A DNA stretch of 63,900 nucleotides, filler included, from Choristocarpus tenellus KU-1152 (Eukaryota > Protista > Phaeophyceae), in NCBI GenBank assembly GCA_964200185.2. It is 8 parts of 8 records of this genome, joined end to end, with 100 filler letters (N's around TTAATTAATTAA, not from the genome) between each part and the next. Parts side by side here need not be neighbours in the genome. Positions count along the whole stretch, not along the records: positions 28,180 to 37,989 come from CAXNAD020003373.1; 7 more parts are not named here. The stretch is one strand, 5' to 3'. The translations under genes and the position numbers were made by a program. The notes under the pieces are model-generated. The model worked only from the letters and a program-made list of their open reading frames with translations, searched no databases and was not told the origin of the DNA. Every line of letters begins with the position of its first letter. Position 1 is the stretch's first letter. Positions 1 through 63,900 of this stretch are shown here, one piece after another.

Positions 1-2271
1 TTTTTAAGACCGTTTTCGCAAAAAAAACATCCTCATAGTCCCGCGCCTTCCTCAATTTTGAGATTCCCCTGTTATGTGCTGCCATCACCAAGACATTTAT
101 GTTAACCTTACCACACAAGAAGAGCACTCATCCATCCATCCTTCACAAACAAGTCAAGTTTGTTCATTTCTTGCCCTTCGTCACGAATTTGTATAATAGT
201 TGGAAGATCTGTTCCTTGTCCTGACTTCTATTATGATTATTATTAATAATAACAATAATAGAAGGACATCTCCATCGCAGAAGTACTTCCTCCACCAATA
301 GCTACATTTTCTAGAAGCGCAAAATATGTATTTTTAAAATGATCAGGTAATGTCTAGCAGCAATTCTACTGTAATATAAGCAATGATTGGGTTTGGGAAC
401 ACCCTTGTCACAGATCTACTACAAATGTTACTAGTGGAAATATGGCCTACCTTTTGGATGAAATGCCCTCCCAAACACCCCACAAGTGTCTTCACCCTTC
501 ACACTCAATATAGTAGCTCACATAATAACCATCTACCACCACCTACTATCATATTTCGCAATATTAACAGTTAGCATTTATTATCATTATGCACACAACC
601 AACATCATAGTATTGAGTGTCAAAACAAGTAAAGATTTCACAGACAAAACGAAAGAAAAAATCAGGGGTTGTCATCTGCGCAACGGTCCACCATCGATGC
701 ACACACCCCATCATAGTGTTCACAAATAACAATAAACAGACGATTTCAAAAATTGAGGATGGACTTGACCCAAAATTGACTGGGAGAAAGTTTCGATATG
801 TTTTTTTTTTTATTAGTATCAATACTTGTACCAAGGTAAGTAATAACATCATTTCTCGTCATGCCCTACATCCTCCTCTTCTTGACGGTAGTGGAAACAT
901 AACAAGGTCATCATTTGACACCCCACGAAAAACATACTGTTGAATCTAATACTTCTTGGAACTTGCTATCATCACTGTTCATTCTTTCCACAAATTTGGT
1001 TGTATTATATCATATTTCAAGGTTGTGATTTGATTGATCGGAGCACTAGAAGGATTTGCCGATGTTCGAGTAAATCCCATTGTTTAACCAACCTTGTGGA
1101 ATTACAAAAACCGATAACACAAATATCACAATATTTTTTTGGTGCGTGTTTACGTAGGGGCCGTTACTAGCCTGAAAAAAGCCATCGATATTTTAGGAAA
1201 GGAACCCTTACAAGAAGTTTCTCCTTTCGTTTTCGAAGATTGGGTAGCACCCATAAAAGAGGCGTGTCGCATTCTAATAATGAAAGACCCGTATCATTAT
1301 ACTCTATTATCAGCACAAAAACAAGGCAGTCAACCAACGTAACAGGAAGATCATGTCGTGGACATTTAATTTTCATCTTCACATAGCACAAAAGTAGTCA
1401 TTATCAAAACACAACAAAGAAAAAATGCACGCCAAAAACCTCCCGGCCAAATAGAAACCAGACTTTAAAATCTACCACATTATGGCAACTACCAGCTAGC
1501 CAGAAAAAAACGCCATTTATCAGCGAACATTCCAAAAACGAGCAAATTCTTCATCAACATGACAGTAAGTGTGACCACGTAGATGTTATCGCTGACAGCA
1601 TATGCATAGTGAAACCAAAATGTGTAAGATAATACTGTAAATGGCTTAGTCTATATCGCAATACCATCCCTTGGATCAAAAAGGGACAGCAATCAGTCAA
1701 AAAATGACCGGCTACATCAACATGATACGCAGCACAAAGTCCAACCAACTCATCCTTTTCGGCAAGGCAAGCAAACCTGAGGTCCAGCCTCAAGACTCTT
1801 CCCATACACAGGGGATTAAAAAAAATCCACAAAACAAAGTGAGTGCAATATGTGCACATGACAATGGAAAAAAACAGCAACGCCCCTGCCATACTGTACT
1901 GCCTCTGGACACACCATGCCAAATTCAAAACACCAATGATGCCAAAGGGAAAAACTTGACCTCAAATACAATCAGTCAATCAAGTCTTTTCTCTTGCTTC
2001 TCTCGCTTCAATCAAAACCTCACAACTCGACCAAAAAAATATGCCAACCTCTCTGAGCACACCCCAAGAGGGACACTCAAACACACACAGATGTCTTTCC
2101 TGCAGCAGAAGGGCTCTACTGCCCTTGAGATCAATTGCAAGAACTCACAAAAAGCTTAAAAATACTAGAATACCTACCTACATACACAAGTACTCCCCCC
2201 TACCCCCTAACCCCCCCCAACCCCCTCCCCCAGCTGCCCCGCAGATGTTCCGAGTGTCTCCTACGAAGGCA

Positions 2272-5200
2272 TCATTGAACCCTCTCATTAAGGCGCTGCA
2301 CTAGCTGGTGCTTTGCTTCAGCTGGTAATTTTTCAATGGCAGTGTTTAGCATGTCTCCCAGTTCCCCTGCCAGTGCCTGTAGCTTTGAGACAAGGGTGGC
2401 CTGAATCTCATCCTGAACCTTTGACCCTGGTGCCAAAGCCTGAGCTATCACCCCTGTCGAGCGAGGGTTCAGTTACATCATACACACTTGTTTCAATAAA
2501 ATGATGTGTATTTATTCTACACACTACGACCATTTCAGGAGTACCCTTCAAGTTTCAAGTTTCAAGTATCAAGTATCACCATCAACATCTTGCAGTCCAA
2601 TGCAGCATACAAATCTATTCAACGCATTGCAAATGATCAAAGAGTTCCATTCCACACCACATGCCCTGTCCCTTACAGTTTCCGCCACACCCTTCTCACA
2701 CTCCCCATACTCAGACCCAAAGCATATACTACTTTGGGTAGGGCCAAGTGCGTTCGGGGTCATGAATCTAATGTTACGCTTTTGATTATCATATTCGTTA
2801 GCAAGTGTCAATCTCCTTGCTCTGGACATACCTTTCATAGTCGTATACCCTTTAGGGTTAGGGTAACTGTGTTAACATAGAAAACCAAAAAAGGACATAA
2901 GAAAACTGTGGGAAGTCAATCCCAAAAGGACACGGACATACAGGGCAAACCTCCTAAGCCTAACCCTAACCCTAACCTCTTAAATGATTTGGGTCCTTAG
3001 GCCACCAATCAATATGTAGTTACAGCAGTCACCAATAGCAAACCTGTCCCAATGCTGACAATGACCATCTTACACAAACTGCAACTGCTTTAGTTCACCC
3101 ACAGAGAACACCTTCTTCTTTTGGTGCACACTATCACACTATCAACACCTACATTGGAAAGAACCAGGTCAACATCATCAAAAATACTCTCATGTGATTG
3201 TTTACATCACATGTACAGCAGTGAACAAAAATAATTTATACACAAAACAACATCAGAGTTGAGCAAACAAACAAGGCTCCAGAGTACAATCACCAGGCTA
3301 AATATAGGGAGGTCAACAAATCAGCACTATAGTATAAAGTTGAACCAATAACCCTAACCCTAATACTATCATACCGACAAGAGTAAAATCACATCCCTAA
3401 CCCTAACCTGAAGTAAAGCAAAAAAAAACAAGTGGACCTACTACTACTGCTACTACTGTACTATTGAGATTTGGAGAGGAAAAAAGCTGGGTAATACGTA
3501 AGACTTTTTATTTCACATTCCAACCCCATACCATTCACAGTCAACAAGAAAGTGGACAAAAAAGACATTTAACCATTTTTTCTCAGCAGTTCCATAAACA
3601 AAATAGTAAGAAACCAATAATAGCAGTCACCTAGAATGGAGTCAAGGAGCTGCAGGGCCTCTGGATGCTTCATGTTCAACAGCCCCAGAAGGCAAGTGTA
3701 GACAGACTCATTCTCCGATTGATCACTCTTTAGTGGGAGGGCCGATATCATGACTGGTAACACCTGTAAGGTTCAGCATCATACCACCACATCAATACCA
3801 CCACTACACAATGACAAAAAATTGCATCGAAGCAACAACAAAAAAAGTACCAAAATACCAAAATACCAATATACCAATGTACCCACGCCAACACTGACAA
3901 AGGAAAAGAGTACAACTCATGAGGGACACAAATATCCATCCAACACCTGGCTACACCAATACCTCACCACAACATCACACATACACAAGACATTCACCTT
4001 CCTACCCAATACAACATCAACAACACCATTACCTGCAATGTACACAGCGATCGCCACAACACCCCCAAGACATGACCTAACACTAACACTAAGTACAATC
4101 CCCTCCCTCAACACCATCAACATCAACATCAAACCTCTCCCATCCCAGCAACAACACCCCTAAGCACCCTCCCTGACCTGAGCCATAGGTATAGCCGCTG
4201 GGGCAGCCATGATCATTCGCGCCACTGCAGCAGCTGCATTGTCCACCACCCCTGCCTCTGTCCCCCTTGCTGTGAGAGCAAACATGGGGTGAAGCGCTTG
4301 CAACAGCTCCTGGTAGTAGGGAATCACCGCCTCCCCTTAGAATACAAAAAGAGGACAAGTGAAAACGTGACAAAAGTCATTTTAATAATTAATGTTGTGG
4401 TTTGTCTAAAATATGTGTGCATTTTGTTTGAACTACTATATATATATATATATATATATATTTATTTATTTATTTTTGGGGGGGAGGGGGGTTTGGTTGA
4501 ACGTTTTTCTCAGTTTGACCTAAGAATACACAAAGAAAACGGAGGGGATTTTCTGTGGGACCACACACACAAAGGCATGCCTTAACACTTCCACTACACA
4601 CTGTATCTATTGTTTGTAGTGTGTACCCTGATTTGTCAAAGTAAGCAAAAGGTATCCAGATTTGCATTTTAAGGATGACAAATATGTGCAAAATTCATTT
4701 ATATACTTTTTCCACATGTGTATAGGATATTTATTTTCTGAGCTCTGTCCAAGAATTCAAACAATAAAAAAATAAACCCTATCAAATCAAACTTACTTAA
4801 GAAATCAAATATAAATAGAATTATCAATACAAATACAAATAGAAGTGTAAGAATAAGAGTAAGTACAAGTACAAGTATGGGTGAACTGCAATAGATTTCG
4901 AACAGAGTTAAGATGCAAAACAACCAAAACCTGGTACATGTTTACTTTGACTCAATGACAAGGGAACAATAAAGGAATTTTCAAAAAATCTAAAAAGAAC
5001 AATAAACCTCTCAAAAAGCGCGTAATACTCATGGCACATTCAAACACCATAAACAATAAAGGAATTTTCAAAAAATCTAAAAAGAACAATAAACCTCTCA
5101 AAAAGCACGTAATACTCGTTGCACATTCAAACACCATAAACAATAAAGCGTTTCATCACTGATCTTGATAACCCTGAACCTCTTATCAAGTATACACTAG

Positions 5201-8200
5201 GTAACAAACAAACAATCTCAAATACCTTTTTCCAAAGCACTAAAGAGAGTGAGAGGAGTGAAACACAAATCAGAACTTTAAAAAAAAAAATGATTTAAGC
5301 GAATCAATGATCACAGCTCACCAACCATGATTGCAATGCCAACCAAACTTATGATGAATATCATGACTATAAATACACATCAAATGCTAGTTTCCGTACA
5401 CCACTCAAAATGCATGCCATCCAAAGGACTGGCCACCAAAACAAGAAGTATTTACAAATGTGCTATACACGCATACAGTGCACATCCAGACCATCACCAG
5501 GAAAATGGACATTTTTTTACAAAGTCTTTATGGGTTAATAAGACAAAAACACCAATCAAAACAATGGAACCAGACCGCTCATCAAAGTTTTTTTTTTTGA
5601 AGTAAAAAATTGATCTGGATCCATTCAACTACTTTCTATTGACTATATTAACTATCAATGCCACCTACAAAAGGAACCATTCAAACAACCCAACACAAAA
5701 TAAAAATAACACTCATTTGAATTTGAGCAAAACACTCCTGAATACACCACCCATTATAAAAAAACAAAAAATACCAAGAGCACAACAAATAATAAAGCAC
5801 AAAGATCTCTACAAGGTCTCCACACCTCACCTCCTCCTTGCGCCAATGTCCCTGCACAAAATGCAGCATTTCTCCTTACACCAGCATTGGAGTCTGCCAG
5901 GCCAGTCTTGATGAGAGGAAGGACATGCCCCACATACTTGACACAATTTCTGTTCCAAACAAACACAGATAAACACACACATATTTAAAAAAACAGTTCC
6001 ACTATTTCCAAAACAAGATTAAAAACATCCTTGTCCTTTTGATTATCTTGTTTTTGGTACCACATCTTCACATCTTCGATCATCACTACATATCACTACA
6101 TATTACTACATATCACTACATATTCATTATTATTTCAGTTAAGCATTAAGAAAAAAGACAGCTAATAACACTAAATCAAACCCATACACTTCAAAAAAAT
6201 ATATATATACTGTCCCTAACCCTAAATAATAAAACTTGCACCACGTACCATGTAAATAACAATAAAACAATATTATTGTTATTGTTATTATTATTAATAT
6301 ATATTATCAGTCATGAAACCAAGCCAAACACCCCTTCTGTGTGATAAACCACCTCACCCATCAATACTCTCAAAAACCTCAGCAAAGCAACCAACTGCCA
6401 TTGCTCGGTCCGTGGCAGGCCTAGCTCCCCTAGCGTACTTGAGAACCCCTGGAAGAAAGACATCAAAGAACTCCGAGAAGGAAGGACCAATCACCTAGAC
6501 ACACACAGACACACATGTTTGTGTTATTAGGGTTAGGGTTAGTAATCGAACACAAATAACATCAACAGGATATCTAACCTAACCCTAACCCTAACATTAA
6601 CAGGATATCTAACCCTAACCCTACCACCGTAAAACAAAAAATGCCTACTGTCGTAAGCCTCTGTAAATGCCTGTTCAACATCCAAACCCACTACCTCACA
6701 AAAGCAACCAATCAGTTCATTCTCACGTAAGACAAGTTTGTTCCCATCAAATAGACAGAACAGCCTCAACACCTACTAATACCTTACTGTTCGTACTACT
6801 AATATATATAAACATAAGGAAACCAACCAATGAACACACCCTCTCCTCAATCTTCCCCCCTAACCCTGACACCGGCTCTTTTAGCCCTTACCCGTGCGTA
6901 TGCACCAATCAAATCGCAGCAAGCATACGCCACGTTGCCATCCCCTACATTATCTTCATCATCTTCTGCATCCTCCTCCTCTTCATCTTCCTCAAATCGA
7001 CCAAAGCATGGCCCCTGTATGAGTGTGTATGTGTATGTGTGTATGTATACATGTATACATATGTATATTTTAAGGTCATTAATAGCGTTTGTCTTAATAA
7101 CCTCTAAAGGCCCTTTTATCAAACAACACAAGCAAACATACTCACCCCAATACACTCCTAAACACAAGAACATGTTTCTCCAGCACCTCAAAAATAATAA
7201 CAGGCAAGTTCAACATAATACCGTACTGGATGCTTCAACACCAAAAGAGATACAAAAGATATCAGACACATAACCCTAACCCTAAAAAATCTCACTTCCA
7301 TATTCAAGCCTTCAAAGACTGTATGATACATGATACATCACAAGCTAAACCTAACCCCAACCCTTGATGGTCTATCAATAATCAGTACCATTAGTTGTAA
7401 TAATCTACACCCCACAATAATCACATCAAACTACTAAAATACATGACTATTTGAATCAATATCATTACTTGTAATCTACACCCCCACAATAATCACATCA
7501 AACCACTTTTTTTGTTGTAATCTACACCCATAATAAAAAAAAAACAATATCAAACCTTCTCTTGAAGCAGCTGGTTGGTGACACTCATGACCTCATTCAT
7601 CTTGAACAATATCGCCGCAGGCCCAACCATCTCAGTCACACCCTTAAGCCCATTGCAAGCTATCGCCACCACCTACTTCAACAAACGCCATAGAACAGGT
7701 GTTGGAACAGGGTTAGGGTTAGGGTTAGGGTTAGAACAGGTGTTCGGACCATCTAATAAAGTCTGCAAGGAAGTATACTATACAAGAGATACCATCTAAT
7801 AAAGAGATGGTTTAGGGTTAGGGGTATCAACAAGTTTTCAGGGTTAGGTTTAGGGTTAGGGTTGAGTGCCTAGTGCTAACGAGTAAATTGAGCACTGGGG
7901 AGAGCGTTGTAGGCTCAAAGAGTGTTAAATATCATGTTAAATATCATTCCTCATCTTCTATTTACTGTGGAGAACATTTTCAGCTAAAAATCTGTTGCAT
8001 ATCATTCTAATCTTTTATTCTTGCGGAGATCGATTCGGCTAAAATATTTTCGTATCATTCCTAATCTTACAGGTGCACAGCCATACCCTTGCTCAGGTTA
8101 GGGTTAAGGTTAGGGTTAACTTCATGTTGCCATGGTGTGCATTGTACATAGCCCAGGGTTCATGAAGATATTTTAAAAACTAAAAAGGTCCAGAATCAAT

Positions 8201-11200
8201 CCCCTCCATCAGCAGTCTCAACCCTTTCCAAATTATCTCTATGCTACAATTAAGAGCTATACCAATACAACGGAGTCAGTGAAATATGCAAGCATTGTGA
8301 ATGTATCAATGAACACAAGTTATAATTAATGTATCAATGTACACAAGTTATAATTAATGTATCAATGTACACAAGTTATAATTAATGTATCAAGGTACAC
8401 AAGTTATAATTAAAGTATCAATAACACAAGTTATAATTAATGTATCAATGAACACAAGTTATAATTAATCTATCAATGTACACAAGTTATAATTAATCTA
8501 TCAATGTACACAAGTTACAATTAAGGGAAGGGAATACCAATATGTTGCTTCTGATGGTATCAGTAACATCATGGTTAGGGTTAGCGTTAGGGTTAGGGGA
8601 AAACAAACTGTTTTGAACGCAATACATGGTCATACTCTTCAAGTGGAACTTCAGAGATCACAAGCAAATATGGTCGATGCATTGGACCCTCTTGCACAGC
8701 ATAACGCCGTCAGGTCCATAAACCCAATCAACTTAAAGAAACAGAAACATTTATGTGCAAACAACCTTCAACACAATGCCTCCATCCCCTACACTGTGAC
8801 ATCACTAGACAAGGGATACCAACACTCACTCTACCCACTCCTACTGTTACAAAGAGGTGAAGCAAGGGTCCTAATTTCATTCAAATCAAAACAAATCACC
8901 TCTGACTCCACATCATTCTTCATGAAGTTCAACAGTGCATCCACCACAGTATTGCACAGGGCTCCAGTTGGAGTGGGGAGTGGGTTTGCTTGACCACGTT
9001 GCCACTCTGCCTCTGGAGGGAACATCTGTTCACATTCATATTTAAATTTCCACCAATCAGAACGAGGGAAACAGATACACATCAAAAAAAGCCAAAAGTG
9101 GGACAAAATCTTACTTCCTCTGCTCAGGATCACCTCAAACACTTTACAGTTATAACCATTCTAACTTAAATACACAGGATTTAACCATTCTACATTTGCA
9201 CCTTTTTTTTTTGGTCAAGGTCTTACAATAGTCCTAACCCTAACCCTAACCCTAACCCTAAAATATCAGTGAAATCATATTCGAATTTATAAACTTTGAA
9301 TCTATGAATGCTTGAGTCTATTAACCTGAAGCTACAGAAAATGTCTCCCCAATGCAATATTTTTCCTCATCTACACAGGTGGATGTAGTGTAATGTATAT
9401 GCCACTGATTGATCCATTCAATAAAGTCCTAGTACTGAACATGTTTTTGCCACAAAATTGTGCAAACTGAAGGTACAACTCAAAAGATCATCTTCAACCA
9501 AAAAAAAAGTTCAAGGAGCAAATTTCTTAGAAGCTTCCTGTACTGTCTGTGTGGCATAGTATATCTTATCATCAAAGCAAATAGTAAACAAAAACAATAA
9601 AACCATAAGCTTTTCCACTTGAATGTATCAACAAATCATTCATACAATACACTACAACTGTCAGTCCATCTCATACAATACAATACAATCATCTTCCAAT
9701 GACTGCAGTAAGTTAACTAAATTCTAATTCCCCAAAACGCCATCCTGACATACCAACTCCAGTACCTATCTCATTCTGCACATAAATGACACTGTAGAAA
9801 AAACAAATATATCTATTCTTAACAAAGTAATGTAACTAATAACAGGGGGGGGCGGGGGTCTGACATACAGAAACTACAAACACAAGTCAAGGTTGACAGT
9901 ACCTGGTTGGAGACATGCACCATCCATTCTAGACAGCTACACACGGCACTCCTCACATCACCATGCCAGTAATCCATCTTCAAACGGATCATAAATCAGA
10001 AATGACACAAAACAACAGGTCAAGGCTTTCGAAGTCACCCTACAAATATAATACCTATGTATCAATAGTATAATATATAATATCAATGTATCAATAGTAT
10101 AATATACAGTATCAATGTATCAATAATATTATATATAATATCAATGGATCAATAGTATAATATACAGTATCAACATATCAGTCGTATAATACAACAGAAT
10201 AGATGGAAAGAGTATGCACTAATACACACACACACTCTCACAAGCACCACTACCAAGGGCTGAGGATATATGATACATGATACATGATACATGATACATG
10301 ATACATGATACATGATACATGATACATGACACATGATACATGATATATGATACATGATACATGATAAATGATATATGACACATGATATATGATACATGAT
10401 ATATGATACATGATAAATGATATATGACACATGATATATGATACATGATACATGATACATGATATATGATACATGATGTATGACACATGATAAATGATAT
10501 GTGCATGATACACGTGTACAACACTAAATGGTTGATTTTCGTTTCACTCAATCAAGGTACTTGACAGAGAGGTTCTAGGAAGAAATGATCTCTGTAGTCA
10601 TGACAGGGAACTTGTTGAAACTTTCTTTCATTTTTCTCATTTGTAAAACTTCAGCATGATTGGTATCAACAATATCATTGATACAGTATATTATAATCCA
10701 ACACAAATCAATCTCCTGTGCAAATTTAACATCATAGTATCTACTGCAATCTAGCACTACATAATACAACATAACGAAAAACCCTAACCCTATAAAAATA
10801 TTACAAAAAAGCAATCACTGGAAGTACACCAATAAACCTCAACCCTAACACTAACACCCTTACTTCCTACACTAAATCACTAAAAACAAAAACCAAGACA
10901 TCCCTTTGCTCTCTACAAAACTAATATACAATATCTAAACACACAACACAACTTTCGTGTGTCAACCAAAGGTACACTACCCACCACATAAAGGTACAGC
11001 ACAAAAAAGTGAAACAAGAAATTAATATCTTCCTCTGTCCATCAACACCACCCACCCACCCACCCACCCACCCCCCAAATTGTCTACCTTTGATCTAAGC
11101 AACTCACCTGCTTGTTCAAAGTCTCCATTGCATGTTCAAGATGAGGAAAGAAGGCCTTGGGGGAATGTTCTGCCAACGACCCCAGAGCCACTAACGCCGC

Positions 11201-12580
11201 CTTTTTCTTGTCCAACTCCGCAGTGCGAATATTCATGAACGCCCGAGTCAATTCCTGAGCACCACCGGAGGCACAACCAACAACAGCAGAGTCAGTCACT
11301 AGTACAAAGAAATGATCACAGAATAAGAAATCATACCTATATCAAGTATATGCAGAGAATCAATTTAATTTCAAGAATGAAGGCAAAAAAAGCCCATCAG
11401 ACTGAGGCAGTTATTGCTGAAACGCATACATACCCCCCTTTCCATTCCCACAAAAGCTTTTCCCTCAAGGACACATTCAATAGAAGCCCCACTGAAACAG
11501 AAAACAGATGATATAGTTGTACAATAGTACAGTAGTACAATAGTACAGTAGTATAGTAGTACAGTAGTATAGTAGTACAGTAGCACAATACTATAGTAGT
11601 ACAATAGTATGGTAGTACAACACTATAGTAGTACAATAGTACAGTAGTATAGTAGCACAATACTATAGAAGTATAATAGTATAGTAGTACAATAGCACAA
11701 TAGTATCCTAGTACAATAGTATAGTAGTACAATAGTACAGTAGTACAATAGTATGGTAGTACAATACTATAGTAGTACAGTAGTACAACACTATAGTAGT
11801 ACAATAGTATCGTAGTACAGTAGTATCGTAGTACAATACTATAATAGTATAATAGTACAGTAGTACAATACTATAGTAGTACAATAGTACAATACTATAT
11901 GGCAGTAACCACAAAAAAACAATAGTATATCATAGACCCACAATTGTCGTGCCCCCTCCTCATCACCCTCTCCATGTACCTACCTCCTCATCATCCTCTT
12001 CCTCATCATCTTCATCCTCATTGTGTTCTGGAAGATCACCCAAAGCGATCCCATCTGACTCCTAAATAAGCAGTATCAAGGGTCAAACCAAAAAATGAGA
12101 TGAGAACCAGAGGTAAACATACATGATATGATAGTTTTGTGCAGTGCCCATGGAAGGGTTAGGGAAGGACTTGGTTTACTACTTGTCACAAGACCCCCTT
12201 CCATTCCATACATTGTCTCCCTCCTTCTTACTCAACTACACATGATACATATGATACACAACACAATGTTAAAAATATAATAAAATAATAATTCAGGCGC
12301 AGGCGTATCATAGCATCACAAGAAAGGTCTACTTCCCCCTCTGAGAAGTGACACCTTACAGTAGAAATAAAAACATGAAAACGATATAAATTACTCTCCC
12401 AAAACTAAAATCAAAATCAATTCTGATACAAAAAGTAAAACATAAAATATAACAAATAGTGATAATGTTCAAATCCTTAAAATTAGAATTAACAACTGTA
12501 TCAGAGGGTCAAGATAAACTAAAAACATAAAAAATATCCTAGGGATTATTTAATTTCGATACAGTGTACCACACCACTAC

Positions 12581-12613
<33 letters not shown>

Positions 12614-14510
12614 TTCAAGTGTACCTTATCCTGTTATAGACACACAATAACCTTGCACCATCACATACATACCCTCCCCCCAAAAAACTTGCGCATTTCA
12701 TTAGTTATCCATGGATAAAATCCCATTCACTCTAACTCAACCATAAATAATAAAAAGTATAAACAGTACCATATTAACATGTACATCCTGCATGGTCAAC
12801 ACACACCTTCATCCCCGACTACATTAACACCACCCTACTCTTACAACCGCAATGATTCGCATCAACCAAACATTTCAAATTACTTAGTTCAAAACATTTC
12901 AAATTACTTAGTTCAAAACATTTCAAATTACTTAGTTCAAAACATTTCAAATTATTTAGTTCAAAACATTTCAAATTATTTAGTTCAAAACATTTCAAAT
13001 TACTTAGTTCAAAACATTTCAAATTACTTAGTTCAATAAAAATGTATCACCTGGATCTCTCCAAGGAGGTGAGGGAGTAACTGTCCCACATAGTCTTTCA
13101 TATCTTCCCCCAACACCTTGGCAAGGTTAGCAAAGAAGGTGTAGCTGTACTCATGTAGCTCTGTGGATGCAATCTTCAGTCCCTCCACAGCTTGCCTTTT
13201 TGTTTCAGGCATAGAATTTTAAAAATGTAATTAATGTAATTAATTCACAACAATAGAGACACTTGCATATCGACAAGGCACATAGAACTAATTCAAAAAA
13301 GACATAACTAATTCAAAAAAGACATAGAACTAATTCAAAAAAGACGTAACTAATTCAAAAAAGACATAGAACTTATTCACAAAAGACAGAACTAATCCAC
13401 AAAAGAAGGTTGAAAACAACCAACAATTTCTAAGCCACCAGCATACTTGTACTCACTCTTCCAACACAATAAATCAACTATTAGAATTTCTTTTCTTAAG
13501 CAACAAAAAAAAAATTAATAATTTAAATAAATGCAATAAAAAATCTTCATATCCGAAACTGCCACACACCCCACAAAAATAAATAATAAATAACTTGCAT
13601 GAAAAAAAATACCAAAAGAACAATAATTCTGAAACCAAACTCACCAAAAGGCAAAATTGAGAACAATTTAGTAAAAATTAAATAAAAAAGGTCATGCTGT
13701 GATTCAAACGTACCGTCTCAAGCATGCCAGCTCAAGACACAAAAAATCTGTTCATGACCCTATCTCTACAATCATCGGTGAACACAAATCATAACCAATC
13801 CCCCGATTAACCCTTGCTCAGCTTCCCAGCGACTCTACTCAACCTCTGTCTGCTATCACCTCACAACCATTGTATGCAGTTCAAAAAAAGTAGTACCTCA
13901 AGAGGGAAAAAACTCATTGTCTACCTACTTCTTTGGTCTTACCAGTCTAATCAGTATTCAGTTTTGAAGCACTTCAACAAAGATATGAAGATGAACTAAA
14001 TACCTATTCAGAACAGGTGAGATAGAAATACATTCTTTGACGTCTTCACTAATAGTTCACAGTAGTCACTAAGTTCGTTCCAGTAAATTCATACCCTCAT
14101 ACAAATCTAAATCTAAGTCTAATCTAAATCTAACCCTAAATCCTTCCCAGGAAAGGGGGGAAGGGGGGTAACTAAACATGTTAAACTGCAAAAATGAGGC
14201 CCACTAAAAATAATAATAACAGAAATTTTTAATTAAACTTAAGCTGAACCTACTGGTTCTACATCTTATCGCCTCTAAATAAACCAAACAAAAATACCCA
14301 GTTCAACACAACAAACTCTCCCAACCCTAACCCTAGCCCTAACCCAATAAATAGAACAAATATCTACATAATGCATACATACATACATACATACATAATA
14401 CATACAAAGCAAAGGACTCACGCAATGCAGATATCAGTGTAAGGTTTGAAGTGATCCTTGCCAACCCCCAGAGCAATGTGTCCCATGCACTCCAGGGCAC
14501 GGCCACGTAG
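2272..14510 (-). CDS. IPO4: Importin-4 (karyopherin-beta, HEAT repeats), 3' part: 13 exons, 5' end lost at the contig edge
   Basis: Manually spliced GT-AG exons with compatible phases: 14510-14422, 13195-13051, 12061-11984, 11254-11108, 9977-9903, 9025-8900, 7672-7556, 7014-6892, 6494-6358, 5949-5831, 4335-4178, 3763-3631, 2453-2272 (TGA). Peptides LRGRALECMGHIA, ELHEYSYTFFANLAKV, DRAMAVGCFAEV, VRRNAAFCAGTL, VVDNAAAAVARMI and LPLKSDQSENESVY, plus acidic loops, are typical of importin-4/Kap123. Confidence 0.88.
4965..5148. repeat. 87-bp tandem duplication (2 copies) in an IPO4 intron
   Basis: aacaataaaggaattttcaaaaaatc... starts at 4965 and 5052; the unit start recurs at 5139. Confidence 0.9.
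8300..8523. repeat. 28-bp minisatellite, ~8 copies
   Basis: Unit aatgtatcaatgtacacaagttataatt repeated head-to-tail with single-base variants. Confidence 0.95.
10058..10510. repeat. AT-rich ~28-bp repeats (10058-10172) followed by a 7-bp (tgataca)n-type satellite (10268-10510)
   Basis: tgtatcaatagtataatat... units, then runs of gatacat/gatatat/gacacat. Confidence 0.9.
11518..11900. repeat. Degenerate short-unit satellite (agtac/agtat/aatagt)
   Basis: About 380 bp of tagtacaa/tagtatag/tagtacag permutations. Confidence 0.9.
12868..13036. repeat. 24-bp minisatellite, 7 copies, starting 15 bp from a splice donor
   Basis: aaacatttcaaattacttagttca x7; the IPO4 exon ends at 13051. Confidence 0.95.
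13284..13404. repeat. 20-22-bp minisatellite, ~6 copies
   Basis: aactaattcaaaaaagacat(ag) units. Confidence 0.9.
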
Positions 14511-14657
14511 CTACATTCATTTTAAGAAAAAGAAAAAGACAAGACCATTTTTAACAACAAAAAAAATGGGGGGGGGGGGGGGGGGGGGGGGAGGGGGGGG
14601 GGGGAAAAGGAGAGAGATTGTTTAAGAAAAAGGGAAGGGGTTGGGAAAAGAAAAAAA

Positions 14658-14757
14658 NNNNNNNNNNNNNNNNNNNNNNNNNNNNNNNNNNNNNNNNNNN
14701 NTTAATTAATTAANNNNNNNNNNNNNNNNNNNNNNNNNNNNNNNNNNNNNNNNNNNN
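14658..14757. other. Artificial contig linker (N44-TTAATTAATTAA-N44)
   Basis: 100-bp linker with stops in all six frames, repeated identically seven times in the window. Confidence 0.97.
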
Positions 14758-15334
14758 GGAGTAGAATTCAGAATTACTCACAGCTAGATATCCTGAGGCT
14801 TAGGATCGAACAGGGAGTAGAAGCGAGAAGAGAAAAGGAGGGGGGGGGGTAGACTGGAGTATGTTACCCAGTCCATGCCCATTCCTCCTCTTTGTCGAGC
14901 AGGTATCATCCTTGGGGTCATCGTTATCATCCCCACCAAAGCCTAGTCCCACGTCCAAGAGATTGGTACGTCGCAGAGATTTGGTGCGGTTACTAGTCCT
15001 GTACATTTATTGTTGTCCATCACCTGTTTATTTCACGTCTAACATTGCGTTGGCAATGGTGTGGGCCCTTGTATCTGATCCATCTGTGATATGTTGGATA
15101 CATACGTCAAGAGATCGCCGGTGGATGGCACAAGGAGTCATCTTCTAGTATTGGGCATCGAATAAAGAGTTAGTAGATACTGATGAGTGCACATACCTTG
15201 TCACTTATCATCAATAAAGTTGGGTATGAAGATGCCCCTTACATACTCCTCCGGAGGTGTAGATATTGAATTCAAAGTGTGAGGTGACCATTGTACACTG
15301 TCCTTTATGACCTTGTGGTGGATGAAGGAGTGGC

Positions 15335-17998
15335 ATGATCTTCAAGAGTGGGCCTTCTCACAACCATGCTAAATCTTTCAGCTTGGTCTACGCTCCTGGG
15401 TTTCTGGATGGTCATGCTCACAGACAATGGCGACTGTTTCAACAACGTGGCTGGTCCAGGTGCATATGCTCAGACACGAAGGGTGGAATGGGACCAAAGA
15501 AACACGAAGTCAACTCACAGCTAGGGACGGGATCGATACGTGATCGATACTTTCGATATCAAGTAGGCAATATTTCAAATGTGTGCGCTAAAGAGGTGCA
15601 GTCCAGGAGAACGACCAAGGACTGGAAGGGGGCAAAGAAGGCACTGGATGAAGCCCAGACCAGCGGCACTCCTATCGACACATCTCAGTACATCAGCTGC
15701 CTCAATGCAATGATCTCTTGCAACAAGTTGAATCTTGCTCTGTCACTGCTAGGCGAGATGCAGGCCAAGGGTATTGCTCTCGATGTCGTAGCCTACAATA
15801 AGGTGATGGTTGCTTGCAGAAAAGGGGGGCAACGGAAACGTGCTCTATTACTGTTGGATGAGATGCAAGCCCACGGTGTTGCCCCCAATACTATCAACTA
15901 TAATACAGCTATAAAGACTTGCGGAGATATGCGGCAATGGAAACGTGCTTTGTCGTTACTGGATCAGATGCAGAGAAGTGGTGTTGCCTCCGATGCCTAC
16001 ACGTACAACACAACCATCAAGGCCTGTGGAGATGCTGGGCAGTGGCAACGTGCTCTATCTCTGCTTGATAATATGCAAGCAAAGGGCATCACCCCTGATA
16101 TATACACCTATACTGCAGCCATCAAGGCCTGTGGAGATGCTGGGCGGTGGGAACGTGCTCTGTCTCTGCTGGATGAAATGCAGACCAAGGGGGTTACCCC
16201 TGATCAAAGAACCTTCAACGTTACCATCAAGGCCTGTGGAGATGCGGGGCAGTGGGAACGCGCTCTATCATTGCTAGATCAGATGCAGAGCAAGGGTATT
16301 GCCCCTAATACTGTAACATACAACACGGCCATCAAGGCCTGTGGAGATGGGAACCAGTGGGAGCGTGCTGTATTGCTGTTGAAGGAAATGCCTACAAAGG
16401 GGGTACGCCCAAATGTCTACACCTATACATCGACCATCAAGGCCTGTGGGGATGGGGGGCAATGGCAACACGCACTACGGTTGCTGTATGAGATGCAGGC
16501 TAAGGGGATTGCCCCTAATGCTGTGACCTACAACACGGCTATCAAGGCCTGTGGGGACGCAGGGCAATGGGAATGTAGCCTGTCACTGTTGGGAGAAATG
16601 CAGGATAAGAGGGTTGCACCTGACACTGTAACTTACAATATGGCCATGAAGGCCTGCGGGGCTTGGGGGAAGTGGGAGCGCGCTCTGTCACTGTTGGTTC
16701 AAATGCAAGCGAGGGGGGTTTCTCCCGATACCTATACTTACAACATACTTATCAAAGCTTGTGGGGATGGGGGGCAGTGGGAACATGCCCTGTCGTTGCT
16801 AGATGAAATGCAGACCAGGGGGATTTGCCCTGACACCGTAAGCTACAATGTGGCCATCAATGCCTGTAGTACTGGAGTGCACTGGGAGCATGCTCTATTG
16901 TTGCTGGCTCAGATGCAGGGGAGGGGGGTTGCCTCTGATACCATGACCTACAACACAGTCATCAAGGTCTGTGGAGATGGGGGGCAGTGGGAGCAGGCCT
17001 TATCACTGCTGAACGAAATGCGGACCAAGAGGATTCCCCCAGATACTATGACCTACAACACAGTATTCAAGGCCTGTGGGAATGGGGGTCAATGGGAACG
17101 TGCTCTCTCACTCTTGGATGAGATGAAGTCAGAGGGGATAGCCTCAAATGCCTACACCTACAACATTGCAATCAAGGCCTGCGGGGATATGGGGCAATGG
17201 GAACATGCTTTGTCGCTCCTGGATGAAATGAATTCTAGGGGGATTGTTCCTAATGCTATCATTTATACCACAGCCACCAAAGCCTGTGTGGATGCAGGTC
17301 AATGGGAATGTGCTCTGTCACTGCTGGATGAAATGAAGGACAAGGGGATTGCCCCTGACACTGTGACCTACAATGTGGCTATCATGGCCTGTGGGATTGG
17401 TGAGCAATGGGACCGTGCTCAGCTGCTGCTGGATGAAATGCAGGCCAAGGGGATTGCCACTGATACTTCTACCTACAACACAGCCATCAAGGCCTGTGGA
17501 AGTGGAAGGCGATGGGAGCATGCCCTGGTGCTGCTAAATGAAATGCAAACAAAGAATATCGCACCCGATACTGTGACCTACAACACAGTTATGAAGGCCT
17601 GTGGAGATGGGGCTCAGTGGAAATATGCTCCTTTGCTACTGGATGAAATGCAGGTCAAAGGTATTGCCCCTGATACCATGACCTACAACACAGCAATTAA
17701 GGCCTGTGGAGATGGAGACCAGTGGGAACATGCTCTGCTGCTCCTGGATGAAATGCAGACTGTGGGGATCACTCGTGACCTGTACACCTACAACTCGGCC
17801 CTGCAAGTTTGTGGGATAGGTGGGCAGTGGGAGCGTGCTCTGTCACTGCTGGATGAGATGCGTGTTGATGGGATTGCCCCTGATACTGTGACCTACAAGG
17901 TGGCTAAGAAGGCCTTTAGGGATGGAAATATAGACCAGTGGGAACATGCTCAATCACTGTTGGATGGAATGCAGGTCGTGGAGACTGACTCTCTCTGA
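15335..17998 (+). CDS. P-class pentatricopeptide repeat (PPR) protein, 887 aa, ~22 tandem 35-aa repeats, intronless
   Basis: Consensus DTVTYNTAIKACGDGGQWERALSLLDEMQAKGIAP repeated in register. The Arg/Ser-rich N-terminus could be an organelle presequence. The start codon is not verified. Confidence 0.95.
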   Translation: MIFKSGPSHNHAKSFSLVYAPGFLDGHAHRQWRLFQQRGWSRCICSDTKGGMGPKKHEVNSQLGTGSIRDRYFRYQVGNISNVCAKEVQSRRTTKDWKGAKKALDEAQTSGTPIDTSQYISCLNAMISCNKLNLALSLLGEMQAKGIALDVVAYNKVMVACRKGGQRKRALLLLDEMQAHGVAPNTINYNTAIKTCGDMRQWKRALSLLDQMQRSGVASDAYTYNTTIKACGDAGQWQRALSLLDNMQAKGITPDIYTYTAAIKACGDAGRWERALSLLDEMQTKGVTPDQRTFNVTIKACGDAGQWERALSLLDQMQSKGIAPNTVTYNTAIKACGDGNQWERAVLLLKEMPTKGVRPNVYTYTSTIKACGDGGQWQHALRLLYEMQAKGIAPNAVTYNTAIKACGDAGQWECSLSLLGEMQDKRVAPDTVTYNMAMKACGAWGKWERALSLLVQMQARGVSPDTYTYNILIKACGDGGQWEHALSLLDEMQTRGICPDTVSYNVAINACSTGVHWEHALLLLAQMQGRGVASDTMTYNTVIKVCGDGGQWEQALSLLNEMRTKRIPPDTMTYNTVFKACGNGGQWERALSLLDEMKSEGIASNAYTYNIAIKACGDMGQWEHALSLLDEMNSRGIVPNAIIYTTATKACVDAGQWECALSLLDEMKDKGIAPDTVTYNVAIMACGIGEQWDRAQLLLDEMQAKGIATDTSTYNTAIKACGSGRRWEHALVLLNEMQTKNIAPDTVTYNTVMKACGDGAQWKYAPLLLDEMQVKGIAPDTMTYNTAIKACGDGDQWEHALLLLDEMQTVGITRDLYTYNSALQVCGIGGQWERALSLLDEMRVDGIAPDTVTYKVAKKAFRDGNIDQWEHAQSLLDGMQVVETDSL

Positions 17999-18247
17999 CA
18001 ATGTTTGAATCACATCATAGCTATCAAGGTTCACGGACATGAGAAGTAGAGGAAAATGCCTTGTATCGCTGCTGGATACGGCGTGCAAACCAACGGGGTT
18101 TGCCTCAATAGAATCACCTGCAACACAGTCATCAAGGCCTATTGGAGTTGGGGGGTAATTGAATGTGCTGCTCTGTTGCTGCAGAATGAACTGCTAACTA
18201 GGAGGGTTGACCCTGATGCCAATTCCTATAGAGTAGACCTTCAGTGA
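17999..18247 (+). pseudogene. Degenerate PPR repeats beyond the stop codon
   Basis: Frameshifted fragments such as VQTNGVCLNRITCNTVIKAYWSWG and ELLTRRVDPDANSY; DNA caacacagtcatcaaggcct matches the upstream repeats. Confidence 0.75.
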
Positions 18248-21200
18248 CTCACTGCAAATAATTGGGAGGTGCTCATGGGAATAAGATGATAGACGCCGCT
18301 TTCCTTGTTGAATCCCCTGTAAAATACCAAGACACACCATGTAGTAGAAACACAAGAAAAAGGTATTGACTGTAGTGATATTTTTTGCAGTGCTATTTCA
18401 TGGTGTATCCTGTTGAAGATTTTTCTGTGTGATAAAGTCAGGTCAAGATTTTATATAGTATTTTGAAGAAATAAGATAGGAAAATATATGGATGAGGGGT
18501 AGGAAGCATGGAACAAGAGGCAGTCTTACACTAATATAATCGCATGTAGAGGATGTAGGATGCAGTTGCTCTGGTGTGCAACATCCCCTATCCCCTTCAT
18601 CAATCTTACTATCATTTTATCCCAGTATCCCCCATTTCTTCATCTGGACAGGAATTCTCATTAACAGGAGATCATGTAAGCAATACGCTTCTCTAACTAT
18701 ACACACACTGCTTGCACTTCAATGTCACGATTTCATTGCCAGATGCCTTAAACGAGTCTGAAGGAAGGACGACATCAGTGAGGCTAATTTTACCCTCCCA
18801 TACATACATACATGTGTGTATTTGTATAGGGAAGAAACCAGTACAGTAGTTGCTTTTGTCTATCTCTCAATTTTGTTTACACTACTTCTGAGAATGTGCT
18901 TTGAGCAAGGTTGAGGGCTCTTTCAGTGAACATTGTTGTTCACAACCAATCTGCTGTTCCACAGCCACACCCTCCTCAGGGGGGATGCCTGCATCTCAGG
19001 CATGGGTGTGTGGAGTATATTGCACACATGGCCTTGAACTCAAGAGGATCAAACTCGACGCCGCCTCTTCAATGGTCTCACTAACAAGTACGTCAATCTG
19101 CATTGATCTACACTGCGGTTGTTTCCTAGAGAAGCGAGCATTGTTACGTAAGGCACACCTATGTGCCAAAGGGATTTGGATTGACGACCAATAATAGTTG
19201 TACGATTCCAACTTACACACCTCCCACACCGCTGTTACCACTTATAGGTCTAATCAGGCAACATGTCCTTCCTTCCCCTCTTCAATTATCTACACAACCT
19301 ACAGTACTACATTGAGTTTTGTGATACACGTAACTGAGCTTTTCATCTCTTCATAGCACTGTGGTGATGGTGGCGGTGTTAATGACATGTTTTTGTATTC
19401 TTTGGGCAAGAGGGTCTTTAATCAAGTCCATGGGATTACTTGGGCGTGCTCAAGGCATCGAGCAGCTCTGCCTTATGAAGTTGTCCACCTCAACCTAAAT
19501 TCCATTCCACCTTCAATCATCTTGGCTGGATCTGCCCATTTTTCATGGTAAAACCCACCCTTGACAAAGATAGCCCCCATAGATACTGGCGTTTTTCTAG
19601 CAGAGAGAGAAAAGCCTAGGTCTCTTGACCAGGGAATCACACCTGTAGTATCCCAACTGTCCATCCCCTCCACCCTCCACAATTCCGCATACCAAACCAA
19701 TCCCCTCCTGCCACCTTTTCCTCACATGCCTAGTTGACCCTTGATTGCACGTTTTTTTTCAGGTACATTGGCTGTTTCTCTTATTTTTGTAATAATTCTA
19801 TGTATTTCACGTATGACATCATTGCTTCGTTTTTGAAAACATTTCTAGTAAGGGTAATGACCTCTTCATTGAACTGGCGTAAAAATATTTTTGAAAGTAC
19901 CGGCTACCACCACCTTCCTTCACCAAGAAGCAAGTGTTCTTGATCCGAATTTTGTAGGGTTGACCCAGCTGACGGGATTCAGTTAGTTCCTATATAGGCG
20001 GTGTCAACTACTTCATAAGGCATGCACCGCTCTTAGTATGTACTACATACTTCAACATAGAATATGCATTGTGTGTGTGTGACCCAACTCTGTAAGATAT
20101 CCTTACCAATATCAAAAAAGGAATAAATTAGATAATACACATACATGACTGAAAGTGAGATATCGATCTTCTTGTGAAGCCAATACAAAAACGAGTTTTG
20201 AAGTAACTGCAAGTACTTGTGTCTTAGTGTGATGTCTACATTATTCCGTATATAGTACTCTAAACTTTCAGTCAATCGCACATTGAATACCAAGTCAAGC
20301 CACAGACTCTTTCCAGCACCATCACCATGCACACAGTGTATTACGCACACTCAAAGAGCATTGTTGAGGGTTCATCCATCTCTTTCCCTTATCACAAATA
20401 CTCCATTCATCCATATCCATGCAGACACCAGGAACCAGTTTGTGCTCACCCAAAAAATGCAGTAAGAAGAAACAACAGCGTTATTAACCTCATTTTAAAC
20501 CTGAATGATGACTCCAAGTATTAGTAACTTATTACAGTGAAGCGCACACCGTAGTAATCTAAGATGACCACATCTTCTACTGGAAGCTTGGTGAGTTTGG
20601 TGTATTATATGGGATAAACGGTTGATTTTTTTTGCTTCTTTGCTTTCATGACGTATCTTATCACTTAATATTACCACCATGTGTACCCCCTAATAGCCAT
20701 GAAGCATTCATCATTTATCATGAGATGCATACCCTTTTCACAAAGTTCCATCGGTCAACAGCTACCGACTGCCACCACACCAATTACTATAGTGTGCTCT
20801 TTAATACCAAAATGAATCGAAAACTTCTCAACAAAACAAAAGAGCTAAGAAATGAAGGGGACACGGTCTTGCCCACATACAAAAAAAAAAAGTCAACCCC
20901 TCATCATCTCCACCCACACTCGTGATAATTTGTTGTCCCATTCATAATTCGTTCTGTGCAACTCTTACTTCATATTGTATGCCTTGTACAGAAGCAGTAC
21001 TATCAACAAACTTAACAAGTGACCACAGCCACTCCAACAATTCCACCTACCACCTCCCCAATGCATGGAAATCCCCCATAACCAAAGTGGTAGTTCTACA
21101 ACTAGGAAACAAGGCAGCATGTCCGGTAATCACTCTGTTAGGTAGTTGTACCAAGTAGGCACGCTATTAGCAAACTTCCACTACTACAACTGCAGAACAC

Positions 21201-21580
21201 ATCACAAAGCCCAGCTGGATATTGTAAATATCATCAAATCAGAGCCGTTCCACAATGTGTGTACCCCAGTCACTCTGTGTTTCAGGAACAAGGGTAACCT
21301 GAAGCAGCCAGATCAAAGAGCACCACTTTGTGCCCTACACTCAAGCAGTGCCTCCTTTGCCTCAGGTCCTTGCCACCTCAACAAACTACTTCATTGTGCC
21401 GTGCAAATCATTCCATGGCAAACAACTGCTACTGTACAACTGCAAATATGCAATAATATTAATAGTGAGTTCTATGCTCGAAAAAGAAACACTTGTTTCA
21501 AAAATCGAGGAGACATACACTGTGATCAACAAACAACAAACACAACGCATGTTCTTGAAGTTCCACAATACAAATAAAAA

Positions 21581-21638
21581 CATACACACACACACATACA
21601 CACACACACATACACACACACACACATACACACACACA
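21581..21638. repeat. (CA)n microsatellite
   Basis: Interrupted cacaca run. Confidence 0.9.
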
Positions 21639-22457
21639 AATACCTTTATTCCATGATATCCCCCTCGCCCCCTGCACTTGAAAATAAAAATATAAAAAAT
21701 GAAAGACCAGGACCGATCCTCTATCTGTCCTGATACCGATCAACAAAATACACATGTGCACTCATAAACAAAAAAAATATGCACTAAATAGCAAAAGACA
21801 CATATACAAATGACAAGACTGCGAAGCACACTAACGTAATAAATATATATATATGCAGCACCAGATTAGATCCATGAAAAACAAGTCACAAGTAAGCTGC
21901 GTGGAAATTCGTAGCAAATAAGAGTCAGCAGTAGAAACCACCAACCAAACCCTTCCACCACCACCATCATCTCTTCACTGCCACCCTCCTCAGTGCAATG
22001 TCCACACCCTCCAAAAAAAAAGAAAAAGATCTACTTGAGCTATCATATCAATCGACTTCGCTAGCTAAAGTGACCATTGATCAGCAGACAAAAGCAGTTG
22101 AGGAGGTCAAACATTCAACAAACCAACTTTACGAAAGAAAAAAAAAGGGCAGGCAAGCAGACATACCAAGTCACAAACTGCAAAACAACTCACACAGATG
22201 CAGACGCCACATCCATTCGCCTGCACCACTACCCTCATCCTGTCCACCCCCCAAGAAGTGCTCTTTTTCATCCTCCTAGAGACATTGCCACTCCACAGTC
22301 TCCCTGTATACTCTGATGCATGCATAGCAATAGTCTCAAGAATGGCGGTAGTCAAGCAGAGCCAAACACACAACCACAAACATAATCATAAACAAATACT
22401 TCATCCCATCAATCCAACACCCACCACCCTCCGCCCCACAGCCCACTCACTGCAGCA

Positions 22458-22943
22458 TCACACAGGGTCACCATGCCCCTCATGCCTTATCCCACTATAC
22501 ACAACCACGCCTTCAGGACCAACAATATTCTGCTCATCTCCTCCAAGGCCACAGTCTTGCCCACCTCCGGACACACACTCACCCAAACCCCTCCTCTCCT
22601 TCCCCACCCCGCCACTTCCTCGCTGTCTCACACCCTCCCTCCCCTCTTCCACTACCCAACCGCCATCCCCCTCCCCCCAATCCTTTGTCGTAGCTGTCTC
22701 TCCCTCAAGCTCCATCAACCATGTCCTCTGCAAGCGAGTGAGCTCAGGCAATGTAAGACCACCCTTGGCACCAAGGTACTCTAAGGCTGGGCCCCCACAA
22801 CCCAAAGTCACAAACTCAAATAGATTACCCCACATGCCCCGGTCGTAGTAGTTGAATGCACGCCCAGATGGTGAGGAAAACCACGGGTAGCGGTTCTTGT
22901 TGGCCCGTTCATTAGTGGTCACATTGGTGACAGCATTGCGAAG
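22458..22943 (-). CDS. DHHC-type protein S-acyltransferase, terminal exon only
   Basis: cag acceptor, then LRNAVTNVTTNERANKNRYPWF...FNYYDRGMWGNLFEF, matching the TTxE motif and the C-terminal N.yd.G...Nl motif of DHHC enzymes. The DHHC exon itself is not in this contig. Confidence 0.75.
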   Translation of the reverse strand, partial: LRNAVTNVTTNERANKNRYPWFSSPSGRAFNYYDRGMWGNLFEFVTLGCGGPALEYLGAKGGLTLPELTRLQRTWLMELEGETATTKDWGEGDGGWVVEEGREGVRQRGSGGVGKERRGLGECVSGGGQDCGLGGDEQNIVGPEGVVVYSGIRHEGHGDPV

Positions 22944-23453
22944 CTGTTTTTTTATTTTATTGTTCAGAGAGTGGGTACCGTGTATACAATATTGGGATGG
23001 GTTTGGGGAGGGGGATTGAGAGAGAGAGAGATAAGAGAAAATTACTGTAGTAGCACTACATACTAATAAGGTCTAGGGTTAGAGGTAGCAGCATTAGAGT
23101 CAGAGGTTGATAATATGATGTCATTAGGAAAGCAAGAGCTGACAGGGTGACAATCACCTAGTTCAGCAAACATAGTTTGGCGTAGTTGACGGACAAAAAC
23201 TGATGACCACAATTCTTGGTTCATGGAGATGCAGTCAACCAACAATGAAACAAGAGCATGTACCAATCATACAAGAAAAACCATTGATGAGGTAGCCCAT
23301 ACTGGGGAGGACACCTCCACAGGCAGGCAGTAATGGTACAGTTAATCAACAGCATACAATTCAATTCCCCCCACCCCCCCCCCCCCCCCCAAAAAAACAA
23401 ACCAAAAAAAACCCAAAATATATTTTCATAAAATTTAAACAAAGTTACAAAAA

Positions 23454-23553
23454 NNNNNNNNNNNNNNNNNNNNNNNNNNNNNNNNNNNNNNNNNNNNTTA
23501 ATTAATTAANNNNNNNNNNNNNNNNNNNNNNNNNNNNNNNNNNNNNNNNNNNN
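23454..23553. other. Artificial contig linker
   Basis: N44-TTAATTAATTAA-N44. Confidence 0.97.
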
Positions 23554-23916
23554 CCTCCCAGATACTTTGGGTCAGTGGTCGGATCCGGTACTGGATACGT
23601 CTGAATATCTCGCAGTGATCTCTGCTATTGCCTCAAGGGGCATGCCCAGCCAGGACAGGAATAAAATGCTCAGTATATAGCAGTCGATTGCATGAGTTCA
23701 ATCTACATCATGAGTCGCACTTGTGCAGTGCCTTTGCCTCTGAACTAACTCGGTGCAGCTGTGTCATAGATATATTAACTAGCCTGCAGTCACCTCTGAC
23801 AATATAGCACAGTTTGATGTGATCCAATTGAGAAAGCATGTGGAGAAGGCACAAGAGAGAAAGAGGAAGGGGGGGGCGAGTGGGCGAGAGGTAGTGGGAC
23901 ACAGCAATGACAATAC

Positions 23917-26457
23917 CTGAGCATTCGACTCTGTGAGTTCCCTCTCCATTGCCTTGATTTGGTTTTCAAATACCCGAACTGAAGCGGTCAGACGCTGGTA
24001 TTCCATCTGTCCTCATTGAAAGAAGACGGGTGTCAATGGTTGTGTATGTACATGTGGATGGACGGACTGAAGAGCAGATAGAAACGTTGGGTAACTGGCC
24101 ATCCTAACTTGTGTGTATGTATAATATTATCAGTGGGATTGTCCATAAAAAAAAATTGGCAGACAAATACACTTTTTTTCAGACGGCTCCATTTTTGTGT
24201 TATGTAGTGCTGGAGTTACAAAGTACTTGTGGGACTCGATGAAGGATGAGGTGGAGGTTTTTACAATACCCATCTCCAGTGCCCAATACTCTCTTGCCTC
24301 TCCCTGGTGCATGGTGGAGGTCTGGACTTTGATCTTTTCGTAGAGTGCTGTGAGCTCGTTGTTGCGCTTGGTCAGCTGGGATCCGAGCACATTCTTCTCT
24401 CTCATGATAGCATCGTGCTCCTTGATCTGAGTTAGCAAAAAGAGAAGGATCAGGGATTCGGTAGAAGTGATACTGCTATTTAGAGCAGTACTCAACGTGG
24501 TTCAGTAGTGATGGTGAGGTCTTTCCCGTTTACAGCATTCACCATCTTCAACGTTGATTTTAGCTTTCAGAAATTGGTGCTGATCCTACATAAAATAATC
24601 TATGCCTGCAGTCAATTTTCCGGAGCACACTACAAGATGACCAACGTGTTCGATTAGACTCTTTCAACTTTATCGGACAGTTTTGGTAAACTGCATATGG
24701 AGCAAGAGAACAACCATTAGTGATTAAGTTATCAGAACCTTTTATTAGTAGTGATTAGCTCTATGAGAACATTTCTCATATAAAAGGATATATTTCTGAT
24801 TTTTTGGAGTTCTGTATCTCCCACTTAACGTTAATTAATAACTCTACAGACATCAAGCAATCTCCCTGGGTGTATCACCCTTATTATTTTTATTATTTGG
24901 GCGATACTTTAACACAACGCTCCCCAAGCTGTTCCTCTCTGTTCAGGGTAGTCAATCCATCATAGTGGGGCTTTTGGATTCCTATAGAATGCTATAGTTC
25001 GGGTACTCTAATTCTAACCCTTCTCGGGACTACAATGGTAGTATGAAGCAGCATTTCTCGACCAGCACTCAAGCACCATGGCACGAGCTCTGTACTATTG
25101 TCCTATTTTGCACACTCTATGACCATCCACAGGTAGGTGGGTCATGCTAATTTGCACACCCCATATTTCAATTCGAACAGAGGTATCGAGTATCCCGCAA
25201 ACCCTCGTATAAATGCCCTGGTGCAGCACAAACAATTGCTTTCATCACCAACGCCCTTAAGCAAAGTACAAGAAAGCCATGAGCTGCTCTGGGAATTCGG
25301 GAACACAAAAGCAACTTCATATCACTCAAGGCCAGGTACAATGATACATCAAACCTGGCGCTGACGTTCCTCTTCGGCCTCATGGATGATCTGCTGCAGT
25401 TTCTCTACCTCAGTGCGTTGGTTGACGATAATGTGCTCGCTGGACACAATCTGCTTTCTTATTTTTGTTACTTCGTTCCTTAGAACTTCTTTGTCCTTGT
25501 CAACGTTGTGGTGATGGAAGTGCTCCTTGACCTAGGAACAAAGATGGAGAAAATGCCAGAAGACAATATCGCACATGATGGGGAGGGCTTAGGACCATCA
25601 TCTCACAACTGTGGTGCCATAAACATTTGCGGATTGATCATGGAGTTTCAGCAGCTGATCAGCAAGTCCGTGTGGAAGAATAGAGGTGAAAGAACAGAAG
25701 GATCGCAAAAAGGTTGTGAGCTTGTCACCTTAGGTGCTGGTAAACAAGTTCAGAGCTGGTCCAGATTGAGGATATGCAAAGAATATGAAAAGGGGAGAGG
25801 GTATGAAATGGAATAGATATTGGTGAAATTCAGTTTAGTGGCGCAGGTCACACATCAGTCAAGGCGAGAACAGCAAAAGGGCAGACAAAAAAAACTCGCC
25901 AAGGAGTGGTCTGTGGCAGTGATATCTTCCTTGAGCTGCTCGATTTGGTGATTCATTCTCTTGAAGCGACGCTTCATTTCCTTGATAACATCCTGGTGAG
26001 TTAAGGGCAGGGACAAAGAGAGGCCGTTTAGGATCAAGATCCCTTGATAATTATAAAGTTGCAGATATCTAACAGATCGATGAAAGGGTTGTGTTGCATG
26101 GGCTGGGAGACTTGTTTCCTTTCCCTGACCATATTTGGGTTAAGGCATGAATACCTTCTAGAGTATTGTATACCCTCACACCCCACTCCATCCCTCAATT
26201 TTCTGGCTACTCTTCGATCCAATCTGACCCTGCATTGCCTCCTCTTGATCTACTCATGATGCCTTGATTCACAACTACTCTGGAGCATATGACCACCCTG
26301 GAAAGTGAAATGATTATTGGTTGGCCTGAATTCACACCTGCGTCTCAATAAGGTTCTTGGAGTAAGCATTCCGATCGCTGCGGACAGACTCATAAAGATT
26401 CTGTTGCTGCTTCAGGCGGGAGGCTGATGAAACAAGCTTTTGCTGGAGATCTGCCAC
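23917..26457 (-). CDS. CFAP58: Cilia- and flagella-associated protein 58 family (FAP58/FAP189-like coiled coil), five internal exons
   Basis: Phase-0 exons 26457-26338, 25992-25900, 25531-25355, 24426-24298 and 24006-23917 give RLKQQQNLYESVRSDRNAYSKNLIETQ-DVIKEMKRRFKRMNHQIEQLKEDI...VKEHF...LGSQLTKRNNELTALYEKIKVQ, the conserved CFAP58 core. Confidence 0.88.
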
Positions 26458-28079
26458 CTGTATGGGAGATTTAGGAGTAACCCCCAATCGCCAGGGGCAA
26501 GGTGGTCATCATAGAGCAAGTGCTAGTTTTATTAATCTTTTAAAATTAATTGTAAAGAAATCAACAGACAGCAGCAGTGAAGCACTGTTCATGTTTTCAT
26601 TTCTATGGGGTTGTCCTTTACAAAATTGCAATTTAAGGTTGAAGAGTATGATTCTCATGTGTTCCTGCGTATGTGTGTATGCATGTTTTGTCTTGGTATA
26701 TGCATGTTATGAATGTGCAGCCCTAATCCCACTTGGAGTATCACATACCACACACACACACATACTTGTGGTTGCAGGATACTACAAGTGCTACTGTCCT
26801 TGTCAATGATGCAATATTGACATGAAATATGAAGCTGTAATTCACTCTACTTTTCATACCCTGCCTACCCTCTATCCCCTTCCCATTCGGCTTCAGTGTT
26901 CTACAGTGTCTTCAAGTGCGGCTTGGACCTCTTGTCAATCTAGTCCTACTCTCTCATCACCACCGTTTACTGCTCATCCTTCTCTTACACATCCAGTGCA
27001 ACACCTCTCCTCACTCACTGTTCACTGCAGTATACTACTGTTTTATACTATTATTGTAGGTCAATGGTCAAGGTTCAGCTCTCTTTTATTGGAGTGTGCG
27101 ACTTCAAACCCATTTATCGCCAGATTCGATGACCCAAAGTCCACTTGGCAAGCACTACAGTCTACTCACCTGTATTATCATCACGTCTGCTTCGATAACC
27201 ATAAAATCACAGGGAAACTGGAACAAGGTGACAAAGCTTTATTGTCATGTGACGCTAAACCGAGTACCGCAAAAGAAGGTTCAAGGGGGGTGAGGCGGCA
27301 CAATGAGCAATGGGACAATGGTGAACTCACCGTTTGAGAAGTAAGGGCATACATCGGCATTGCAGAAAATTGCAATGCAAAGGTAGTCTTTACTTTGAAG
27401 TAAGGTTAAGAATTATTCCCGTGTGTAGTACTTCTTACCATGGGTCAGGTTAGTCCCCAGACTGTGGTCACGACAATAATACTGCTGCTGATCGGAGTTC
27501 ATTAGGATAAGGATAGTCTGCCTCTTCAACTTTAGTTTAGCACTCCCATGTTTGAGTGTTGAGCGTGCTTGGTCGCTCTTGTAGCCCACCACTACCTTCG
27601 AGCCAAGAAATGCGTCACTTCAACCCTTACAAGAAGACCAAACCTTCTTTCCTCTGCCGTGAGTCAAAGAATAACCTGATCGATATTAGACGGAGTCATT
27701 TGTAACCCTAATTCTGCCAACCAGTTCATAGCGTACAAAATGTTCTTCGGCCTAATGCTAGAGCATTGTTCTTGATATCTGGGAGGCAGTGCATGAATCT
27801 TCGCCTGTCTGTAATGGAGTCCCAAACCCCCTACAAGCATTTCTGTTGTAGGCAACTATTCTTAAGTGGCTTCTACCGCACAGTTCTTCTGTTGAAGAAG
27901 AGCACCCCTACATCTCTCCCCAGCTGAGCATTCAATGTCCATATACCGACTGCTGCAGCCCTACGTTCATCCATCTTCCCCTGAAATCCGTAGAGCATAT
28001 GAGTGGCACTGTGTATCATGCACCCCACCCCCACCCCTAAACCTAACCCTAACCCTAAATCGATACAATGAGAAAAAAA

Positions 28080-28179
28080 NNNNNNNNNNNNNNNNNNNNN
28101 NNNNNNNNNNNNNNNNNNNNNNNTTAATTAATTAANNNNNNNNNNNNNNNNNNNNNNNNNNNNNNNNNNNNNNNNNNNN
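28080..28179. other. Artificial contig linker
   Basis: N44-TTAATTAATTAA-N44. Confidence 0.97.
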
Positions 28180-31100
28180 CAGTCAATTTTGGGTCAAGCC
28201 CATCCTCAGTGAAAAGCTCCATCCTCAATTCTTGAAATCGGCTGTTCACTGCTTGTCAGTCGGTCTCCTCCCTTGAATCATGTACAGGACTCGGCTCGAC
28301 GTTGCCACCTCAATCTTGGTCTGGCGTTTTGCGGTATAGGGACTAATTGGGTAATCGAAAAAAGTTATGTCGTTATTCGAAATAACTGAGCTGATGTCAA
28401 TCGAACTGACCCAATTCACAACACTACAAATAATACCTCACACCTTGGACCAGCTCTGTTGATAGGTCAATATCTATTTTTTTGTTAGGAAGCATAGTAG
28501 AGCTTTTCCATATCACACCCTCTTCCAGGAGGACACATTGTGTGTGATTTGTTCATGCGCTTTCTAGACTCACGACTACAATGGGCCCAAATCATATCAC
28601 TGCGCCTGCCTGGGTAACCCCAGTCGTTGTTGTGCCCTGACTTCCACGCTCAAGGTGCGCATGATCTCTTCAAAATTTCAGAATGCAGGTACCCAGAAAT
28701 ATATTTTAGGAGTACATGGCTTCGCTTGTACCTGGTGATACTACTACTGTCAAATACACAATGGCCATCGAGTATCCCTTGGAAAATTTGTCTTGGTTTG
28801 CAGTCATATGCTTTATCGATCAATGTTCATCGTCTCCCTTCTACTGTTTGCCACTCCTTTCTTGCACTCATTGTTCCCTGTGCGATCACATTCATTAGTG
28901 CTAATAGTGGGTTCTAATGTGTAGGCCGTCATCCTAACGATATAGACTACATTTGCCACCTTCTTCCTCCCACACACAACGGACCACATGAAACTGTCAT
29001 TTGGTGTTTATTTTTTGTGTGTACGGGGGTAAGGATTTCTCCATTCAACTTACCTTTTGGCGCATGGAAAAGTTGGTGACGATAACTGATTGATATCCAC
29101 AAAAAAATAAACCCAACCAGAAGGAAGGACCAAGGCAGAAGTGTGATCTGCTACACTTCATTGTTGTTGCCTTGTTCTTATCTGTACCTGAGTCATTATG
29201 GGGAAATATGACCTTCATTTCTCTCCAACGTGTCCCTTGCAACAACATCCTCTTGGGTTCTTGGTCCTGGCACTTCACTACTTCGTAATCATTTCCTCAT
29301 GCATTGTCGACGGAATTTCACCTACCCAAGGAACTACTTGGTCTCAGCTTAACATATTTGTGACACTCCTGTTCAGGAAAAAATGTTTCCATTGACTACT
29401 CCAGTGTCTTACTTGCACGACCAAAGTGGGATACTGCCAATGCTCCATGACCAGATGAGGTACTGCAGGGTGCAATATTATTATATTATCTTCACTGTTA
29501 TTAATAATGGTTGTTATTTCGTTGTCATTGTTATTATCATCACTGCTATCATCACATAGCCCATGGTCAGTGAGCCACTTCATATTGCAATACTTCTGAT
29601 ACGACTCAACCGTTCACGACTTCTATTCTTGTGTTGCTTTTTGCGAGTTAGGTTCAACCATCTCACCAATTCGCGCTGCCTCCTCTCTCAAGTCTTCTGC
29701 CGGACCCGGATCCGCGGCGCTCCATACAGGAACCTTGCCACCTCTTTGTTGGGTCTCCCGTGTTTTTGCGGTGTAGTAACAGACAGGATAATGTAGATGA
29801 AAAATCCACAGAGTTTGCTGCATGGACTTTGGATTAACTAGAATCACATTTAAAAAAAAGAAGTGTGTTTTGTGTCGATCAGCTTTGGACCCTCAAACTC
29901 CTTCAAGGGAACGCAGCCAATTAATGAATGGGTTACAAGAGCACTGTTCAGTTGTTTACAAGGTCCATCGGTATCGAGTATGAAAGTTTCCTTTCTTTCT
30001 TTTCACCCTCCACCTGTAGGTTCTGGTGATGTTGGCAACGTTGATGATGTCCTATACCAGCTATTGGGTGCTATTACATCATGCCTGGGCTTATCTTGTC
30101 TGTCCTTCTTACTCGCACCGAGCTTTCTTTTTCTTTTGATTCATTTTCCATTTTGTAATTCTTGGAGGACTTGCATTTTCCATTTCCTCAATTACTCTGT
30201 AACGACGTTCCTCCTACCTTTTGACCAGGCTGCTAGGGGTTTAGGACCCCTCAAACTAATATGGAGACACCCATTATTAGTTTTATTGTTAGCACAATGT
30301 TATGAAGAGGCCATGGACCACCCTGTGGCCCAGTTACAATCTTCGATGCCCCTAGACTGGTCATGTTGAGACACATTTCAAGTGGGCCAGCCTGGTGGCC
30401 CGGTCCATTTCAAAATCCTGAAGGTTCTGAATTATACCTGTTTAAATATTTACCGGGGCTAGTTTGCTGCTCAGTTGCGTCACATTTACCTGGTCAATTG
30501 AAAACCCTGATTATTTCTATATGCTCGAAATATACAGTATATTTGAGTCAAACCAATTGAGAGGTAGGCAGGGTTGCATTTCAAGGAGATTAAGAGAAAG
30601 GGTAAAAATACGTCTTTTGTAAATTGCGGAAGAGTCTTTGCTTAGTTGGGATGTCAGTCTGTGTGTGGAAAAGGGGAACATACATTTTGCGTACATTATT
30701 GTGCATACAAAGAAAGTTGACTTAGAATGCAAAAGGGTTGAACCCTGCGTACCTTTCAATTGGGTTGCTCTTCTATTCATTTTGGTTGGGATAAGTGATA
30801 GAACTAGAAAAATATAAGTATATATTATGATATAAATATAGCATTAAAATAGAGGGTCTTTTGAATAAGAGTTACAAACCTGACTCCCCAAATGACCTCC
30901 TTGCTCGAACAAGTCCTTACGTCCCAACCTTGGCACCAACAAAACACCACGATTTACATGAAGTATTGAGGAGTAGGCGAGACCGTAAGATACACAACAT
31001 AGGCACTGCTGGGATAGACACCATGACATCTCAAGTTGATAGGATGCGCTTGTTCAATATGTTTCCCTACCGTGCCAACCTCAGTGCTATCCCTAAATAA

Positions 31101-32323
31101 AATGCCCTCCCACAGTCCAACAGGTGAAATAAACACTGCACCTTTTTCATGGGTCAACGACTGATCTGAGGATTCCCGATTTCTGTCAGCAGAACATGAG
31201 GGAGTACGTATGGTGGTTTGAAGCCAAATGCTGATGGTGCAAGTTAAACCCAAACTCAGTCAATGCTCTCTTCATAGAGAGTCACACTGTGTCCCTGACC
31301 AAAACCCACACAATTTATTCCACCACTCCCAGCCTTTTATCTTCTGCGCAAACTCACCCAAACAAGCTATCTCTGGAACTGGTCAAGAATTTATCCTTCT
31401 GCAATAGCTCCCAGACCTGGCACTAAGCTTGTTAAATGTGTAAAGGATGGTTTGACTCAGCGGCACTGGTGCCACCTACTTTTTACACCTTCCGCCATAG
31501 TCGTACTACTCCCTTACTAGGATTTTGAAGCTGCGTGCTCACTCTACCTTGTCCAATTCCGGCAATGGGAACCTAGGCAATTTTCAGACATTGCATACGC
31601 CACATATATAGAGAATAAGATGCTTGACCTTGGTATGCTTTTATTAGTGTAACCACCTCAGGCAACACTCGAAAGAATGATTGCAAAGCAGTGCACATGG
31701 GAGAAGGGAACGCCAGTTACTATAAGCATTGAAATAGTGTCTATCTCTCTGAAGTACCTTGAAGAAGAGTGGAGACTCAAGTCTCTTGAGGTAGAGAAGG
31801 ATCAATCTCTCCTACCCATCACTTCAAAAGCTTCCTACGCACACGTTCAAGGTTTTAAGCATATTTATACTGAGTGTATGAGGAAACCTGAGCAGCAAGT
31901 GCATGTTTCCACGATGAGGGGAATAACAAGTGACAACCAAGGACAACTTCATTATGGTAAAAAACTCAGGAACTCTTGACTACTTTGTAGTGATAAAAAC
32001 TTTATCCTAAACATTTACAGTGCCATTGACCACAGTACCAAAGTGAACTATGCTAGGATCCTTGTGCGTGGCACGGTTGAACCAGCAATGTTTTTTTGGT
32101 GATCAGACACACGTGGCAATATGCATCTAGGCAGAATCTGAGCCACTGCCTAGTCACTTGTGTGTGGTGATAGAATCAAAATGCTATAAAGCTAAGTATA
32201 TGAGGACTGCCTTTTCTTACTACTACATACACAGACACAGTGGCCACAATTTGAAGTGCTATAGAAACCCTACATCACGAAGTCCACGTTTCAAAAAATT
32301 ACTCTCACTGTACTGTCTTGTGA

Positions 32324-35300
32324 TTATGCCCGCTCAAACAGCACCAAATGCTCTGTTCTCATTTTTCGTCGTGCTCCACCACCTCCACGTAGTGTGGCCG
32401 ATCCCAATATCCTGAGCCCCACTTCCCCTGACCTATCAAGAGCATCCACGGCTTCCAGCAGACTGTTTAAAGTGTCTATACCTCCTCCGTCACCTATCAT
32501 CACTGCCATACGCCCACCTCCTGGACGAAGTGCTAACGCTGTTGCTCCTAGCCATGCCCTCTGATCCTCTGCCCAACGTCCAGCATAGTCCATAGCCCCT
32601 GGGGAGCATGAAGTTTTCCGCTGTTTTTGAAATGAGGACTTTCCCCCCATTTCACCCTCCCTCCACATGTCAGGCCAATCACGCCCTGCCGGAACTTCAG
32701 TTGTAAGGAATGTCTTCTCTCCTCTACAGTGTGACAGCCCTTGCCAGCCTGTACCGAATATCTCAGCCCCTGCCCGAGGTCCTACACACAAACTGGTGTC
32801 CAGTGCTCTCTCAGTGTGGTCTAGTTGTAAGGGCTGATGGCGAATCCTGGGCTTACCTTCAAGAGCACATTGGCTATCCATGTCACCATTCCCATCTTTC
32901 AACATTGAAACCCTCTTGCCTGTACCTCCAACACTATCTTCATGCCCATCCTCAAGCACCATTGGAAGCTCCCCTAGGAGCGCTCTAACGCTCCTTGCAT
33001 AACCAAGATAGTCATACACTCCTGGATATGGGGGAGATGTCAGCACAGCATCCACCCACCCTCGTTCCACATTTGTTTGCCCTTTACCCTCGCTCTTTAA
33101 GGTATTCCAGCCAGGTGGGGGGTGGGGTACCCTAAGAAAGCGAGCATCACCACTCAAGTGGAAGGCTTTAACCTTGGGAAGGTTGTTCACACTGCATCGG
33201 TTTTGATCTGCACTGTAAGAAGCAGCAACGAGGTCTCGAACGGCATGGCAGTACTGCTGACATATCTTTCACACAAAGACAAGCAAGTAGGGGAGTGTCA
33301 AAGAGAGTCCTTGGATTCAGGGTGAAATCTATTCAGGGTGAAATCTACTCCTTGAAGTAGAATAGCAGTGGCAGTGACAAGCTACATCCTTTGGTGGATG
33401 ATGCACATGAAAGCAATCAGGAGAAGGGGACCAGCAGATATATTAGTGTAGGAGGTTGGTAAGAACGGCTTTAAGACTTCGTGCATCAACAAGGAGGGGT
33501 TGAGCACACAAAGCAGCATGACTTTACCAACAAGAGTATCAAATGAAAATATTGAAGTTAAAGCTGTTACAAGGAGAAGCAGAGACTGATCCCTCTGAGG
33601 TCATCTCCTCAAAAATACCACACCAGCAGGGAGCCGCCTTGTGGGTTAGGAGCTTGTGAGAAAGAGCTTGATCGGGGTTTCACAGTATAGAATGAAAAGC
33701 CGAGTATTGCTGCCGTAGGAGATTTTGGACTAGCATGGCGGATTGGCACTTGAGCTCATGTGTATCTCTTCAGAGCTTGGTGGTCTTGACTTCAGAATGA
33801 TTGAGCACAAAGTACATGCAACAACTCAGTCCATTTCATGGATTCTACAGAACAAAAATATTGATATTTGAATCAGGGGTTGTGCCACTGTGAGAAAGCT
33901 GTTCAGTACCAGAAAAATGCAGGCAAGGCTAAAAATGCCCGGAAGTGTGTAGACTGTGTCAAGTAATGACATCAGCTGGACAAAGCAAGTCACGTAACAC
34001 CTTGTAAATCCACCATAAAATACCCACCATATCACCAACTAAACCTTTTAACACCTTACTAAACTGCATGAGTGTCATCGTGCCAAAGAATACCTTGACC
34101 AGTTAGCGCTTCCTCGTCCTTGGTCACCTTATTGAGTGCATGTATTACCATGGAATAAATTGAAAATCAGTAGTCCTACCTGTACTGCCCAAAGACAGGA
34201 GTGTTCCAAAACCAAACAGGGGAGCATTTGGGAATTTGAAACACAGCAAGTTGAGCACAATGGATGCTACGTATCAGGTAATATGTATAGAAAGGAGTTT
34301 TACCAAGACGGCCCTAGATGTTGCTATAAACCAAACTGTGGATAGTAGTGTGACTGTTGTCAGATGTTCTCACAGAGTGTGAACAAAACACCTGAGAAGA
34401 AAGAAAAAATGTGCACATGGGTGGAAGGACACCAGCTACAATGCAAGCCAGTCAGCCTCCCTGAGAAGCATCCAGCCATTACTGATTACATTTGAGAAAG
34501 TGTGTACAAAAACACCTAGAATGGCACTCCCCTCCTCCTCTACTACTACTACAAAAAGAAGAGATTGTTGGAAGGGGAGACAGAATGAAAACCTTCCCTT
34601 CACCTTTCTTCATTAGGAGGTCCCTGGGCTATGTGCTCTCATCGCAAAGGCCAATCAGATGTATGTAATGCACTGTCAAAGCAAGACCTTGTGCAGAGAG
34701 TGCTTCTTCAGAGATCCTCTTTGTCATCAAAGCAACATCCCTTATGTTAAGCTCTACCCTGCCTCTCTCTCTCCTCTTTCATCTCACATATTTGAAGAAT
34801 TCCGCTGGGAGGATCTGCCTTCGATGCCGAGCCTTTGCTGCCCTGGTCTTGGCACACGAAAATAAAAACCAAAGAGGATGCTCCAGCCAGGCCCGCTCAA
34901 CATGTCCCACACCTGACAATCTGCACAGTTAGTTTTTTTGAACTGGTTGCTGCCGTATCAATGGGAAGGAAAATGAGCATTTATTGCAATGAGAAAAAAA
35001 GCCACCGGATGGGCAGACAGTGCAGAAGAAAAAAAACAACTGTTGATGGTACAAGGAAAAAAATAGTATCATCAATTGTTAACCTCACAAGTCAAAATGC
35101 CCCATTCACCAAAGTTATCACTATTTAAAATGCAGTGCACCGATGTGTAAAAAACATATTTCTTGAAGTTTCTCTGCATACTACTATGAACAGAAGACAG
35201 GTACAAAGCAGATCGCTTACTTTTTTATATTCTTACAGCCTGTCCACATTACTCCATGATATCTCCTTCCTTGAATGAGTTTTTTTTCTCCTTTCCAATC

Positions 35301-37842
35301 AGTTCAATTGCTATGTGATAGAGTGAAATGTGTGAAATTAAGGGGTTGTGGACAGCATCAATCAATCTGAACCGAAAATGAAAGAGATTTGCCTCACGGT
35401 TGATGTGATTTCATGCTCAACCATCACAGTCACAGACAAGAACTCATCATATATATATAGCCTACAGTACCATCTGGGCATCCTTTGGACAATTCTACAA
35501 AAAGTGAGTTTGTGAAGGAGAGTGGGTCCTCAGAAGAAGAGGATGACGATTTTTGCTACACTGTAGTCAATTGATGAAGGCATTGAAGGAGGGTAAGATT
35601 TCACACATCTAAGGTTAGTCTATCAACAAGACAAGCTTAGTTAGTCGAGGGAGGTGACCTGTGGATGATTTTGAGCGACATCAATTATTAAACAATTTTG
35701 TGTATTCACCTATCACTGAAGTTGTAATCGCCACAGTCCTGTAGGTGTGGCACAACGATTATTAGAGCAGTTAAATTTGAAATCCCCCAGTGTAACTGTG
35801 CACTTTACGGGCTTGCTACACACATTCACAATAGTGGTAACAGAACATACTTCAAACAAGGCATTCCCCTATTTAATCGAAACATCCCAACAGAGTTATG
35901 TTTGTAGACAAAAGACAGAGCATGCTATTAGACACCAACAAACCCCACACACCTCCATGCACACTTACTATTTCCTACTGCCGTAGAGTTGTCAGGAACA
36001 CCATACGTGACGAGATGGGAGGAAGGTACCTTTGAGATGAAGAGCAACAGATATCTTGACCAACTCCCACGACTTCGAGGTGCACTTCCACCAGCTGTCT
36101 TTATGGTCACCCTTGCTCACATTCAGCATATTTGTACCTTCCTCCTCAGTAGCTTCTGCTATTGCACACACTGCCTGGATCCACAGAACAACAAGCCATA
36201 CTCATTGAACAATGGGACTTTCACAAGTACACAGTGTTTATTGAATGCCGGCTCAGTGCTTACAAGTGTATTTGATTGAGAGTACAAAGCCAACTATATC
36301 GAGAGACCCCACACAATATAAGTATAATAACCCAGGCCAGAAATAACAGTTTTTGAAAGCTTCAGTCGAATGCCCCCCAGGGACCATGCAATGGTGCAGC
36401 ACCTGTACGTGAGACTTGAACCTGCACTGAACATGTTCTCAACTCTGATTCGTGTAACCCTTTGCTGCCAGAATTTCTCACTCAAATCAATTTTTTGTTC
36501 TTGATTGATGTTGTGTGTACATGTAGATAGCATTTCTTATACGCATACAGCAAAATTTGAATGCAGATCATGCTGCAAATTTTCGATGATGAGGAAGTGG
36601 ACATCTTCCATCTATTACTGTACTTGAAAGCATTACCACTGGAGCAGTACACAGCAGTAGCACACCATGTGTACACCCTAGGGGAGTTGGATGTAAGAGA
36701 TGGTGATTCCCATGCCGAAATGGGCAAGTAATACAGGATTTGGGAGCTGGAGGCACTAAAGGCAATCTGCCCATTGGTGCACCATCAGAACTAACAAAAA
36801 TTAGGGTTTTTAAGCATTAGGAGAAAAAGGAAGCTACTGCAGTCCTAATGTTTCAAATTTTGGGAACAGAACTAGATGTTTGAGATTTGCACTTCAGACA
36901 ACATCTGACTTGCATGCAACTTCCATAATCTCAGCCATTATCGATGTGAGTATATATATTGGGAGATACAGATCACACACTAGAATGAAACAAACCTGCT
37001 ACAAGGAAGTAGTGCAACACGCATAAGTGCATATCATGGACACCACATAACCATAAATACACATACACACACACCACAGGCCTTGCAAAATAGTGGCACA
37101 ATATTCTCAGTTCAATGTAACTCATTTCCATAGACAACACACATATTGCAGCTAGTAATTGTGATGAAATATTTTATACCCGCATCCTGATCTGCCCTTC
37201 AAGGCAAGGAAGATATAACTCCAAGTACCCCGAGGCTAAGTCACAATGAACCATATACTTTGAAGTACCTGGAATAAGTCCAGATTACCTCATATCTCCT
37301 GGCGATCCATGCACAGTACAAGGATGGATATTTCCACCACTAGCACTCATGTCAAACTGAAAGGAGTACAAGAGACCTTGATCCAGGTGAGTGAACCCTT
37401 AACATTTCCGTTACTGCCAAGTAAATTCACTCTTGCTCTACTACAACAACACACTGAACAAATATTTTTTGAAGTACTTCCAATGGCACAGTCACTTACC
37501 TACATGCCCTTCCTCCTTCTCCAACACATATATCTCCCAACATATACTTAGACCCAGCACTCAGCGGTAATTAGTCATTAATTGAGACTTAGGAATAGGG
37601 TAGTCAGAATGCTATTTGGGTGCTGTCACTCTCAACCCTGGAAGGTGACATATCTACCTCACGTAAGGGCACAAGTCAATAGGTCTCCTTCACCTGCTCC
37701 AGAACCTTTAGCTGTTCCTCGGATGCAAGCCATGTTCTCCCTCTGGAGACAAAGAGAGCCAATGGGCTAATGTCAATCCCCACAGCTGACCGCCCAGCTC
37801 GCAGGGCCTCCACCAAGACCGTCCCACCACCAACGAAGGGAT
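32324..37842 (-). CDS. Spliced bacterial-type SAM-dependent amino-methyltransferase with N4-cytosine (SPPY) signature and alpha motif order; 5' exon(s) missing
   Basis: Exons 37842-37694 (DPFVGGGTVLVEALRAGRSAVGIDISPLAL), 36174-36030, 34912-34788 (HPLWFLFS...EFFKY) and 33265-32324 (GDAR...VDAVLTSPPYPGVYDY...ALALRPGGGRMAVMIGD...TEHLVLFERA*). All introns are GT-AG with compatible phases; ~450 aa with no internal stop. Confidence 0.85.
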
Positions 37843-37989
37843 CTGTTCACCGATGAAATAGATTGAGAAGCACAATACCAGGGAGGTTTGGTAGTGCACG
37901 GGAAAGGAAGGGGGGTGGGTGGGGGTAGGTAATGTGTGGCACAGCATCAGACACCAGGAAACCAAGACAATCAGAACTATGTGTCAGAA

Positions 37990-38089
37990 NNNNNNNNNNN
38001 NNNNNNNNNNNNNNNNNNNNNNNNNNNNNNNNNTTAATTAATTAANNNNNNNNNNNNNNNNNNNNNNNNNNNNNNNNNNNNNNNNNNNN
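37990..38089. other. Artificial contig linker
   Basis: N44-TTAATTAATTAA-N44. Confidence 0.97.
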
Positions 38090-38561
38090 GGGGGGGGGGG
38101 GGGGGTGTTCAGCGGCCTGGCCTAACGATAAAACAAACAAGATCGCTTTTTTATTGTTCGTTTGTATACAACACGGACACAGCATGTGGTTGCCCAAGAA
38201 GGAGAGGGTTTGGTTCGAAAAATTACGCATCGTGTGTTTATAAATTCAGGCAATACTGCAACGGTCCGGGCAAGGAGTGGACCTTACCCGGGGGAAGGGG
38301 GGGGGAGACGGTATGATACTCAGCAGCCTGGCCTACCTAGTGCTGAAAGAAAAAACTGTTCACTTCGTCCGTGATTTACCACACATACATACTACATGGT
38401 CACCCGAAAATCAAGAATTTGGCTGACAAGGTTGCTAAACGCGGGATAACTATCTCAACTTAGGTTGAATAGGAGGACACAGAGAGATTTCACAACAGCT
38501 GTAACCCAACAAGAGGAGTAGTAGAGCGCCACCATCCCACTAACGTTGACAAGTCCCTTAC

Positions 38562-39400
38562 CTTTTTGTACATTTTGCGGATCTCTGCTAGTGACACTTC
38601 TTTTTTCTTCGTCTGTCGCTTGATAGCTTCTTCGAGCTTGTGCTGAAAATATACCTTATCGTACAGCGTGCGCTCAACCATACTCTCGGTCATGTTGTTG
38701 AATGCTATAAGCGTGGTGGTGCAGAGGGCGAATGGGGCAAGGGGTAGGTGGGAAGCGGTCGCGGGACACACGCGGCAGGCAGTAGTGAGCAACATGTTGC
38801 TGTTGACAGAACCGACCACGAGGGATAAAAAAGATCAACAACGAAAAGATCAACAACAAGCTGACTGACGATGAACCAAACAAAGGAAATACGGCAACAA
38901 CTTGGTAGATCAGAAGATTCATCAGGCAATCATGGAACAACGACAACACTCCATCACCCACCGTTGGCAATTAGCCTCTCTTCAGCTTGGTTGAACTCCA
39001 TGTAGACCCGCACCATGAAAGCGCGTTCGGGATCAAATTCTTTCTTCAGCACCGTTATTCTATGGTTTCCGTCCAGTGTTCATCCTTGAACGGCAAGCGC
39101 AGTTTCGGCGGTGAGCTGGTCCCCATTGCCTAAGCAGTCTTTTTGGACGATGACGGACGGAACAAACTGCTCGAGCCAGCCTTTTTCACGGATGGACTTG
39201 CTGAGGCGTGCAAGGCCACGCTTGCTCAGTGGACACACCATCTCCGTGCATATGATGTTGCCGAGTTTCATCTTGTACGTGCCAAGGTAGTGATGTTCTA
39301 GGAGCGAGGACATGCCCTTGGCATTGCTGTACCACGCTCTCGGTCCATGGGCAGCGCCATCGGCGGGCAGGGGGATCGTTGTTGACTGAATGTTGGACAT
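38562..39400 (-). pseudogene. ParB/sulfiredoxin-like N-terminal domain gene, two exons visible, one in-frame TGA
   Basis: Exon 39400-38962: ...LARLSKSIREKGWLEQFVPSVIV...VQG*TLDGNHRITVLKK...VRVYMEFNQAEERLIAN. Phase-1 intron, then exon 38704-38562: AFNNMTESMVERTLYDKVYF. The L..SI...G, DG.HR and A...N pattern fits ParB-N. Confidence 0.65.
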
Positions 39401-39639
39401 GGCGAAGATTGGGAGGGTGTGACGGGGATAGATAAATAAGAGGTGCTGGTGGTATGTACGGAAGGGAAGGAATGGAAATGAGGAGTGAGGGCTGGGAGGT
39501 GCTGCTTTATTTCATCTGCTCGGTCGGTCCCCAAAGAACTCAGATTTATCTTTCCGTTGATAATTGTGTTCTAAAAAATACGAATATCGAACAGCATACG
39601 ATTTCATATTTCAAAGAGATAGAAAGTATCAGTTTTTTG

Positions 39640-40320
39640 TGACCTTTTCGTTTCGGTACGTTTCAAACATATTAGATCAATTAAGTATGTGGTTTTTATT
39701 TTATTTATTGATATAAAGAACACAATATTTTTATTATTTCGTAAAAGCCCTAATGAACGTGTTTTGGCTGTTCAAGGGTTTCGAGTGGTCCGACGGATTG
39801 CCCGAAACACAAAAACCGCTTTTTGTCGACTTTAGGATTTTAGTATTTAAATAAATTGCAGGGTACCAGTTGAAAGTAATATTTTAGTTTCGGAACATTG
39901 GAAACGTGTGAGACCTACAAAGTACGTGCTTTGTATTTTTTTTAATTGTAAGAACGGTTATAAACGGATTTACTATTTCTAAAAATCCTAATGCACGTGT
40001 TTGGGCGGTTCAAGGGTTTAGGGTGGTCCGAAACTCAAGAACCGCTTTTTGTCGACATTGGGATTTTAAAAATACAAATGTCGAACAATGAAAGATTTTG
40101 TACTTAAAACAATTATAGGGTGTCAGTTTTTTTTTACCTTTTGGTTTCAGAACATTGGAAACGTACAAGAACAATTAAGTTTGTGCTTTGTATTTTTAAA
40201 AATTGTAAGTACGGATATAATCGGATATACAACTTCTAAAAACCCTAATGCACGTATTTTCCGGATCATGGATCTCAGGGTGGTCCCACAGATCGCCCGA
40301 AGCTCAAACATCGTTCATAC
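39640..40320. repeat. Diverged ~240-255-bp tandem repeat (about 3 units) between the divergent ParB-like and transposase genes
   Basis: Anchor cctaatg(a/c)acgt...gtggtcc at ~39748, ~39987 and ~40243; accgctttttgtcgac and gaacattggaaacgt each occur twice. Confidence 0.85.
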
Positions 40321-40459
40321 GCCCGGCTTCGAATTCAATTCAGTCCTGGACCTTCTCACTGCCCAAGACCGCCTTTTGCCCGAAAAAATCATGACAGTTG
40401 CTCCCACAGCAAGGGGGTGGCTTTTGTCGCCTGCGGTGCCCCCTGTGTTGCCCTCATCA

Positions 40460-43400
40460 GCCCGCCAACAATGATGCGCTGGAGCTTTCTACCAATGACG
40501 CTTCAGCGACCGGAGCCAAGCTTCACCGAGGATGGGCTCAACCCATCCCGGTCAACGAACAGGGTGACTGCTGCAAGCGCTAAGCCTGCGTGAAGAAGTT
40601 CGCGGCAGATAGCGAGCCCTTCCTTGCACGCACGTTGACCAAAGAGCAGGACATCATCCGGGAGTGTGAGAACCGCCGCGATCACTTCGTTGGTGACCGT
40701 GTACCTGTGATTAAGTTGGGACCTGGAGGCGGATCTATGCTCGCAGCCGGCGTTCCCGTTTGTACGCAGTTTTTCAAGGCATCGTTCAGAATATCCAATC
40801 ATGCCATCGACGCTTGCAAAGGTACACCTAACGCAAGAGCATCCTCCGGTGTGGAGAGGTGGGTTGATGTATGTACACAGTGTTATTTGTACCTGGTATA
40901 TTTTTCCTCCTGCTTGATGATTGAAAAGTAGTCCTTTTTTCAGAACAATGTAATCCGACCGTACTCGCCACATTCAGTTTGCAGTTACTATGCAAGAGAG
41001 AGCTATTCCAATAGAGTCTTTGCTTTAAGTTGTATGGATTTATTTATTAGCAGAGTGAGCACNNNNNNNNNACAGCCCTTGGTGGTGGGGTGCTCTTTCT
41101 TATATTATTATCTATTGCGCACGTCGTCAGACACGTCAAAATGTGTCTGTGTCTGTCGCACTACGTCAGCCACTTATATTGAACAAAATAAGAAATCAAT
41201 CCATCCAGACTCGAACCTTTGACTCGAAGCAAACCAAATCAAATCCTTGACCCTTACTCTACTCAGTCAACACTTCCGTTATGTTCCACTGTTCACTAAA
41301 CATATAAATCCCTATAGACTGCCTAGCCTATATTGCACAGTTACCACGCCTAGATGTCTGATGTACATAGTTAGGGATCCCTCCAGCGTGGAGTTATATG
41401 TTACATATATGTGTATATACATGTGTGCTATGTTTATATATGCTTCAACAATATCGTCTCATCCGGCCGTCCCTGTGCTGCTGCTGCAGTTACCACGAGT
41501 AAATACCTACAGAATTAGAGATCCACTGCTGGCATACGATTCCTCTACGATTCCTTCCCCCGTCCCTTGCATCCACCTCCAACACAACTCCCATCCATAT
41601 ATACATACGTGCGCTACTACAACAGGAACGGCACGAACAAATATAAAGACATGACTCCGAAGCGAGACCTGGTGATGTCCTGGATAAACTACTGGGCGGA
41701 TACGTACGGGCAGTTCATGCCTCACAAGTCCGCAATTGTGATCTACTCCGCGAACAAAGAGGTAGGTTTTGTCCTTGGTTGTGGAGAGGTTAGTCGAACC
41801 CTGTGTTGGAGTTAGTTGCAAACCGTGTGACCCAGCAGTGCGTAGAAGAAGTGCATCGAAGGAGTATTTCGAGCGGTGGGTGTTTATTACTTTGACCGGT
41901 CTGAGATTATGGTTAAAAAAAAATGTGAAGCTTTGTACGAAGTATTATTTTTTTCGTTTCCTATGTCGAGACTACAATGATGATGATACTCTTCGTGGTT
42001 TTTACAGAGGAAGGCACAGTAACTGTTATTTCACCGCTGTGTACACCTACTATGCGGCCCCGGGTCCAGTCTGACCTTGGTAGTAAAAGTGTGTACTTCG
42101 TATGTCTAAAGCGCTTCGTAATGATGATGATGATGATGGTAGATTCGCCTCCTTTACCGTTTCTACAAACAGCAGCGAGGCCCAAACAGAATGACGCTCT
42201 TGGCAGATTTACAAAGATCATTGCATTTGCTCTTTCGTTACGCACGATGTAAGCTTGCTTGATCCTGTCTTCCGTGTTGTCAGTCAAGTTATTGGTCAGT
42301 CCGCCTTCGAGAGATCATGCAGCGATGTTCTTCGAGTTTTCCTTCTCAATAACTCCTCACTTGCCCACACAACCAATATTATTAATTAGGAGCTATACAA
42401 TGATTTTTGCAAAGAGGCAATACGGGTGTATCCTGAAGACACTTCCAAGCGGGCAAGCAAGGCACACTTCCTCCGATTGCTCAGAGAGGACAGGCCCAAC
42501 ATCAGGGTGAGGGTAGGAGGTGAATTTATGAAATGTGACATATGTGTCACGTTAAAAGAGAAGCGGCACGGTGCGCCTGGTGTAAAACCCACGAACGACT
42601 CCACCGTCCTTGAGTCTATCGACAAGGAGCTGTCAGACCATCGAAAGGTAGGTGTCCAGCGTTAATTTTGCGACAATCGTACAGTGGCAACATGTTGCCG
42701 TCATTGCCCTCCATTGGGAACAACATCTGTTGCCTTTTGCGAATGAAGACTCCGATGCAGGTGCTTATGGCAGCAGCAGCAGCCTCACTCAGCTCAAAAC
42801 TGTTGTTATTAGTTGCCCAAACACCTTGTACGATAGACTGTTTCCTGGTCGTCTACAACGGGCTGTGGGAGGGACAGGTCATGTTGCAGTCTTCCGGCCC
42901 CGTACTTACATACCTCCTACCATCCCGATAATACTGTCTTTGCCTTGAATGTAGCAATAAAAAACAGGAGAAAAGACATTTATTGTTACCTACACTCGAT
43001 TTTTGTCACGTACCTGGTACATGTTAACAAGTGGCCATTTTTTTACACCTCTAAGCAGATTTATTGATTTACAGACATGATGTTGCTCTCTCCCATTCGC
43101 CAGATTATCCAAGCGGATCGACTGGTCATCGCCAACAACACCAGTAGCGCCATGCGGGTCAAAGCCAACGGCAAACCTCTCGGCTTAGTGTTCATGTCTG
43201 TAGACGCGGCGAACCAGACATCACACGCCCTCCCAGCACCTTACCCACCTACCCACGGCTGTGACAGGTAGCCACACGCACGTATAGTCCATCTGTCAAC
43301 AATTTTGCATCCGCACGCAGAACAGAATAGATGACCCTGTTTTATTCTACGAATGAGTGCAAAGTCCCAAGAAATAACCGCCAAAACAGACGCACATAAT

Positions 43401-46400
43401 TCCACTACCTATTCCGTTCATCACGATGATGACGCACTGTAACACCTTTCCTTACACGTTTCTTTGGTTCATGTCCTTGTTATCGGGGCTACTCCGAGCG
43501 CCAGAAGATCTTGGTCGCACACGTTGAAGGTCAGTTCGCGGAGGTGTTCTTCACTCCTATCAATCTTGGAGGAGGTACGTATTGGGGGTTGTGGCTCAAC
43601 GATCACCCGACTGAATAGATGATTGTTGCACACGCACCACTTGATTTACCGTCATGGCGAGTGGACCCGCCATAGGTTAGGTACCCGAGGACAAGTACAT
43701 CCTTGCACAATTTTCCTACAGATACCGCAGGCCTGGTGGACAGTCGATTAACTGATGATGTGCTGTGCTGCCCTGCCCTCATACGCCTCAGCTTCGGAAG
43801 GACGAGAGGAGTGTGAGAGCTAATCAAGGAGGAGAAAAACCGACAGACATGTATATCAGCCAGTCGCAGGTGTATGTGCTCTACATCGCAAAAAAACATT
43901 CCATTACCCCTCTTTTTAGCTCCAAGTAAACAATGCGTAAGTAAGCAGAGTACTATTTGCCAACTAACGATAGATATCATCGTTCGCGAAGGTTGTATCC
44001 TTGTCTGCACAGCCACCCACCTTGCCCTCACAAAGGCTTATCAACAAGTACCACAACAGCCTCGATCACACGGGGGGTTGAATCATCCAGCACACGCATT
44101 GGCAGGTAAGAAAGTTTCATATTGACACGACCTACTCAACATATACTTGCTGAGTACCGGCCACCAACTAACTAACTGCACGGTGTTTAGTTTTGGTTTG
44201 TGGGTTGCAACCTGCATGTATCTCAGCGGTGATGTAGAGCTTGCGCTCTAGCACTACTGGAAACATGCCCTGTTCCTCCACGAAACGTGGTGAAATGGGC
44301 TCACATATCGGCCTCACGCCTATCCCTCCCTCGCTCCCAACTCCCCAAAGTGACCAGGTCGACAACTGCGTCTCAGAGAACAAGAACAATTTCTTTCTCG
44401 GATATGCGTGGCTGTTGGTCGCGGCGAGTGTCATTCGTGTGGTCGAGGTACATTTTATGATGGTGGGGCACACGCACATCAAGATCGATCAGATCTTCTC
44501 CAGGTAATTCGGCAAGATATATACGTGCGATAGCCACATGGAGTTTTTACACGGATAGATACTGCCCTGAGGCTTGCAGTTCACACTTGCTGCATCTCTG
44601 GAAGGGTTATGGTCATACACTGCAATTGATTGATTGACTTTTGATTTCCCACAACAAAATTGCACGAGAAGAGCAGCTGGTAAAACTATATTGTAACCTA
44701 CTCTCGAAACAAACAAAAAAATGTACGCATCACCCCTTTTTATATTTATACTTCCGTATACATGCATTAGAGCATGTGCCTGCATATATATCTTGCTTCT
44801 CCACTTCGTTTCTTTCGCCCCCGCCTCAAAATTAACTTGCTTGCATTTCACCTTCGGGTTCTCACGTGGTATCAAAGGGAAGAACATATTCACAAGAACA
44901 CAGTCTTGTGAAGAGCTGCAGGCCTCTTACACAGAGGTTCCTGTCCACTGGAAGACCCTACGGAACGAGGGCAACTTCAAGGGACTCCTTCACGGTCGCG
45001 TCAACCGTGTTCCCAACATCACGAGCTACAGGGCTTTTCACGTTGAAAAAGGCGGTGATGGGCGGGTTAAGGTTAGCGTAGAGCAATACATGCACAGCAC
45101 CGCATGGAGTGGGATAGGCGCCAACGTTGCTATCGACCCCAACGCCCCTCTCCGCACGACTTCTTCATTGGCCACCCGCCTCGTCTCTAAGATGCGCCAC
45201 CCTACCAGCTCAAGAGCGTTCCCGAAGACGTCATCCTGAAGGTGGAGCAGCAGTACCAGGCGTCGCACGAGCATCTCGCTGCTGCGTACCCACTGGGTAA
45301 GTCGTTTTTTTCGTGAGGGGAGATGATGGCCAATTTTTGTATTCGGTGGCAGCCAAAAAAATCTGGTGCAACTTCTGTACGAGGCAGCCTTTACAGCCTT
45401 TACAAAAACAATCTTGAAAAATATTCTATTCCCATGCGTAGTGATCATCGCGTGTTACAATAAACAAGCCCTATAGATTACCCTCGATAAATGTATTGAG
45501 GGTACCGGTCTTGTACTTAACAGTGACGAATCCGACGAAATCTACACCCTCCCTCTCACTGCATGCTCCCCAAGCGCATTCGTGCAACCTCACGGCTGGT
45601 TACAAAGTCACATTCATGCTTCCATACCGTTGATGTTCTCGTGCTTAAGGATTCCACCTTCGCAGATGATGAAGCCGTTAAGAGAATGAAACACGAGCAA
45701 AGCGAATCTGTGCGGCTTCTCAAAAAGACAGGGGAACGAGAGTTCAACCTCCGAGTCCATTGGCTTCCCACTGATGACGGTGCTGGAACTCGTACCAGCG
45801 GCGTCGATGGCACCGACGAGGGCGAACGTTCGGGTGGAGGAGGCAATCTCGTCAGCGGTGACAGTGATCTCGGCGGGCTCAAGGAAACAGACTCTTCCTC
45901 ATAGGACAGTGACACAGAAGAAGCCGGCTTCCGTCGATGGGGTTGGCCTCGTGCTTGCTACCTTGACATCGGCGAACCATGGAAACCTCGTCACCATGCA
46001 GGAAGGCAGATTTTCCTTTTTTGTGGCAATGGAAGCGCCGCTCTTGGTTGGCAAGATCCTACAGAACGCATCGGCGACGACAGGGAGCGTGGGGTGGATC
46101 TTCACTGGCTTCGGCCGACCAGTGACCACACAGGTGACAACCCCGCGTTTATGACCCTTGTGAAGTACGGGAAAAGTAGTTTTGTTGAAGACTACATACA
46201 CACTGGTGATAGATCCGGGCGAACTGGGAAATAGAAGCGGGTTAAAGACGTAAGCTGGGAACCCGTGGCGGGTATCGTTTCGACTTGCGAGAAACTTGTT
46301 GGGAACGGCAAAAAGATTCCTACCAAGGTCTTGACAGTTCCACGGTCTGCTATTGAGGCGAGGGAAAGGGGGGGTTTTGTGGGAGAAGGACGGAAGACTA

Positions 46401-46800
46401 AGTTCAAGGGACGAGGAGAGAAGAGGGAGGGGGAGAATAGGGACGAAAGGTAGGATAACACCGGTGACGACAAGGAGGAGGACGAGGAGGAGGACGAGGA
46501 GGAAGATGAAGAGGAGGAGGAGGACGAGGAGCTGGAGAAGGAGGACGATGAAGATATGGAGAACATCGGTATGGGGGAGGGGAGGGGGGCGTCTGCCGGT
46601 GCAGATGCATGTACGGGGGTGCCCTTGCATACATCCATCCAAGGACGTATCCTTGAAGCGGATACAGGACGGAGCATTACGGCGGCACGGAAGAGATCTT
46701 TGCTCCAATGCAAACGCTGGAGCCAAACACGCGGGTTAGGTTTACCGCTACACACTTTCGGCCCAGTCGCGGTGCTAGGGAAATGTTGAGACCCCGGATT
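40460..46800 (+). mobile_element. Intron-containing Sola-like DDD transposase gene, decayed (stops and frameshifts)
   Basis: Exon-like blocks: CCKR*ACVKKF...VCTQFFKASFRIS (~40460-40858), ~41615-41761, EFMKCDICVTLK (~42390-42647), FMSVDAANQ (~43100-43267), ~43490-43576, QVDNCVSENKNNFF...HFMMVGHTHIKIDQIFSR (~44350-44503), ~44858-45296, then a C-terminal region with an acidic tract. DNC..ENKN plus GHTH..IDQ.FS is a Sola-type catalytic signature. TIRs were not identified. Confidence 0.75.
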
Positions 46801-47085
46801 AGCAAGCATGTGGCAGATATTCGTGTTAGTAAAGTATACCTCATAGACCTCTTGGAGAATGAGCGGTGTGTATTGAGAGCCGAGTATGCATATTTGTTGT
46901 GGCGGATAATAATAACTACCGCAGGCAATGGCGGCGACAACATGTGTTTAGTTTAATCCATAACGATGTTTTCAGAGCGTTCCAAGCAGCATGTTGTTGT
47001 TGCGATACATAGTAGAAGGGGGTTTTGGTTGCGTGGCAGTCTTAGTCCTTTGTTTCCGTTCATGATTTTGAGCCTCCTTCAATAG

Positions 47086-47185
47086 NNNNNNNNNNNNNNN
47101 NNNNNNNNNNNNNNNNNNNNNNNNNNNNNTTAATTAATTAANNNNNNNNNNNNNNNNNNNNNNNNNNNNNNNNNNNNNNNNNNNN
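47086..47185. other. Artificial contig linker
   Basis: N44-TTAATTAATTAA-N44. Confidence 0.97.
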
Positions 47186-47205
47186 TATTACTCCCCATAG
47201 ATGTC

Positions 47206-47354
47206 TTGAGGGTACCGATCTTGAACTAAACATACACGGTTCCGACGACATATGCACCCTCCCTCTCACTGCATGCTCCCTGAGTGCATTCGTAAAACCT
47301 CATCCCTGGTAACAATGTAACATTCATACATCCATACCGTTGATGTCCTCGTGC
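47206..47354 (+). repeat. Second, diverged copy of the segment at 45496-45644
   Basis: Shared ttgagggtaccg, caccctccctctcactgcatgctccc and tccataccgttgatgt.ctcgtgc. Confidence 0.9.
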
Positions 47355-47504
47355 AGGTTGATTGTGATCGTGATTGAATTGTCTTTCTGCACTGTCTGGT
47401 GATGAGGATCACGATTGAATTTTTTTTATTTGCACGCGTTTCTGTCGTACTGCAATGTCTGTACTGTGAATTGTAGTATCACAGGTGGTCATTTTTCTTG
47501 TAGA

Positions 47505-47998
47505 GGTATGTCCCACAAGGTGTCCCTATATGTTAATGAGGATCCTTCCGATGCTCCTGACGCTCTCCACCTCAAACCTGGTGGAAACGGTCTCAGGCTT
47601 CCATCGACGCACCGAGAGTTTGGATTGGTGTGGAAAACAACGATGAAGTGGCCAATGCGATACTAGAGGACATGAAAGACCAGCTGCTCGAGGAATCCTT
47701 CTACCAGTCAGACAATGAAAGCTCGGGTGACGAGTATGACGATGGGTTTATGGGAGGGGGGAGCCCATCGGGGGTCATGAGGAAAGGAGCAGCCTCTTCA
47801 GTGTTCTCGATTCCTCCATCGCCGTACTCTCAAGTAGCTGACGAGTTTGCAAGCTTAGAAACAACCGCCGAAGAGTGCAGCATGAACGATGTTTCGTACT
47901 ATCTCCAGAAAGCAAAGCTGGCTTGGCTGAGCGCAATCGGGGCAAGGGCAATCAAACAAGTGGACATCCCCGATTTTTTTGGCAGTCGCGATTTTTGA
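47505..47998 (+). mobile_element. Probable pogo/Tigger-like transposase C-terminal remnant
   Basis: Acidic tail ending KAKLAWLSAIGARAIKQVDIPDFF, a QxxIxxFF PIP box at the extreme C-terminus as in pogo-family transposases. The catalytic region is absent. Confidence 0.5.
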
Positions 47999-48639
47999 TT
48001 AGCGAATAAGTTGTTTTACCCGGTGCAAGCAATGGGGGGTGCATGGCGGTTCAGTTGCATTTGAACGACGGTAACTTTTCCGATACTGTACTGTATAATA
48101 TATTTATAGAGTGCAATTGAATACATAGGGCAGAGCATCTGAGGGAGATTGGCTTTGAATGTTGATTTTGTTTGAACTGAGATTCGTCTGTCCAGCCATC
48201 CAATGGCTTGCGGATGCTTTTCTTGGGAAGGTGTACAATACATATATGAGCGAATACATCGCAATAAGTGTAATTTACCAAAGTTACAGTACTGTATACA
48301 TAAGACACTTGTACATACTTTGCAGGGGTGGTGTAGATGTGATGCTTGCTGTACTAGCACAGCTTCATCGAAATGAGCTCACCGAGGGCAATGTTCAATA
48401 CATATCTACATGTAACGATTCTTGGAGGCACATGGGAAGCACATACAGAGAGAGCGTCGCTCTGTCGCGGTTCGGGACAAGTATAAAGTGCCCTACGAGA
48501 ACTGTTGCTCGATACAACGTAGGTTTCTCTTATCACGATCCCTCCGTTTAAGAGAACAGCGTTCTTATATTCAATAAGAGAGGATCAAGATATAAGAGAG
48601 TGGTGTTTTGCTTGTCTCCAGCAAACATCGCCCCAAGGG

Positions 48640-49035
48640 GACCAAGGTGCTTGTGTCAGCATGGTGGATAGGGAGAAGTGAAAGAAGGTCACGATTGAGG
48701 ATGTTATCGTCCCAGCAATCAAGGCCCGGATGCCTAGGCTGGAAGGGCACACCATCTTCACGCAGCAGGACAGGGCAAAGCTACACACCAAGGTGGGGAT
48801 CATGGAGGCAATTGAGGAGGTGGTGGGGGGACGACATTGCCATAGAGACCCAGCTAACCAATTGACCTGACCTTAACGTCAATGACCTAGATTCTCTCAT
48901 TCCATCCAGCACCTGAAGAAAGAGGCGTGGGAATGACCGACACAGAGGAGTTGGTGGAGGCCACAAAGGAGGCATTCAATGTGTACCCGCAGGAGACACT
49001 AGAGTACGTCTGGCAGAGCCTCTTCGCAGTGAGGT
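48640..49035 (+). mobile_element. Tc1/mariner transposase remnant (plant/oomycete DD37-39D style), C-terminal catalytic half
   Basis: With frameshifts: VIVPAIKARMP...IFTQQDRAKLH...ETQLTN*PDLNVNDL...HSIQHL...EELVEATKEAFNVYPQETLEYVWQSL, matching the QQDNA.PH and QP.NSPDLNV.DLG motifs. Confidence 0.8.
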
Positions 49036-49799
49036 ACTGGGGTCCAAGGTTGACACTGTCTTCAAATTTCCCATCTTAGCAAAAAAAAGACTGAGAAGGC
49101 AGGATAGCTTCCCTCGAATGACCCGGTGGATGTGGCAGATACCGTGCTGGAATGGATTGGAAGGCTTCGAGGGCAGAAAAATAGATAGGTGTAGACTGCC
49201 CCAATTTGTTTGAGATTTTGGTGCGTAACCTTTTAGTGTCTGCGCAATACACCCATAAAATATGAAAATGTGAAAATAGTATTGCTTTTTCATAAGGGCT
49301 GCAAGATTTATGTTACATTTAATTCCAAACGGAGGAAGTATGCAATACGACTCTGTTGTTGTTGTCGACCCCGTGTTTGTTCTACTCTTTGCCTTAGATG
49401 TATGTTTCTTCTTCCTTCTTTCGTGAGAGTATCTGAAAAATGTCATTAGGTATATTAATATGGATTACTTCCACCAATTCCCCGTGCGTATCTTTAACTT
49501 TACAACCTACGTTTGTGCCTTTCTTCTCACGCCAGATGGGTTCAGCCATCCCGTAATTGCTCGTCGCTCCGCCTACTTCTCTGAGTCTTGTGGTAGACCC
49601 TCTTCGGCGTCGTTTGTGAATGGAGGTTTGTAACCTCGTTCTTGGTCATGCGTTTTTGTAGTATAGATGTTACAACGTATACGAACGTACAAATGGTTGA
49701 CGAATGTGGGATAGGTATTGATTGGTATATTATTTGGATATCTCAAAGAAGAATTGGAAGAAAAGGAATCTGCGTTAGATGAGGTTCCAAGTCATGAAT

Positions 49800-49851
49800 T
49801 CAACCAATGAAACGCCTCTATCAACCAATGAAAAGCCTCCATCAACCAATG
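49800..49851 (+). repeat. Three 21-bp-spaced tcaaccaatga (CCAAT-containing) units
   Basis: tcaaccaatgaaacgcctcta tcaaccaatgaaaagcctcca tcaaccaatga. Confidence 0.8.
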
Positions 49852-50535
49852 AGGGACAAGGATGTTTGGCATTTCGAGAGGGGTTGGCACTATTAATCCC
49901 TACACCACTGATGTTGTAGTAGTACTAGACCTAACATAAAATGGTCTTGGACTGGTGTTGTTATTGTAACATATTTTATGACAATAGAGTTAATAGTAAC
50001 CGCGTTTTCCTGTGGTCCAGTAAAGAGCGCCATTGTTGGTACCTTTGTACTAGAGTGCAGAACAAGAATAATATTATATCATACCATCTAAATAAAATTA
50101 CCTTGCTTTTTTATTGCGTATGATATTAAAATTTGTCCCGGCCTGGACTTGAGACATCACCTCCATCCCGCTTTTGTAGGCACAAATCGCCCCGTATATA
50201 CCCCCTGTGTGCTAGTGAGCGAGTCTCTTAGCTTGAAGGTGAGTGTATTCGTCTTCCCCGTGGGCATGGGTCGTGGTGGATTAGCATCTTTCTCCCCTGA
50301 ATTCTCCTTTGGATTGTGATAAGAGATGCTAGTTTGTTTTGCACCAGACACAGTTTGGGCGGATGCTGAAGGCATCTCTGTGCCCATGAGGTTGATGTGA
50401 TGCCGTGGAGATAATTCATTTCCCCGAAACTCACCCCCCAGTCCTTTCCTTAATTGAAGTGCAACCACAACAGGGCCAACCGTAACTTGAGGACGGACGG
50501 GGCAATAAGGTTATCGACACGGCAAGGCCGGGCAG

Positions 50536-51735
50536 ATGAGTATAGAGGAGGACCTCACCGCTGTCCTCTCCTGGCTAATATCATCGGGTCGGGTGAGTTT
50601 ACGAGTAGCCCAATACCCAGGCTTCTTCAACCAAGTTGGGCCTCCACCTTGCAAAATTCGGGGTTACAGGTATTCCCCCGATGTTGTGCTTTCCAGTCCA
50701 TCACTTCGGTACCATGGGAGTTTGTCCACAGGCTATTTTTTGCACTATTTCTCATACATCTTACGTGATGCTACCCATAGCCTTGTATATTATCGACAGT
50801 AAGAACCATTTAACAACCATAATACGGCGTGTTTTGGACCTAGGTTGCTCCTCGAAGCCCGCCTGATGGCAGCACCTCCGCCGAAGAAACCGCAAAGCGC
50901 TTCCTCAAGGAATGGAAAACCCTAGGATGTAAAGGAAAAACAGAAAACTCGTCCAGTGGCGAGCAGGGGATGACAGGAACAGGGGGCGAAGGCGATGTGT
51001 CGCAGGATAGGATTAGACCTGCTGGGGGCAGGGAGGTGTCAGCAACAGGGGTAAAGCTCTCTGGTGTAAAGCGACCGCGAAAGAGCGGGTCCGGGGAGGG
51101 GTGAGTCATTTTTTGCACAAATGTATGAGAAAGATAGTCGCTGGGATGCTTGCTTCCCAACGTGCCAAGTATTCGTCGCTTTTCCGAAGTGTTGAAAGTG
51201 CCTTGGTGTGCACATCCTTACCCCATTCACCGTACATTTTCCTGTCGCTTTCGTGATGGTGCAAATACCAGGGGAAAGCAGCAGCTATCGCATTTCTTCT
51301 CAGCATGTCAAATATGTACCTCATTCATACCCCACTCCTTGCCCTTGAACTGAATATGTGACTATCCTCTTCTATCCTCTTCATCATGATGCACCTAGCA
51401 CACGTCCCTACTCATTAGAGACTATATCGGGTAGTGTCCCAGTATATATACCTTCTTGCTTGGCTAGTACCTTCTTTCATGAAAATCCTCTTGCTCCTCT
51501 CATTTGATCTTCTTTGGGGAAATCACCCCCTTCTCAAGAGGCTACGTGCCTAGTATCCTGGTTTGAACCAAATTCCTTCCACATACACGCCCTTCCCCTT
51601 TCCGCTTCTTTCATGAATGACAGCTTGTTCCAACCATGTAGTGTGGAGGGGTGTAATATCTCATCGTGTTTTGGCACAGAGGAGACTGCACAACCTACGC
51701 ATTGCCGTCTCCATAAGACAGATTCTATGCTGGAG
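50536..51735 (+). CDS. 5' exons of a gene with an EsV-1-7-type Cys/His repeat; downstream exons not resolved
   Basis: Exons 50536-50592, 50844-51100 and 51624-51735 splice in phase (0, 2) with gtgag donors. Exon 3 encodes CSVEGCNISSCFGTEETAQPTHCRLHKTDSM (C-x4-C...FG...C..HK...M). A KRPRK NLS-like motif precedes it. Confidence 0.65.
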
Positions 51736-54700
51736 GTGAGCTGTAGGCAGTCCAAGGCTTGGGAAGGCAGAGGATTCCATAAGTATTTCCTGGGGTGGAG
51801 GGACTGTCTGCTGTGTTGATGGTTGTGCTGGTGAAGTGTGCCCTATGATTGTAGAGCATCTTGCGACCTGCTTATAGGCTGCATAACCTTCCAAGAAAAA
51901 TCAAACCCTTACTTTCTAGGATAACTGCTTGAAGAAAACTCTTAAGGCTGTCCTGCTTCTTTAGTTTCTGTCCTATGTTCTGAGAATACCTTGGTAAATT
52001 ATGCGCCTAGAATGGAACAATTCCTGGGAATAGCTGATGTTATAGACAGCAACTAAGGTATTTTTTGAAGTATCTCAGGCAGACAAGATGGTCAATCCAA
52101 GAGTGGAAATCCTAACTTCATCCGGGTGTGTGGTTCTAGTCTAATTATTGAGTCAACTATGGTTAGGGTTAGGGTTAGGGTTACAGCAAACACTGCTAGG
52201 AGAAAATTCGAGGTCTGACTGGAGATAGAGCTCATCAAGGTGCAGAAACCATTCTTAGAAATTTTCAAAATTGGACAGAGAAGTGAGGTGAAGAGTGTTC
52301 TGATTTTGTCAGGTTTTATCGCTGGAAACTAGAACTAGAACTAGAACTAGAACAGAGGAAAATATTTTTCAGGGCTGTTTTGGGAGATGAAATTTAACCT
52401 CGTTTTTTTTCCATCCCCTCAAAGTCTAACCCTAACCCTGACCCTAATCCTCGCAAGAAAGGAGGAAAAAAAGAAAAGAGGATTCACTCTGAACCAACAC
52501 TTCTGAGTTGCTTTGGGATGCTTTGTAGATATCTATTGCCACAAGTGTTTGGGTATCTGGGCCTTACGGTGTGAGCTCTGGGTCGTGCAATATCATCTGA
52601 GAAAATATTATGTACTATGTGGTCCGTGCAGAATGGTGTTATGAACAGGTTGCCCTCCGTAGAATTAGTTAATGCATCAAATAGCTTACGTGTGTGTCAA
52701 TTACTGTATTATTGTAAGCTGTTGTCATTTCCAATCTGGGTCATGTGCAACATGTTGCCATTTCTGGAGTATTCAGGTTTATTTGAGATAATAATGGCCT
52801 GAAATATTACCAATTGTCACTGAAGATTGGTTTTGGAATCCTCTGATCAAGCCCCTCGATGTGATCATTTTTTCATAGGTCCACATCCTAAGGCTGATAT
52901 ACATATATACTGGCATGTGTATGTATACGTGTGTATGTATATGTGTGTATGTATATTGATTGTCTTATGCACAATTGAAGAGGTGAGTTTGCATGGACCA
53001 CACTTGTATGTTTCAGTGCATGTTTCAAAGGAACTATGCTGTTAGATTGTTTGAGATTGAGAGCAAGTGGCAATGGTAAATATATGTGTAGTGCAGGAGT
53101 CTCTGTGATCCTTGGATGTCAAAATTTGGGCTGTGGCCTCAGTAGCACGGTGGTACCTGAAGGTGTTGAGAGAGTCGATGGCCAAGCCACATCCAGACTT
53201 GGTTTGTGGTCCATCATCCCACTAGTCTCTGTGTAGTCCCTGAGTGGTCACATGAGTCATTCGCCACTAAGAAAGCAGTCTTGTTTGAAACTATTGCCTA
53301 TGGGTGTGGTGTGGTGTTCTCCCTTTGTTTTGACATTGAGAGTCACTCTGGCAAGACAAGTGCAAAGCTGCTTTGGCATTAGAATGAATTGTGTTTGACG
53401 CATTGGCTTATCTAGCTTATCTCTTCTTTTTGGCATGCTAGCGCTGCAGATGATGACATGGACATACCTGTTTGATACAACAGCTGTAGAAGTGTGTACG
53501 CACCTGTATTGTATTTACTGTGGGCGTGACATGGACACTAGGAATGGGTGAAAGTGTATGTTAGAGGTTTGGAGCTGAAGTAGGTTACGACTTTTGCTTC
53601 CCACAGGGTTAGTTGTTTTTTTTAATTTCACCTACTTCGAAGTGTTTTGGAGTAAGTAAAAAAAAATGTTTACGTTTTTGGAGTAGGTATCGTGTTTATG
53701 TCCGGAACAAGGATATTGACACTTCCTAACACGATAGCTAACACGATAGCCAAAATTACACCAAAAAATTGCAACATTGGATTTTGGCCCCCAAGCGGAC
53801 TCGGCTCTACCCTAACCCTTACATTATTTTCCCTAAGATAATTTCACTTGGATACCTAAACTACCGCCACTCCTTGCATGGAGGCATATGTGACGGAAGA
53901 GTGCTTTCAAGTCAGGCCTAGTGGAGTGCATCCTGGTCTCTCCAAGAAATCGCATACTTTGTCGAATACGAGGATTAATTCTTGACCTTATCAGAATGTT
54001 CCTTCTGGGCAGGGGGACTAGCAGCTTTTAAAACATTCACCATGTGGTCCGTCGGCAGTCTCTTTTTGGCAGTTACATATTTTAATAGATAAAAGTAGAC
54101 ATGTCTTTGATCTGTGTAGCAGGCCATACCCCCAAGTGTATGTTGTAGTCAGTGCAGTGCCTTGTGTGCGGGATTAAAAAAAAAAAAAAAAACTTTTTTT
54201 TTTCAAGGGTGTGTGCTCCCTTCGCTTTGCCTTGGTTGTTATTTCTTGGAGCCATGAGGTTGGTTGTTTGTGGAGGTTTCGCTTCGGTGTTGGCTTTGGT
54301 GCGTATGACATGAAGGTATGACATGAAGGTATGACATGAAGGTAAAAGATTTAGTTTGGACCAGTGTCAACGAAGAGGAACCCACCCCCCTTGTTCTATG
54401 AAAGTGGACAAACCCAAAAAATAATACTATTTATGGCAATTCTCCGAGTCGCTTGTGCTGATCGGGATGGGTTTGCACTGTAGAGAAGTGTGGACTCTTG
54501 AGAGTACTTGAAAAACTTGAGTAATCACAGAAGTGATCCTATCAACACACCCAGAGTAGTGGAGTGTTGTCAATTCTATGAAGCTGTAATTTTTGAAAAA
54601 AAATAAAATAGTGTTCTGTGAGGCATGTGGACTCACATCTCAACCAACCCCCACCCTCGGGTTTCCACTTTGAATTTGGCGTCTTGTATTGTACAACGGC

Positions 54701-55947
54701 ATACGAACCAGAATAAGATAACTATTGGTTGCTTTTTCTTACATGCCTCGAGTTCTTGCTGTGGGTGCCTTTTTTTTTGTGGGGGGAGGCAGGGATGTTG
54801 TCAAATCTTAAAGTTTTTGTTGTTCCACTTCTACATAATAATGATAATAATAATAATAATGTTTACGATAATTCAAACTAGTACAGTATATTTTGTTGTT
54901 GAATTTTTATTATTATTATTGTTATTATTATTATCGGTTGTGAACAGCGAGGGTTCCTCTTACAAGTCGGATTAATGATTAATGTCAATAATAATAATTA
55001 TTACTATTATTTTCCATTCCACGCAACTTCCTCACTACCAAGTTTAGTGTTGGTTGTAACACTGCAGCTCTGAGATGGTTGACAACATTGTTGTGGGGAT
55101 AAGGTTTGGAACAACTATGAGAGGGGGTCCTCAAGGCTATTGATAGTACATAGTGCATAGTGCATAGTACATAGTACATCTGTATATCCTCAAGGCTATT
55201 GATATTGATAGAAACATAGTGCATAGTGCATAGTACATCTGGGTGCTTGCTCCAGAAAGAGTCTTACACGTTGCCCCCATGTCCAACTCGATCAGTTTAC
55301 TTACTCTCCTTCAACTTTTTTTTTTACGTACTGAACGGGGTCCTGCCCACCCCACTCTAGGGTTAGGGTATGTGACTGCACCAGAAGATGGTTTTCTTGC
55401 ATGAATATTATATTGCATCAGAGGACCTCTCCTTGCAGACTGTGCTGTCTTCATGTCCTTGTGTACATACAGCATGAAAAGCACCCCATCCACACCTTCG
55501 TCGGTGTGTTTTCTTTTTTTTTCTTAGCCCGGTTGGTATTGTCTGGTTTTTGCACAAAAACGCTAACATTATATTGTATTGTTTTACTATTTTGAGCCCC
55601 CAAACCCTTACCCTTGTCCTCTATTTACTGTCCTAACCCTATTTACCAAGTGTCACTATCGTTTGTTGGACGTAAGCTGTGTACTTGTAGCTCTGATGAA
55701 ATCAGCTTTAGGGAACAGAAATGGGCCTGATGTGTCTGGGGCCTCAGGGTTGACTGAAGGTGTAGTGTAGAAGGAAACAAGAGTCGTAATCACACTCAGG
55801 GTTAGGGTTAGGGTTAGGACTGGATTGACTAGGTGATGCGCCTTTGTGTTTTGTTTGCCTGGATGTGAATTTTTTGTATTGTGTATTTTTTGTAATGAAC
55901 TCACTGCCATTGAGAGATAGAAAGAAAACTTACTTTTTCCTCAGGCT

Positions 55948-55976
<29 letters not shown>
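55948..55976. repeat. (GT)n microsatellite
   Basis: Perfect tgtgtg run. Confidence 0.9.
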
Positions 55977-55978
<2 letters not shown>

Positions 55979-56346
55979 CTTATTCTGTGCACCTTTTCTG
56001 TGTTATGATGTGTACCTTTCTAATGATTCGGTGCTTGAGCACCTGTCAATTAATCTGCTTCACTGATGGGTTTTCCTGATCTGTCTAAGGCCTCCACTTT
56101 CAACATTGGTGAGTATGTGCATTGTCTCAGCTACATGACAGGACAGTTCAATCTGTAAAACCAAGCATTTTGTGCCCACCAACTTGCAACCCTGCTCACT
56201 CCATCTTGCACACACTACATCACAGCAAGACTTACATCTCACTGATCCATTCTTGCTGCCTATCAGTCCTTCACCCCCCCCCCTCCCCCCCGGACAACTC
56301 ACTCACCTTCCACCCTCCCTCCCATGCCTGCTGTTGCAACACTTCC

Positions 56347-56446
56347 NNNNNNNNNNNNNNNNNNNNNNNNNNNNNNNNNNNNNNNNNNNNTTAATTAATT
56401 AANNNNNNNNNNNNNNNNNNNNNNNNNNNNNNNNNNNNNNNNNNNN
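56347..56446. other. Artificial contig linker
   Basis: N44-TTAATTAATTAA-N44. Confidence 0.97.
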
Positions 56447-57360
56447 TCTGGGTGCTTGATATTGATCAGAGCCTTGCATAGCATATAGGAGATGGTGATG
56501 GCATTGTGGCGTAGATGACCATATGTGGTACAGTGTGATGTGAACTGTTAAGGAAACTGATAACATCATTATTTATTTTTACTTTTTCTGTCAGAGGTAC
56601 ACCTCGTACTTACCTGCTCCCCATCAGAATTCAGTCAGCAGCAATTAAGATTTTTGAATTATGAGAATTAGTGGCCTGTGCAAGTTCAGGCTATACACGT
56701 ATGTAAAGCTATAGATCCCCAGATTGAGGTCTTTGTAGAAAGAGAAGGATCGTTTGGCCACTTTTTCCTGCGTTAGGGGGCAGTAGATAGGAAAGGATTG
56801 CACAGGATCAGCATCAGTGCACGTCTTGATAAGAAGTACTCCGGAGTACCACATCCTGCTTTGTGGGGCACGCTACATAGCAGACATGTACTTTGTTGCA
56901 TGGTTTGAACCGGTCATTGCCTTGGATTTTGTGATATTTGCTACCTTGGTGTGAGTGCAATATTCTGTCTCTGGATTCACAATCAATTTATTTTCGTGGA
57001 AGATTGTCTTGTTTTTCTACTCAAATGTCCTTTTTCGCTGTCTTGGTTTTGGGACACCGTTTTCAATGTATCACAGATGTTCAGAAGATGCACTGCAAGT
57101 GGGGCTATCGGGCTATCTGCAACGCAGTTCAGATGTTTGTAGCATGTCATTGGGGAACCGATGAGGAAGAAGAGTGGGTTTTGGGGGTGGTCTTGATGTT
57201 GATGCTAGGTTTCTGAAGGTTCTTACACCAAAATGACTTAGCCTCGGCTCCCTACCAACAACCAGATGAGCGGCTAATCTATAAAATGCTCTGTCAAACC
57301 TTACCTATCACTAGAGGTAAACAGGTAACTAATCGAGTGTCCCCATCCGTTGTTTTGCAG

Positions 57361-57540
57361 GCATCAGATCATCAACTCTCTGTCAAGGAGCTGACAGAAC
57401 AGGTAATGAAATTGACAGGACGGACAGGTGATGACAAATTGAAACGATCATTCAGGCGCCTCCTCAAGACAGGCTCAATTGAACAGGTAACTGTGAATGA
57501 TAAGGTAGTACGCTACATGAAGAAGACCAAGAAAACGTAA
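57361..57540 (+). CDS. Terminal exon of a basic protein, resembling the LYAR C-terminal domain
   Basis: Strong acceptor gttgttttgcag, then ASDHQLSVKELTEQVMKL...LKRSFRRLLK...VTVNDKVVRYMKKTKKT*. The LYAR resemblance is by eye only. Confidence 0.4.
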   Translation, partial: ASDHQLSVKELTEQVMKLTGRTGDDKLKRSFRRLLKTGSIEQVTVNDKVVRYMKKTKKT

Positions 57541-59692
57541 TTGGATGAATGGAGCATCTGAGAAGGATGTCTACTTGAAGAAAGTGAGTTTTGTGGTGGA
57601 GGGTGTTGACCGTCACCCCCGTCATGAATTTTGTGTTGTATGTGTTGATCGGTTTGCTCACTCAGCCTGGTTGCGGAACTGTGGGCCACCTGCAGGATGC
57701 GGAAATTTTTTCCACGAAAAGTTGTATCTCAAGACTTAATATCATAGGATTTAACACAGACCAAGTTGTTTATTCAATTACCTTGTAAGCGACTACCTGT
57801 TTACTTCATTGCACCAACCCTTTGTCAATCTCCTATCTTGCTCTCTCGCTACAATGTCCATAGGCATTTGCAATTGGCTGCGGTCTGCTCTCTGCTTTGG
57901 TCTACTGTAGGATGTACAGCTGGCACAACCCATGTGGGTAGCTAGGTGTGTGTGTGCACCAGCAGAGGTCTTTTTTGCAGTGTTTGGATTGATTCCCGTG
58001 TGTTGTAAACTGTTTTGCTGGCATCATTGTGTTCCAGTCTTCCTCTCCTAAGCACTTTCTACCATGAAGGTGTTGAGATTATTACCGTGGGGATCAAAAA
58101 AGCCTTCCAGATCTATACGAGCAATAAAGTGGCAAAAAAATGCATGCATTGTGCTATTATATACTATACTTCGTGGCGTTCCTACCTTGTGGAGGTCCTG
58201 CTGAAACAATTTCTGGATTGCATAGTGAAGATATCCGATTGTCTTAGCTATGAGCAGATGATCTTCTGGAGATGTAAGTTGTCAACCGTTTGCCCCTTTT
58301 CCTGTTGAAAGCTTACTTTCAGATTGAGTGAGTTGATGTTACTCAGGTTGACAAGTATTTCGAGAGCAGCTTCTGGAGATAAATGAGGTGATGAGGTGAC
58401 AAGCACAGAGTCCCATGATCTCGCTCTTGTGCATACATGACTCTTGTGGTTGTAGTGTGTTGATCAATTCTGCAGATAGCTTGGGCCTTGTTGCTCGCTT
58501 GTTTCATGCACTCCAGAGTAGTTAATTCAGTGAGATTTCGCAACTCAGTAGTCTCTTGTGACGATTTTGATACCTAAATTTGCCCTTTTTCCAATGTACT
58601 AGTAGTAGAGTGGTATATATGTCGTAGTATGTTGTGTTCACCTATCAGAATGTATCAACTACCATGTGTAAGAACTTTAAGGAAGGACAAGTATATTTGC
58701 TGTGATGATGCGGGAAGTGCTCCCAGTCAAGAGCAAGGTAGTTGAAGGCTGGAGCAACAGGTGATGGTGACTGCAGAGATGGGGCAGACAGCCCTGTTGA
58801 AGGAGTATTTGTGCGGATCCTGTGGCAGCAGTTGGCTCCCTAGTACATTGCTTTGTTAGGCAAGTCACTGAAAAACGACATAATTTTTGCTATGGATAAA
58901 TCTGTTTTATTTGCATTGGTCCCTACGGAAACTTTCTTGGGTACATTCTCCTGTACGTACTTGACAATACCACGCTCCTTCTCCCACAATCAATGAAACT
59001 TCCCTCTTAGTTATTCACTACATGCAGCCCAAAGGAACAATGTAGCATCCTGCATTACTATCATTGGCCTATCATCTGTCCCATTGAGGCCACCATGGAA
59101 CATTGTCGGGAGTTTCCCCTCTGGCTCCTTGACATTACAAATATGCAATACATGCATGCTCGACTATATTGCTCCTCCCATAATGAACGAAACCTCTCTG
59201 CCACTTCACTACCTACTCCCACTGGACAAATCAGAGTAGGGGGGTGGTATCCATCCAAGGCAGAATCAAACAGACAACGGCACTCTTTTCTCTCACTTCA
59301 CAGAGATTTCCTGATCCTGATAGTCTAGAGACGTCACGGTTTCTTCCGAAGTGTGAGTGTGCAATCAAGTCAAAATTGAAACAAGACCGCCAACCTTTGA
59401 CCAAGTACATACATCATCATGGGTAGTAGCGCATACTTTAGTCAAGGTGTTACGTACTCTGTAGTAGTAAATTCGAAATACTGATGCTCATTAGGCCTTT
59501 CCTTATTACACATCCTACTTCCTGTGGCCACTTATTGCCCTTCAGCCCACGACCTGTACCACCCTGTGCAAGTGTGACCCCCTTGCCCCCACAGGGTCAC
59601 AGTTCTCTGGTCACGAGCTCTGCCGGTGAACAAAGGCCACCTGTTGGCCGCAAATAGGTGGGTGTAGTCTGGGAGGGGGTTGAACCGCCCAA

Positions 59693-59880
59693 TTGACGGG
59701 GTTCTCCTGGATTCAGTGCAGTGCACTGCATCTAGAACTACAAATTCATGTCCGCCACATTTGCCGATCACCGGGCTTCCTGACCATCAGGGCTGATGAC
59801 ACCACACCTGTGTTGGTCATGGGCTTCACCTGTTTGCTCTTTGGTTGGATACCAATGGGACAGTCACCACAGCATCAAGT
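59693..59880 (+). mobile_element. Possible reverse-transcriptase remnant (DIRS/Ngaro-like)
   Basis: GFTCLLFGWIPMGQSP resembles the F..LPFGW..SP RT motif; nothing else is recognisable. Confidence 0.25.
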
Positions 59881-60666
59881 TTTGGTAGGAACTGGATCAT
59901 CTACACATTGTACGCAAAAGAGCATTCATTCACTGCAGCAACTCCTTGCACTGTGGACAATTCTCTACTGTTCCCTTACATGCAATCTTTACCATTGGGG
60001 TTTAGAAAGTTTCTTTGGATTATTCCCTGTTTCTTGACTATCTTTGCAGCGCTAGTTGAGAGGCGCAATTGTAGAGCGATGTTCGTTGTCGGAAGTACAC
60101 AACAACAACAACAACAACGATGGTACTGCAGTACAGCATATCAAATTGCCAGTTCAGTAGAGCAAAAACAGAAACCTGTGAAAATATTCTCTCTCTAATT
60201 CTGTAATTTCTTCCACCCCCCCCCACACGACAAAATGTCTGGAAGGGGTAAAACAATAAATACCCTCCAAAGAACTAATGTATTATGTACAGAGTGTAAG
60301 TTGTAGAGCGCGTTCATTAGTTGACAAAAGGTGTCTCTTGTCTCTTGCTTATGGAGCTCAAGGTAGAGCACTGTCTGATCTCCAATCCTGCTGTAGCACT
60401 CCGTGAGCAATTTAATCAAAATTCGGAATTAACCAAAAACTTTGGACGTAGGATGTAGACACTGGCTCAAAGTATCTAGTTGGAGGTGGTGACTATCCAT
60501 TCGGGGTCTATTTTTTCATGTCGCGATTTTGGGGTGATTTGGTTGCATACGTTGGATGGATAATGCAATTCCTGGTTTAGGTCCAAATGGAAACCCTGGT
60601 GTAGACCCCCCCCCCCCCCCCCCCCCTCGCCACCCGCAGCCCACACGCCCCACCTCCCCCCCCCCC

Positions 60667-60766
60667 NNNNNNNNNNNNNNNNNNNNNNNNNNNNNNNNNN
60701 NNNNNNNNNNTTAATTAATTAANNNNNNNNNNNNNNNNNNNNNNNNNNNNNNNNNNNNNNNNNNNN
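60667..60766. other. Artificial contig linker
   Basis: N44-TTAATTAATTAA-N44. Confidence 0.97.
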
Positions 60767-61088
60767 CGGTGATTCTCTTCGCCACCCTTGCCTGAGTGAA
60801 CCACGCCGCCACAGAATCACAAGATTCACGTACCCTACAGATAATTAATAATTCAGTATATGCTTTACCATGTAATTCAAGTGCTACCTTCCGGCGACGA
60901 GCCTTATGTGCACCAAGCTTTTCAACACGCTTAAGCGCCTTAACATAAACTCTGGCCAGGGGAGGCACAGCCGGACTGGTTTTTGAATTAGGTATTGCAT
61001 CACTCATGACTTCTGATGGGTCTCACACGGGGTCAGAAGAAACTCATCAGAGTGGGTGATAAAGATTTAATCTAGAAGGAAGCTGTGG

Positions 61089-63900
61089 ATGAAGATGAGA
61101 CCACCAAGGCCAGCGTTCGAGAGCTACATCACAGCAAGCTGCTCGTTCGCGCTACGTTTCACTCCAACGAGAGGTAGGAGATCGCGGAGAGCCCGGGAGT
61201 GCTCTGGCCGCGAGGACCGTGAAAACGACTGGCCGAGGTGGCAGCCGGGGTATGATGGTCATCGTATTGACCCTGGGATGACAGGATTCCGTTCCATGGG
61301 GCTTACCAAGGCCCGAGAGACTTGTGATATGTGTGGATTGGTTAGATATTTCGGTTCCAGTAAATCTGAAGGACCGTGTTACAGCTGCGGGAAGAATGGC
61401 CTCCCGTTCGAGCTGTTTGCCCTCAGAGGAGGGCAGGCTCTTCAGAGGAGGGCAGGCTCTCAGAGGAGGGCAGGACCACCAAAGTCGGTGGGAAGATCAT
61501 ATCGCCAGAGGGCGAATCCATTAGAGTCGGCGGGGATACTAACTGAACCAGACGAACCAGCTAGGGAAGGAAGGAAGTTCAAGACCATGTTAGCCACTGT
61601 GGCAGATTATGGCAAGATGAGATTGAATGCTTTCGAAACGTGGAGTTTTGAGTCGGGTGCTTCCAATAGTGTAACGAAAGACTCACAGTGCATGTATGAC
61701 TTCACCACATGTCCACAAGGCCACAACATGACCTTGGCTGACGGCGCATCAATACCCATTATGGGGTATGGCAAGATTGATTTAAATTTCAATGTTGGCC
61801 GCGATGAGTGGGTGCATGTTACTCTGACGTCTGTTGCATTTGTCCCGAAAGTAGCTTTCAGTCTTCTCGCTTCTCATTCTGCTAGTAGGGATAAGGAAGT
61901 GGATAGCAATGAAGATGTTGATGGGGTGGTTGAGGTCAAGGACAGCCAATGTGAAAGGGAATTGCGACGACTCAGCATTGGCAATGGTGAAGACAACATC
62001 CTTCCCCACCGCACCAGATCAGGCAATCATCCTACTTCCGCCTAAGCTGCTGTTTTTGACATGCCCAATTTTTATGACTTCTTTGTCTGTTTCGATAGAG
62101 ACTACCCTTGTGATGTGTGCGAGTGATGATTCTATTAGAGTGTTAGCGGATGAATTCCCTCCAGAACCCAAGACTGTAAGAGCAGCACGTAGCTCTCCTG
62201 AATGCGATTTATCGGATCGAGCTAGAGCAGGAGAGATGTCTGGTTTGTTGCTGAATAATGTTTGGGTGGAGGCCGTATTACCCCCTGGACACAGGGCTAT
62301 AGGCACTAAATGGATTCACAAGCGTAAGACTAACAAATTTGGTGAGGTAGTTAGATACAAGGCACATTTGGTAGCAAAAGGTTTTCGACAGATTGGGGGC
62401 TTAGATTATCAAGATACCTTGTACCAACACCGTCCCCTGCATCTTTGAGAATGGTTTTAGCTTTAGCTGCAGACAAGGATTGGTAATTGAAACATTGGGA
62501 TGTGAAACAAGCATTTATACAAGCAGATATTAGGGAAGAGATTTTTGTTCGTTTATGTGATGGATGTGGTAAATGGTCTGGAAAGATTGTGCGTTTGTTC
62601 AAGGCACTTTATGGCACCAAACAGGCAAGCAGAGAGTTTAATAATCTGTTGGTGCACGTTTTGGAAAAGTGTGGTTTTGAGCAATGCCTTGTGTGTTACA
62701 CTATATAAGAGATGGCGTTATTTGTGCTGTGATAGCCCCCCACGTAGATGATCTATTGCTAGCTGGTAAAATTGATGTTTTGATTTGGGTTCTCTCTAGG
62801 ATCAAAGAGCAGTTTTCCATTTAAGACTTTGGTGATATTGAGTATTATATGGGTTGTTGCGAGATTTCATGTGACAGAAATGCACAGACTGTCACCATCA
62901 GTCAGACTAGGTACATTAAGAGTGTTTGTCAAAGATTTGGTATGGATGGGGCAAAGAAGAGGTCGGTACTCCATGATCTCTCAAGGATCTAGAGAAGAGT
63001 GAGAATCATCCAAGTTTTGATGAAAATATATTGTACAGAGAAGCGTTTGGTAGTTTGATGTGGGCATCAGTTATGACCAGACTTGATATTACAAATGCAG
63101 TTCGTGAAGCTGCCAAGTACAGTAGCAATCCCAAAGTCACACATTGGCGTGCAGTGAAATGTATTATAGCATATTTGAATGCATGTCCCAGTGTTGGATT
63201 GAGTTTTGGTGGTTTTGATACTGAGTGTGAGTTGAGTGTGTAAGCTGATGCTAGTTATGCTGGAGACTGGAATGATCGTAGATCAGTGACTGGAGGAGCA
63301 ATCATGTTTGCAGGAGGAGCAATATCTTGGATGTCAAAGGTATAAAGAGTTATAGCTCTGTCTTCCACAGAGAGTGAATACATAGCTCTTAGTAGTGTGG
63401 CACAGGAATTACTTTTCTTGAGAAGTGTTTTTTTTGTAGTTTATTCAGCAACAGTTTCCTTGGCGTGGCATTGATTTGTTTGAGGATAACGATGGTGTAT
63501 GCAAACTAGTACGAAATGCCACAAGCTCTACTAGAACAAAGCACATTGATGTCCGACATCATTTTCTGAGGGATTTGTCTAGAATAGGAGAGATTCGTGT
63601 TGTTTTTGTTGGTACTGCAAATCAGAGGGCAGATGTATTGACCAAGAATTTGACAGTTTGAGTTTTTAGACAATATACAAAGTTTTTGATGAACATGTGA
63701 CACAACATGTGTGTTTTATTTTTGTTGAGATTGTTTGAGAGTTAATACTTGTTTTCAGCAAAGGGAAGATGTGGAATAACCTAGTGTTATCCTTACGTTA
63801 TCTGTGCTGATCCAAGTAAACAACATAGCTTATATGTACGTTGATCTTTAGTTTAGTACAATACAAGGTAGTAACGTACACAGCGGTATGTTATGGTGAG
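61089..63900 (+). mobile_element. Degenerate Ty1/copia LTR retrotransposon (gag knuckle remnant, protease, RT, RNase H, PPT, 3' LTR start); integrase missing
   Basis: CYSCGKNG; WSFESGASNSVT (protease); AIGTKWIHKRK...RYKAHLVAKGFRQ, WDVKQAFI, KALYGTKQASREFN, HVDDLL, YREAFGSLMW; ADASYA, ALSSTESEY, EDNDG, RTKHIDVRHHFLR, QRADVLTK. Many stops and frameshifts. Confidence 0.95.
63757..63900 (+). repeat. Polypurine tract (63757-63769) and start of the 3' LTR (TG at 63770), truncated by the window end
   Basis: agcaaagggaaga directly followed by tgtggaataacc, ~60 bp after the end of RNase H. Confidence 0.7.

Follow-up and report, generated by a model that had tools for sequence, protein, structure and literature searches.

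Alpha-class N4-cytosine DNA methyltransferases of Type II systems (M.MvaI/M.PspGI type) resemble the algal family described here in motif order, motif X (TH-F-H-Y-P-A), the TSPPY motif and the presence of a large insert that separates motif III from motif IV, and the likeness extends to PADLOC MTase_II matches and a full-chain model match. By contrast, the Myxococcota/algal clade has no nuclease partner, algal members carry apparent presequences and, in some cases, RNA-binding fusions, and P0340 has 26–31% identity to genes of the restriction-modification (R-M) type. The tRNA m2G enzymes Trm11, Trm14 and TrmN provide the closest solved Rossmann core (Z 17–19) and weak PF01170 matches, but the algal family differs from these in having no THUMP domain, in its ~130-residue helical insert and in a motif IV that reads SPPY rather than DPPY/NPPY. 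Bdelloid N4CMT (PMC8885841) and Marchantia DN4MT1 (10.1101/2021.02.12.428880) are likewise horizontally acquired SPPY enzymes, with introns shown for N4CMT; both are permuted or beta-type and lineage-restricted, with demonstrated nuclear DNA methylation and, in N4CMT, a chromodomain, whereas the gene of Choristocarpus is alpha-type, pan-algal and probably organellar. Group-1 clade 5 of Iyer et al. (2016), predicted to form N4-methylcytosine in RNA, is like the Choristocarpus family in its catalytic domain, which is not permuted and has Ser in the motif of strand 4, in its occurrence in distantly related algae and in occasional PPR fusions, and possibly in having prokaryotic kin in R-M systems, which for clade 5 are EcoRII-like (PMC4738411). 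That clade was described from unicellular algae, whereas the present gene is from a multicellular brown alga, and the closest bacterial genes that turned up here are solitary ones from Myxococcota, placed by Iyer et al. in the permuted clade 2 (PMC4738411). Since the domain here is unpermuted and has the strand-4 Ser, and since both PPR fusions and a spread over distantly related photosynthetic eukaryotes are found, the algal family appears to fit clade 5 as described (PMC4738411), for which no published activity assay was found in the literature.

The gene lies in a window of 63,900 nucleotides (the whole stretch of DNA analysed, filler included) from Choristocarpus tenellus, in agreement with the brown-algal host thought probable in the initial annotation. 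Its features, read with the public sequencing run X3, are as follows, in the order of transcription.

37843..37989, minus strand: 3′ end of a further intron, with a loose end at 37843 in X3
37694..37842, minus strand: exon of 149 nt, starting in phase 1, with motif I (DPFVGGGT) and motif II; joints in X3
36175..37693, minus strand: GT-AG intron of 1519 nt, phase 0, at a position common to the other brown algae read
36030..36174, minus strand: exon of 145 nt, start of the helical insert between motifs I–III and IV
34913..36029, minus strand: GT-AG intron of 1117 nt, phase 1, apparently missing in L001 and L002 (one exon there)
34788..34912, minus strand: exon of 125 nt, carrying the insert's conserved LWF helix and, as a basic patch, KARHRR
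33266..34787, minus strand: GT-AG intron of 1522 nt, phase 0, at a position apparently kept in L001 and L002
32324..33265, minus strand: last exon, 313 codons and stop, with the GDAR strand, motif IV (TSPPY), the family tail PGVYDYL, LRPGG, MIGD and RTEH
31748..32323, minus strand: probable 3′ UTR, the 31748 end assuming that 352 extra letters are colinear

The four minus-strand exons join in phase as originally proposed: 37842-37694, 36174-36030 and 34912-34788 each have an AG acceptor and a GT donor, and the last exon, for which the initial annotation gave no start, begins at 33265. The frame, kept exon by exon, yields 453 codons without a stop where ~450 had been estimated. The Asp of motif I stands 216 residues before the Ser of motif IV (~215 in the initial annotation), and DPFVGGGT, GIDISP (37780-37763), VLTSPPY (TSPPY at 33040-33026), LRPGG (32530-32516) and MIGD (32500-32489) are all present on the minus strand, followed by RTEH (32359-32348), so that the alpha order and the N4C-type TSPPY motif are borne out. 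DPFVGGGT is the SAM-binding loop, and its Asp codon is interrupted by the upstream intron, the acceptor of which is at the same position in L001, L002, L091, Ectocarpus (L094) and Tribonema (L085). The model deposited at NCBI, P0001 (388 aa), takes a Met inside exon 36174-36030 as its start and misses motif I, which makes the four-exon model the better one. Motif X and a predicted presequence would be encoded by exons further upstream, past the edge of the contig piece. The insert beginning in exon 36030..36174 is a putative substrate-recognition region, and exon 34788..34912 aligns to Tribonema (E 3e-6). Exons were searched one by one, with the natural relatives P0033, P0344, P0052 and P0340 as full-length queries. 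The last exon alone gave no Pfam or NCBIfam match, weak DUF4379 and Herpes_UL16 matches on exon 36174-36030 were set down to chance, and no repeats of note and no phage match were found, viral contigs being outside the search.

All three GT..AG joints are carried by X3 (37693/36173, cut +1; 36028/34910, cut +2; 34788/33265) in exact fit to the model, with a depth of ~38–83 in exon bins versus 0–23 in intron bins. Runs X1 and X2, from the same single study as X3, have flat depth over the stretch and lack the joints. The kind of X3 is not on record, and we infer that it is an RNA run; on that reading the spliced transcripts called for in the initial annotation are present. Its record 14 spans 32100-33265 plus 352 more letters, and record 18 extends ~455 nt into upstream exons, where its 30 visible letters encode the last part of the exon expected there, which confirms that the contig stops short of the N-terminus; no brown-algal first exon or N-terminus was found in L001, L002, L091 or L094. 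The run joints use 33265 rather than a better-looking acceptor at 33212, which was dropped, and they exclude an extra exon near 34390. That a single study supplied all three runs, and that the one with joints is not on record as RNA, leaves some room for a contaminant, pseudogene or retrocopy artefact. However, GT-AG intron positions are common to other brown algae and one also to Tribonema, the gene is sister to that of Ectocarpus in the tree (100/95), and the motif I exon is not neutral (pN 0.08–0.21 versus a saturated pS of 0.61–0.80), supporting purifying selection on this sequence comparison; the artefact reading is essentially refuted.

The initial annotation had likened the gene in rarity to bdelloid N4CMT. 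This does not hold, as the gene family is spread over at least six algal lineages. No rare case, the Choristocarpus gene has orthologues in Ectocarpus, Hapterophycus, ~25 more brown-algal-type contigs, Tribonema, Phaeothamnion, prasinophytes, haptophytes, chlorarachniophytes and dinoflagellates, and all named eukaryotic carriers are algae; the gene is one copy among hundreds, and some relatives already bear the label of cytosine-N4 methyltransferase through automatic annotation. Full-length members inspected have the same unpermuted motif order, and motif X is seen in relatives. In the tree, the algal genes form a single clade (100/99) nested within solitary Myxococcota genes, with R-M-type methylases branching further out. 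Together with the spliced joints and shared introns, this upholds the proposal of a domesticated, intron-containing nuclear gene of bacterial origin. The lineage may have run from R-M DNA methylases to a solitary gene in Myxococcota, then by a single entry into algae and a spread among plastid-bearing groups.

Among 114 neighbours of 81 bacterial loci no restriction nuclease was found, nor was one found among the selected ORFs scanned in the Choristocarpus piece, and a THUMP RNA methylase adjoins the gene in 5 of the 81. No EcoRII-like nuclease was seen beside the bacterial kin: the nearest are solitary, and the outer relatives stand in methylase–methylase–PLD nuclease operons. The latter operons suit a solitary enzyme that writes 4mC at specific sites of plastid (or mitochondrial) DNA, in the manner of an orphan bacterial methylase, and orphan DNA methylases likewise have no nuclease neighbour. 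In PADLOC the family matches Type II DNA methylases (MTase_II) best, with E as low as 3e-34 for P0340 along its full length; bacterial N4/N6 DNA methylases modelled in the Atlas can be aligned along the entire chain (TM 0.83–0.86); and the insert sits at the target-recognition region of alpha-class enzymes. Against this, the fusions found are RNA-type, and nanopore 4mC in the Schizocladia plastid was below 5% and taken as background (PMC13076208), a figure that a rare site would escape and that comes from an alga that may lack the gene. A writer of organellar DNA is, on balance, rather unlikely.

Presequences were judged by eye, with hydropathy and charge. A signal peptide with a Phe motif is found in P0344 of Tribonema gayanum and also in P0112 and P0044, while two chlorarachniophytes have bipartite leaders and prasinophytes have Ser/Ala/Arg-rich ones, so that the N-termini of full-length relatives appear by eye to be of plastid or organelle type. 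Seven proteins of the same clade carry PPR fusions (among them P0197, P0199, P0220, P0235, P0435 and P0436), four carry CCCH fusions and one a weak CysS_C, the PPR and the CCCH/CysS_C fusions falling in two separate subclades; the part of the Choristocarpus gene seen has no RNA-binding fusion. Presequences and fusions of the relatives point to plastid and RNA over nuclear DNA, so that of the substrates first listed (nuclear DNA, organellar DNA or RNA) the last two have become likelier and nuclear DNA less so. A nuclear epigenetic 4mC writer like N4CMT or DN4MT1 would share the SPPY motif and bacterial origin and would act in a lineage without 5mC writers, DNMT1/3/5 being missing in brown algae (PMC13076208); moreover, the Choristocarpus N-terminus is unseen and the basic patch could serve as a nuclear signal. 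However, the class differs, N4CMT being permuted (beta) with a chromodomain and DN4MT1 aligning with beta-class enzymes, and no permuted beta domain is found here; relatives scanned have no chromodomain or other chromatin-reader fusion and carry organelle-type presequences, and nuclear 4mC in Schizocladia is at background (PMC13076208). We consider a nuclear role very improbable.

The chemistry itself may also differ, with guanine N2 or adenine N6 in RNA (as in Trm11/Trm14), or a protein or small molecule, receiving the methyl group. Among solved folds, Trm11, Trm14 and TrmN come closest (rmsd 2.2–2.9 over 165–178 residues), some members have TGPPY or TSCPY in place of the usual motif IV, and repeated switches between 4mC and 6mA specificity are described for such enzymes (PMC8885841). 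The Trm11 match, however, covers the Rossmann core only, with no solved alpha-class N4C enzyme among the results to compete; no THUMP domain is found in full-length members or in the predicted model; NCBIfam Trm11/Trm14-type scores are 12–33 bits versus cut-offs of 280–480; and the motif IV Ser is nearly invariant (TSPPY or SSPPY in 386 of 401 relatives). Over the full length, the sequence and model matches of the family are to DNA methylases, and another amine as target seems distinctly unlikely.

Our tentative preference, somewhat short of an even chance, is an organellar m4C RNA writer. Organelle-type N-termini, the confinement of named eukaryotic carriers to algae, RNA-binding fusions, the absence of a nuclease among the bacterial neighbours, the Ser of motif IV and the Iyer prediction speak for it, as do the lack of chromatin-reader fusions and the THUMP RNA methylase beside the gene in 5 bacterial loci; against it, sequences and models that match over the full length are, at their best, DNA methylases, and PPR-like repeats and CCCH fingers are no proof that RNA is the substrate. 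For m4C in plastid 16S an RsmH-type writer exists already, and the RNA reading therefore needs a second site. The nuclear gene would encode a SAM-dependent amino-methyltransferase of alpha order (X-I-II-III-[helical insert]-IV-VIII), which an N-terminal presequence would direct to the plastid (or mitochondrion). DPFxGxG would bind SAM, and a cytosine would enter the TSPPY pocket, where the Ser and a Pro carbonyl may polarise the exocyclic N4 amine. The enzyme would then write m4C at a single site or a small number of sites in organellar rRNA, tRNA or mRNA, chosen by the insert and, in some relatives, by PPR or CCCH modules. The target is most likely chloroplast RNA cytosines (or chloroplast DNA) and not the nuclear genome.

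The structure of the gene, its splicing, conservation, fold and ancestry identify a real spliced brown-algal gene for a methyltransferase of untested activity, descended from bacterial DNA-protection enzymes and adopted long ago by many algae; it is a new member of the kind predicted by Iyer et al. Should it be an active DNA 4mC writer, which is possible though unlikely, it would represent an overlooked alpha-class site-specific system on plastid or nuclear DNA of brown and other algae, independent from its rotifer and liverwort counterparts; the reported lack of DNA methyltransferases in brown algae (PMC13076208) would need amending, and plastid DNA would be unfit as an unmethylated control for 4mC calls. 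Orthologues in Ectocarpus and prasinophytes make a test of the substrate practical. If the substrate is RNA, the 2016 prediction would be confirmed, and an R-M-derived enzyme would have turned organellar RNA modifier across algae, giving a second family of m4C-RNA writers beside RsmH.

The piece at 28180-37989 (GC about 43%) carries the methyltransferase gene on the minus strand as four visible exons:

37842-37694, minus strand: first visible exon, phase 1, AG acceptor and GT donor
36174-36030, minus strand: second visible exon, phase 0, AG acceptor and GT donor
34912-34788, minus strand: third visible exon, phase 1, AG acceptor and GT donor
33265-32324, minus strand: last exon, phase 0, AG acceptor

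Exon-by-exon translation gives one open frame of 453 residues, in which the Ser of motif IV lies 216 residues after the Asp of motif I, in agreement with the in-phase splicing, ~450 aa length and ~215 aa motif spacing of the initial annotation. Three public runs cover the stretch. X1 holds it whole in one contig at flat depth, and may be source DNA; X2 covers it in pieces, also at flat depth. In X3, exon depth exceeds intron depth and all three joints are found with GT..AG ends, a pattern from which we infer that the gene is probably expressed, X3 being presumed, not recorded, as RNA. The spliced X3 contig (752 nt) reaches about 455 nt beyond the first visible exon, and the residues encoded by its 30 visible upstream letters match the pre-motif-I exon of other brown algae. 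Two intronic differences, an A in place of G at 33381 (3/3 runs) and an extra T at 37532 (2/3 runs), reflect an allele or an assembly error. The last intron also holds a perfect 16-nt tandem duplication (33315-33346), 50 nt ahead of the acceptor. Downstream of the gene, a Pfam scan of six ORFs in 28180-31700 gave no match of note; this is probably intergenic or degraded repeat DNA.

The intron splitting the motif I Asp codon falls at the same base in the brown-algal-type loci L001 and L002, Hapterophycus, Ectocarpus sp. 8 and the xanthophyte Tribonema minus, and the next donor is common to all brown algae compared. Selection on the motif I exon is indicated by a pN of 0.08-0.21 against a saturated pS of 0.61-0.80, a comparison of one exon of 49 codons. 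This type of last-exon ORF recurs about 25 more times, at 35-46% identity. Database searches took single exons and full-length relatives as queries. The window gene is real, conserved and an old nuclear gene, and the shared intron sites and constrained motif I exon uphold the earlier view of a domesticated, intron-bearing host gene. Part of the deposited Choristocarpus tenellus model (NCBI, P0001) matches the last exon exactly; that model is 5'-truncated, beginning at an internal Met in 36030-36174, and the exon with motif I and every exon before it are missing. The models for Ectocarpus and Hapterophycus seem to be cut short at the 5' end too, and such models may explain why censuses overlook the family. 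A 2026 census reports brown algae to be devoid of DNA methyltransferases except DNMT2 homologues, with Schizocladia 4mC at background and plastid DNA as the comparison (PMC13076208); a term search of its supplements found no mention of the family.

The gene is less rare than first supposed, with relatives in Tribonema, Phaeothamnion, Ectocarpus, Hapterophycus, Prasinococcus, Cymbomonas, Norrisiella, Amorphochlora, Chrysochromulina, Symbiodinium and Effrenium, and in bacteria, mostly Myxococcota MAGs (at least 389 confirmed GTDB stretches). Judged by sequence, many of the members from marine metagenomes resemble Mamiellales. All members share motif X (THxFHxYPA), DPFxGxG, the insert, DAR, TSPPYPxVYDY, GGR..IGD and a terminal RxEH. 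Some gene-bearing GTDB records (L026, L030, L042, L054, L055 and others) are titled Klebsiella, Enterobacterales or Bifidobacterium, probably wrongly, the gene lying amid Myxococcota-like neighbours; one Myxococcota MAG (DATJZP01) holds two paralogues on different contigs (L072, L077). A maximum-likelihood tree (LG+G4 only), rooted on R-M-type genes and with its unnamed rows labelled according to sequence type, puts 30 eukaryotic sequences, named or presumed, into a single clade (100/99). This clade is nested among other bacterial genes, and its sister is a short bacterial subgroup (100/100). That subgroup (P0047, P0048, P0095, P0231) is about 310 aa long with a reduced insert; its close relative P0069 is named Myxococcota. 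The window row, a last-exon fragment, groups with Ectocarpus (100/95), and the tree gives no firm order among algal groups.

For one bacterial member, AlphaFold (pLDDT 95) predicts a Rossmann methyltransferase in unpermuted order, in which strand 2 is followed by a mostly helical insert of about 130 residues. Among solved structures this model comes closest to Trm11, Trm14 and TrmN (Z 17-19), over the core alone, and in Foldseek Trm11 and E. coli Dam score roughly level; the gene is not a Trm11, no THUMP having been found in the full-length members or the model. Over the whole chain, the model matches Atlas entries for bacterial N4/N6 DNA methylases (TM 0.83-0.86) as well as a Chlorophyta cluster (TM 0.82), and the best PADLOC profiles are Type II methylases. 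Remoter plasmid relatives, also SPPY, sit in methylase-methylase-PLD nuclease operons, and the Myxococcota genes lie outside them: across 81 bacterial loci, no restriction nuclease was detected in 114 adjoining ORFs, and recurrent neighbours are Tim44-like, GNAT, DUF2505, MazG, sigma factor and TrkA genes. At five loci (L078-L082, e.g. L078:854-2005) a THUMP/RlmL-type RNA methyltransferase is directly upstream on the same strand. The DNA-methylase matches, PLD operons and nuclease-free Myxococcota context together suggest descent from R-M DNA methylases, solitary before entry into algae.

The [DNS]PP[YF] motif serves to activate an exocyclic amine, and enzymes acting on N4 of cytosine are recognised by a Ser as its first residue (PMC4738411, PMC8885841). 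TGPPY replaces the usual motif IV in 6 proteins (both of those read, P0435 and P0436, PPR-fused) and TSCPY in 9, including the Ostreococcus-like P0293, with changed specificity or lost activity possible. Full-length relatives carry N-terminal extensions of about 40-150 residues, read by eye as putative signal peptides with a Phe motif (Tribonema gayanum, P0112, P0044), bipartite leaders (chlorarachniophytes) and transit peptides (prasinophytes). The start of the window protein lies past the edge of the piece. Some relatives carry accessory domains: PPR arrays in the dinoflagellate branch, CCCH fingers and a weak CysS_C match in a second, separate branch. Reader domains of the chromo or PHD kind were not found in the relatives scanned. 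P0150 has a fused VTT domain, and P0394, the long member of the P0153/P0394 cluster, a C-terminal class I methyltransferase domain; either may be a gene-model join. With putative organelle-type leaders in relatives and no reader domains in those scanned, action on nuclear DNA as an epigenetic writer is very improbable. Organellar 4mC on DNA is a minority prospect, ahead of methylation of another amine, which is rather unlikely. The presequence-like N-termini of relatives, their accessory domains and Ser-type motif chemistry together tentatively favour m4C on organellar RNA.

N4CMT (bdelloid rotifer) and DN4MT1 (Marchantia) are beta class and act on nuclear DNA, whereas the window gene is of another type; it is also unpermuted, unlike the permuted, myxobacteria-related clade 2 (PMC4738411). 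A limited literature search found no published assay of any family member. Group-1 clade 5 is unpermuted, with a strand-4 Ser; its members are spread over photosynthetic eukaryotes that are only remotely related, some are fused to PPR, and the clade is predicted to make N4C in RNA (PMC4738411). The family, matched by description, shares the unpermuted domain, strand-4 Ser, photosynthetic spread and some PPR fusions. The clade 5 description also includes an EcoRII-like R-M context for the prokaryotic counterparts; the outer relatives here adjoin PLD nucleases. The window gene is a fresh member of this predicted kind, with a putative function.
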